A stretch of 64,000 nt of DNA from positions 106,206,001-106,270,000 of the forward strand of contig NC_043003.1 of NCBI RefSeq assembly GCF_006345805.1. Direction: 5' to 3'. This stretch comes from Octopus sinensis (taxonomy: Eukaryota). The notes under the pieces are model-generated. The model did not search any database. It worked only from the letters and a program-made list of their open reading frames with translations, and had not been told where the DNA came from. Each line of letters begins with the position of its first letter. Positions within the stretch are counted from its first letter, which is position 1. Of the stretch, positions 1-64,000 are shown one piece after another. The position numbers were made by a program, and so were the translations under genes.

Positions 1-895
1 ACTTCATTCCATGTATTTTGGATAAATAAACTTGGAAATGTGTAAAAAACACAAAACTTAAAAACCTTATTATCGATAGTGATGTATTAGTCTGAAAATC
101 CACAAACGATCTTAATATCAAATGTGATCTTCAAATTTATTTGTAAAAGTGGCAACTGGAAACTTCACAACTGTTACATTGGCCATATAATCACACTTTC
201 TTGCTGATTAACCGTGCGTTTACAACAAGGAGCTATTTCAGTGTGTTACATCACACAACATAAAGCAAAATTTGATATAACATACAGAATTCTCCAGAAA
301 ATTAAATGATTAATGATGGAAATGATTAATAGCACAACAAAATACTAACGTATCTTATTCTTCTTCTACAAAATGGCAACACCAACCACTTCAAAGAGAT
401 TAGGCTACCATAAATCCTCAAGTATAGTCCACCCTTGAGTATAATACATTTGACCCTTCTGCCCAATCTTTTGGAAACAACTTCTCAGTCTGGGTCAGAC
501 AGGTTATCCTGCTGATGACCTCTTCCCAGTTTCTAAATACCTGGCAGTCCAATCTGAACCCCATAAACACACCAGCACCTTAACTGGTAGCTTTACCTGC
601 TACAAATGGATCCAAATCTCCCTTAAATATCACCCTACTAAAAGTAGGAAGAATACTTTGGACAATATAGTTTTAGATATTTATATACTTTAACTGAAGA
701 AAAAAAAAAGATAAGATGGATTGGTCACAACTGGAATGCCTTTTATCATTAGTCAATCTGATCAAGACTGATGTTGGATTAAACAACAACTACTGCAACT
801 AGACATTACACACATTCCAAGCTGGATTGGACGGCAGAAGTTTCTCATCTCACAGATATAAATTGGTGTGATATACGAAGGTGCTACGGCAGAAC

Positions 896-1298
896 TCTCT
901 CTCTTTTACTCATTTACTTGTTTCAGTCATTTGACTGTGGCCATGCTGGAGCACCGCCTTTAGTCGAGCAAATCGACCCCGGGACTTATTCTTTGTAAGC
1001 CCAGTACTTATTCTATCGGTCTCTTTTGCCGAACCGCTAAGTGACGTGGACGTAAACACACCAGCATTGTCAAGCAATGCTACGGGGACAAACACAGACA
1101 CACAAACACACACACATATATATATACATATATACGACAGGCTTCTTTCAGTTTCCGTCTACCAAATCCACTCACAAGGCTTTGGTCGGCCCGGGGCTAT
1201 AGCAGAAGACACTTGCCCAAGATGCAACGCAGTGGGACTGAACCCAGAACCATGTGGTTGGTTAGCAAGCTACTTACCATACAGCCACTCCTGCGCCT
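896..1298 (-). mobile_element. SINE family A, full length (tRNA head, CORE-like segment, microsatellite, tail)
   Basis: A box tggctgtatgg, B box ggttcagtcc, CORE-like ttgggcaagtgtctt, central (TA)n(TG)n, tail gactgaaacaagtaaa. Confidence 0.9.
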
Positions 1299-1379
1299 GA
1301 TTCAATATTTTTTATTGCATATGTGAAGTTATAAACCCTTAATTTGCAACCAAGTGGCATGCTGGGGAAAATTAAATTA

Positions 1380-1562
<183 letters not shown>

Positions 1563-1726
1563 TTATGATGTATCTACACAGATTAGAGAGTGACAAAGAC
1601 AATATTGCTTATAGAGAGAATTATAAAGAAGGGTGGTTCTAGGAGATGATCAAATAAGCTGAGTGAGATTAATTTATAACACAGCTGGATGCTGAGAACA
1701 GGAAATGAATAGAAATTCATCATCAT

Positions 1727-1920
1727 TAGGTGTCATCTGCTCCCAGCAGGTTCAATATCAAGTATCTCCATTTGGGTCTTTTCCTTGCCATTCTTAGGCA
1801 TTCACCATGGGATGGTTTAATCCAGTCCTTGATGTTAGGAAACCAGTTTGTTTGAGGTCTTCCTCTCAAGCATTTGCCATAATTCTTTCATTAACCATGG
1901 TGTGCTAGAATATTCTACAC
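1727..1920 (-). mobile_element. Degenerate RTE-like LINE 3' fragment
   Basis: RGRPQTNWFPNIKDWI in the reverse frame; (GAT)n-like tail at left. Confidence 0.6.
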
Positions 1921-2834
1921 GATAATACCAGTGAAGGGAGAGAGAAATCCAAATAGGATTGATTAGTGTCAACATATGCTGTATATGTCAGGTGTAAAGT
2001 TGTTGGCAGTTAGGATTTCACTGACAAAATTTGGACAACTAAAGAAGACGATTAAGTGGGATTTCATTTCTGTACTTAATTATGGAATAAGGATTAGGGA
2101 ACAGAAGAAGGTATTTGCATTTTATGTCTAAATTCCGCCCTATTATACACACATACACATATTTGTCCTGGGTATGACTTTAAACTGCATCCGGTGGTGG
2201 GGCCCTGGTTTGGGAGTTCCAGGGTTCTGAGGAATGTGGAGCCACCTCTAAGCCAGTGTTGTTCACAGGTCTACTCTGACATGGAATAATAGCTCCTATC
2301 AGGATTCCAACATGTTATGGAATCGCCTCCAGGAGAAGGTTGCTCAGAGACAGTCCAATAAGCCCAGAACAGATGAGGCCCTTGAGTTCCTTAGCTGCTC
2401 ATGTAAGAGAAGGTAACGCCATACAAATCCTGCATCCTGACATCTACTGGGCTTGTGGTACTTATTGCACCAGACCAATACAAGTTTGAAGGACGAGACT
2501 GATTCTGCCCACTTTAATGATATTCATTCATTGAGCAAGTTTCTCAGCAAATCAAATTACCAACAACCCACTTTTGGAAGTCAAAGGGCAACCGAGAAAG
2601 AGGTGATGGAGTCAGGAAGAAGATGTTACTGGAAGTTCCCAGCTTTGATCCTGCATACAGGCAGCCAGAGGGTGATGGTCCACATTTTCCACAGACCAAA
2701 AACAGATGTAGATTTTGTACATGACAAAACGAAACATTGACCTAGCCACATTGTGCAGTAGTGTCTTGCTGAACCCTCATTTGTTAAAGCAATGAGAGAG
2801 TAACACACACACATGGCCTCTAATAATCTTTCTC

Positions 2835-3140
2835 TCCTTCTTATAATAATAATAATAAAAACATTGTGTACAGCGCTCAGGTGCACTACAACTCATCTAA
2901 AGTGTATGTATAATTAGGTGTAGTTTCGGCGGATTTCAGAAAGCATGAGGGCCTTAAAGGATGCAGTGTCATGGCAGTCAACAACTGACGCAGGCAGTTT
3001 GTTCCATGCTTCAGCAACTCTGAGCGTGAAAAAATGTTTCCGAAAGTCATGGGAGCTGTGTTGTTTTCTGACTTTGTAGGCATGTCCACGTGTGTTAGAC
3101 ATATGAAGATCAATTCTTGGAATTGTTCTTCAGTTTCTTT
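2835..3140 (-). mobile_element. CR1-clade LINE 3' end
   Basis: NTRGHAYK..RKHFFTLRVAEAWNKLP..FK motif, short 3' UTR, (TTA)n tail. Confidence 0.88.
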
Positions 3141-3578
3141 CTATGAATAAATATTGCTTATGAACTCACTGACTTACATAGGTAAACCTTATCAGACTGA
3201 GCTGTAGTGTGCCAGCAGATTTATTAGGAACTACTCAGGGAAACGATAAGACTTAGTGTGATGATTAAAGCAGTTGAATTCAACAATGAAAATATTCAGC
3301 TTGCACAGACATGTCTAACAGGCTGTAATTAGGCTAATGGTCCTTCGTAGATTTTTAAAAACAGACTTTGTTGACATATACTCAAAATTAGTTATTTAAT
3401 TAATTAAATATTTAGGTTTAATTCATTAAAATAATCCTTTACATTTAACATTAAATTGAAATAACCTGAAACAAAAAACGTCCTTGAAGCTATACATGTG
3501 AAAGTAATTTCCAAAAGTGTTTTTAAAATCAAAAAAACAAAAACAAAAAAGAATATAAAAGCATATCATGTGACTTAC

Positions 3579-3701
3579 TGAGGGAATCAGTTGGTAAGCA
3601 ACAAAACTTTTTAATCCCTTCAATTTACTTTCTTTCTTTGGATCCCTCAATTCACATGTGTATTCTGATTTCATTTCCCATTCAGGACCATACATACCAT
3701 T
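3579..3701 (-). CDS. SH3PX1: Sorting nexin PX exon 1 (NGMYGPEWEMKSEYTCELRDPKKESKLKGLKSFVAYQLIPS)
   Basis: 123 nt, phase 0-0; ttttacag acceptor, gtaagt donor; DPKKESKxKGxKSFxAYQL is characteristic of the SNX9/18/33 PX domain. Confidence 0.96.
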
Positions 3702-4460
3702 CTGTAAAATTAGAAATAAAACCACAAAATGTTGGAACGCAATTCAATAGAATTAGTAATGGTAAGTTTTCATGATCTCTAATTCATTCTGTCCAACACA
3801 TGCAGTAAAAGAAATGCAACATGTTAGTAAAAGAAAGTGGGCAGGGGTCAGTTTTATACTGATACATGAAACTGGTGTCCTTGAGGAAAAAAATTAACCT
3901 TTTAGCATTCAGATTATTTTCTCAAATGTAATTGTTACTTATTCACATTATTTTAAACCAATCATGTAATTATTTTGTAGCTTTGAGGAGGTAACTTAAT
4001 TTTTAGAATGATATTGTAGGTTGGTGTAAGAGACCAGATCTGACCAGTTTCAACATTAAACACCTGGAATATTTAGCCCAGATATGCTAAATGGTGATAA
4101 TATAGCTACCCATTTAGTGATGCACCTGTAGTTCAAGTCTCATCAATGTCCTGTCACAATTTAAGTCTGTATTTATAATATCAAATATAATTTTCATTAA
4201 AACTTCACAAAAATAATACAGGAATCACATTGAGGTCTTTATACAAAATGTGGCATTTTACTTCCTAGGTTTCCTCAGGTGTTTTACTTAAGCCAATCAA
4301 AGACCAATAACCTCTCAACCATTTTTTGCTTTATAAACAGAAATAAAAGTTGTTTCTCTTCCTATGTTCACAGTCAGCTCCTGACGGGTATTTCATGGCA
4401 CCCCAACAATTCCACAAAATGACAATTCTGCACAAGGACAAGTCAGTGCATCGTGTTTAT

Positions 4461-4752
4461 TTTTTATTTATTTATGCGCCCTTTTCAAGCCTAGGCAGAC
4501 TCATGGGCCCGGTTTCTATACATGTTCCCCCCAGGTGGACGGGACGCCAGTCCATCACAGCGTTACTCAAGAAACAGAAAGAAAGAGTGAGAGAAAGTTG
4601 GGGTGAAAGAGTACAACAGGGGTTGCCACCACCCCCAGCCAGAGCTTTAGGTGTTTTCGCTCAATAAACACACACAACGCCCGGTCTGGGAATCGAAACC
4701 ATGATCCTCCAACCGCGAGTCCGCTGCCCTAACCCCTGGGCCATTGCGCCTC
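4461..4752 (-). mobile_element. SINE family D (gaggcgcaatggcccag head) with TSD
   Basis: A and B boxes; flanks gtgtttat at 4453-4460 and 4753-4760. Confidence 0.85.
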
Positions 4753-4939
4753 GTGTTTATGTGTAAATGAAATTTAATTTCATTTATTTTGTTTTCAAAT
4801 TTTCTAAACTTTTCAACTTTGTCGTTACAAACTTGTTGCTATCTCAATAACCACTGAAGAAGTTTTAGTTTTTAAAATGTTGATAGTAAAAGATACCAGC
4901 AAATGAGTGGTAATGTTTTAGATTGTTAACACTAACAAC

Positions 4940-5292
4940 ATCATCATCATCATCATCGTTTAACGTCCGCTTTCCATGCTAGCATGGGTTGGATGGTTCA
5001 ACTGGGGTCTGGGAAGCCTGAAGGCTGCACCAGGCCAGTCAGATCTGGCAGTGTTTCTACAGCTTGAGGCCCTTCCTAACGCCAACCACTCCGTGAGTGT
5101 AGTGGGTGCTTTTTATGTGCCACCGACACAGGTGCCAGACGAGGCAGGCAAACGGCCATGTTCGGATGGTGTTTTTTATGTGCCACCGACACAGGTGCCA
5201 GATGAGGCTGGCGAACAGCCACGCTCGGATGGTGTTTTTTATGTGCCACCGACAGAGGTGCCAGACGAGGCTGGCGAATGGCCACGCTTGGA
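4940..5292 (-). mobile_element. 5'-truncated RTE 3'-UTR copy with 3 tandem units
   Basis: (CAT)n at left, gctggatgcccttcctaacgccaacc-type core, units of about 61 bp at 5101-5290. Confidence 0.85.
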
Positions 5293-5625
5293 TTGCAGTA
5301 AATGGTAGCGTTTTCAATTGTTAATGATCCAAAAACCTTTATTTGCTGTTTATACAAGTATACCATTTCATTACTGGTGCATCTAACGATGTCCTGCCAA
5401 GAATGATCCAAGATAAAATAAATTAAATTAAATTTCATATACACATAAACACAATCAACTGAATTGTCTTTGTACAGAATTGCTACACACAGAATTGTCA
5501 GCACTGAATTGCCACATGTAGAATTGTTGGTTCATGGTTTTTCACAGAATGCTGGAAACAAACAATATCACTTTTATGACAGTGATGCTCATTTACAAGA
5601 CAATGGTACACACACACACACATAA

Positions 5626-5905
5626 CTAGCAAACGACCCCCACCTCACTGTCCATTGGACGGTTTGTATAAGTGAAGAGGGTTAACTTGGATGGTGTAAT
5701 GGAAGTTTTGATCATCTGAACAGGCCATAAGGATTACAAAAATAGTGATTCTCACTTTGAAACTGACAATTTTGAAAATCCTTTTAGATTACGGAATGCC
5801 TCGCTCTCTCATGTATCCAGGTTTAAAAGTTCAGCATGATCGAATGAACAATACTTGAGATATAAGTGCACAAACAGACAGACAGAACAGTATTTATATA
5901 TTAGA
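5626..5905 (-). mobile_element. Non-autonomous Helitron, second family, inside a degenerate SINE microsatellite
   Basis: A|TCTAATATAT..(TCTG)n 5' end, GCTAG|T 3' end; SINE halves at about 5535-5625 and 5906-5945. Confidence 0.7.
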
Positions 5906-6599
5906 TATAGCCTGGAATTATAGTAGAAAACACTTGCCCATGGTGCTGTTAGTAATACATCTTCTAACTCTGAACCTGTGAAGACCAGGAGAGAGGAAAA
6001 TCCCTCACTTGCAAAACAAATTGGGGTTAGTTAACATGAAGGGCATGGGGTCCTAAAATACTACCTCAGTTAACCTTCACCTAACCCATGCTAGCACAAA
6101 AAAGCAGACATAAAACAACTGAATGATTTATAAAACTATACTTTCCATTTATGTGCAAGTTGTAAACAATTTGTAGCTGTTTAGTTCCTATGTCAACCCA
6201 GATCAAACACACCCATGACCAAAGACATACCATCTTTATCCCAGTCGCAATGCACTCTGGATACAGGACCTAATCATCTAACATGTCCTTTTCTAGAATG
6301 GTCTGGTGTACTTTTAGAGAGATTTGGCTGCTATTTCTGGCAGGTTAAGCAATCAAGGGATACTCTCATTAGATCGGTTGTAAATAGATATAGTGAGAAT
6401 GTAGACACTTCAGACTTGCTAATTAAAAGTTCCTCATGAGGAAAAACACCTATCAAAACAATACACTTGAAACATGGGGCAAAGATTTTTAAAAAAACTA
6501 AAGATATGGAAAAAAAAATGTTTAATTAATGAAATTAGAACATATACTAGAGATACCTATGACAGCACCATCAAAATATAATAATAACAATGCAAAGAC

Positions 6600-7045
6600 C
6601 CTATGTAACTTTATGATTCAGTGCGACCATGAGATAGAGAATAAGAAACCAGACGTATTGTTAATTGAGAAAGAAAGCAAATGATGCTGGATCATAAGAT
6701 ATAGCATGCCCAGCTGACAACAAGGTATGTGATAAGGAAGAAAGAAAAGTGGATAGATATGACAGGTTAGCTTGGGAGGTTAAGCAGTTGTGGTCACTGA
6801 AAAAGGTGGTAGTAGTACCAATAATTGTTGGAGCTCTGGGAACAGTAAGCAAAAATCTCAAGATGTACATGGAACAAATAGGGGCTGCAATAAGGGTGGA
6901 GCACTTGCAGAAAACAGCACTGCTTGGAAACGCTTGAATACTCCGGATGGTGCTCGAAAAATAAGAGGTGTTACCTTAGTTCACGATTAGGGAACAGTAG
7001 ACACTGTAGTACATCTCCAGGGTTAGAAGCGGTCCAAGGACAATA
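6600..7045 (+). mobile_element. R4/Dong-like non-LTR 3' fragment (restriction-like endonuclease), copy 1
   Basis: KPDVLL..WIIDIACP..K..YDRLAWEVKQLW..VVPIIVGALG; (AAT)n on both flanks. Confidence 0.8.
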
Positions 7046-7309
7046 AAATAATAATAGTAATCCTTTCTATTATAGGCATAAGGCCTAAAATTCAGAGGAA
7101 GAGAGCTACTTGATTACATCAACCCCCAGTTCTCAACTGATTCTTATTTCATTGACCCCAAAAGGATGGAACGCAAAGTTAACCTCAGCAGCATCTGAAC
7201 TCAGAACACAAAGACAAACAAAATGCCAGTTAGCATTTTGCCCAATATGCCAGAGATTCTATCTACAAAATTAAATCCCATGATAAGTGGTACAGGCACC
7301 ATCCAGGGG

Positions 7310-7800
7310 ATGTAGTAAATGGCAAGGGCATCACCATTCTCTGGAACTTCCCAATACAAACAGACAGAAAAATTGACCTCAATTGACCAGACATTGTGAT
7401 CAAGGACTACAATAGATGAACTTGTCTTGTAACAGATATGTCTGTCCCACAAAATTAAAATGTCTCAAGAAAGGAATACGAAAGCTTTCTCACTATAAAT
7501 ATCTGCAGATTGAAATCACAAAAATGTGGAAGTTTAGTACTACGATAATACCAGTAGTAACTGGTGCATTGGGAATGGAAAAGAAGGGAGCTGAGGAGTA
7601 TATTAAACAACGCCCTGGTAACTCCCATCTCCGTGAACTACAAAAGATAACCTTGATCGGTGCAGCCCATATACAACGGAAAGCACTCTCCAACTAAAAT
7701 AAATGTGGTGATAATTTTAGCATGCGTAGCAAGACAAAGGTGCCCTTGCTACTCTTGGCCCCTGGAGGATGTCCGGTACTAAGGCAGCTGAAATGAAGCT
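7310..7800 (+). mobile_element. R4/Dong-like RLE fragment, copy 2
   Basis: ILWNFPIQTDRKI..PDIVI..YKYLQIEITKMW..IPVVTGALG..ELQKITLIG, with frameshifts. Confidence 0.8.
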
Positions 7801-7844
7801 ATAATGAAAGGAAGCCATAATAATAATAATAATGGCATAAACAT

Positions 7845-8150
7845 GAGCCAGAGGCTATGGTAGAGAGTAATAATTGCAGGATTTTATGGGATTTCCCCAT
7901 AAAGACTGACCATACAATTGACGCTACAGGACCAGATATGATTATAGGGAACAAAAAAAAAAGATGTGTAAGATTACAGACATTTCCATATGATAACAGG
8001 AAAGATACCAAAGAAATTTAGAAAAACCGAGAAATATCAGGACATAGCCAATGAGATGAAGAGATTCTGGAAGGCTAAGATGAGAATTGTTCCTGCAGTA
8101 ATTGGTGCACTCAGCACATCAAAATCTTTGCTAAATAATAAAGCAGGTAA
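7845..8150 (+). mobile_element. R4/Dong-like RLE fragment, copy 3
   Basis: ILWDFPIKTD..PDMII..EKYQDIANEMKRFWK..IVPAVIGAL; preceded by (TAA)n. Confidence 0.8.
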
Positions 8151-8386
8151 TAGCTTTGATAATAATGATAATTCTTTCTGTTATAAGCACAAAGCCTGGA
8201 ATTTTGGAGAAATGGTTAACCAATTACATCAACTCCATCACTTGACTGGTGCTATATTCTATTGATCCTGAAAGGAAGAATGGCAAAGTTGATCATGGCA
8301 AAATTTGAACTCTGTAAAGAGCGAGAGGAGATGCCACTAAGCATTTTGTCCAAAATGCTAATGATTCTGCCAGTTCGTCACCTTAA

Positions 8387-8608
8387 CCCTTTTGTTACCA
8401 TATTTCTGTTGAGATTCTTTGTGCGTCTTTCAGTTAATTTTAAACATAACAAAGAATTTAGTAAAATAACTTCGTTATCATTAAGCTAGTGTTCGGAATA
8501 TTAATTGTGACTAAGGTTTGGTGGAAGATTTTAGTTCAAAACTTATGAAAACAAAACATTTGTACTACAAAGCCAAAGTCGGTTTCAACCAGGTTGGTAA
8601 CGAAAGGG
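8387..8608. mobile_element. piggyBac-type MITE
   Basis: TTAA|ccctttt-gttacc ... ggtaacgaaaggg|TTAT inverted termini. Confidence 0.8.
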
Positions 8609-8667
8609 TTATGATAATCATGTCTACTATAGACACAAGGCCAGAAATTTTTGAGGAGGGCCAAGTT

Positions 8668-9003
8668 CAGTGGTTCTCAAATGGGGTCCACATAGACCCT
8701 GAGAGTCCACATCAGATTTTTGGGCTCCATACAGCAAAACAGTAAATTGGGAATCCACAATAATATTTTAAGGGCCACTGAAAAATATTTGCTTTAGACA
8801 TATGTATTGGTATGTAATGCAAGGAACAGATTTCTTTCTCTGACATTTTACATAATTCAACTTTCACAAATTAATGCGTGAAAACATTAATGAATAACAT
8901 TCTATGAAAGTAGTTCTTAAACAATGAATGGCTACGGGGGTCCACCAGAATAAAATCACAATCAAAGGGGGTCCATAGATAAAAATTGGTTGAGAACCCC
9001 CTG
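8668..9003. mobile_element. hAT/Charlie-type MITE
   Basis: cagtggttctcaa ... ttgagaacccctg TIRs; 8-bp flanks gccaagtt and gtctagtt. Confidence 0.8.
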
Positions 9004-9124
9004 GTCTAGTTGGTTGCATCAACCCCCAGTTCTTCACTGGTACTTGTTTTATCAACCATAAAACATCAAAATACAAATTGATCTCAACAGAAATTGAACC
9101 TCAAACAATAATAAAGATATTTAC

Positions 9125-9215
9125 AATGATTTTTACGCAGTCACTATCATGAACTGCACAAGTCACTGTACCCATCAAGAAGGATTCACCTCCACTCCGA
9201 GAAAACTGCGAAAAT
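9125..9215 (-). CDS. SH3PX1: Sorting nexin pre-PX exon (R-FSQFSRSGGESFLMGTVTCAVHDSDCVKII)
   Basis: 91 nt, phase 2-0; ttctttttcag acceptor, gtaaat donor; matches the family RFSxFxxSGGExF/YxxG motif. Confidence 0.93.
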
Positions 9216-10530
9216 CTGAAAAAGAAAAAAGGGCAATAAAAAATTAGATGAATTTAGGAAGTGAAATGAAGGCTGCACTAAAACAAGAAGGATAACAACC
9301 AGAACAAATGTTTTACAATATTAAATATTGTACCTATTTTTTGAGTAAACAAATGTTTTGGGTTGATAAGTGTGAACTGAGGTTGATTCAAGCAATTATG
9401 CATCTATGCCCAGTTTGTGTTTATTTAATGCAAAGAGCATAAGAAATAATTCATATGTCCAGCTAAGAGCAATATTAGTCAATGACTAATATTATTTTGA
9501 GTCATTCAGAAAGTATGGGAGTTAACTCTGGATGTGTTTTGCTCTTATTAAACCTTCTCAGTATATTTGCTGAAGATGAGATAATTACTAAGTAAATGTA
9601 AAGTAGTGTGTACTTGTGAGCATAGATATCATGTCAGAAGAAAATGATCTGCTCTGATAACCATGTAAACCAGCACAGTCTGCTTTTTGGTTCTAGGGTA
9701 TTGTCTAGTACATGGAAGATGAAAGGGTCACTGATAGGACAAAAATATCTGTTTACAAGGGCTGATAAATTCTGCAGAGAGTAGATGGACATCCATAAAA
9801 CCTACAAATGGAATGGGGTACCCATCAAAGCTTTTGAAAACTGTCGTGCCAACCCCTGCACATTGTTATCTTTCCTCTGGCCTAGGAAAGCCACTTGATA
9901 AATGAGAGGATGAGCCCGGATGGTTTAAATTAATCCTGGCCAGGATTATCATTGTGGTGATGTTGCTACTGTAGCATTGCTAGAAATAATGGATGCCAGC
10001 CATTCATTCATTCTTGAACTGAGTAGAAATCATCATCATTTAATATCCACTTTTCTATGCTTGCATGGGTCAGATGGAATTTACTGAAGTAGATTTTTCT
10101 ACGTTTGGATGCCCTTCCTGTCACCAACCATCACCTGTTTTCAAGCAATTTCTCATGGTTAGACATCTTTTTCATGGAAGAACAAAAACAAACAATATTA
10201 GTTGTATGATAAAGATGCTTATCTACAACCATCACATGATATCAAGGCAAGGATGTACACACACACACACACAACAGAAAGATCCGGAAAATATTAAATA
10301 CTATTCTTAAACATTATCTGCATGAAAAAAACAAACTATCGGTAAATGAGTGTTGACATAATTAATGCAGAAAGCTAAGAAAAAAAATTAAGTCATTGAC
10401 TGATATTGTTCTGAGCAAAACTGTGTCATCTCCATCTTTATTGAAGGGGCAAGGATGAAACAATGTTTCTATGTTGATTTGGAGGATCATAAAAATGGCT
10501 GGGGTCTCACTTATGAGTTAAGATCTTTCT

Positions 10531-10917
10531 CTCTATTTACTTGTTTCAGTCAATTTGACTGCGGCCATGCTGGTGCACCGCCTTTAATCGAGCAACTCAA
10601 CATCAGGACTTATTCTTTGTAAGCCCAGTACTTATTCTATCAGTCTCTTTTGCCGAACCGTTAAGTGACGGGGACATAAACACACCAGCATCGGTTGTCA
10701 AGCAATGCTAGGGGGACAAACACAGACACACAAACATACACGCACATACATATATACGGGCTTCTTTCAGTTTTCGTCTACCAAATCCACTCACAAGGCT
10801 TTGGTTGGCCCAAGGCTATAGTAGAAGACACTTGCCCAGGGTGCCACGCAGTGGGACTGAACCCGGAACCATGTGGTTGGTAAACAAGCTACTTGCCACA
10901 CAGCCACCCCTGCGCCT
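10531..10917 (-). mobile_element. SINE family A, full length
   Basis: Matches 896-1298. Confidence 0.9.
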
Positions 10918-11770
10918 ATATATCTTTTCCTTCTGGAATCTGTTAAATAACAACTACCAGTAATACACTGGAACAGACTTTTTTAATTACATCCCAACAA
11001 ACCTCCTACAACACTAAAACCAAGCACAAAATACTTTCATAAGAAATAAGTATTTTCTTTTCTGAAAGTAATTAAGAATCAACACATTTGTTAGTCTTAT
11101 ATTAAGACTAATCTGTCGAGAATAATCACACAGCAGGTTACATTTAAGGTCTGATAGAAACTAGAGAAATCGATTCAAAATTTTTATATTTTGTATAATT
11201 CAGAAAGAACTCAATTGTGATATGACATTGTGGATAGGTGGATAGAATGTGCTTGTGTCTAACATGTAGATTAAAATGAGCATGTAGACAAGTTCACAAA
11301 ATGCAACTCTGATAATCTTCTCAAATTTTGCTTATACTTGCTCAAGGCAAGAACAAGAAGTAAAAGTACAGCAGTAGTGAGCTTTTGTGTCTAACCATTT
11401 CACTTCATAAAGCCATTTCATTTTGCTTTTATCCTTGACACTCTTGTGAAAATAACGATCCTCATACAATTTTATTTGCATCCCCCATCTTTCAAATTGA
11501 AAACCTTGTGTGCATAAAAGAAATCAATGGTCATCATAATATATCACAGGATACAGAATTGGTAGCATTGTAAAATGTGGTTCGTTAGTGTTCTACTAAA
11601 AGCCATGCAGTTGTTACAGGGTGAAGAATTGAGTTGTGGTGCCATATGTCTTGAGTGCTTTGTTGCAATGGGACAGAATATATGCACATTATGGAGTGCT
11701 GGCTGCTTTTGCTTTTTAACAAGAAATAAAGGTGACGGCATTGGTGGCAGAGTGCGTTTCCTCATCTTAC

Positions 11771-11920
11771 ATGACTGAGTCTCTTGATGCTTGAGAGACA
11801 GACGATGGTGTACGTTTAACTGGGCCACGAGATAAACTGCTTCGGAATGCTGGAGATTCGTTTGGAATGTCTGCTGTACACATTGGGAATATTTTGGACA
11901 TGGGCCAAAATGCTAAACTA
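11771..11920 (-). CDS. SH3PX1: Candidate alternative cassette exon of the sorting nexin (SLAFWPMSKIFPMCTADIPNESPAFRSSLSRGPVKRTPSSVSQASRDSV)
   Basis: 150 nt, phase 2-2, open in the required frame; attctttttcag acceptor after an AG-free pyrimidine-rich tract of about 120 nt; gtaaga donor; non-repetitive. No homology support. Confidence 0.5.
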
Positions 11921-12390
11921 CTGAAAAAGAATAGGGTTAAAAATAGGAAGAAGAAAAAAAGGAATGAAGAATAAAAATAGGAAGAATGAATAGAAAGCAA
12001 GATTAGGTTACAATGAAAAAAAATTCAAGAAAAAAATAAGTCACTGGAGGGTGATTGAAATGTTTGTTTCTTGGATAAATCAACGAATGATAGAGAATGG
12101 AGTCAAGTTTGCCATATAAAACAGGATTTCAAAGTTTCAAATATTAAAGACAAAGAAAGAAAGTAGAAAAAAAAAATAGAACCTAAGAAATTAATGTTGA
12201 TCCCTATCAGGAAGAACTAGAATTGCTTCCTGTGTTAATGAATATAAAGTCCAATAATAACCATTTGTTATAATTAAACAGAAAGAATTGGAAGAACCCA
12301 GAGATAATTCTCACACAGAATAGTTCCATTTGTAGCAGAGGAGATGTTATGCAAAATACATTGCTTTAGGAAATGCAAATAAGTGCAAAC

Positions 12391-12777
12391 TCTTTTATTC
12401 TTTTACTTGATTCAGTCATCTGACTGCGGTCATGCTGGAGCACTGCCTTCAGTCGAACAAATCAACCCCAGAGCTTATTCTTTGTAAGCCTGGTACTTAT
12501 TCTATCAGTCACTTTTGCCAAACCACTAAGTTACGGGGATGTAAACACACCAGCATCAGTTCTCACAGACACACAAACATATACGCACACACATACATAT
12601 ATATATATATATACGATGGGCTTCTTCCAGTTTCCATCAACCAAATCCACTCACAAGGCTTTAGTCGGCCCGAGGCTATAGTAGAAGACATTTGCCCAAG
12701 GTGCCACGCAGTGGGACCGAGCCTGGGACCATGTGGTTGGTAAGCAAGCTACTTACCACACATCCAATCCTGCGCCT
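12391..12777 (-). mobile_element. SINE family A
   Basis: Matches 896-1298 with a central deletion. Confidence 0.85.
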
Positions 12778-13424
12778 ACACTGGCATAGAAAAAAAATTC
12801 TATTTAACCCATTTAACTTCTCAATGTTTCAATCAAATCTCAACAAACACTTTAATCCTTTTAAAAGCAATCCAGATGAAACCAAAATTGGTTCCATGAC
12901 GCAAAACTTCCAGTCTTTAAATCAACAATGTTCTTTATAATGTTAACTAAGAAAAGTCAGGTATTTTACTAAATCTATTGCAATTCTTGGGTGGTATAGT
13001 TCATTAGAAATTTGGTAATGAGGAAATGCTAAAATCCCACTTTTAAAGGAGACTTATGCTGCTTAAAGGCCATTTTGACTGAAGAGACATTGTGCTTACC
13101 ATTAACCAATAAATGTGAATAGTTTTACTTTGAAATTCTGATTGAGTGTATAATTTAGTGAGTTGGTTCAGGTATGGCTGTGTGGTTAAGAAGCTTGCCT
13201 TGCAACCATGTGGTTTCAGGTTCAATCCCACTGTGTGACACTTAGGGCAAGTGTCTCCTACTATAGCCCCAGGCTGACCAATGCCTTGTGAGTGAATCTT
13301 GTAGATGGAAACAGAGTAGAGGTTCATTTTATAATTAGAATGTGGTAGAATCCTTCAATTGATTGTGGTAAAGACAGTTGGATGGTATTTTGCATAAACA
13401 ATGCTTTCTGGACTGGTGGTACGT

Positions 13425-13728
13425 AAAAAGCACTATCCGACTCGTGGCTGATGCCAGCGCCGCCTCGACTGGCTTCCGTGCTGGTGGCACGTAAAATGCA
13501 CTAATCCGACCGTGGCCGTTGCCAGCCTCGCCTGGCACCTGTGCAGGTGGCACGTAAAAAGCACCCACTACACTCACGGAGTGGTTGGCGTTAGGAAGGG
13601 CATCCAGCTGTAGAAACATTGTGAGATAAAACTGGAGCCTGGTGCAGCCTTCTGGCTTCCCAGATCCCCGGTCGAACCGTCCAACCCATGCCAGCAAGGA
13701 GAATGGACGTTAAACGATGTTGATGATG
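13425..13728 (+). mobile_element. RTE 3'-UTR copy
   Basis: Same core and units; tail gatgttgatgatg. Confidence 0.85.
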
Positions 13729-13929
13729 AAATGATAACTGATCAATAAAATTTATTAATCAAAGCAGCAATTACACTTCATCCTGTATCAAGATTAGAGA
13801 AAAAAAATTCTAAGATGACAAGCGCTACACAAATTCAGTATGAAAACAACAAATGTTGCCTACCATGTGGTAATCAAGTCTGTAAATGAAAGGAATGGAA
13901 GAAGTAATAAGCACTACAGCTGTTTCAAA

Positions 13930-14453
13930 AGGGACATTGAGTGTATATGGCCCAAACTGCTGACTTTTCTGATGGGATGCAGGTGTCGGATTGTTGAATG
14001 ACCAAATCCAAGCTTCTCTACTAGTTCCACAACAGAAGTTCCACCAGGGTTTGGAGGATGCCCATGTCAAGCTCTACAGATTTTCCAGGATGAGTCTCAT
14101 CTTCTAGGCTGTATTTTCCGGCTCAGAATTTCTGGAATCACCGTTGACACTGGCTTACGCTTATTGCCCAATCCTCATATACTGCATTACGCTTTCCATT
14201 GCGTTGTTGCCTTTATTGAACTCAAAAAGCAAAATATGCCGAATACGCTCCTTTGTCACTTCTATTACAGTTTTGAAAAAAATAACTGTTAAAATCTAAC
14301 TACACTCTTCAAAACTTGCACTAAGAATAAGGAGAAGGTAAAATTACTACCTGCTTTTATAGCAAGTTGATTCAGGTAGTTTATCTCGTCTCCCTCTGAC
14401 TTTTAGTTCATACCATTGAAAAAAAACCCACATTATTTATGGTATGACCCAAC
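13930..14453 (-). mobile_element. Mariner transposon 5' remnant
   Basis: EVTKERIRHILLFEFNKGNNA..SLEDETHPGKSVELD..EKLGFGHSTIRH (HTH region) with frameshifts; TIR-like tgttgggtcataccataaataatg next to a TA run. Confidence 0.8.
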
Positions 14454-15079
14454 ATATATATATATATATATATCTACACAAACGTACATACACATGTGTG
14501 TGTATCATCTGTGTGTGTTTCTGCTTACCACCCACCCACCCAAGACCACCACTTAATACTTTGGCAAAAGTGACTGATAGAATAAGTACTAGACTTTAAA
14601 AATATGTTCTAGGGTCATAAAATGAGGTATTGTGCAAGAACCTCATTCCTAAATTTCCAAGTTCAACCCCACTGAATGTGGTTCACTGTATTTGGGACAG
14701 AACATATATTTCTACAGATTTCAGTTCTGTTAGATGTTGAAAATACCCAACCTGTCTTCTGGGAAAATTGCCAGAATGAGAATGGCATCCAAATAACTGG
14801 CAGAGTGTTAATCTCTTGACATCAGTTCTAACTCTAGGAAACTGGAGTTAATGAAATACTGCTCTACCATCACAACTCTCAGAAAGTGAAGACTCTCAGA
14901 ATATCTGTAGAATTAATAGGCTCTAAATTCATTAATGTTCAGGGTTAAAAAATTGCAACATCAGCTGATAGATTATCCAAATCAAAAGAATCTACAACTC
15001 TATTCTGTCCTTTATCTTTTACTTGTTTCAGTCGTTAGACAGTGGCCACATCAACCTTGGTATTTGTGATTTTAAAGTT

Positions 15080-15562
15080 CAAGTACCCTTGATGCATCAG
15101 GTGATATGATATGCTTGAGAAGACCTGTTGAGTCGAGTAAAACCAAAATTGTAGCTGTGGCCAGTGCCCCCTGATTGGCTCCTGTTCTGATGGCACGTAA
15201 AATGCATCATCCAAACATGGTCAATGCCAGTGCCCCCTGATTGGCTCCTGTGCCGGTGGTACATAAAAAGCACCATCTGAACATGGTTGATGCCAGGTTC
15301 ACCTGACTGGCTTCCGTGCTGGTGGCATGTAAAAAGCATCACCTGACCGTGGCCCATGCCAGTGCTCTCTGACTGGCTTCCATGTCAGTGGCATGTAAAA
15401 AAGCACCCTCTACACTCTCGGAGTGGTTGGCATTAGGAAGGGCACCCAGCTGTAGAAACTGCCAGATCAGATTGGAGCCTGGTGCAGCCTTCTGGCTTGC
15501 AAGACCTCAGTCAAACCGTCCAACCCATGCCAGCATGGAAAACGGACATTAAACGATGATGA
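15080..15562 (+). mobile_element. RTE 3'-UTR copy with 4-5 tandem units
   Basis: Same core; gatgatg tail. Confidence 0.85.
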
Positions 15563-15662
15563 GTACTTATTCTGTCAATTTCTTTTGCCAAACTGCTAAG
15601 TTACAAGGCATGTGAACAAACCAATACTGGTTGTCACGTAATGGTGCTGGACAAGCACAAAG

Positions 15663-15693
<31 letters not shown>

Positions 15694-17177
15694 TGTGCAT
15701 ATGCGTGTGTAAACAATTTAATTGAAATGCTTACACTATACAAGGTTCTCCACAATTCAATGTTTAAGAGAGAGAGAAAAAACTGCAGTGTCAGTCTTTT
15801 TCTAACGAGTCAGATTGCAAAGCATATTGACTATTAGAACTGCCATATCAAATTACCGTTATTGTCATTCTGAATGTAAGAATTAAATACAGCTGCGAAA
15901 TTAGATAATGCACTCACATAGATACGCACGTGCACAATGTGGAAAATTAAAAGAATTCCAGTCAGAAAAATGGAGTCAAGTAATTTGAGAAAAAAAAAAA
16001 AAATTATAATAATAATAATAAACAATAAAAATAAAAATGCTACAGCTGCTGGACTAAATTTCTACTAAAGAAATTTTATATCTTTTAATCGTTTCAGTCA
16101 TAAAACTGTGGCCATGCTGGGGCACTGCCTTGAATTTTAATTGAAGAATGAACCAGTGTACTTTTTTTTTTTAAAGCTGGTACTTATTCTATTGGTCTCT
16201 TTTGCTGAACCACTAAGTTACAGAGATGTAAACACACACACACACACACATATGATAGGCTTTCTTTCAGTTTCCATTGACCAAATCCATTCACAGGTGC
16301 CATGCAGTAGGGCTGAACTTGGAACCTTGAGGTTGGGAGGCAAACCTATTACCACACAACCATTACAGAATGGTCATTAAACAAATAAATATATGATAAA
16401 ATGCAACATAAATGAAGAAAACAAGCAAACAAAAAAAGAGAAAAACAAAGGAATGAATGGAAATTCCTTTAAATTTTAGTTGAAGACCAGCAGTTTTGTG
16501 GGGAGGGGGTTAGTTGATTACGTGGAGCCCAGAGCTTGATTGGTTCTTTATCAAGCCTTAAAGGATGAAAGAAGCAAAGTCTACCTCATCAGGATTTGAA
16601 CTCAGAAAGTAGAGAGCTGAAGAAATGCTGCAACACATTTTGTCCAAAACACTAACAATTCCATCAGCTCAGCACCTGAATGAACCAAAATTACAAAGAT
16701 AAACACACGCTTGGATCATCACCGCTTCCTTATTTCCAACACAAAGACATTTGTAGGGGTCAATGAAGGAAAATCTTCCTGAAATTACAGCTTACTGTCA
16801 TAATAGAAATGACACATTCGATAATGTAGTCCTAGATACATCACAACAGAAATGCCTTTGCTAGTTCAGGACTGACAGAGTTACACAGCAACCACAACAG
16901 CTAACACATCTATTCTCATTTATTATGGGTATTTGGTTAAAATATTTTTTTACTAACCCCACCATGTTAAATGAATCAATGATTAATGAGTAACAGAACA
17001 TACATAAAAAAAGTAGGTTTTGTTCTGAGACCCCAAGTTGTCCTGAGCATTAAGGACGGTTGCTGGGGCATGCTTTTGGGGTTTAACCAGAATCGTTGGT
17101 TGCTAACCTGTTATCACAGATCAATTCCTGGTAAGCATAACATGATTCACAATGAACATACTGTGTTATAGTGGATC

Positions 17178-17540
17178 GTGGAGGTGCAATGGCCCAGTGG
17201 TTAGGGCAGTGGACTCGCGGTCATAGGATCGCGGTTTCGATTCCCAGACCGGGCGTTGTGAGTGTTTATTGAGCGAAAACACCTAAAGTTCCACGAGGCT
17301 CCGGCAGGGATGGTGGTGATCCCTGCTGTACTCTTTCACCACAACTTTCTCTCACTCTTACTTCCTGTTTCCGTTCTACCTGTATTTCAAAGGGCCGGCC
17401 TTGTCACTCTCTGTGTCACGCTGAATATCCCCGAGAACTACGTTAAGGGTACACGTGTCTGTGGAGTGCTCAGCCACTTACACGTTAATGTCACGAGCAG
17501 GCTGTTCCGTTGATCGGATCAACCGGAACCCTCGTCGTCG
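17178..17540 (+). mobile_element. SINE family D, alternative long tail
   Basis: Same head and centre as 4461-4752, different 3' half. Confidence 0.85.
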
Positions 17541-17782
17541 TAACCGATGGAGTGCTTCCATCCCATCATGGATCAGTGATGAATGAATCAATGTTAAACA
17601 AGGATAACTGCAGTTAACTTAATTTATCAGATGCCTTTAGCAGAATCCACTCTTATTGTAAATGTTTGGGGTCAGGTCTCCAGTCTAAGTATAACTCCAT
17701 CACTTCTTCCAACTCCTCTCAAAGTCCCTGATAAAAGTGATGGCCACTATATTACCTACACTACCTCCATAAACGTACCCAT

Positions 17783-18177
17783 TCTTTTATTCTTTTACTT
17801 GTTTCAGTCATTTGAGTGTGTCCATGCTGGAGCACCACCTTTAATTGAACAAATTGACCCTAGGACTTATTCTTTGTAAGCCTAGTACTTATTCTATTGG
17901 TGTCTAAGTTGTGGGGATGTAAATACACCAACATCGATTGTCAAGCAACGACAGGTGGGGGGCAAATACAGACACACAAATACATACATACATAAATATA
18001 TATATATATATATATATATATGCGTGTGTGATGTGCTTCTTTCAGTTTCCATCCACCAAATCCACTTTGGCCAGCCTGAGGCTATATTAGAAGACACTTG
18101 CCCAAGGTGCCACACAGTGGGACTGAACCCTGAGCCATGTGGTTGGGAAGCAAACTTCTTACCACACAGCCATGCCT
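17783..18177 (-). mobile_element. SINE family A, left arm of an inverted pair
   Basis: Older, more diverged copy. Confidence 0.85.
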
Positions 18178-18198
18178 GAATATTTAAAAATTTCCAAA

Positions 18199-18513
18199 AC
18201 ACATGGTTTGGAGTTCAGTTCCACTGTGTGGCACCTTGGGCAAGTGTCTTGCGAGTGGATTTGGTAGACAGAAACTGAAAGAAGCCTGTCATATATATGT
18301 ATGTATATATTTGTGCGTTTGTGTCTGTGTTTGTTTCCCTACCATCGCTTGACAACTGATGTTGGTGTGTTTACATCCCAGTAGCTTAGCAATTTGGCAA
18401 AAGACTGATAAATACCAAGCTTACAAGGAATAAGTCCAGGGGTCAATTTCTTCAACTAAAAGGCGGTGCTCTAGCATGGCCACAGTCAAAATGACTGAAA
18501 CAAATAAAAGAAT
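18199..18513 (+). mobile_element. SINE family A, right arm of an inverted pair
   Basis: Head partly truncated; opposite orientation to 17783-18177. Confidence 0.85.
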
Positions 18514-19349
18514 ACCATATACATGTACTATAGACATCTCTGCACAGAGATTTCCTTTCACTTCTCATCTTCCGCAGCAGTAATAGTTTTACTGTATCCA
18601 TTTGTGTATAACATGCACTCTTTTCAATTCTAAACTTTAAGAGTGTGTATTATACATGATCAGCAAAAGTCAATCAATTTTCCAGTCTTATTGACCAAGT
18701 TAAGAGATGTGTGATAAGAGTTTAAATTGCTATATTAATGTTATTTGCTAGTGATAATACGTTAAATAAGTATACCAACATTAGAGATCATATTGTTCAA
18801 CATTGTTTACTATTTACTAACACATTAAAAAAAAGTCAAAAGCATCATGACAAACCAAAACAAAACAAAAAGGTGAAAAGTCCATCATCCCTCTTCACAA
18901 GTTGCTGCTTATCTTAGTTTATGCATTTGTACAACAATATCATCATCATTGCATAACATCCACTTTTCTAAGCTTGCATGGGGTCAGACAAATTTGATCA
19001 GGAAGATTTTCTTCGGCTGGATGCCCTTCCTAATAATGAAAGTATAAAATTCTGGACAATCCCTTTGAAAATTATTGGCAGTAATGCTTTTTAACACCTT
19101 TTTTTAATAGTCTACACAAATAAAGTTCAAAGGTTAATTTTTGAAATTGGTTTTTGTTAGGTTTAGGATAGATGAACTCTTTCAATGTGTTTTATACAGC
19201 AATTATAATAAAACTGACTACTTTTGTTTCCAAGTATCATAATACTAAACAGTTAGTATATACTGTGCACGAAATAGGTTTTCAGAGATACCATTGTCCA
19301 TATTAACGGTGCAGATTATACATGAATGTATATTATTTATGAACAAACT

Positions 19350-19634
19350 AGCAGTATTGCTCGGGTTTGTAAGGGAAATAACTATATAAGCATTTTTAGA
19401 GAGTTGCTTCCCTTATATAATAGCAAAAAAATGCATTAAAAATGGGAAAAAATTATGGTAATTTTTTTTTTAAATCGTAGACTCATCATAGACACGCACT
19501 AATACCCAGAAGGGCTCGATATGAATCACGACTATAAGATACCCGCTTTTGGTTAAACTGCACCGCAAAATGTGGGAGTAGTTAGGAATCTAAATCGTAG
19601 GAGACAGACACAACTTCACTTATATATATAAAGC
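19350..19634 (-). mobile_element. Same Helitron family, single internal unit, hairpin partly deleted
   Basis: Reverse complement of 48752-49150; CTAG end at 19350. Confidence 0.85.
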
Positions 19635-19892
19635 TATTGTATAAGTTTTCTTTATTTTAAGTATTGACAAATCTGAGATCAATTGCTGATATAAGATTAT
19701 AATTTTGTAGACTCTTGATCTCATGTTTTAGAGATGTCACTGACTTAATGCTACTGCTGTTAGTATCCAAAAATAAGACATTTTTGCTGATGATTAGAGA
19801 TGAAACCAAATGATATGATGTGTTGATGCAAATAATCAAAGTTTTTTTTCATTTCTGAAGACAAGGTTACTAATTTCTTTCTTTATCCATAC

Positions 19893-20005
19893 CTGCTGTA
19901 ATTCTTTTTTATGGTGCCATAGCTAGCTGTGTGTAGTGTGGAGTTCTTGGTCTCGTGTGATTGGATTGATTGGGAGTCTGGTTGGTGATTGTTGTTAGTG
20001 ACATT
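19893..20005 (-). CDS. SH3PX1: Sorting nexin linker exon (NVTNNNHQPDSQ...ASYGTIKKNYS-R)
   Basis: 113 nt, phase 0-2; tttttgtttcag acceptor, gtatgg donor; GTIKKNYSR matches the family GTVKKxxNRF motif and joins in frame to exon 9215. Confidence 0.88.
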
Positions 20006-20594
20006 CTGAAACAAAAAGCAACAAAACACAAACACATTTATAAAAATTACAACAGGAACAAAAACATCAAAAATAATTGACACAAGAAAGAAATAAACAA
20101 AACATACAAAAGAACATAAACACTAGTAAAAATGACAACACTGAAGACAAAGATAAGAACAAGAATGATGAGAAGAACAACAACAAAACCAATGATGGCA
20201 ATAGCTACAACAACAAGATGTACTTTGCAATGGGTTTAAATACAAGGGTCACATACTGAAGCTTCAGGACAACCCCTGTTTCTAGTCTCACTTCAAGGAT
20301 GTCTCGCACTATCAGTCTAAGCATCTTTTATACTTTTCTCTGCTAGAGAGCTGCATAGATAGCCAGGCAACTAACATGAGAGTTGTTTCCCTTGCTTTCG
20401 TGTGTTTCTTGGCAACACAAGGCAGCAGGAAAACAAGATAACAACAACAACAACAAAGCATTGAGATAAATGGTGGCAACAAAAATAATGACAGCCACAA
20501 CAGTGATGACATGCAGCAGATGCTAAGATCCCAGGGTCTGTTAAGAGCAGAGGTTAGCTATGGTTTTAGGAGAAAAGGTAGCCCCACAAATCCT

Positions 20595-21075
20595 CATCAT
20601 TGTCTAACGTCCGTTTTCCATGCAAGTATAGGTTGGATGGTTTGACTAGGGACTGGCAAGCCATGAGGCCGCGCCAGGGTCCAATCTGATCAGGCAATGT
20701 TTCTACAGCCGGACGCCCTTTCTAATGCTTTTTATGTGCGCCACTGGCATGGGAGCCAATCAGGCAGCACTGGCATCGGACACATTCGGATGGTGCTTTT
20801 TACGTGCTACCAGCACAGGAGCCAGTCTGGGGGAGTGGGGACTGACATCGACCGCGTTTGGATGGTGCTTTTCATGCACCACCGACACGGGGGGCGAGTC
20901 AGGCAGCACAGGCAATGACCCATGCATGAATGGTGCTTATTGCGTGCCACCATCTTGAGAGCCTGTCAGGTGGCATGAGCATCAGCCACAACTACAGTTT
21001 CCATTTTTGATTGTGATTTGATTTTTGATTTTACTTGACTCAATAGGTCTCCTCAATCATGGTGTGTCGCCTGAC
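20595..21075 (-). mobile_element. RTE 3'-UTR copy
   Basis: Same core and about 4 units. Confidence 0.8.
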
Positions 21076-21954
21076 AAGTCAAAGGTAGTCATGCGGCACT
21101 GGTATAGGCTATGGTTGTGTTCTCACTTTTCTTGCCGAGTCTTCTCAATCTCAGCCGGTTACGGTTTCTTGTCATTGCTTATTTGTCTGGAAAACAGGTT
21201 AGACTCACAAAACCAGCAGTGCAGCTAACATTCCAGCTAAGTGAACTGAACATGAAGTGGACTGCTCAAATGTACCACAAAATACCTCAACAGATTTTAC
21301 AATGATCAAAGGACTTATAGGACACCTCTGCATCACAATCATCAAAGCATGGCAGTTGTAAATGAATGTCACTGTCATACAAGCAGTGTTATACATTTCC
21401 AATATTTCACAAAAACATGTCTGGCCATAGAGAAACATTACCTTACTTGGAAACAAGCAAGGGTTAGCAACAGGAAGGGCATCTGGCAGTAGATCTGCTT
21501 CAATAAAATCCACCTGACTCATTCAAGCATGGGAAAGTGGACATTAAAATGATGATGAACTACAAAAGCTGTGTGAGGTTACAGTGCTGAACTACTGACT
21601 ATAAGAGAAAAATTTCAAACTTTACAATATACTAACTTTACTACAGTCAGTATATTGTATCATTAAACAAAGTATACAATTCCACTTGCCCAGTCAGTGG
21701 TCAATGAAATGAAGGGCAACTAGCTGTCAAAAAAATATTTTGACAACATGCAAATTTACACTTGTGGCTAGCTTGAAAATAGTACTTGTTAGTTCTATAA
21801 ACCTTTTAGTTAATATTAACACTTAAGAACCAATCTCACTGAAGTTATTCATGAGAGAAATACATTGAGGTAGTTTCCCATCAACTATTCTAAATCAGCT
21901 GAAACACTCGTCAGTTTTGCAGTGCTGCCATTGTTAACATTTTGGATTGTAGGG

Positions 21955-22438
21955 CAACCTGCTTGAGGAGACCTATTGAGTCAAGTACAACATCAACAAC
22001 AATATCAAAATCAAATCACAATGAAATGGAAATTGTAGTTGTGGTCCCTGTGCCAGAGGCACGTAAAAAGCACCATCCAAACATTGTCAATGCCAACCCC
22101 TTTGCCCCAACTGGTTTTTGTGCCAGTGGCATGTAAAAAGCACCATCCGAACGTGGTCGATGCCAGCCCCCACCCCAACTGGCCCCCGTGTCGGTGGCAC
22201 GTAAAAAGTACCATCCGATTATGATCGATGCCAGCCCCCTCTAGCCCCTGTGCCGGTGGAACATAAAAAGCACCCACTACACTCTCTGAGTGGTTGGCAT
22301 TAGGAAGGCATTCAGCTGTAGAAACACTGCCAGATCAGACTGATGCCTGGTGCAGCCTCCTGGCTTTCCAGACCCCAGTCAAACCGTCCAACTCATGCCA
22401 GCATGGAAAACGGACATTAAAAGATGATGATGATGATG
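21955..22438 (+). mobile_element. RTE 3'-UTR copy
   Basis: Same core, about 4 units, (GAT)n tail. Confidence 0.85.
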
Positions 22439-22804
22439 TATCTATGAGCAGAGTGCTTCACTCTCAAATGTCTCAGTAAATAGTCACTAAGTATCATTTC
22501 TTTTGGAATTTTTACCATGTGTAATGTATTAGACAGCCATGTAGATGTCAATGTCACTGCATCCAAGCTATCGAATTTGACCTGATCACCATATTAATTC
22601 CAAAGAAAGTCCAGTTGCATTGATCTTAACATTCTAATGTTTTCTTCCTTTGCCAATTACTGCATACTGCAGTGGTTAATTTCATCAATTTTGCCTTTTT
22701 AAAAGGAGTTTACGTCAGACCCATATCAAACACTGCTTGCTGAATGAATTCAAAAGGAAATCTTCAGCAATGAAAGTGTCAAGAAATATTTGTTCTGTCT
22801 ATAG

Positions 22805-23291
22805 GCCTTTGCCAGCCTCGCCTGGCCCCCGTACCAGTAGCACGTAAAAAGCAACATCCGTCCGTGGCCGTTTGCCAGCTCCGTCTGGCACCTGTGCGGG
22901 TGGCACGTAAAAAGCACCCACTACACTCACGGAGTGGTTGGCGTTAGGAATGGCATCCAGCTGTAGAAACACTGCCAGATCAGACTGGGCCTGATGCAGC
23001 CTTCTGGCTTCACAGACCCCAGTTGAACCGTCCAACCCATGCTAGCATGGAAAGCGGATGCTAAATGATGATGATATAGAAGACAGGACCAAAAAGCACC
23101 TGAGCTGGTGCCATGTGAAAAGCACACGGTACACTTTGTAAAGTGGTTGGCATTAGGCAAGGGATCTAGCTGTAGAAACATTACCAAAACAGACAATTGG
23201 AGCCTGTTGCAGTCCCCCAGCTGACCAGCTTGTGTCAAACTGTCCAACCCATGCCAGGATGGAAAACAGATGTCAAATGATGACGATGATG
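22805..23291 (+). mobile_element. Two tandem RTE 3'-UTR copies (22805-23075 and degenerate 23090-23291)
   Basis: Two successive cores, each ending in (GAT)n. Confidence 0.8.
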
Positions 23292-23721
23292 TAAATGAAG
23301 TTTTAATTGACTGAACAGGCTAACAAGGGTTTAGTCATTTTAGCTTGAGAATTTTTCTCTTACAGGTTCCCCCTCAACGTAGACAACAAAGTTCTGTCAA
23401 TAATGGAGCTTCTGAAAACCATAGTTGAAGAGAATTCAAAACAAACTGCATGCAAATGTTTTGTGGTGCCGTGAATCGAATGAAGGAAATATTCGAATAC
23501 GAGGGTGGTTATTCATGTTGGACTACAACATAGAAGATATACCGGAAAATATAGGATATGATGAACTAACTAAAAAATACGGCATTGGTATACCGGTGGA
23601 CAAATGGAATTGAAAGAAATAAGAGACGCAGTTGGGGCAGGTGGCTCATCTCCATTTATCATTTTCATGCATTATATCACTCATTATATCACTCAAGGAA
23701 ATTGATAACGTTTGAACTGAC

Positions 23722-23955
23722 CTGTGTTGTTGCAGTGCCGCAACTAGAAGCATCATCATCATAGTCATCATCCCAATCATCATCGTCCCAATCGTCAAAA
23801 CTGGCTTGTTTGGGGGGTGCCGATGGCTGGATTGGCTGGGAGATAAAACTTCCACTACCATGGTTCCTTGTGACATCATTATATTGGTAACTGCTGTTCT
23901 GAAACTGTTGAGGGACAGGAGGTGGAGGAAAAGATGGTTCTGGAAGAGAATAGAT
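23722..23955 (-). CDS. SH3PX1: Sorting nexin low-complexity exon (IYSLPEPSFPPPPVP...FDDWDDDDWDDDYDDD...TTQ)
   Basis: 234 nt, phase 0-0; ttttccag acceptor, gtcagt donor; EPSFPPPP and acidic DWDD motifs typical of the SNX9-family LC region. Confidence 0.92.
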
Positions 23956-25169
23956 CTGGAAAATACAAAAATTTGGGAAATATATAAATAAATGATTTAT
24001 CTCAATAAAAGAAATTAATATGTTAAAATATATAAAAGAGAATGTAGGTCAATATATTCCAAGATTTTGGTCACAAGTTTGGATTTATGGAACTGAAATT
24101 TTGCATAGCAGCACATCTTTTCAAAGAGGAGGGCAATGACTATGTAACCCTTTTTTTTTATGATTTTGTTCCAAACAAGTCTTGAGGCCATTGTAATGTA
24201 AGGGATAACAAAGAGGGAGAAGAAATCCAAAAGATGTTAATTGACAAAGAGCTTAAAGGACTAAACATTAGAGACCAGAAGAAAACAAGATGATGGTAAT
24301 GTGTTTCAAAGAGCAGAAGTTTGAGGAAAGAAGTTGTTAGAATAAACAGATTTATGTCTAACAGGAAGATCAACAGAGAAATGATGCACCTGGGAAGAGA
24401 AATGAGTGACACAGATGCTTATTAATTCGCTTTTGTTTTAATTAACCATACATTATCTCATAGCTTTGATATTTCAATGATGTGTTTATTTATAGAATGT
24501 CACTGTAGGGTAAGTGTAAGAGGCTGGATCTCATCAGTTTGAACACAACAGTGGTAGTATATTTGGACTGGATGTGGTTGGTTTAAATGCTAAAAGGTTA
24601 AAATTCTTGACAGAAGGTACCAGACCAGGAAGTTCGGAGCTAATGGACATGGCAATACTTGTAGAAAAGACAGCAAAGATACATTTTGGCAATGAGCCAA
24701 AGAATCCAACCTGGTAGAAAGAGGAGGAACCATTTTGTTAAACAACTTGGTTCTGGATCCCGTCATGCAAGGAGAACACTCAGAAAAGTGTTCTTTTGAA
24801 TTCCAGATGGTTTTCATATTGTCTTTCAAAGCAATCTCCACTTCTCATGTAACTTTATACTTTAAGAAGGATTATCTAACACTTGGATCCTCTGTTTGCT
24901 TCACCCACATGAATGGGTAAAACCTTGAACAAAGCTGCACAGAAATGTCTGTGGGATGAATATGTATTGAAAGAGAATCAACTAAATGTATGTGAATGCT
25001 TCATCAAAGGAGATTAGGACACTTATGCAGCAGAAACACGTGTCGGATTGGAATCTAGTATGAATTTAATGAGAACAATACAGCAATAAACAAATTTTGA
25101 AGATGTGTATGCCAGTGGGTGTAACCAGCCCACTTATGAGTACCCCTCATTCACTGGACAATGAACTTT

Positions 25170-25512
25170 GCTTGTGAAGACCTATTGAGGCAAGTGAAAT
25201 CAAAATCACTGATGTGGCCGATGACAGCACCGCCTAATTGGCACTCGTGCCAGTAGAACGATAGAAGCACATCCGAGCATGATTGTTGCCAGGGCTACGG
25301 ATTGGCTCCCGTGCCGGTGGCACATGAAAAGCAGCATTCGAGCGTGAACGTTGCCAGTGTCTTGAAGTAGTTGGCGTTAGGAAACGCATCAAGCTGTAGA
25401 AACTTTGCCAGATCAGATTGGAGCCTGGTGCAGCCTTCTGGCTCACCAGTCCTCAGTCAAACTGTCCAACCCATGTCAGCATGGAAAGCAGACGTTAAAC
25501 GATGATGATGAT
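25170..25512 (+). mobile_element. RTE 3'-UTR copy with internal deletion
   Basis: Same core and tail. Confidence 0.8.
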
Positions 25513-26999
25513 AACATTTATGTGACCAAAAGTCAACCCTGATAGGATTTCAACTTGTGAATATTAGAAAATGTTTTGTGTTTCTCTTGATGAAATGAAA
25601 AATCTGAATTTGTTTGTTTTGTCAATGAAAGCCATTACGAGTTTCATTATGAATTTGCTTTCTTTACAGACAAGAAAACTTTCAAGACAGATTGACATTA
25701 AAGATGTGATTTTTGTTCTTTTTAGGAGAGGTAAGAGTAAATGTGGTGTTTTTGGGAAACAGGAAGGCAGAGGAAAAAATGAAGGGGGAAAATAAAGGAG
25801 ATTGGAGAGAATTAAAGCAAAATCTGCATAGAAGGGGACAGAGAGAAAATGGAAAAGAAAGAATGATAGAGCAAGAGATAGAAGGAGTGAGATAAAGACA
25901 GAGTAAGAAGAGGAGGAAAATGAGAAAGAGTAAAGGGGGGGGAGTGAGTGTGTGTGTGTGTGTGTGCGTGTGTGTGTGCACAGATAGCATAGAATGGAAG
26001 AAAGTTAGAAAGATGGTAGAAGGAAAGAAGTTAGGCAGAGATACAGTGCAGTATCAGAGCAGCAGACAGGCCAGATCTCATGATGGCCAGAGGATAAGAC
26101 ATGTGCAATGTCACAGTATCCACTCAGTGGTGGTTTCCCGACTGAAAGAGGTAGACTGTGTTATAAATGTTGGTTTAAAGAACTGTGGCCTCTTTGTGAA
26201 AGAAAAAGAAAACTGCAAAAAAAACAAGTCTTTATCAGTTACTAACAGACATGCTGCATGATAGCTGGCTTCTCTTTCTCTCTTTTACTTGTTTCAGTCA
26301 TTTGACTGCGGCCATGCTGGGGCACCGCCTTTAATGTTTGTTTATATTTTATATCGTGTATTTTGTGAACAATGATATCATTGGTCATATGTCATCCAAT
26401 GGGCCAATCACTGGTTCACTGCATTTATGATGACAACAATGACAAGGGAGTGTCTCTGTAACTGGGGTGAAGTAAATATCACAAAGGTATTTTTGTTCAA
26501 ATGCACCACTATTGATTTTTTGTTGATGGGCACATACATACCTATCCACACACACACACACACCTTTCTGTATCTGCAATGAAAGACATAAAGATGATGT
26601 GTGTGTATATATGTGTGTATGCATGTATACATATACTTCATCACTTTACAGCCACTTTCCCAGCTGGTATGGGTTAGGCAGTTATGTGTGTATGTATGTG
26701 TGTGTGTATGTGTGTGTGTGTGTATGTGTGTGTATACACATATTCAGAGTTACTTCTCTTGCAGACAGGTTGGAGGACTTCATTCCATTTACACATTCTG
26801 TTTTCAGCATCATTTTCATCATTGGAATGTCTTTCAGAAGAGAACCAAATACCAAATGCATTTTATCATGGCACCAGCAGAAGAGTGGTTGCTTTGTTCT
26901 TTGCAAAACTAAAAGTGTTTTTTTTACTCTATGGCATCTTTATTCTTTCAATGCAAACTTAACAAAGGAAGGATGGCTAAGAGTGTAAAAGAGGAGTAA

Positions 27000-27302
27000 A
27001 GTGTGTGAATATGAAAGAGGAAAGAGTGCGATGGGGTGCAGAGGAGAGGCGGAGATAAACAGTGGAAGCTACATGTTGGCAGGAGGCTGCATAGAATACA
27101 ATATGGAAGCGAGGTAGACAGAGGAAAATGTGGAGGAGGAGAATGGGAGGGTTGGTTTGAAAAAGGAAGATGCCCCAAACTGGGCAAGATGGCGAGATGG
27201 TGTGAGGGCAGTTGCTATGGCATTGAGGTAGATCCAGCCACCCCCGTTAATGGGAACAAAACCCAGATTTAAAACACTGGATGGTGATGATGATGATGAT
27301 GA
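27000..27302 (+). mobile_element. Degenerate RTE-like LINE 3' end
   Basis: Traces of ARWxDGVRAVAMAL ending in a (GAT)n tail. Confidence 0.5.
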
Positions 27303-28565
27303 GCCACGCACTTATGTGGGATTGTTGTGAACACATCACACACTCAGATTATTGTCTTGTACTCTTCAGCACCGGCTCATTATTCTCAACTAACACTCTT
27401 GAATTTCCCCTTGACACACAATATGAAGAAGAGTGTGCTTGTATTGATTCAATAACCCAGGAAAGGTTACAGGGTGAGATTGTTTCAAGGACATGAGTCA
27501 CACAGAATGACTGTGAGCTGTTACAAATTAAATCCATCGTGCAGGTTCAAATTTCCAACTGAGATGTGTTTCATTGGATTTCCCACCTTGAAAACTGACC
27601 TCTGGTTTATAATTTCTAACAAAACTCTGCAATGATGACAGACAGTTAAAATACTACTCAAGATATAATGACTCATTAAAATTTTTTCAATTACAAGAAA
27701 TACATAGAATCAGACAGCCTCTAATTCAAAATAGTAACCCACCAACTCTGGAAAACGTTTTTCTCAACAAATTCCAATATAATCATAATCTACATCACCT
27801 GAAAGATATTTGTAGAAATTTTCATTAAAAAATATCCATTTTTCAGAAAGTTATAAAGAAGCAGATTTGGGAATCAGTTGAAAAAAAATGAGACAAATTT
27901 ATATTAGGTACAATTGGCATATTCAGCTTTCTATTTCTTCTTCAACGCCCAACAAATATGAAAGGGTACTGGAATCAAGATATTTTGGCTTATGCTGGAT
28001 AAAACTTGGAATTTGGAGAAATGTTTGTACTGATATTTCTGTAGAAAGTAACATTGAAAAATTTGGGCAGAATTATAAACAAAGATGTTAAAAGACGCTT
28101 TCATGCAGTGTGAGACCTCAACATTACAGGGAATAAAAATGGGTTTTGTGATTGAATTGTAAAGTATAAATCTTCAATAATAAAAGAATTCTGAAACCAC
28201 ATTTTGATAAGGAAACAGAACATTAACATTGGAATTTATAAGAATTTTTGAGACAATATAGACTTTAATAATGATTTTCTTTTAGTAAAAGTCACACGCT
28301 CCAAACTAATTAATAAGCAGCTTTCTTATGGTATAAGAGTAGACATTTGGATCAGAACAAAAGGTTATTTTATGGAATTTTCCAATGACAGAATTACAGT
28401 TGTTATCAAAGAATGTTTAACAAAATTTCAACTGAAACTAATTCAAAAATATTTTAAATGCAGTTAGCAATATAAGACTAGGTGCCCTCTCAGGTGATTT
28501 AGTATCAAAAGAGCTAAAGGTTGGAAGAGATTTCTACATTAGTAAATAGTTAGCTAGATACTTAC

Positions 28566-28640
28566 TTCAACATAGGATTCTGGAATGAGGCCTTGTTCTC
28601 CACTGGAGCTGCGAGCTTCCCACCAGCCATCCCCAATGTC
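28566..28640 (-). CDS. SH3PX1: Sorting nexin SH3 exon b (DIGDGWWEARSSSGEQGLIPESYVE)
   Basis: 75 nt, phase 0-0; ttgcag acceptor, gtaagt donor; WWE and GLIP.SYV SH3 motifs. Too short for the ORF track. Confidence 0.95.
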
Positions 28641-28708
28641 CTGCAATTAAAAACAATCAATGATTAAGACTCCTTCATTTTTATATTGATGAAATAACAA
28701 AACACAAT

Positions 28709-29050
28709 CTCTCTCTTTTCTTTTTTACTTGTTTTAGTCATTTGACTACGGCCATGCTGGAGCACTGCCTTTAGTCGAGCAGATCGGCCCCGGGATTTAT
28801 TCTTTGTAAGCCCAGTACTTATTCTATCAGTCTCTTTTGCCAAACCGCTAAGTGACGGGGACATAAACACACCAGCATCGGTTGTCAAGCAATGCTAGGG
28901 GGACAAACACAGACACACAAACATATACACACACATACATATATATACATATATACGACAGGCTTCTTTCAGTTTCCGTCTACCAAATCCACTCACAAAG
29001 CATTGGTCGGCCCAGGGCTATAGCAGAAGACACTTGCCCAAGATGCCACG
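28709..29050 (-). mobile_element. SINE family A, 5'-truncated, about 70 nt upstream of the SH3 exon b acceptor
   Basis: Matches the consensus. Confidence 0.88.
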
Positions 29051-29428
29051 TATCATTTCCTTTTTTTTTTTTACTCTTTATTTGTATTATTCGGCAGCTT
29101 ATTTTTTGATGAACTTCTCCTAATAAGAGGTAAAAAATAGGGTTTGTATTATTCAAAGTACTTCAGTATAATTTCACACATGTGAAACAACACAAAAACA
29201 GACATATTTTTTTATGGGACTGCGGTTAGATTCAGTTTCCTTTTCTTTAGCTGATGTGAGAAATATCTCCCCTTGGATGTAACACCAACCTGTCACAGAC
29301 AGCATCTCCAAATCAACTGATAGCAATTTTCTATATTTAGATGTACTGAGTCAGTTTAAGAGGAAAGTGTTCTTCTCAGACATACAATATCTCCAGAGGA
29401 TATAAACAAGTAATCCAATTCTTTTTAG

Positions 29429-29430
<2 letters not shown>

Positions 29431-29483
<53 letters not shown>

Positions 29484-29494
29484 ATATATATATA
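29431..29494. repeat. (TA)n microsatellite with one interruption
   Basis: Seen directly. Confidence 0.95.
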
Positions 29495-29690
29495 AGTTCA
29501 GCAAAAAATTAGATTCAGATGAATATGGTACTTAAGTTAAAGGCACCAGAATTTGGTATGGTATTATCCATATAAATCAAATGGGTTGATTATAATCAAA
29601 ATAAGCAACAAGGATATCCAAGGTAGTGTAGTACAATCGTTTCATGCTACTTCATTTAATTTAACAATGTAAGTATTGCATCAGTGTGTG

Positions 29691-29733
<43 letters not shown>

Positions 29734-30718
29734 TAGGTGTGACATATATAATGGCCCATTAGTCATTTTATCGTAATATAAAATGTTTTAAGTTTTGGTT
29801 AATAATGTTTACAGATTGGTTGTTATATTTATTGACAATACTTTGCATATATTTACAATTCAAATTGGTCAACCCTCTGCTCTCGCCACAGCCCTTAATC
29901 TTTTCTTTCACAACTGTTTAATCACCTCACATTTCTGTATGCCGGCCATTTTCAGTGTTACAATTTGTTCAAGTTTTGTTTGTATTTAATTAAGGGTAAA
30001 CAATGAAAAAAATGTTATGAAGCATTATACAACATTTACAACTATTTTTGCAAATAAGAATGATTCAGTTTATGGTTGAATAATGCATGAATGTATATGC
30101 AGTACCTGCATAGAGAGAGAGAGAGGGGGTGGACGGGGGAGTAGTGAGAGAGAGAGAGAAAGCAGAAATGTAGTGAGGCTGATTTTGAATGTCATCAATG
30201 TACCTGAAGTGTTATACATATCAAATACAAATACAATAGGATATTACATATATAATAAAGCAAGTTGAAAAACTTTCATTAGCTGAGATTATCTGAGAAA
30301 GTAAAAGACTAAAAATTTCCCTTCAGGTGTTGTTTAAAAAATCTAAAGACCTGGAAGAAAGGCAATAAAATAATTTGATTTAAATGTTTGTAAAACACCA
30401 AAACTCAGTACTTAATATTCCCGCAGGGGTATTTTGTCACGGCCATATTGTTGATATTAATGTATGTCACTACAATTCTCGTTTCTATATCTATTGATTC
30501 TATACTTATTGATTAACTGTAGTCTTGGCAATTGAAGAGAATATGCTTCACTAATAAGATCGAACAACATCACAATACATTCATTGCTTTCACCTGTTAT
30601 TTCGCCTGAAGTCTGTTTCATCCAACAGACCCATGATCTAATGTAGTGGTTTGGAAATAGTGTACCAAAAGGGATATCTAGGTCCATCACAGATTTTTAA
30701 AATGTATAATTGAAGGAT

Positions 30719-30945
30719 TTAGTTAGTTAGTTAGTTAATTTTTTGGCTCAAAAAGCAAGGCCATGTAGGGGGACATGGAGTTATGTACAGGGTGGTGTTC
30801 ATGTAAAGAGTTCAGGCCACTTGAGGTCAAGGGAGACTTTGAACAAAGCGGTCGTTGGCATCTTCACCATCTCGTCTGGCAGCTTGTTCCACGGATCCGC
30901 AACCCGGACGGAGAAAGCCCCTCTCCTTCGATTGAGGCACAGCTG
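30719..30945 (-). mobile_element. CR1-clade LINE 3' end, second family
   Basis: RRRGAFSVRVADPWNKLP..FKVSLD; (TAAC)n tail. Confidence 0.85.
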
Positions 30946-31335
30946 TGAGGTTAAGAAGCTTGCTTCCCCCACCATCCCATGGAATGGCACTTTGGGCAAG
31001 TGTCTTCTATTGGGCAAGTCTTAGGTCATCCAAAGCCTTGTGAGTGGATTTGGCACACAGAAACTGAAAGAAGTGCTTTGTATATATCATGTGTGTGTGC
31101 ATGTGTTAGCCTTGTCTTGATATCATGTGAAGGTTATAAATGAGTGTCATCATGGTACAAGTGAAATTATTTCCTGTCTTCCACAGGAAACATGTCCTGG
31201 CCATGGGGAAATATTATTTTGCAAGGAACCAGGTGAAGGTCGCCATGAACGGCATTCAGCTGTAGAAAATTCGTCTCAACAAAATTCCATCTGGCCCATG
31301 CAAGCATGGAACAGTGGATGTTAAAATGATGAAGA
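30946..31335 (+). mobile_element. SINE family E (family-A head with RTE-like tail)
   Basis: A-type head and CORE-like segment, then ggcattcagctgtagaaaa..catgcaagcatggaa..gttaaaatgatg. Others at about 35885-36345 (+), 21330-21558 (+) and 10033-10270 (-). Confidence 0.75.
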
Positions 31336-32048
31336 ATATGATAATTTAAGGATTTACAAAATCCATACTAATGCTTGAGCATCTTGAAAAAATACAATTC
31401 ATAATTTTGTTTTACACCATTATGATTAAGAAAACAAGAAAAAGTTTCCTTTTTTTTTACTTTCCACATAAAATGCTTTTGTAATTTTTGGTTTGGTCTC
31501 CAGTGAGTCAAAATTCAAAATGACTGACAACAACTGATTTATTGTGTTACCACTTTGACCATTCTATCAGTTTCCTCAGACACAATGCATCCGGGGCCAC
31601 GTTATTCAAGGACTTTTTCCTCAGCGTTGTCTGAGAATGTCACTTCTTGGCTCCATATACTATATACCATCCTTAAATACCTTTGCTTAGTATCTAAGTC
31701 TCTCATTTTCACACGACCATTTCTGTGTCAAACCCTCAACTCACAATCTGGCTTTCCTAAGGCAGCTACTTTCTGGAACTTCTCCATATTATGTTAACAA
31801 GATTACTTTTATCCATTTCTCCCAGCATTCCTTGTTTAGAAGTGCAGTGGGGAACTGGGCAGCCAGTTGGCAGAGTTGTCAGAGAGTCGCGTAGATTCCA
31901 TTGTGGTAATTATTCCGACTCCTCTCTGCATTCTCACTTCAAATCCACAAAAAACAAATTTGCCCTTCATCCTTTCAGAGTCAGTAAATGAATTACAAAG
32001 AACGTACCGGCAGTTATTTACCCCTTTTTTTTTTACCTTCCTTTCTGA

Positions 32049-32443
32049 CTCTCTTTTTTACTTGTTTCAGTCATTTGACTGTGGCCATGCTGGAGCACCA
32101 CCTTTAGTCGAGCAAATCGACCCCGGGACTTATTCTTTTTGTAAGCCCAGTACTTATTCTATCAGTCTCTTTTTGCCGAACCGCTAAGTGACGGGGACGT
32201 AAACACACCAGCATCGGTTGCCAAGCAATGCTAGGGGGACAAACACACACACATAAATATATATATATATACATATATACGACAGGCTTCTTTCAGTTTC
32301 CGTCTACCAAATCCACTCACAAGGCATTGGTCGGCCCGGGGCTATAGCAGAAGACACTTGCCCAAGATGCCACGCAGTGGGACTGAACCCGGAACCATGT
32401 GGTTGGTTAGCAAGCTACTTACCACACAGCCTCTCCTGCGCCT
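32049..32443 (-). mobile_element. SINE family A, full length
   Basis: Near consensus. Confidence 0.9.
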
Positions 32444-32699
32444 GTTTCTCTTTTGGGAAGAAATCAGTTGTGGTCAGACCTGGACAGGTTCAGGCTACAG
32501 CAGGCTTAAAAGTGTCCAAGATATCCTGTATCCGTATGTCAAATGATACCCCTATGACATCATCAAGGAGTTGAGGCACCAAGGCCAGGAGACCTGTAGA
32601 CACTGCCACTCCTTCTTAAAATACAAATGAAAAAGGGGAAGAGATAACCCTGTAGCTATGTGGTTCTAGTCTTGTGCAAATTGCCAAAAGTCTCAATTG

Positions 32700-32992
32700 C
32701 TTGTTATTGCCTCTACAAGGCCCAACATTCGAAGATCATGCTTCACCACCTTATCCCATGTTTCCCTGGGTCTACCTCTACCACAAGTTCCCTCCACTGT
32801 TAGAGATTAGCACTTCTTCACACAGCTGTCCCTGGCCATACATATCAGTGACCATACCAGCACAGTCATCTTACTTGCACACCACATCTGATGCTTCTTA
32901 TGCCCAACTTTTCTCTCAAGATGCTTACACACTGTCATGCGTGCACACTGACATTGCACATTGAAAGAAATGAAGCTAGTATGCTTCACCGG
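32700..32992 (-). mobile_element. RTE LINE ORF2 C-terminal fragment with inverted 5' tip
   Basis: Homologous to about 46040-46323; the last 32 nt are flipped. Confidence 0.85.
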
Positions 32993-34189
32993 TTTAATTA
33001 ATTAAAATTAACCAAAATAGAATGCAATATGGAGTTGCAGATATGTCTTTAACCAAGAAGTTTCCCTTTCATACCTAGCTCCCACTTTCTTAACTCCTCA
33101 AGCACTCATGTTTATCTCATTTTCATTAGTGTGATTTACCTTCGTTAAGCGATTGGTTCTTAACTAATTAAGACTGCTATTTGGACTTCAACATCTCATA
33201 AGTTTCAGTATTTCTGAAATCTTATATTTATTTTAAAATAAAAACCTGATTAAATGTGCTTACATAGAAAGATAGATCACACCTGGTTCACGGAGACTAA
33301 ATACAGAATAATAGAAAGGAAGTGTAGTGGTTATATATAGCCAGTATCAGGTGTTGATGTGGCTGCATGTATATTATTACAAGAGTGCATTAAGAGATGA
33401 AGAATAAATTCAAGACCTTTATATATATTAACTACATAAAAATATATTTTATTTATTGGTCGATGATGATACATGGAATCAAAATGTAGAATCTAGTTGA
33501 ATGAAGTAATCTATGCAAGAAAGTTCAGAGATAGGAAACATAGAAATAACAGCTAAGTGGTGACTTTCAGTCATGTGGCGTAGAGAAATAGACGAACATA
33601 GCTATGATGTGAATGGCTCTAAGTCTAATCAACTAAGAAGTGAAGAGGAGGGTTAGCAAGCTGTTTTTTATTAATGGAACACTAGACATTCTAGAAACTT
33701 CCAAGAGAAAGGCTAAGCTTCTTGAATAATTAAGAAACACGTCTCATGACACAGATGCTTCGAGAATCTTAGTAAAGGGAGGTTACTCTATAATCATTCT
33801 TGCAAGCATAATCATTCTACACAAGCATAAAATATGTTTTTTTTTTGCAAATTTATTTTTACAAATCACATGGTACCAAGAAAGAATTAAAAAAAAAGGT
33901 TATATTGCAGGCATCTACAACACAGGAGTAAGAAGTTTGCTCCCCAACCACATGGTCCCAGGTTCAGTCCCATTGCATGGCACCTAGAGCAAGTGTTTTC
34001 TAATATAGCCTTAGGCCATTCAAAGCCTTCTGAGTGGATCTGGTTGATGGAAACTGAAAGAAGCCTATCACTGTCTTTGTATCTGCCCCCATCAGTTGAC
34101 AACTGGTGAGTTTACATTCCCATTCCAAATTCCTGAGCAGTCCTTTCATCCAAAATATATTTATGTTTTATGAAAGGTTAGTAACAATT

Positions 34190-34500
34190 CATCATCATCA
34201 TCATTTAATGTCCGTATTCCATGCTGGCATGGGTTGGACGGTTCGACTGAGGACTGACAAACCAGGAAGCTTCACCAAGCTCCAATCTGATCTGGCAATG
34301 TTTCAACATCATGATGCCCTTCCTAACGCCAACCACTCTGAGAGTGTAGTGGGTGCTTTCTACGTGCCACTGGTACGAGAGACAGTCAGGTGGCACTGGC
34401 ATCAACCACACTTGAATGCTGATTTTCACATGCCACTGGCACTAGCATCAGTCATGTTCGAATGGTGCCTTTTATGTGCCAGTCAGGCGGCACTGGTCTC
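34190..34500 (-). mobile_element. RTE 3'-UTR copy
   Basis: (CAT)n, core and units. Confidence 0.8.
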
Positions 34501-35096
34501 ATCAAAATAGAATCTGGGAAGAGTGAAATAAAATAATGTAAAATATTTCTGGTTTTGGCCACTGCATCAACCCAGTTTTAATAATTCTTCAACAACAGAT
34601 GAAGGTATGTGGCTTGGTGGTTAGGGTGGTGCTCTCACAATCACCAGACCACGATTTCAATTTCCAGACCAGGCAGTGCACTGTGTTCTTGAGCAAAACA
34701 CTTCATTTCACATAGGTCCAGTCCAAATGAGTGACTTTGTGATGGACTGGCATCTGGTCCAGGGGAAATGTTGTGATATTGGTCACTTATATGCCAAAGA
34801 AACCAAATAACAGACCTCCAAGTCCTAAGAATTTAGACAACATCTACTTAAAACAGCAACAAGAAAAGGGAATCAGGCAGATAGCCATTACATGGCTGCT
34901 TTAAATGCTAGAAACACCAGCCAAATCTCCTTAAAATCACTCTTTGGAGAATTTAGTGTTAAATGCAGAGTGTTTGAAGAAAAGATGAAATAATAAGAGC
35001 TGGAAGCTTTTGATCGTAGGTTTAATCAGTCAGAACAGGCCTAGGGCTAAACAACAATAGTGAAACTGCTTGTTCTACTATCCTCTTTTGAATGAA

Positions 35097-35312
35097 CCCT
35101 TTCGTTACCAACCCGGCTGAAACTGGTTCTGTAGTACAAATGTCTTGTTTTCATAAATTTTGAATTAAAATCTTCCACCAAACCTTAGTCACAATTTATG
35201 TTCCCAACATTAGCTTAGTGATAACTAAGATATTTAACTTAAATTCTTTGTTACATCTAAAATGGTTGAAAGAAACACAGAGCATCTCAAAATAAATACG
35301 GTAACGAAAGGG
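35097..35312. mobile_element. piggyBac-type MITE, same family in opposite orientation
   Basis: ccctttcgttacc ... ggtaacgaaaggg|TTAA. Confidence 0.82.
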
Positions 35313-35404
35313 TTAAAACTTGAATTTAAAATTGGGGAAATAGAAGAAAATAAAAGTTGAAAAAAACGAGAAGGAGAAAGACAATCTAAAATTTTCTTCC
35401 ATAC

Positions 35405-35491
35405 CTGTCTCAAGATAACAAGAAGGTCATCCTGTTCAAAACTGAGTTCACCTCCTTTTGGATCACCGGTGAATTCATACAATGCTTTTGC
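35405..35491 (-). CDS. SH3PX1: Sorting nexin SNX9/18/33-like, SH3 exon a (AKALYEFTGDPKGGELSFEQDDLLVILRQ)
   Basis: 87 nt, phase 0-0; acceptor tttctgtttcttccag, donor gtatgg; ALYEF and ELSF SH3 motifs. Confidence 0.93.
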
Positions 35492-36461
35492 CTGGAAGAA
35501 ACAGAAAAAGAGCAGATTATATTAAGAAGTACTGCAAGTTAGAGAATGAAGTGACTTATAACGGAATTATTAGAGTGTGTTATAATTCCATTTAAAAAGG
35601 TTACTTGGGCAAAAGGTTTAACTTTGGTAAGTTAAATTTATACAGAATCAACCAATGAAAATAATTATCTGAATGCTGCAGAAGAAACTTATAACTCATA
35701 TCCTTATTTTCTGGTACAAAAAAAAGTGTAAAAAAAAAATAAAATATAAAAAATAACTTTTTAGCTCACGAACTAAATGAGCTAAGATTGGTGCTCAGTT
35801 TACCAAGAACTATCATTGCATGTCTTAATTTTTATTTGTATCTGTGTGTTTCTGCTAAGCATTTTGCATACATACACAGATGCAGACGTGGTTGGCTGGT
35901 TAAGAAGCTTGCTTTGAAACTACATGGTTTCAGGTTCAGTCCCAGGGTGTGGCACCTTGGGCATATGTCCTCTAATATAGCCCTAGGTCAACCAAAGCCT
36001 AGCAAATGTAATTGAAAACTGCAAAAAGATCATCTTTTATGTGTGTCTGTGTGTGTGAGAGAGAGAGAGAGGGGGGAGTGCATGTGTGTGTGTGTGTGTG
36101 TAAATATGTACCCTTCTTTTGGACATCACATGATAACTGTAAATGAGCATCACCATCATACAAGTGGGGTTGTTTGTTTTCAGTCTTCTGTGGAATGTTT
36201 GGCCATGGAGAAGTACAACCTGGCTTGGAAATAAGCGAGGGTTGGCAACAGGAATAGCACCCAGTTGTAGAAAACCTGCTTCAACAGATTCTGTCTGACC
36301 CATGGAAAGAAGCATGGAAAAGTGGACACTAAAGGATGATGACAAAGTCATCCTTGCAACCTATTAACTTCTAACAATCAGCATCTAGCTCACATCTTTA
36401 CACACAAGAAGTGTCATTCATTTAACCCAAGTTTGAAAATCAGCAGCATTTTATTTTAATT

Positions 36462-36935
36462 TCATCATCGTTTAATGTCCGTTTTCCATGCTAGCATGGG
36501 TTGGACGGTTTGACCGGGGTCTGGAAAGCCAGGAGGCTGCACCAGGCTCTAGTCTGATCTGGCAGTGTTTCTACAGCTGGATGCCCTTCCTAATGCCAAC
36601 CACTCCGTGATACCGGCACAGGTATCACAACTACAATTTCCATTTGATATTCATTTTGATGTTGATGTACTTGACTCAATAGGTCTCCTCAAGCACAGCA
36701 GATCATGTGCCACCAACACAGGAGCCAGTCAAGGTGGCGCTGGCATCGGCCACGTCCGGATGGTGCTTTTTACGTGCCGCTGGCACAGGTATCACAACTA
36801 CAATTTCCATTTGGTATTTATTTTGATGTTGATGTACTTGACTCAATAGGTCTCCTCAAGCACAGCAGGTAACCCTACGATCCAAGGTAAGCACAGCAAG
36901 TCGTTCTGCAATCCAAGGTACTTTGGATGGGCTGG
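36462..36935 (-). mobile_element. RTE 3'-UTR copy with internal duplication
   Basis: The block ggcacaggtatcacaactac...ctcctcaagcacagcag occurs twice (about 36615-36700 and 36782-36868). Confidence 0.8.
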
Positions 36936-37434
36936 TACTTTGGAAATTCCTTAATTTTTTAATTCTCCCAAATCTTTAAAATGAATAATGTACAAGTTTC
37001 TGATGCCTTTTGACAGATATTTTCATCTTATCAACTCTGCATGAATTTGAAATGTGAAACTATAACAACAATGTGGCTGCTAGCCATCTGCGACTGTGAA
37101 ATATCATCGCATAAATTTAGATTCATCACAATGGGCCGAGTTTGACAAGTTGTTCGTCTACTAATTGAGGAATTTGGCAGATTCTTATCTTACTGTAATT
37201 ATGAAACAACAGTGTATATCACAAAATGGATGGAATGAGATGAATGGCTGTTAGGACGATGGAGATTTGGCATGGCTGACTGGACATTCAACCTGTTTGG
37301 TGGTAGCACAGTTTCGCACTGGGAGCACACACACACAAGCATGCACACACAGAAATTATATACATATAATTGATTTTTTCGTGAATTCTCCCTATATATA
37401 TCATCATCATCATCATCATCATTTAATATATATA

Positions 37435-37662
37435 TATTTCTTTACTGCCAACAAGGGGCCAAACATAGAGGGGACAAACAAGGACAGACAAAGGGATTAA
37501 GTCGATTACCTCGACCCCAGTGCGAAACTGGTACTTTATTTATCGACCCCGAAAGGATGAAAGGCAAAGTCAACCTTGGCGGAATTTGAACTCAGAACGT
37601 AACAGCAGACGAAATACCGTTTAGCATTTCGCCCGGCGTGCTAACGTTTCTGCCAGCTCACC

Positions 37663-37667
<5 letters not shown>
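37435..37667 (-). mobile_element. SINE family C (aaggcggcgagctggcagaaacgttagc head)
   Basis: tRNA-like head with gagttcaaattcc B box; gtaaagaaat tail. Confidence 0.88.
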
Positions 37668-37707
<40 letters not shown>

Positions 37708-37724
37708 ACACACATATATATGTA

Positions 37725-37759
<35 letters not shown>

Positions 37760-38016
37760 TTTACGTGCCGCTGGCACGGAAGCCTGCCTTGACTGGCTTC
37801 CATGCCGGTGGCACGTAAAATGCACCAACTAATTGTGGCTATTGTCAGCCTCGCCTGGCACCTGTGCTGGTGGTTGGCGTTAGGAAGGGCATCCAGCTGT
37901 AGAAACTCTGCCAGATCAGAATAGAGCCTGGTGCAGCCTTCTGGCTTCCCAGACCCCAGTTGAACTGTCCAACCCATGCTAGCATGAAAAACGGACATTA
38001 AACGAAGATGATGATG

Positions 38017-38017
<1 letters not shown>

Positions 38018-38107
<90 letters not shown>
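38018..38107. repeat. Compound (TA)n-(GA)n microsatellite after an RTE 3'-UTR copy (37760-38017, +)
   Basis: Seen directly. Confidence 0.95.
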
Positions 38108-38109
<2 letters not shown>

Positions 38110-39868
38110 TAGAAAGAGGGATAGAGTTAGACATTACAATTTATCAATTGAATATGATTAATATAAACACTCATTCACAAAAAGAGAAATATGCTCACAC
38201 ACACATACACACAAATATATATGGAGAGAGAGGGAGAGAGAGTGGGGGGGAGGGAGACATAGAGAAAAAAAACATTAAAACATATGATGCCAAATAGGTC
38301 AGTGTCAAATCAGCAATGGCAAATAAGCGCTGCCAAATTGGCTGTGCCCAAAATGTCTTGTACAGCAAAGTGATGATAATTAGCGTTTCCAAAAGTTTTG
38401 GTTATTTTCATAAAGCTTCATCTCAAAAGTATAAGCAGGCATGGCTGTGTGGTAAGAAGTTTTCTTCCCAACCACATGATTCCGAGTTCAGTCTTACTAT
38501 ATGGTACCTTGGGCAAGTTCTTCTACTATAGTTTCAGGCCAACAAAAGCCTTGTGGATGGATTTGGCAGGTGGAAACTGAAGGAAGCCCTTTGTGTGCGT
38601 CTGTGTGTGTGTGTGTGTGTGTGTGAGTTTGCATGTGTGTGTATGTGTGTTTCTGTCACACCATTATTTGACAACTGGTGTTGGTGTGTTTACGTCCCAA
38701 TAACTTAACAGTTTGGCAAAAGAGACCAACAGAATAAATACCAGGCTTATAAAAACAAGTAATCGGGTTGATTCATTTGACTAATAATTCAATCCAGAGC
38801 CCCAGCATGGCCACAGTCAAATGAATGAAACAAGATTTTTAAAAAAAACCCCAGATATTTATGGACTTCACCACACTTTATGAATCATGGAAGTGTACAA
38901 AATAGTATATTCATCATCATTATCATCATTTAATGTTCGTTTTCCATGCAAAATTTATTTCCTATCATATATATATATATATATATATATATCATCATTG
39001 TTGTTTAACAGCCGGGGGTTGTACCAGTTTCCAATCTGATTTGACAAGGTTTCTACAGCTGGATGCACTTCCTAATGCCAACCACTCCAAGAGTGTAGTG
39101 GGTGCTTTTTACATGCCAATGACCTGACATAGGTATCAGCCACAACTACAGTCTCACTTGGCTTGAAATTTTGAATTTAGTGTACAGCCCCCCCCCCCCC
39201 CAGTACTACGTTTGCAGGCCATCAAAGGTCTGCAAACCCCAGGTTGGGAACCATTGGCCTGGTGGTTGGTTAGGGTGTTGCACTCTCAACCAAAGGACCA
39301 TGGTTTCAATCCCTGCAAATAGGTAGAACATTGAGATCCTGATCTTTCCATGTTGCTCCAATCTCTCAGCTGTAAATGAGTTCCAATGATAATTTGGAAG
39401 TTAACACTGCAATGGACTGGCGTTCTATCCAGGTGGAGGATGTAATTGTCCTTCATTCAGTTTCATAAATTATCCATCTGAACCTAGGTTAATGAATTGT
39501 TCTGTGCAGTAAATCTGCACATGTGCATGCATGCATATGTAGCCTGTAAACAAAGGCTTGACCTGCTAAAATTAGCAGTTAAAACCCCATACCTTAGCCT
39601 TAACCCTTCTATTACCATATTTTGGTTGCAATACATTGCCTTAGCTTCAATAAATTTTTTAAATATTGAAGAATTTAATAAAATTGGAATGAGATGAGTG
39701 GGTGTGGCTTTTGAGTGCTGACAATTTTGCATGGTTAATTGAACATTCAGCCTGTTTTAGCAATGGTTTTTGCCATTCCAGTCAAACATGTGCAGGAATA
39801 TTCACATGCAAATAGAGAGAGAGATTACAACATTAGTTGAACATAACTGACATAAATACTCATACACA

Positions 39869-40232
39869 TTGCTAACCAACCACATGGTTCCGGGTTCAGT
39901 GCCACTGCGTGGCATCTTGGGCAAGTGTCTTCTGCTATAGCTCCGGGCCGACCAATGCCTTGTGAGTGGATTTGGTAGACGGAAACTGAAAGAAGCCTGT
40001 CGTATATATATGTATATATATATATGTATGTGTGTGTTTGTGTGTCTGTGTTTGTCCCCCTAGCATTGCTTGACAACCGATGGTTGTGTGTTTACATCCC
40101 CGTCACTTAGCGGTTCGGCAAAAGAGAATAAATACTGGGCTTACAAAGAATAAGTCCCGGGGTCGATTTGCTCGACTAAAGGCGGTGCTCCAGCATGGCC
40201 GCAGTCAAATAACTGAAACAAGTAAAAGAGAG
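39869..40232 (+). mobile_element. SINE family A, head truncated
   Basis: Near consensus. Confidence 0.88.
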
Positions 40233-40406
40233 AAAGAGAAAGAGACACATAGAGAAATTGTTTGTACCAAGATGTCTCATCCCCAAGTAAAATAATTCAC
40301 TATCAATCTGGTATATAAGGCGGAAATCTGGCAAAATAGGCACCATGCAGGACAAAATACCTGGAGGCATTTCTTCTGATTTCAAATTTCAATGAAACAA
40401 GTAAAT

Positions 40407-40715
40407 CATCATCATCGTTTAACGTCCGCTTTCCATGCTAGCATGGGTTGGACGGTTCAACTGGGGTCTGGGAAGCCGGGAGGCTGCATCAGGCCAGTCA
40501 GATCTGGCAGTGTTTCTACAGCTGGATGCCCTTTCTAACGCCAACCACTCCGAGAGTGTAGTGGGTGCTTTTTATGTGCCACCGACACAGGTGCCAGACG
40601 AGGCTGGCGAACGGCCACGCTCGGATGGTGCTCTTTACGTGCCACCGGCACGGAGGCCAGGCGAGGCTGGCACGGCCACGATCGGATGGTGTTTGTTACG
40701 TGCCACCATCACGGA
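40407..40715 (-). mobile_element. RTE 3'-UTR copy (young)
   Basis: Close match to 4940-5292. Confidence 0.85.
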
Positions 40716-41705
40716 GGTAAATCACGTTTCACAAACAGTTTGAAACCCAAGTTAAAGTTAATTCACCTCCACAAGTTGTCAATCCCCTTATGAAGAACAT
40801 GATCACTAGATTATCTCTTTACTATCTGCTGAAAGAAATTAATATATACTAATTGCTTCAATGAAATTCCACACCTCTTCACATTCTAGCAGCTGATTTC
40901 AAAAACAGCTTGAGATTACAAAAGTATTGCTCCAGCAATTTATGCAAATATTTGTTCTCACAATAAAAATGTTGTTTGTCTTCATCATTATTTCATTCAA
41001 TAAACAATTACATATTTATTGAACAAATACAAGAGATGATAGTGAAAACAATCGTGACATTACAAGTCAAAACAAAATCAAACTCGGGCTTCCTAAAGTG
41101 TTGCCATCAGACAAAATGAAATGCTAAATGTTGATGACAATTCCAATATATGTTCCCATATTTACTGACCTAAATAATGAAAGACTATGATAGAAAGCAA
41201 TAGAAAATACCAGTTTTTTTTTTTAGCTTAAAATGTGAAAATGAAGGAAAAATACGAAAGATTTCCTTCAGGTTTTCATTTTCTAACCAAACTTATAAAT
41301 AGGAGAATTATGTAACACACCCTAGAGATTATGAATTAATTCAATGCAAGAATTCATATAATTTGGTGGTATAGAATTACCAAGTGGAGCATAAAGAAAA
41401 TTATATGATATACCACATGCCAAGGTTATCTAAAGTGGGTTCCATGAAAAAATTCTGAGATTTTCCATGTCAAGGTGCTTTAATAAAATTTTAAAATTTG
41501 ATTAAAAAAATGATATTCATTATTTTAAAACTAATATCTGTTATCTTTTACTCGTTTCAGTCATTAGACTGCGACCATGCTGGAGCACTGCCTTGCGGAA
41601 TATTAGTGCAATGAATCGATTCCCAACTTCCTTTTTTTTAAGCCTGATACTTATTCTATCAGTCTCTGTTGCTGAACTGCTAAGTTACAGATACTTAGAC
41701 AAACA

Positions 41706-41871
41706 AGGCGCAGGAGTGGCTGTGTGGTAAGTAGCTTGCTAACCAGCCACATGATTCCGGGTTCAGTCCCACTGTGTGGCATCTTGGGCAAGTGTCTTCT
41801 GCTATAGCCCTGGGTCGACCAATGCCTTGTGAGTGGATTTGGTAGACAGAAACTGAAAGAAGCCTGTCGTA

Positions 41872-41920
<49 letters not shown>

Positions 41921-42140
41921 TTGTGTGTCTGTCTCCCTAGCATTGCTTGACAACTGATGCTGGTGTGTTTACGTCCCCCGTCACTTAGCGGTTTGGCAAA
42001 AGAGACCGATAGAATAAGTACTGGGCTTACATAGAATAAGTACTGGGCTTACAAAGTATAAGTCCCGGGGTCGATTTGCTCGACTAAAGGCGGTACTCCA
42101 GCATGGCCGCAGTCAAATGACTGTAACAAGTAAAAGAAAA
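41706..42140 (+). mobile_element. SINE family A, full length, with a 22-bp internal duplication
   Basis: tagaataagtactgggcttaca occurs twice; an inverted tail fragment lies at 41543-41690. Confidence 0.88.
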
Positions 42141-44288
42141 TAAAAGAAAAATAGAAAAAGAAATATCTCTCAACTTGTGTGGGATATATTTTCTCAATAG
42201 TGTTGATGATACAATGCAACAAGATGCGTAGCTTTTTTAAGATGGTGAATGAGATTTGAGAGAGGGATTTGACTGCTGTCCCTACCAGATCAAGTGACTA
42301 CATTATGACTCCCTTGTTGGCTTAATAACAACACTTTTCCCCCCTTCTTACTCTTAATGTAAAATATAAATAAAATGATATTAAGTTCCTTATAAATTTT
42401 GGCAAATATTCTAAATCAACATTTCTCAAAAGTGGAGGGAGAGGCAATGCCTCTGTGAAGATAAAGACTGGCTTACTGATGCCTTTCTAGGTATCTTTTA
42501 TAGTTTGGGGTAACCCACAGTTGGATAATAATAGAGAGTAGGAGTCCCTATGGATAAGATGACACGTTGAGAAGGCAATAAGCAAGGAAAGGCTAGGCAT
42601 CACTGGTGCGTATAGAAAGAATTTAGTAAAGAAAAATAAACTATATTTAGAAACCAGTGCACTGATAAGGTCTTGATTAATGATCCTTTTATTCCACTAA
42701 ACAAACTTGACATTACTGTTTAGTTGAGGGCTATGAACTATAAAGTAGAGGTAAGGGTCCTAGAAAACAGTCGGTGAATCAATTTTAATTTGCATTGGGA
42801 GCCAACTTCCTTCACTTACAGACAAATCCACTCTACCGCACCACACACACACACAATTATGATTTTACCAATGAATGCACCTACAAAGCAAAACATAACC
42901 AAAGAGTCTCAATCTTTAGTCATCTCGTCTGGATGAAAAGAAATAAACCTAAATAACTATAACTTATTTTTCCACCCTTTGAACAGATGTCTAAACATCA
43001 TCCTACTTATTTCCCTCTTCTGTCACATATCTATAAATTCAAGATATGGAACAAACTTCATTACATGTATCAGATCCACCAAATTAGAAGTCCTATATAT
43101 CAGCTGTGTAATATTAGTCATTTATTTATGAACCAAAATAAAAAGACAAATAGTTTAGATACCTAGGAAGAAACCAAGTGTAAAAATGCCAATCTTCACT
43201 TTCAAGGAATACTGAAAGAATGTTAATAGTACCAGTTCTAATTAGTTGTCTAATGAAACACTGACTAAGACTTCTTTCCCACACATTGAGTACAAAACAA
43301 TTAGCTGCTGCAACAAGTTGACCAGAATCTTTCATTATCGACCGATATTATTAACTTGAGCTTTTTTTTTTCTTTGCATATATCTTTTGTTTCAGTTGTT
43401 GAACTGTGGCCATGCTGGGGCAGTGTTTTGAACAAATCAACTCCTGCACTTATTTTGTAAAGTTTGGTACTTATTCTAGAAATTCCTTTTACTGAACTGA
43501 TACATTACAGGGATGTAAATAAACCAACACCAGTTGTCATACAGAAGTGGGGGAACAATCACAGATACACAAACACACACACGTGTATCATGGGCTTCCA
43601 CGCAGTTTCCAGTTGGCTTGGGGCTATAGAAGACACTTGCCCAAGCTGCTGTACAGTGGGACTGAACATGAAACCGTATCATTGCAAAGTGAATTTCTTA
43701 ACCACACAGCCATGCCTGTGCCAAGAGCCTCGGATTATTTTGAAATTTATTTTATGAGGGTTTAAAATGGAGTTGGCAACACTACTAAATAAAACATGGG
43801 CTACAAAGTTTGTAATTTGATACAGGCTTAAGATTCTAAAACAAGATTTATCTAAGAGAAAAGAAGACAAGAAAATCTTGTGAGGGATTTTACAGCAATT
43901 TTTAAAAATTTTTTTAATGTGTCAATTAGTAGCAATTTAAAGTTTGAATGCTTTCACACACACATTTTATATATATATATATGTATATATATATAGTAAT
44001 CTCTGAACGAGGTATAAACAGTACTTCACATATATATATATATATGTATATATATATGATGAAAGCATTCAAACATATATATAAACTAAAATGTAATTAA
44101 TTCTTAAGTGGTTGATATTGAAATAAAGAAATTTCCACAATAAAACATAGAAATGAATAGTATTTGATTTAGAAGAGAAAGGAAACAGTATTTCAGTCGT
44201 TAAGAGAAAGTAACCCATTTATTTCACTTGTTTTATAATAAATAAACCAATGTATAAAATGAAAATAGGATGTGCTGGAACTGCAAAC

Positions 44289-44306
44289 TGTTTCAGCTGT
44301 AGACAT
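44289..44306 (-). CDS. Weak candidate for the missing first coding exon (MSTAET)
   Basis: ATG followed by a phase-0 GT (aca|gtttgc) after a UTR-like (CCA)n/(CCT)n stretch; weak donor; inference only. Confidence 0.2.
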
Positions 44307-45568
44307 ATTTCTGAAGAAGTGGAGGAGGAGGAGGAGATGTGGGGGTGGGGAGGTGATGGGTGGAGAACAACACTGACAGTTGTTAATGCAAATATATCAA
44401 GCTTTCTTTTTGTTGTTGGAGAGAATACAAAACACACCAGAACAATAGCCGAAATTCAAAACACACGACTCTGCAGGTTCAGTCAGCTTCAAATGAAACC
44501 AGTCTCTAATTGCTAAATTTCTCTTCTGTACGATGGTGATAGTGATGGTAAGTGATTATGGTGGTGGTGGTGGTGGAGGATTAATATTTCTTAATAATGT
44601 TGAGTGCTTATTGATTCATGCTTCCAGAGATCTTCCAAGAGAAAAAGCAAAAATAAATAAAAATAAAATATATCAATAAAAGAAAGACAGAATTTTCTTA
44701 AGACCTAGAATTACTTTTGTGAAGAGAGAGCAAGTAATTCTAAGTTGAAAAGATATTTCCAATTCATTACAGCAACACTAACAACAACAACAACAGCTGG
44801 TTTCTTTAATTATTACCGCCATCATCATTTATTAATATAAAATAGTGAATTACAGTAAAAATTATGTTAATGAAAATGCAAAGATTTCGTCACCAACATC
44901 AGCTGAACTGTTGTTAGGTTGGCTGCTGCTGCTGCCATTGCTGCTGCTGCTGCAATGCTGCTGTTGGCAGCCTTTGATCGAACAAACCTATCACATTAAA
45001 TTATTGTTATATTAACATGAGTGAATAAGTGTATGCCTATATGTCTCAAATTACCATACATCAATTTTTTTTTGTTCTGTTTCTTTTTTTTTTCTTTTTT
45101 TTTTTACTATTCTAGGCCACAGCTTAGCTCTTCTGTTCCAACAGGGTTGTGCGATGACAACAACCCAAGTTCATGGGTCATAGATTATTGCTGAGAAACA
45201 AACACAAACCATAACTAAAGTGGGATCTAGTTTTTTTCATTCACAAAACACGCTTATTGTAGAAGACAGTAAAAAATCTGAAAATTGGCTGTGATAATGT
45301 AGCATTCCAGTCTCATTGCTTTGAAGGTATGATGTTGTGGAGAAAAGAATCAGAGAATAAAGTTACAAAGGGCTTAAAAATTGAGAAAAATAGGTATTTT
45401 TGGCCAATAGCAAGATAAATTTTCTGCGTTTAGCAGAGCGCTGTCAACTTTAAGGTTGTACCCTGTGAAATGTAGTGTATGCTAAACATGTTGCTCACTG
45501 CCCTAATAATAATAGGCTATAGTAGAAGACACTTGCCCAAGGTGCCATGCAATGGGACTGAACCCAGA

Positions 45569-47036
45569 TCCATCATCATCATCATCATTTAACATCTGTT
45601 TTCCATGCTACCATGGGTTGGACGGTTTGACCATGGTCTGGGAAGCTAGGAGGCTGCACCAGGCTCCAGTCTGATCTGGCAGTGTTTCTACAGCTGGATG
45701 CCCTTCCTATTGCCAACCACTCCAGGAGAGTAGTGGGTGCTTTTTACGTGCCACCGGCACAGGGAAGGCTGGCATCGGCCACATTCGGATGGTGCTTTTT
45801 ACGTGCCACTGGCACGGGTAACATAACTACAATTTCCATTTGATTTTCATTTCGATGTTGATGTACTTGACTCAATAGATCTCCTCAAGCACAGCAGGTC
45901 GCCCTATGATCCAGGTACTTTTGAATGGGTTGGGGCTGGTTATGCGAAACTTGTGTAGGATATGGCCATGAACTCACTTTATTTGCTGGGTCTTCATAGT
46001 TACAGCATATCTCCAGAGGTCTTGGTCTTTCATCATTGCCTCTGTGAGGCCCAACGTTCGATGGTCATGCTTGATCACCTCATCCTATGTCTTCCTGGGT
46101 CTACCTCTACTCCGGATTCCTTCAACTGTTTGGGAGTGGCACTTCTTCACACATCTCTCCTCATCCATCCATAGTACATGACCATACCAGCGCAAATGTC
46201 TCTCTTGCACACCACATCTGATGCTTCTTATGTCCAACAGTTCTCTCAGGGTGCTTACACTTTGTCGTGTGTGCACACTGACATTATACATCCAGTGGAT
46301 CATGCTAGCTTCATTTCTTTCAAGTCTACGCATGTCCTCCACAGTCCCAGCCCATGTTTCACTACCGTGAAGCATGGCAGTTCACACTCATGTATCATAC
46401 AATCTACCTTTCACTCTAAGCGAAAGACCCTTTGTCACCAGTAGGGGTAGAAGCTTTCTAAACTTTGCCCAGGCTATTTGTATTCTAGTGGTGACACTCT
46501 CTGAGCATTCACCTCCACTACTAATTTGGTCACCTAGGTAGTGGAAACTATCAACTACTTCTAGTTTCTCCCCCTGAAGTGTGATGGAATTTGTTTTCAG
46601 TAGTGTTTATTACCACTGTGCATTTGCTGCACACAAAAGCTATCTTCTCAGTTAATCTTCCTTTGATGTTACTGCACCTCTTATGTGTCCATAGCTTACA
46701 CTGGGTACATCTTATGAAGGTTCTACCCACACCTTTTCTAAAGATCAAGCAGGGACACCTACCTGAGTGGGGGCAGTGTGATGTATTCGCCTTCCTACTT
46801 ACTAGGACTTTGGTCTTTACTACATTGACTCTAAGGCCTTTTGATTCTAAACCTTGCTTCCACACACGGAATTTCGTTTCTAGTTCTGGTAGTGATTCTG
46901 CTATGAGGGCCAGGTCATCAGCATAGAGAAGCTCCCAGGGGCAACCCGTCTTGAATTCCTCTGTTATTGTCTGGAGGACTATGATGAATAAAAAGGGACT
47001 GAAGGCTGAACCTTAGTGGATCCCTACTTCTATCCA
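45569..47036 (-). mobile_element. RTE-clade LINE, 5'-truncated and inactive: RT C-terminal half, 3' UTR and (GAT)n tail
   Basis: Translates as GIH*GS..LLYADDL..KTK..YLG..LHGSETW..LRWYGHV..RGRPRKT with one stop and frameshifts; continues into the 3' UTR shared with many short copies. Confidence 0.93.
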
Positions 47037-47342
47037 GAATTGCCACACAGCCACTCCTGCGCCTATAATTTCTGCAGAAGTTTTTTTTTTTTTTTAATAT
47101 GTATTTGTAGTAAAACAAATTCTTCTCATTGAGGGTGGTCAGCCAGCAAAATTCATAACTAATAGGACAAAATGTTTAGTGACATTTCTTCTGGGTTTTT
47201 TATGCTCAAAGTTCAAAGACAATTTCATCCTTCCAAGGTCAATAAAAGAGTACCAGTCAAGCACTGGAGTTGATGTAAACAACTTCCCCCTCCCCTCAAA
47301 AATTGTTGGCCCTGTGCCAAAATTTGAAACCAATGTTAATAG

Positions 47343-47346
<4 letters not shown>

Positions 47347-47375
<29 letters not shown>

Positions 47376-47404
47376 GTAGTAGTAGTAGTATTAGTAGTAG
47401 TAGT
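47347..47404. repeat. Compound (TAT)n-(TAG)n microsatellite
   Basis: Seen directly. Confidence 0.95.
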
Positions 47405-47954
47405 AGGGCAGTGAGCAACATGTTTAGCATATTTCTTCTTGTTTTGTAGGTTCAAATACTGCTATGGTCAACTTTGTGTTCTTCAGTGTTCTATAAAACA
47501 AGTTCCAGTCAAGTATGGAGGTCAATCAGTCAACTAACTCCCATCCTTAAAATTGCTGGCCTTGTGCCAAAATTTGAAATCATAATTATTACTAGCTGCA
47601 TCCATATATGTCACCTCTACAACATTCTTACATTTCATATTCAAAAAATTATTTCCATTCTTACGAAATGGATCGCATTGAAAGCATCATTTCAAAGCAG
47701 ACCAACACAGGAAACGCAACAATACTTTCTGGTGAGTCCATTACTTTGAGATAAATTCTTGTAATAGACTTTTGGTGAAATAAAATGTTCACGATGAAAT
47801 TTTACTGTAGCTAGATCCAGTTCAAACATCATCCCCGTCCTTTTTGGCAGTTCATGGATCAGAGTGGATCAAATGAAAAGCAACAGCTGACTTTATTTAT
47901 TAAACACGAAGGCAATAATTTAATATTATGTGATTTTCTTATATAAACAAATTC

Positions 47955-48560
47955 TTTTATTCTTCTACTTGTTTCAGTCATTTGACTGCGACCATGCTGG
48001 AGCACCCCCTTTCATCGAACAAATCGACCCCTGGACTTAGAATAAGTACTAGGCTTACAGAGACTATCAGTCCCTTTTGTCGAACTGCTAAGTTACAGGG
48101 ACGTAAATACACCAACATCAGTTGTCAAGTGATGCTAGATGGACAAACACAGACACACTAAGATATACACACACACACATATATATATATATATATGACA
48201 AGCTTCTTTCAGTTTCCATCTACTAAATCCACTCACAAGACTTTGGTCAGCCCGAGGCTACAGTAGGAGACACTTGCCCAAGGTGCCATGCAATGGGGCC
48301 GAACCTGGAACCATGTGGATGGGAAGTGAGCTTCTTACCACACAGCGACATTCACAAACACAATCCTTAAGTAATTGTAAAGTAAATAGGAACATGGGCA
48401 CAGGAGTGGCTGTGTGGTAAGTAGCTTGCTAACCAACCACATGATCCCAGGTTCAGTCCCACTGCATGGCATGTTGGGCAAGTGTCTTCTACTATAGCCC
48501 CGGGCTGACCAAAGCCATGTGAGTAGATTTGGTAGACGGGAAATGAAAAAAGCCCATATT
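47955..48560. mobile_element. Head-to-head SINE-A pair (47955-48345 minus, 48398-48560 plus)
   Basis: Consensus matches in opposite orientations. Confidence 0.8.
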
Positions 48561-48751
48561 ATATATATATATACATATATATATATATACATATAAATAT
48601 ATTATTCAAAGGAATTCCAACTCTGTCTATGTTTTATTGTCTTATTTATATTCTTTATATTATTAATGTAGAATACAAAATATATAAATAAAAATAATAT
48701 ATATAGTAAAATGAATTGAAGTATTGATTGTCTTATTGAATAGATGAAATA

Positions 48752-49150
48752 TCTTTATATATAAAAGTGAAGTTGTGTGTCTGTCTCCTACGATTTAGAT
48801 TCCTAACTACTCCCACATTTTGCGGTGCAGTGTAACCAAAAGTGGGTATCTTATAGTCGTGATTCATATCGAGCCCTTCTGGGTATTAGCGCGCGTCTAC
48901 AATGAGTCTACAATTTAAAAAAAAATTTACCATCATTTTTTCCCATTTTAATGCATTTTTTCGTTATTATATAAGGGAAGTAACTCTCTAAAAATGTCTA
49001 CAATGAGTCAACGATTTAAAAAAAAATTTACCATAATTTTTTTTCCCATTTTTAATGCATTTTTTTGCTATTTTTTGGCTATAACTCTCTAAAAATGCTT
49101 ATATAGTTATTTCCCTTACAAACCCGAGCAACGCCGGGCAATACTGCTAG
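48752..49150 (+). mobile_element. Non-autonomous Helitron with internal tandem duplication of about 95 bp
   Basis: A|TC 5' end, TGTC repeat, subterminal hairpin cccgagcaacgccggg, CTAG|T 3' end. Confidence 0.88.
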
Positions 49151-49319
49151 TAAAATATATAGTATAAATAGTATATATAGTAAAATGAAATGAAGTATTG
49201 ATTGTCTTATTGAATACATGAAATATTGAATATAAAATAGTCAGAGACTAGTATACTTTCTTGCATTAAAGCAGTCTTCAAGGTCCCAGGTTGTGACAGG
49301 AGTGTCCCAGGTTGTGACA

Positions 49320-49352
<33 letters not shown>

Positions 49353-49887
49353 ATGTTTGTGTGTTTCCCCGCCATCGCTTGACAACTGATGCTGGTGTGT
49401 TTATGTCCCCATAACTTAGCAGTTCAGCAAAAGAGACCAACAGAATAAGTACTAGGCTTACAAGGGTTCAATTTGTTCAACTAAAGGCAGTGCTCCAGTA
49501 TGGCCATAGTCAAAATGACTGAAACAAGTAAAAGAATAGTTACAGATACACTAAAACCAGAATGTAACGGCAGACGAAATACGGCTACGCATTTCGCCCG
49601 GCGTGCTAACGTTTCTGCCAGCTCGCCACTGACATACCACTACGCATTTTGTCTGGTGAGTTAATGGTTCTGCTAGCCTGCTCTTTTAATATAATAAGCC
49701 ATTCTCCTATAGGTACAAGGCCTGAAATTTTGGGTGGTGGTAAGAGGGTTGCTATTTAATTACATTGACCACAATATGCAATTGTTATTTAATTGACCTC
49801 AAAAAAATGAAAGGCAAAGTTGACCTCTGGAATTTGAATTGAGAACATAAAGACAGGTGAATGTAGTAATGGTTTCAGCTTTGGCAT

Positions 49888-50121
49888 AAGGCAGCAAGCT
49901 GGCAGAAACGTTAGCACGCCGGGCAAAATGCGTAGCCGTATTTCGTCTGCCGTTGCATTCTGAGTTCAAATTCCGCCGAGGTCAATTTTGCCTTTCATCC
50001 TTTCGGGGTCGATTAATTAAGTACCAGTTACGCACTGGGGTCGATGTAATCGACTTAATCCGTGTGTCTGTCCTTGTTTGTCCCCTCTGTGTTTAGCCCC
50101 TTGTGGGTAGTAAAAGAAATA
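49888..50121 (+). mobile_element. SINE family C with 17-bp TSD-like flanks
   Basis: ggtttcagctttggcat (49871-49887) and ggtttcagttttggcac (50122-50138). Confidence 0.88.
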
Positions 50122-50289
50122 GGTTTCAGTTTTGGCACAAGCCCAGCAATTTTAGGGGCTGAGGATTGGTCAGTTAATCAACCCAGCAACTGAGAATGAT
50201 AAAGTAAAGATTTCTATCGTATATAATGATCCAATGTGATTATAAAACTGAACAGCAGAGGCCAGATATAAATAAATTAAAAAAAAGGT

Positions 50290-50590
50290 GAGAAAACCAG
50301 TCTAATCATAGGTATTGCATTTCTTGGTGTTGATGGAGTATTAGAAGAATGGAAAGTGGTCGTGTAGGATGATTTGAAGTGGGAGATTAGAAATAAAAAG
50401 AAACTGTGGTCGTTGAAGGTAGATGTTGTGCCTGTTGTTGTGGATCCTTAGGTACTTATAGCACCCAGCTCACAAACTGGATTGAAAAGAGAGGAGCAAA
50501 TCTGAAGAAAGAGCATCTACAAGAAACGGTTTTGCTTGAAACTTCCCAAATCTTTTTGGTTGCGGACTGTCGATTTGTTGTGACATTCTC
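50290..50590 (+). mobile_element. Degenerate R4/Dong-like 3' fragment
   Basis: VVPVVV-GSLG..KEHLQETVLLETSQI; (AAC)n downstream. Confidence 0.6.
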
Positions 50591-51244
50591 CAGCAAAGTT
50601 GCTATGTTCAACAACAACAACAACAGCAACATAATCATATAATCCTTCTTGTTGCTCTGTGCTAATAAGTTAGCACATGTTATGCTCTGCCCGTTGGCCA
50701 CTGCTCTTGCTTGGATCAAGTTGTGACATGTGTAAAGGCCTCAGAACATTTATTTCAAGACTTTAAGAGAAATTATATTTTGTAAGTTCTTGCATTTATG
50801 AATTGTTAGTTTGCTCATGGTTTTCTACCTTTATATCGATAGCTTTACTATAATGACTATAACAAATTATTTATCGGAGTCGATAAATTAAGTACCAGTT
50901 ACGCACTGGGGTCAATATAATCGACTTAATACCTATGCCTGTCCTTGTTTGTCCCCTCTGTGTTTAGCCCCTTGTGGGTAATAAAGAAATAGGTATTTCA
51001 CTTGTCTTTATGTTCTGAATGCCATTGAGGTCAACTCTGCCTTTTATCTTCTTGGGGTCAGTTGATAAAACAAGTACCTGTCAAGTACTGGAGTTGATAA
51101 AATAAGTATTAGTGAGGTACTGGAGTTGATGTAATCAACTTCCCCCACCTCTCAAAAATTGTTGGCCCTGTTCCAAAATTTGAAACCATCATTATTATTA
51201 TTTTGTTTTGGGATTTGGTTTGCAAGACTCTCCCCAGACAACAG

Positions 51245-51281
<37 letters not shown>

Positions 51282-51912
51282 GACAGCAAGATGGCAGACT
51301 CATTAGCATATGTTGGGCAAAATGCTTAAGGGCATTTTCTGTTTTTGCATTTTATTTGAAATACTTCCAAGGTTGATTGCTTTGCATCCTTTCGTGATTC
51401 GATAAATTAAGTACCAGTCAAGTACTGGGGTCGATGTAATCAACTTAACCCCTCCCCCAAAATTTCAGGCCTTGTGCCTATAGTAGAAGTTATTATTATT
51501 AACCTAGTCTCTGAAATAACAGTTGAACTAAATATCTTGCACTATTTTGTTTTATCTCATCACATTTTGGGTTCAAATACTGCAGAGTTTCAGTTTACCT
51601 TTCATTCTCCCAGGGTCAATAACATATTTAGCCATGAAGCGGTGGATTGATTTCACTGACCATTAACTCCCAACCCCGCCCCATTCTTTCCCCAATCCTG
51701 CTTGCACTAGATGTGTGCTAATGTACAAAACCATTGCCATTTATAATCAAAGAAGATTAGTTCTCTTCTGACTCATCCCTCTTCTTCTGGGTAATTTTCC
51801 ACTCAATGAACCAACTGCTTCTTTTGCATGAAAACACTTATGTAATCCAACAGCATGGTCACTCAACCTGCTAGAAATAGCAAACAAATTTCTCTTAAGT
51901 CATACCCTACCT

Positions 51913-52073
51913 ATAAATCAATTTGCAGTAAACATTTGTGAAGAAATAGTAGCAGGAGTTTTATTGTGGTTTTGTTTTGATTTTAATTATTTCATCTCGA
52001 AATAAACTGACAGAAGATAATTAACAAAGTAGCTGACACTATGAGATATCCCTACCATACATACTATACACAA
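51913..52073 (+). repeat. 161-bp direct duplication, copy 1
   Basis: Matches 57307-57467 with 4 substitutions by manual alignment. Confidence 0.9.
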
Positions 52074-52184
52074 AAGGGAAGGCATAGTGCTGACCTAGAG
52101 TTAAACAACATCAAAGAAAATAGGCAATTATCCTATTAGAGCCAACTGAATTTCCTTAACAGAAACATTAATTTTCTATTTTTT

Positions 52185-52685
52185 AACATCTATTTTCCAT
52201 GCTGGCATGGGTTCGATGGTTTGACTGAGGTCTGGAAAGCCAGCAGCTGCACCAGGCTCCAGTCTGATTTGGCAATGTTTCTACAGTTGGGTGCCCTTCC
52301 TAATGCCAACCACTCCTAGAGTGTAGTGAGTGCTTTTTATGTGCCACTGGCACAGGAGCCAGTCTGGTGGCACTGGCATTAATCACATTTGGATAGTGCT
52401 TTTTACATGCCACTGGGACGGGAGCCAGTCAGGGAGCACAGGTATTGGCCACATTTGGATAGTGCATTTTATGTGCCACCAGAATGGGAGCCAGTCAGGT
52501 GGCCCTGGCATCGATCTCATTCAGATAGTGCATTTTAGGTGCCACCGAAGCAGGAGCCAGTCAGGAAGCACTGGGCACAGCTACGATTTTGATTTTACTT
52601 GACTCAACAGGTCTTCTCAAGCATATATCGCCCGACACATCAAAGGTACTTTTAAATGGGCCAGAAATGCAACACTGGCATCGGC
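52185..52685 (-). mobile_element. RTE 3'-UTR copy with 4-5 tandem units
   Basis: Same core and units; abuts the SINE-A at 52694. Confidence 0.8.
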
Positions 52686-52693
52686 ATATATAT

Positions 52694-53168
52694 ACTCTTT
52701 ACTCTTTTACTTGTTTCAGTCATTTGACTGTGGCCATGCTGGAGCACCGCCTTTAATCGAGCAACTCGACCTCGGGACTTATTCTTTTGTAAGCCCAGTA
52801 CTTATTCTATCGGTCTCTTTTGCCGAACCGCTAAGTAACGGGGACATAAACACACCAGCATCGGTTGTCAAGCAATGCTAGGGGGACAAACACAGACACA
52901 CAAACACACGCACACATACATATATACATATATATACATATTTACGATGGGCTTCTTTCAGTTTCTGTCTACCAAATCCACTCACAAGGCTTTGGTCGGC
53001 CCGAGGCTATAGTAGAAGACACTTGCCCAAGGTACCATGCAATGGGACTGAACCCGGAACCATGTGGTTGGTAAAGAAGCTACTTACCACACAGCCACTC
53101 CTAGTGGGACTGAACCCAGAACCATGTGGTTGGTAAACAAGCTACTTACCACACAGCCACTCCTGCAC
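52694..53168 (-). mobile_element. SINE family A with tandemly duplicated tRNA head
   Basis: Segment of about 60 bp repeated at 53044-53101 and 53104-53168. Confidence 0.88.
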
Positions 53169-53442
53169 CTATATATATTAAACACTGTCTCCTCAAGTCC
53201 TAGGTATCTTGGTTTTCATCTTGCATAAGTGCTGAGATCATAACATTCCTCTTGACTGGCAAGTCAGTCCATTGTAGAATTATTCATTTACAATGTGAAA
53301 TAAAGTGTTTTGTCCAAGTACATAACACACCACTTGGTTGAGGAATTGAAACCACAATCTTACACCCTAGCCAATAGGTCATGGGCCTTTGTTATTTATT
53401 TTGCAAAACAATTGATTAAGAATTTTCTATGCTGTCACTTAA

Positions 53443-53658
53443 CCTCTTAGCATGTGAATAGCTCCAACTAACCCAAATACTTTATTCATTTTATGTTCAA
53501 AGCAGCCAGATCTGATCTTTCACACCTACCCTCTATTGCCATTCTAAAAGTACAACAAACACATTATTGAACTCTCAAAGCTGTGAGATGAAGCATGATT
53601 AATTGAGATAATTGTGAATAAGTTTTACATTTGACAGAAAACTCTGGATGCATAAGGG
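53443..53658. mobile_element. TTAA-flanked MITE, second family (related copies at about 3894-4095 and 24442-24601)
   Basis: TTAA|cctcttagcat ... atgcataaggg|TTAA. Confidence 0.6.
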
Positions 53659-54059
53659 TTAACCTATTTGAGAGAACGACCAAATTTCCTTCAGGTTTCA
53701 CTCTGCCATCATAAAGACAGATGACTAAACGAAATAACTGAGTCGTAGAATGCGATACGGCTGACTGGGCAATGAGGTTTCAATTAAACTTATGACAAAG
53801 ATTTATTCAGTCATCTCAACCACTGGCTCACAGATGTTTGCTTCGTCTCTGCCATTTCTTTCACACTTCCACCTCTGTTCTTTTAAACCAGTTTCTCTAT
53901 GCCCACTCCACCAATGTCCCACTGGACACCCTACTATCCACTCCCCAACCATCTCTCTCAAATGTCTTCTTTAGCTGGTATGAGCAGATTCACATCAAAG
54001 AGTATAATTACCTACTAGACTGCTATCCAGGTAATACCATCAATTGAGGAAGGGATACC

Positions 54060-54292
54060 TATTTCTTTACTACCCACAAGGGGCTAAACACAAAGAGGAC
54101 AAACAAGGACAGACACATGGATTAAGTCGATTATATCAACCCCAGTGCGTAACTGGTACTTAATTTATCGACCCCGAAAGGATGAAAGGAAAAGTCGACC
54201 TCGGAGGAATTTGAACTCAGAACGTAACAGCAGACGAAATACCGCTAAGCATTTCGCCCGGCATGCTAACGTTTCTGCCAGCTCGCCGCCTT
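54060..54292 (-). mobile_element. SINE family C with 14-bp TSD
   Basis: gaggaagggatacc at 54046-54059 and 54300-54313. Confidence 0.9.
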
Positions 54293-55765
54293 ATCACTAG
54301 AGGAAGGGATACCAAAACAAACATTGCATATCAATATCCAAGTTTTGCTGCACCACAGGGAACCTCATGGCAGAGACTCCTCCTCAATGCATTCCAGGAG
54401 AACATTTATATCCTCTCCCACTTCCTGTCCTTCACTGTTAAAAATGTCTGGCAAGGGAGATAACACCCCATCGTTAAAAGAAAAGAAAAACCTGTAGAGC
54501 GTTCCAGAACATCACACTCTCATTCCATGAATCCTTCGTGAAAGATCTTCAAATCCATCAACCCTTCCAAATCTGTTCCCCCTTGGGACTCTTTTGTAGC
54601 AGAGACCAACTTAGAGATGTTTGCAAGCTGAACATCAATCTTGTCGATTTCATTGGGAAGCAGAAATTTGCAGACATCACGGAATGCCAAGCTTAGGCAT
54701 TGTTCTTAGGGCTGAATGATCTTCCTGATACCAACTACTTTTCCGTGTGGACTGAGTGCTTTTTTCATGGCACTGACACTAGTAAGATTAGCAAGTAACT
54801 TGCAAGATGGGAGAAGAACAGGAAAAGCCCCCTCAACTGAGTGAGGGAGGTGGTTTCATGCCAGGTGTTGAGAGACAAAAGTATGGCAGAGTAAAGAGCA
54901 CAGGCAATAATATGATCGTCCAAGACCACAACACTATAAACAAGTTTCCTATTGTAAACACAGAAGAAAATTCAGCCAAGAGTGGTTCTAACAGACATCT
55001 ATTTACGCTATCTGGAAGAAAGATCTGCCAATAGCAAACAACACAGCAGCTGTTGTATTCATTTTTATAATGTAAGTTTGCAATTCACTGATAAATACGT
55101 ATTATATATATATATAACCTCACCGATAAAGCTGAAAAGAAAAACCGTTTTGTGCATCTGTAGATGGCATTTTATCTACAAGTCTTATTTAAAACATTCT
55201 ATAAAGAACAAAAAGAAATTATTATCCCTAGAGACAGGAGATTAATCTTTCTTTGCTTTAAAAAAGGATTATTATAATCTTAATCTTTATTTTTCAAGGT
55301 GTATATTTTTGAAAAAGTGAAACAGACATGCTGTATATAGGACATGGGAATGTGTAAATACGCACACACCTGCACACAGCTTATACGCGCTTGCATTTGT
55401 GTATAATGAGTATATACATGTGTGCGTGTGTGTGTGTGTGTGTGAGAGATTTTTTTTCTTATTTCTTAATTATCCTTTTATGGAGAAAGTAAATGAGCAG
55501 TTTTGGTGACCATGTACAACCAAATGTACTTAAAGATTAGAACAGCTTGCTCCTACCCAACTGATCAGAGAGAGCTTAAAGCCATTTGAGTTTGTAGGAT
55601 GATAGCAATAGGAAAATAACATTTTGGGTATTTTCAATACTATTCATCTAAACCTTGCTTCCTCCAATTTTGTTCTCTTTACCATTCCATCTTAATTTAA
55701 AAGCTTTCTCCTTCCAACTATTTTGCTTTAAACCTCTGAATAGTCATCTTTAAAATTATACATAC

Positions 55766-56058
55766 GTGGAGATACATGGCCTAGTGGTTAGCGCAGCGGA
55801 CTCGCAGTTGAGGGTTCGAATCTCAGACCGGGGTGATGTGTGTGTTTATGAGTGAAACATCTAAGCTCCATGCGGCTCCGGCGGAAGGTAATGGCGAACC
55901 TCTGCTGACTCTTTCACTACAACTTTCTCTCACTCTTACTTCCTGCATTTCACAGCTCACCTGCGACGGACCAGCATCCCATCCAGTTGGGGAACCTATA
56001 CACCAAGGAAACCGGGAAACTGGCCCTTATGAGCCAGGCATGGCTCGAGAAGGAACAA

Positions 56059-56060
<2 letters not shown>
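55766..56060 (+). mobile_element. SINE family D, third tail variant
   Basis: Same head and centre; gacggaccagcatcccatccag..gaaaccggg tail. Confidence 0.8.
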
Positions 56061-56103
<43 letters not shown>

Positions 56104-56255
56104 AGCAGACACGGTTGTGCTGTTTGCTTCCGAATCACATGGTCCCAGGTTCAGTCCCACTGCATGGCACCTTGGGCAAAGGATTTCTAGTATTGCCTCA
56201 GGCTGACCAAAACCTTGTAAGCCAATCTGGGAGACAGAAACTGAAAGAAGCCAAC

Positions 56256-56290
<35 letters not shown>

Positions 56291-57306
56291 ATGTGTGTCC
56301 CTCACCACCGCTTGACAACCAGCATTTGTATGTTTATATTCCTGCAGCTTAACAGTTTGGCAAAAGGAACTGATAGAATAAGTAGTTGGAATTTACAAAA
56401 GAAAACCAACAAAACAAAACAAAAGATGATGACGGGTGTGTAAACAACAAACAGATGTATTAGTTTAACACTCAGGAAGTGAGAAAGTCTTTTATGTTTC
56501 GAGCCTATGCTCGTCAACAGAAAGGAACATGATAGAATAAGTACCAGGTTTTAAAATAAAAAAAACAGTACTGGGGTCAAATCATTCAACTAAAATTCTT
56601 CAAGATAAGAAATGAGTTACATTAAATGATAGAGAGTGGGGAGGTAAATTAGAAAACTCCAATTTCAAGAAGTGTAGAATCTCAGATAAAATTTAAAAAA
56701 AAAAAACAACATGAAAATATAAGAATTTGCAGACCTATCCCAATATGTGACTTCACTGGAACAGAACAAAAATATACATTGGAACGGTGTAGCGTCTAAG
56801 AAAATATATTGAATAGGTGTTGTAGTAATTGGAATGAACTTATGAAAAGTATATGAAATTTATAGGAGAAAAATGTTGAAGTTCATCGTTTAAAAAATGC
56901 CAAAATCAACGTAGCATTTTCTTTATTGCTTTTGGTTTCCCAAATGTTCTTTTAATACCAAAGTCAATATAAAGAACTTTGCATTAATTTATGACTATTT
57001 CAGCAGGTTTTAAATATTTTATGACAGCACATACAAAATGTCAACAACCATTTTTTTTTCTCTTTATTTCATTAAATGGAAATAATGGCCAGAGAATCAG
57101 TTAAAGAAAAATAGCTTGTATTTACTAATATTTCTTTATGATTCTGTTAACTTTGAAGATGAGAAAACAACTAATATTTTAGCTCATTATTTCTACCATA
57201 TGAAGACATTTAGTAAATTGTCTTTATGCCCACAGTATACCTACAGATTAAGTAACAGGGGGGAAATATTTAATATATCAGGAAACAATATTTTCTGCAG
57301 AAGACC

Positions 57307-57467
57307 ATAAATCAATTTGCAGTAAACATTTGTGAAGAAATACTAGCAGGAGTTTTATTGTGGCTTTGTTTTGTTTTTAATTATTTCATCTCAAAATAAA
57401 CTGACAGAAGATAATTAACAAAGTAGCTGACACTATGAGATATCCCTACCATACATACTATACACAA
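57307..57467 (+). repeat. 161-bp direct duplication, copy 2
   Basis: See 51913-52073. Confidence 0.9.
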
Positions 57468-57689
57468 TATAGGCATGGGTGTGTGGTTAAGAAGCTTGCT
57501 TCTCAACCACATGGTCTTGGGTTCAGTCCCACTGTGTGCCACCTTGGGCAGGTGTCTTCTACTATATCTCCAATTATTATTGGTACAAGCAATTGTCTGT
57601 AGCTATCTGCTTTCTCTTTGATTTTCAAAGAGATGCTCGCATCAGCAGGGCAGCTGACCTCTACAAAAGTAAGTACCTTTTTTTGCCTC

Positions 57690-58600
57690 TGTCTTAAACA
57701 ACAATATCCAATCTGTTATGTTTGCACTTGTAGAAGTTTTGATGGGAATATTCCACCAATATTCCTTCTCTTAATGCTTATGTAGGTCTTCAGTAAGAGG
57801 AGGAATCTCTCTACTTATTCAAAGTCACTTTTTCTGATAGCATTGTATATTGTTAAGCAACAACATTGTGCTACACTTTGAGCAGCTGGTGACCACATGT
57901 GTGATGATGTCTTCCACAGAAAGTGGCTTACTTGACATTTTCAGGTAAAGCTTGGGGTTCAAATGGGTTTGGCTTATCTTTCTTTGTTCAGTAGAAATTT
58001 GGTAGCAATCTCCTATTCTTGGATTGCAAACACACAGCCTTTGGAAGTGCGATGTGGCAGTCATGAATCTAAGAAAGGCTGAACAACCTCATGCCCATAT
58101 TAGTATCCTCCTCGGATCTTTGGAAAACATACCCATGCACGGTTTTTGAGGTAATTTAGTTCAAGAATATAGGTATAAGCACAATCAGAAGCATTTGGAC
58201 AAAATCAGTCAAGAGCAGTGCCACAAGAGATATGGTAATTACTAGAAACAGAGAGACTCAACATAAGTGCAAATGAGAGAACCATCAGAAACAATATGCC
58301 ACCAGCACAACAACCTCATTGCTAGACCTTCAACAATAATACAGGTGGGGATTGGGGGGGGGCACAATGAAATCAGCAGCAGCCCCGCCAAATAGAACAA
58401 CAGTATTTGTAGCATCTTCCCATCAGAACAATTTGTTCCTTGCCAGTTCCTAAACTGAAGCAGATCTGATGCCAAACATTAAATTCAATAATAGAGGGAA
58501 ATAATTGTTGTTGACAAAGATCCGGAGATATTGTATTCACCTCAATAGTCGTCATTGATTGGTTGAAATTGCCGAAATGCAAGAAATTCAACAGCAAATA
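57690..58600 (-). mobile_element. Degenerate R4/NeSL-like LINE (post-RT and zinc-knuckle region)
   Basis: FAIQE*EIATK and EDIITHVVTSCSK resemble the conserved AIQDQ and HIxSxCxxL motifs; many stops. Confidence 0.55.
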
Positions 58601-58694
58601 GCTTACAAACTACAGAATTTTCTCAAGAAAGCCAAGAGAAAAAGATGTTTATAAACACATTCTACCAGTATACGAAGTTTAAAAGTGTTTAGTT

Positions 58695-58900
58695 ACTCTT
58701 TTACTTGTTTCAGTCATTTGACTGCGGCCATGCTGGAGCACCGCCTTTAGTCAAGCAAATCGACCCCAGGACTTATTCTTTGTAAGCCCAGTACTTATTC
58801 TATCGATCTCTTCTGCCGAACCGCTAAGTGATGGGGACGTAAACACACAAGCATCAGTTGTCAAGCAATGCTAGGGGGACAAATACAGATACACAAACAC

Positions 58901-58931
<31 letters not shown>

Positions 58932-59095
58932 GACAAGCTTCTTTCATGTTTCCGTCTACCAAATCCACTCACAAGGCATTGGTCGGCCCGGGGCTATAGC
59001 AGAAGACACTTGCCCAAGATGCCACGCAGTGGGACTGAACCCAGAACCATGTGGTTGGTTAGCAAGCTACTTACCACACAGCCACTCCTGCGCCT
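58695..59095 (-). mobile_element. SINE family A, full length, young
   Basis: Near consensus. Confidence 0.9.
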
Positions 59096-59457
59096 AAAGA
59101 AATTATTTTAAAAATCTGCCGATCAAAGTGAAAAGATCCTAATAGAGATCTGTAGCAGTGGGCCACTTTCAACTGTTGGTGGTGCATCTTCTGCTAGAAT
59201 TGCAAAGCAATATAGACAACATGCATTCAGTGCAGCACCTGACTGCAGTCATTTCATTTCATCAGCAGCAGAAAGAGAAGGAAATGAACAGACGCTGCTG
59301 TTGTCCATCACTTATACAACACAGACAAATCAATTTGCAATCAATATTAAATATAAAATCAAATGGATTCACACATGCACATAGTTATGTGTTAACTTGT
59401 AACGAAAGAATGTAAATTACTCCTTTCCTGAAAAAAAAAAAAAAACCCAAGTCACAT

Positions 59458-59623
59458 AGGCGCAGGAGTGGCTGTGTGGTAAGTAGCTTGCTAACCAACC
59501 ACATGGTTCCGGGTTCAGACCCACTGCATGGCATCTTGGGCAAGTGTCTCCTGCTATAGCCCCAGGCCGACCAATGCCTTGAGAGTGGATTTGGTAGACG
59601 GAAACTGAAAGAAGCCTGTCGTA

Positions 59624-59681
<58 letters not shown>

Positions 59682-59873
59682 TGTGTGTGTTTGCCCCCTA
59701 GCATTGCTTGACAACCGATGCTGGTGTGTTTACGTCCCCATCATTTAGCGGTTCGGCAAAAGAGACTGATAGAATAAGTACTGGGCTTACAAAGAATAAG
59801 TCCTGGGGTCGATTTGCTCGACTAAAGGTGGTGCTCCAGCATGGCCGCAGTCAAATGACTGAAACAAGTAAAA
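59458..59873 (+). mobile_element. SINE family A, full length, young
   Basis: Near consensus; inverted relative to 58695-59095. Confidence 0.9.
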
Positions 59874-60062
59874 TAGTATAGCTGTAGGTCAGCTCTGGCT
59901 GAGCAGGCCAATGATCAAACACATCCCAGTCTTATCTCAGTCACAGGGTAGAGAGGACATTATCCAATATGCAAGATTTTCCAGCTGTTCCCACAAGAGC
60001 ACATATTGTAATTTGAGAAAAATTTGACTGCTATTTCAAGTGGGTTGAGCAACCATGTAGAG

Positions 60063-60315
60063 CAGTAGCTCTCAACCCTTTTGTTCACTAAGGACCCTTT
60101 TGATTTCTATTCTACTTTGCTGGATCCCTATAGCCATTCTACGTTTAAAAAGTCCAATTGCATTTTTGTAATTGATTATTATTAGGAACTGTATGAAAAA
60201 ATTGTGAAAATATTTCGTATAATGCAGAAGTACAACTGATGTATTGTACATGAAGTTTAACAAGAAAATCTTATATTGACCCCTAAGGGTCATGTGGACT
60301 AGTTGAGAACCACCG
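60063..60315. mobile_element. hAT/Charlie-type MITE
   Basis: cagtagctctcaa ... ttgagaaccaccg; TSD atgtagag and atctagag. Confidence 0.8.
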
Positions 60316-60898
60316 ATCTAGAGGCATCCCTGTTAGACCTAAAACTGTTCATGTTTAGGCTCCAGTTTCATGGTGGTTTTTGTGAATGGGAGTTGAATGT
60401 TCCCTGGATAAACACCTGTATGTTGTAACCGACATTCAAAAATGATCTAAAAATGATAATCTGTAATCTAAGAGTGATGACGCAAGTTTAGGTAATTCCG
60501 AAACCAAAAACAACACATTCTGCAGAGGTCATTTTTCTTCTACCGAAATGGTAAAGTATGAGTTAAGATATATGTATGTAAGGAAAGAGCAGTTGTTTTG
60601 TATGAAATTAGGATTTGTGATAACTGAAAGCACAAATGTAATGCGTTCGGCTGGGGTGAGTGTAACAAAAATATCATTGATATGACTAATGTAACTGGGG
60701 GTTACATACTCTGTTGCAGGGGTTTCTTTTTTCTCTTTCTTATCATTTAGAACGTTTCTAATATATAGTCTATTGTAAATATTTTTAGCTTCTAAAACCT
60801 CACAGTAAATACATGACCTGGATAGAATGCCAGCCTCCCATATTTAACCTTTACAAACCATTTGGTAACTATTCTTCATTGTAAAATAAACTGATGCA

Positions 60899-61302
60899 AT
60901 CATCATCATCATCATTTACTGTCCACTTTTCCATGCTTGAACGGATTGGATGAAATTTGTTGAAGCAGATTTTCTACAGCTGGATGCCTTTCCTGTTGCA
61001 AACTCTCACCTGTTTCAAAGTAAGGTAATATTTCCCCATAGCTAGACACATTTTTCAAAGAAGACTGGAAAGGAACAGACTTGCTTTTGATAATGGTGAT
61101 TCTTGTTTACAACCATGTTGTCAAAACAAGGATCACACACACACACACGATTGGGCTTCTTTCAGCTTCCACCATCAGATCCACTCACAAGGCTTTGGTT
61201 GGCCTAGAGCTATCGTAAAAGACACTTGCCCAAGATACCATGCAGTGGGACTGGTATCATATGGTTGGGAACTGAGCCTCTCAACCACCCAGCCATACCT
61301 GC
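60899..61302 (-). mobile_element. SINE family E
   Basis: (CAT)n tail at left, A-type head at right. Confidence 0.78.
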
Positions 61303-61446
61303 ACGATAAAAAAAAAAGGGGGCTCAATCCAGAACCACAACAAACTGCCAGAAGATCTCCTTATTTTCTCCTGTCAACTACGACCATACTGAAGCATTAC
61401 CATTTTGCATTTCTGAATATGAGTATTGTTAAAATAAGTGAATATA

Positions 61447-61843
61447 CTCTTTACTCTTACTCTTTTACTTGTTTCAGTCATTTGACTGCGGCCATGCTGG
61501 AGCACCGCCTTTAGTCGAGCAACTCGACCCCAGGACTTATTCTTTGTAAGCCCAGTACTTATTCTATCGGTCTCTTTTGCCGAACGGCTAAGTAACGGGG
61601 ACGTAAACACACCAGCATCGGTTGTCAAGCAATGCTAGAGGGACAAACACAGACACACAAACATATACATACATATATACGGCAGGCTTCTTTCAGTTTC
61701 CGTCTACCAAATCCACTCACAAGGCATTGGTCGGCCCGAGGCTATAGCAGAAGACATTTGCCCAAGATGCCACGCAGTGGGACTGAATCCAGAACCATGT
61801 GGTTGGTAGGCAAGCTACTTACCACACAGCCACTCCTGCGCCT
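61447..61843 (-). mobile_element. SINE family A, full length
   Basis: Near consensus. Older copies also at about 13165, 16080, 33920, 38435, 43385, 49330, 56105, 57470 and 63115. Confidence 0.9.
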
Positions 61844-62015
61844 ATGTGTAGTTCTTTTCCATCAATACTCAGAGTTTCCTCATTTCCACTCTTAACAGCA
61901 ACAAATGGAATGCGGGTAAAGAATGGAAATGCTGAAGCTCAAAAGAATGGAACTAAAGCCTCAATTTTTAAAAAATGGGTACATTTTACATCTAATGAGC
62001 ATTGTTTTTTTTATA

Positions 62016-62048
<33 letters not shown>

Positions 62049-62880
62049 CTGTGTATATATATATATGTATATATATATACATATACATACATGCACAAGC
62101 AATATCTAGAGGGGAATTAAAGTCATACACAGATAAATATGTGTTTCTTTTTTGTTAATTTTAAATCAACGTTTGTACTGTGCCACAATATAGAACTTGT
62201 TAAGAATTATAGTACGAGTGTCAAGGACTAATTGAGGAAAATGTGTCAACTTAGAATGAATTAAATGGATTTTCTCGGCTTCAAGTAAATGACTCATCTA
62301 CAATAACTGGGGAGAGTCATTTTAAAGTTTTAGTGGGGCATAAAAATATAACAGCACTTGTCTGAATATATTGCTTTAATTCATACAACAACATATACAC
62401 AATCATGGGAACACAGACAAAATGTGGATAAGAGTAGATGACACTGAAAGACCGGCATTGTTGTTTCTAACCATTGCAAGGCCACAAATTTGAAGGAAGA
62501 GAAAGACTGATCAACTATTGTACTTGCATTTTTAGCTTCTATTTATTTATTTATTTATTTATTTCTGGCAAGTGGTTTCTAGGGAGCACGATTGTCAAAA
62601 ATCCCAAAATGGGATGTCAACCTGTTGCTTGGTTCAAGGCCAAAAACCTTGATGGGGGCGGGGGGGGGGAGAAAATCAATTACCTCAAATCAAATACTCG
62701 ACTGCTTCTTTATTTCAACAACCCTGAAGAGACGAGAGACAAAGTCGACCTCAATTGGGTTTGAATGAAAAGAAGGAATAAAAATTAAAAAAATGCCACT
62801 AAGCATTATGTTTGGCATGCTACTTATTCTTCCAGCTCACTGCCTTGTAATTGATGGGTGTTTAATTGTGAGTGGTTATA

Positions 62881-63120
62881 TACGAGGATGAGTCAAAAAG
62901 TAATGCCATTTTGTTTAGGACAGGTATAATTACCAACGCAAGAACATGTATCAGGAACATGTATCATACATCAAAACGAAGCTGGTCCTTTGTGGATCAC
63001 ATCCCTACTTCTCCACATAGTCACCGTTCTCTCAATAGCAATGTTCCACCTTCAAATGAAAGCATGTATCCCAGCCCTGTAAAATTCTGTTGACTGTTCT
63101 TTGAGCCTCTTCTTCACTGG
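62881..63120 (-). mobile_element. Mariner transposon 3' remnant with TIR
   Basis: TA|TACGAGGATGAGTCAAAAAG terminus; reverse frame KEQSTEFYRAGIHAFI*RWNIAIER-GDYVEK*. Confidence 0.85.
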
Positions 63121-63884
63121 GTTCTGGGTTCAGTCTCACTGCATGACACCTTGGGCAAGTGTCTGCTACTAAATCCACTGGTTGACCAATACCGCGCATG
63201 TGTGTCTATGCATGTATGTGTGTGTGTGTTTCTTCCACAGCTTAACAACAAGTGTTGGTTTGTTTACTTCCTTCTAACTTAGTAGTTCAGCAAAAGAAAC
63301 TGATAAAGTACTGAACTGAAAAACTAAAAATATGTCCTGGGATCAATTTGTTCAACTAAACCTAAACCATTTTAAGTCTGTGCTCCAGCATGGCCACAGT
63401 CTAATGATTGAAACAAGTAAAAGATGAAATATATAGGAAGTAGACTGGGGCCATCTTTAATGTGAATATCAAAGTTTTAAGAGAAATTTCAGGAATGTTC
63501 TTGTTTTGAATTTTTAAAAATGGTGATATTGAAAGAATTGCCAAAAGACCTGACTAATGTGTGCCATCTTGTGCTTACTTCAGATTCCGTTGGTGCTGCT
63601 GTGTCCTGTGTCACATATACAACCAACTGATCCACATATAAATAAACAGACAGTAACTGTCTCCCCACCCCCCGGGGGGGGACCCGACAATAAACTGATA
63701 TCAATGATTGGTTAGCTTATATCCTAAATAACCTCTCCTCCTCCTCCTCGATGGAGAGGTTAGAGAGGTTAGAGAGGTTAAGGGAGAGAATTATAAGCAA
63801 GATATGGTGAAATGTCAAAGGGGAGATGGTGCTGGTGGTGGGGAGAGTAACTGCCAAAGTGAAAACAAAACAGGTGAAAGCAAA

Positions 63885-64000
63885 GGAAGAGAGAAAGAGA
63901 GAGAAGTAAATATAAATGAGAGAGAGAGAGAGAGAGAGAGAAGGGGGGAGAAAAATAGAAGAGAAGGAGATAGAGAAAGAGAGAAAGGACAGAGAAAGAG
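63885..64000. repeat. GA-rich low-complexity tract
   Basis: Seen directly. Confidence 0.9.

Follow-up and report, generated by a model that had tools for sequence, protein, structure and literature searches.

Does the long intron just upstream of the PX-BAR-encoding exons of an octopus sorting nexin gene hide a coding exon that every annotated model omits, or is the exon-like segment within it a product of chance, a relic or a non-coding element? We addressed this question in a 64,000-nt stretch of Octopus sinensis DNA (hereafter the window; contig NC_043003.1, positions 106,206,001 to 106,270,000), by combining exon mapping, splice-site and frame analysis, comparison of orthologous introns and searches of transcript and protein collections.

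The host gene and its exons

The host gene, octopus "sorting nexin-33", is the single SNX9/18/33 ortholog and lies on the minus strand, with its 5′ half carried by the window. Its product has the architecture of the SNX9/18/33 group, namely an N-terminal SH3 domain, a low-complexity linker and a yoke-PX-BAR unit; the Pfam domains recovered were SH3, PX and BAR_3_WASP_bdg, and the PDB matches were 4AKV (SNX33, E 8e-106) and 2RAI (SNX9, E 2e-99). Using tblastn with the O. sinensis protein XP_029639362, we located the following coding exons, which match at 95-100% identity except for the last match, which runs beyond the exon end (71% over 63 aa):

35494-35405, minus strand, coding exon
28643-28563, minus strand, coding exon
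23958-23710, minus strand, coding exon
20005-19893, minus strand, constitutive upstream exon (exon 5), 113 nt, placed by tblastn and direct reading
9215-9125, minus strand, constitutive downstream exon (exon 6), 91 nt, encoding A + FSQFSRSGGESFLMGTVTCAVHDSDCVKII
3701-3579, minus strand, coding exon
1535-1359, minus strand, coding exon

Exon 5 encodes NVTNNNHQ...GTIKKNYS followed by the AG of a split codon and ends in phase 2 as ...AGC AG|gtatgg, and exon 6 begins at 9215 with the acceptor ttcag|ATTTTCG; between them lies a phase-2 intron of 10,677 nt (19892-9216). Exon 5, which is also conserved in Argonauta and Sepia, supplies the N-terminal half of the amphipathic helix H0; exon 6 supplies the other, C-terminal half together with the beginning of the yoke (YN) domain, as judged from the alignment to PDB 2RAI (human SNX9 204-595). 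The peptide encoded by these two exons is identical in the window, O. sinensis and O. vulgaris. As to the wider genomic setting, the gene ranges of the O. bimaculoides, O. sinensis and O. vulgaris orthologs extend over 135-198 kb, and the window is rich in SINE-like repeats typical of Octopus.

A candidate cassette exon within the intron

An earlier note, made from the letters of the window, had proposed a frame-preserving cassette exon in this intron. The sequence features that it described (a length of 150 nt, the splice sites, the AG-free zone, the open frame, a UGCAUG, a read-through stop and an AATAAA) are all present on the minus strand where it had placed them. The candidate and its immediate signals are:

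11921-12043, minus strand, AG-free pyrimidine-rich zone of 123 nt, ending in the acceptor ttctttttcag
11771-11920, minus strand, putative 150-nt frame-preserving cassette exon, S-SLAFWPMSKIFPMCTADIPNESPAFRSSLSRGPVKRTPSSVSQASRDSV-I, open in the phase-2 frame only, with orthologs of 150 nt
11765-11770, minus strand, donor site gtaaga, in the context CATgtaagatgag, the same in Octopus and Sepia, with CATgtaagatcat in Argonauta

The acceptor reads attctttttcag|TAG and the donor CAT|gtaaga. The former is a NAGNAG, with an alternative acceptor at 11917 that would yield a 147-nt exon; this arrangement, recognised in the earlier note, is shared by Octopus and Argonauta, whereas Sepia has cag|tcc instead. 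Counting back from the acceptor, the first AG is reached after 123 nt, and pyrimidines make up 88% of the final 60 nt. This zone contains many UCUU-type motifs, and its branch point is probably a distant one, for instance the cctaatc some 80 nt upstream. A tandem-repeat-like pyrimidine unit of 16-19 nt was also observed at 11938-11996. The candidate block as a whole is single-copy, occurring once in the window.

Inclusion of the cassette, which is open in the frame connecting AG| with |A, would turn ..NYS-R-FSQ.. into ..NYS-S...I-FSQ..; reading through the donor instead leads to a TAA at 11769-11767. With 12 S, 6 P and 4 R among 51 residues, the insert peptide is Ser/Pro-rich and has no RS-type domain, which corrects its initial description as Ser/Arg-rich.

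We then asked how much of this chance could explain on one genome. A scan of the intron for YAG acceptors with at least 75% pyrimidine paired with GTRAG donors, at a spacing of 30-300 nt divisible by 3 and with an open frame, returned the candidate and its NAGNAG variant only. Disregarding frame, the intron holds 8 acceptor/donor pairs, which puts the chance expectation for such candidates at roughly 0.3-0.8. The single-genome case is therefore suggestive rather than significant: by itself it is not beyond chance, whereas the cross-species evidence is.

Orthologous segments in Argonauta and Sepia

We compared three lineages, represented by Octopus, Argonauta hians (locus L001) and Sepia pharaonis (locus L002), whose orthologous introns measure 2.1 kb in Argonauta and 24 kb in Sepia. 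In the Argonauta intron, blastn recovered a single conserved block (L001 38856-39200 versus window 11930-11594; 77% identity over 351 nt, E 1e-67), and tblastn with the 49-aa peptide gave a gapless match of 81% identity over 48 aa (E 2e-23). The same peptide matched the Sepia intron at L002 43562-43705, again without gaps (50% identity over 48 aa, E 2e-12), and the corresponding nucleotide match by blastn was 71% over 234 nt (E 1e-23). In comparisons of the window with either whole locus, the cassette was the sole colinear conserved block besides the annotated exons, and the remaining, non-colinear matches are dispersed repeats. The orthologous exons and their products are:

Octopus, window 11771-11920, minus strand, insert peptide SSLAFWPMSKIFPMCTADIPNESPAFRSSLSRGPVKRTPSSVSQASRDSVI
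Argonauta, L001 38866-39015, exactly 150 nt, insert peptide SSLAFWPMSKIFPLCTTDISNESPACRNSLSHGPVKRTPSSVSHVSRESAI
Sepia, L002 43558-43707, exactly 150 nt, insert peptide SPLSLWPVSKFFPLCTSDLSNDSPQSCRNFPCRAVKRSASSISQVSRDSII

The splice sites are kept in all three species, with an acceptor of the form Yn-cag| and the donor CAT|gtaagat, and the Sepia upstream exon likewise ends AGCAG|gt in phase 2. The search that the earlier note had recommended, for conservation of peptide, length and frame in other cephalopods, thus came out in favor of an exon in both Argonauta hians and Sepia pharaonis: the 150 nt, the frame and the splice sites are retained. Many of the replacements within the insert are conservative (M/V, I/F, M/L, A/S, I/L, E/D and V/I).

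Coding-type evolution of the segment

The pattern of change across the segment is that of coding sequence. In each of the three species the only open frame is the one that the phase-2 introns on either side dictate; both remaining sense frames, like the three on the antisense strand, contain 1-4 stops each in every species, and antisense coding was rejected on this ground. Between Octopus and Argonauta, 130 of the 150 exon positions are identical with 0 gaps, as against 47% identity with 13 gap columns in the 100 columns upstream and 56-68% identity with 6-14 gap columns per 100 in the 200 columns downstream. Substitutions are rare at codon position 2 and favored at position 3, with differences by codon position of 3/5/12, 21/5/21 and 20/6/26 in the species pairs (chi-square p = 0.035, 0.004 and 0.002).

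Nei-Gojobori omega for the cassette is 0.27-0.39, which is moderate, not strong, constraint. In nucleotide identity the cassette is on a par with the neighboring constitutive exons: 86% between Octopus and Argonauta, versus 87-88% for those exons, and 68% between Octopus and Sepia, versus 70-73%. Relative to constitutive exons 5 and 6, its dN is about 1.3-2.7 times higher and its dS lower. Conserved alternative exons are characterized by a length divisible by 3, conserved flanking introns, lower dS and a raised dN/dS compared with constitutive exons. The cassette shows all four of these features; it differs from established members of the class in that transcripts of both forms are the usual fifth criterion, and here the skipping form alone was seen.

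Transcripts and proteins

All 12 cephalopod models and transcripts recovered, from two cephalopod clusters, read KKNYSRFSQFSR uninterrupted. They comprise O. bimaculoides, O. sinensis X1 and X2, O. vulgaris, A. hians, S. pharaonis and six Logan transcript-derived decapodiform sequences. The xRF junction is likewise uninterrupted in about 90 SNX9-family proteins inspected from molluscs, arthropods and other groups, none of which carries an insert. From these data, skipping predominates, and any inclusion that takes place must be rare or restricted.

Several searches were directed at the inclusion form. A full-length padded query recovered no cassette-containing protein, and the insert peptide, run with HMMER against 1.84 billion cluster representatives, gave nothing. 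Word-indexed fragment searches (44-140 aa) with the 80-aa Octopus junction peptide and a three-species profile yielded no matches, and a degenerate DNA pattern for the WP[MV]SK[IF]FPxCT core gave 0 matches in JGI metagenome contigs. As evidence on inclusion, the negatives from protein collections are weak, because a cassette-containing isoform could cluster behind a skipping representative.

Alternative explanations

The reading of the segment as a cassette exon has to be weighed against four others. The least credible of them, to which we give next to no weight, is a chance pseudo-exon, in which a random AG...GT pair happens to enclose an open frame, the intron being long and AT-rich. The 0.3-0.8 candidates expected in this intron would accommodate it on one genome, but it is refuted by orthologs in two further genera (E 1e-67 and 1e-23 for nucleotide, 2e-23 and 2e-12 for peptide) that keep length, frame and splice sites. 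A relic exon, in use in the ancestral coleoid but since silenced in Octopus and conserved only residually, would agree with the lack of inclusion evidence in the extant species examined. We regard it as very improbable, given that three lineages up to about 275 My apart (PMC9068888) keep the length, frame and splice sites with omega well below 1, while the rest of the intron retains no recognizable similarity and ranges from 2.1 to 24 kb; neutral decay would have destroyed the open frame. A conserved non-coding intronic element that never enters mature mRNA, such as an enhancer, a splicing decoy, a recursive-splicing intermediate or a structured RNA, is unlikely, if less so than a relic. It would be in keeping with the failure to find a transcript or protein containing the segment in the collections searched, and with octopod conservation that reaches into the non-coding flanks. 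It leaves unexplained, however, why one of six frames is open in all three species, why indels are lacking in the exon only, and why codon position 2 is spared, position 3 shows an excess and replacements are conservative. Nor is the segment a recursive-splicing site: no 5′ splice site AG|GURAGU follows the acceptor, which reads cag|TAGTTT in Octopus and Argonauta and cag|TCCCCT in Sepia, and the Argonauta intron is merely 2.1 kb. A structured RNA or an editing-complementary duplex was rejected on folding energies like those of shuffled sequences (z +0.44 and +0.60), and the segment has no match in Rfam. Conservation of length, frame, splice sites and coding pattern over about 275 My is poorly accounted for by chance, by a relic or by a purely non-coding element.

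The remaining alternative accepts the segment as exonic and differs over how it is used. The earlier note had suggested that, with the donor ignored, the frame stops at 11767 ahead of an AATAAA and an SH3+LC-only isoform results. On this reading the segment would be an alternative terminal exon, used mainly with intronic polyadenylation; translation would end at the TAA at 11769-11767, the SH3+LC-only protein would carry a 50-aa tail, and the 177 nt downstream would be 3′UTR. The hexamer in question is:

11471-11476, minus strand, AATAAA hexamer, outside the conserved block and probably non-functional

Read-through does give ...DSVM-stop in all three species, the 177 nt downstream are conserved between Octopus and Argonauta, and the AATAAA is present at 11476-11471. 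Against this, the stop follows automatically from any phase-2 |GTAAG donor, and a terminal exon would have no need of the donor gtaagat that all three species keep. The hexamers (AATAAA or ATTAAA) lie outside the conserved block or are unaligned, at +295 in Octopus, +109 in Argonauta and, as ATTAAA, +435 in Sepia; they are thus not conserved in position and do not stand out from a background density of 1.8 per kb. Sepia shows no downstream conservation, and no truncated protein with the 50-aa tail was found in the searched collections. We therefore do not retain the SH3+LC-only isoform, and consider a terminal exon about as improbable as a non-coding element.

We conclude, from comparative sequence evidence, that 11920-11771 on the minus strand is most probably a real, deeply conserved and unannotated coding cassette exon of the octopus SNX9/18/33 ortholog, at a probability of roughly 0.8-0.85. 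The central proposal of the earlier note, a genuine frame-preserving coding cassette, is borne out by the conservation of the peptide, the 150-nt length, the frame, both splice sites and a coding substitution pattern. The cassette-exon explanation taken as a whole, with the mechanism set out below, is likely, at somewhat lower confidence than the exon itself. On this explanation, the default mRNA would omit the cassette, and some unsampled cell type or stage would join it between exon 5 (19893) and exon 6 (9215).

Flanking intron and putative regulation

Two intronic elements downstream of the donor bear on how inclusion might be controlled:

11594-11770, minus strand, conserved downstream intronic block, 56-68% identical between Octopus and Argonauta, with indels; likely splicing-regulatory
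11594-11611, minus strand, 18-nt block ACUGCAUGGCUUUUAGUA, invariant between Octopus and Argonauta and containing UGCAUG; candidate RBFOX-type intronic enhancer

Conservation with Sepia ends about 10 nt past the exon, the Sepia match stopping at 11761. The TGCATG at 11609-11604 lies at +162 from the donor in Octopus and at +170 in Argonauta, within the distance of about 300 nt downstream of the donor expected for RBFOX action, and is absent from this interval in Sepia, in which no GCAUG occurs before +716. At the window-wide TGCATG density of 0.375 per kb, the probability of a chance copy in 300 nt is about 0.1. Upstream, the AG-free pyrimidine tract measures 123 nt in Octopus, 50 nt in Argonauta and 103 nt in Sepia.

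The long pyrimidine tracts and the octopod-conserved downstream intron fit a regulated exon. Inclusion would probably be controlled by the upstream pyrimidine tract and, in octopods, by the UGCAUG-bearing downstream block. Control by RBFOX is plausible for octopods only, because Sepia has no GCAUG before +716. The cassette resembles known RBFOX-activated exons in having a UGCAUG 162-170 nt downstream within an octopod-invariant block and a conserved flanking intron; it differs from them in that the octopus motif is a single copy and Sepia has none within 700 nt.

Position within helix H0 and predicted consequences

In a phmmer alignment to PDB 2RAI (chain residues 204-595), octopus S174-R175-F176 aligns with N206-K207-F208 of human SNX9, so that the cassette junction corresponds to K207|F208. 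According to PMC5487894, which summarises Pylypenko et al. 2007, residues 201-213 of SNX9 form an amphipathic helix that lies ahead of the yoke domain and is indispensable for tubulation. The junction falls inside this helix, and the cassette therefore splits H0. The earlier placement of the segment at the SNX9 amphipathic helix was thus right and can be sharpened to K207|F208 within H0 201-213. The octopus sequence GTIKKNYSR|FSQFSRSGGE aligns to human H0, but none of the roughly 90 family members inspected has an insert at this site.

Inclusion would insert 50 Ser/Pro-rich residues in the middle of H0. The basic half of the helix, GTIKKNYSR, would be pushed 50 residues away, and ...SQASRDSVI would then precede FSQFSRSGGE. 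In a 13-residue helical hydrophobic-moment scan, the peak of 0.60 (IKKNYSRFSQFSR) falls to 0.23-0.40 across the new junction, and on this calculation, together with homology to human SNX9, the membrane-inserting wedge would be weakened or retuned by the insert. Within the insert, two parts are conserved: a hydrophobic, proline-containing patch, LWP[MV]SK[IF]FP[ML]CT, and a C-terminal stretch, VKR[TS][PA]SS[VI]SQxSR[DE]S, with RxxS and RxS motifs. The latter would add conserved basophilic phospho-acceptor motifs (KR[TS][PA]SS and SR[DE]S). From these features we infer that the insert may change membrane remodelling or add phospho-regulation.

A comparable use of alternative splicing is known from BIN1/amphiphysin-2, in which a neuronal exon 7 inside the N-BAR and a muscle-specific phosphoinositide-binding exon 11 are tissue-specific cassettes. 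In BAR-protein cassettes of this kind the domains stay intact and membrane or partner binding is altered. The octopus exon is similar in being a frame-preserving alternative exon that affects a short segment in or next to a BAR membrane-remodelling module. It differs in belonging to a PX-BAR protein of the SNX9/18/33 group, in splitting H0 rather than lying within or after the BAR domain, and in being known so far from coleoid cephalopods only, through sequence comparison.

We also put forward, as a tentative possibility that we hold to be less probable than not, that a coleoid splicing switch kept for about 275 My halves H0 of the single SNX9-family protein. This would produce a cell-type-specific isoform, plausibly neural or sensory, whose wedge is disabled or is phospho-regulated via KR[TS]xSS and SR[DE]S. 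If true, alternative splicing would here, for the first time, be seen to switch the curvature-generating helix of a PX-BAR protein directly.

Origin and significance of the cassette

Octopods and decapodiforms diverged about 275 Mya (PMC9068888), and the cassette would already have been present in their common ancestor and under purifying selection ever since. The gastropod Pomacea has an intron of 444 nt at the R|F position, with no cassette homolog in it, and Lottia has no intron at this position. One 10-aa Pomacea match (E 0.03), produced by translating out of frame across the exon-6 acceptor, was taken as coincidence. The cassette is at least coleoid-wide as judged from these comparisons and not evident in the two gastropods; it appears to be a cephalopod innovation, since the roughly 90 SNX9-family proteins, the Pomacea intron and Lottia are all without it. 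An origin by exon duplication was also considered and rejected: aligned to exon 6 and to the complete protein, the cassette did not stand out from shuffled sequences (590 of 1000 and 76 of 500, respectively, scored as high or higher). Our literature search found no paper on SNX9-family cassette exons at the R|F site, nor on the cephalopod gene. As a conserved alternative exon the cassette is a known kind of feature; the instance is new, and its site inside the H0 of a PX-BAR protein is unusual.

The finding adds an exon, and with it an isoform, absent from the annotated models of five cephalopods (three Octopus species, Argonauta hians and Sepia pharaonis), and it shows how rare or tissue-restricted exons in repeat-rich cephalopod genomes can be brought to light by setting orthologous introns side by side. 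Should the cassette never be included in mRNA, its long-term coding-type conservation would itself need explanation. Interest in it would rise if inclusion proved to be tissue-specific and tubulation altered. Lying at the most mechanistically sensitive position of the SNX9 family, the cassette offers a natural variant with which to probe the role of H0 in endocytic neck formation, and, in animals whose nervous systems are very large, it may be a lineage-specific innovation of the membrane-trafficking machinery.

Host intron and gene size across molluscs

The phase-2 intron in which the 150-nt candidate cassette exon lies has the following extent in Octopus and in three further molluscs.

Phase-2 host intron and its orthologs
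window 19892-9216: Octopus, 10.7 kb
L001 (Argonauta locus) 38243-40350: 2.1 kb
L002 (Sepia locus) about 30939-55259: 24 kb
L004 (Pomacea locus) about 4561-5004: 0.44 kb

The orthologous intron is absent from Lottia (L003), where the gene comprises two coding blocks only. At the whole-gene level, the SNX9-family gene spans 49 kb in Argonauta, as against 135-198 kb in three Octopus species.

Repeats and possibly relocated sequence

The window holds over 15 copies of a SINE-like repeat, distributed over both strands and often adjoined by (TA/CA)n tracts; spurious ORFs in this repeat read ...DRLLSVSVYQIHSQGIGRPGAIAEDTCPRCHAVGLNPEPCGWLASYLPHSHSCA. The Argonauta locus also contains related copies, at L001 about 34270-34340 and 37190-37290. 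A second dispersed family contains internal 66-nt tandem units, with spurious ORFs reading AFYVPPAQVPDEAG.... Upstream of the SH3 exon, ORFs that look like pieces of a retroelement polyprotein probably represent a decayed non-LTR element.

Repeat features of the window
910-1300, 10695-10883, 12432-12743, 28664-29109, 39825-40295, 41651-41953, 58858-59097, 59385-59881, 61374-61895 (family on both strands): example copies of the SINE-like repeat
15160-15401: second family, tandem array, 3.7 copies of the 66-nt unit
4976-5504, 13335-13697, 20697-20958, 22011-22277, 40435-40743, 52330-52602: second family, related ORFs
46085-46865 (-): ORFs similar to retroelement polyprotein fragments, MLHGSETWAGTVEDMRRLERNEASMIHWM... 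and ...CTQCKLWTHKRCSNIKGRL...

An 81-nt block (window 29493-29417) matches the Sepia locus at L002 25703-25782 with 78% identity. The two copies are not colinear, lying upstream of exon 3 in Octopus and downstream of it in Sepia; either the two loci share a repeat here or the element has been relocated.

Deposited protein models

Two of the deposited models look faulty. The one for O. vulgaris (P0124, CAI9726335.1) carries an unrelated 50-aa N-terminal extension and lacks most of the BAR C-terminus; the one for S. pharaonis (P0125, CAE1332338.1) ends in an unrelated 25-aa tail in place of ...KMYENA.

Weak resemblance of the insert to H0, and micro-exons elsewhere

Residues 30-47 of the cassette peptide weakly resemble protein residues 164-181 at the exon 5/6 junction, the region of the amphipathic helix H0 (8/17 identical; C-terminal part of the insert, SRGPVKRTPSSVSQASR; H0 region compared, SYGTIKKNYSRFSQFSR). 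Because the alignment score is not significant, with 76 of 500 shuffles scoring as well or better, this likeness is unexplained and possibly coincidental.

In P0014, the oyster Crassostrea virginica isoform X3 of the SNX9 family, the PX domain is extended after ...PPLPDKALS by 13 aa, VSFGSLSTQGVKG. This insert is missing from a C. gigas isoform; alternative micro-exons therefore exist in molluscan SNX9-family genes, but at places other than the H0 junction.
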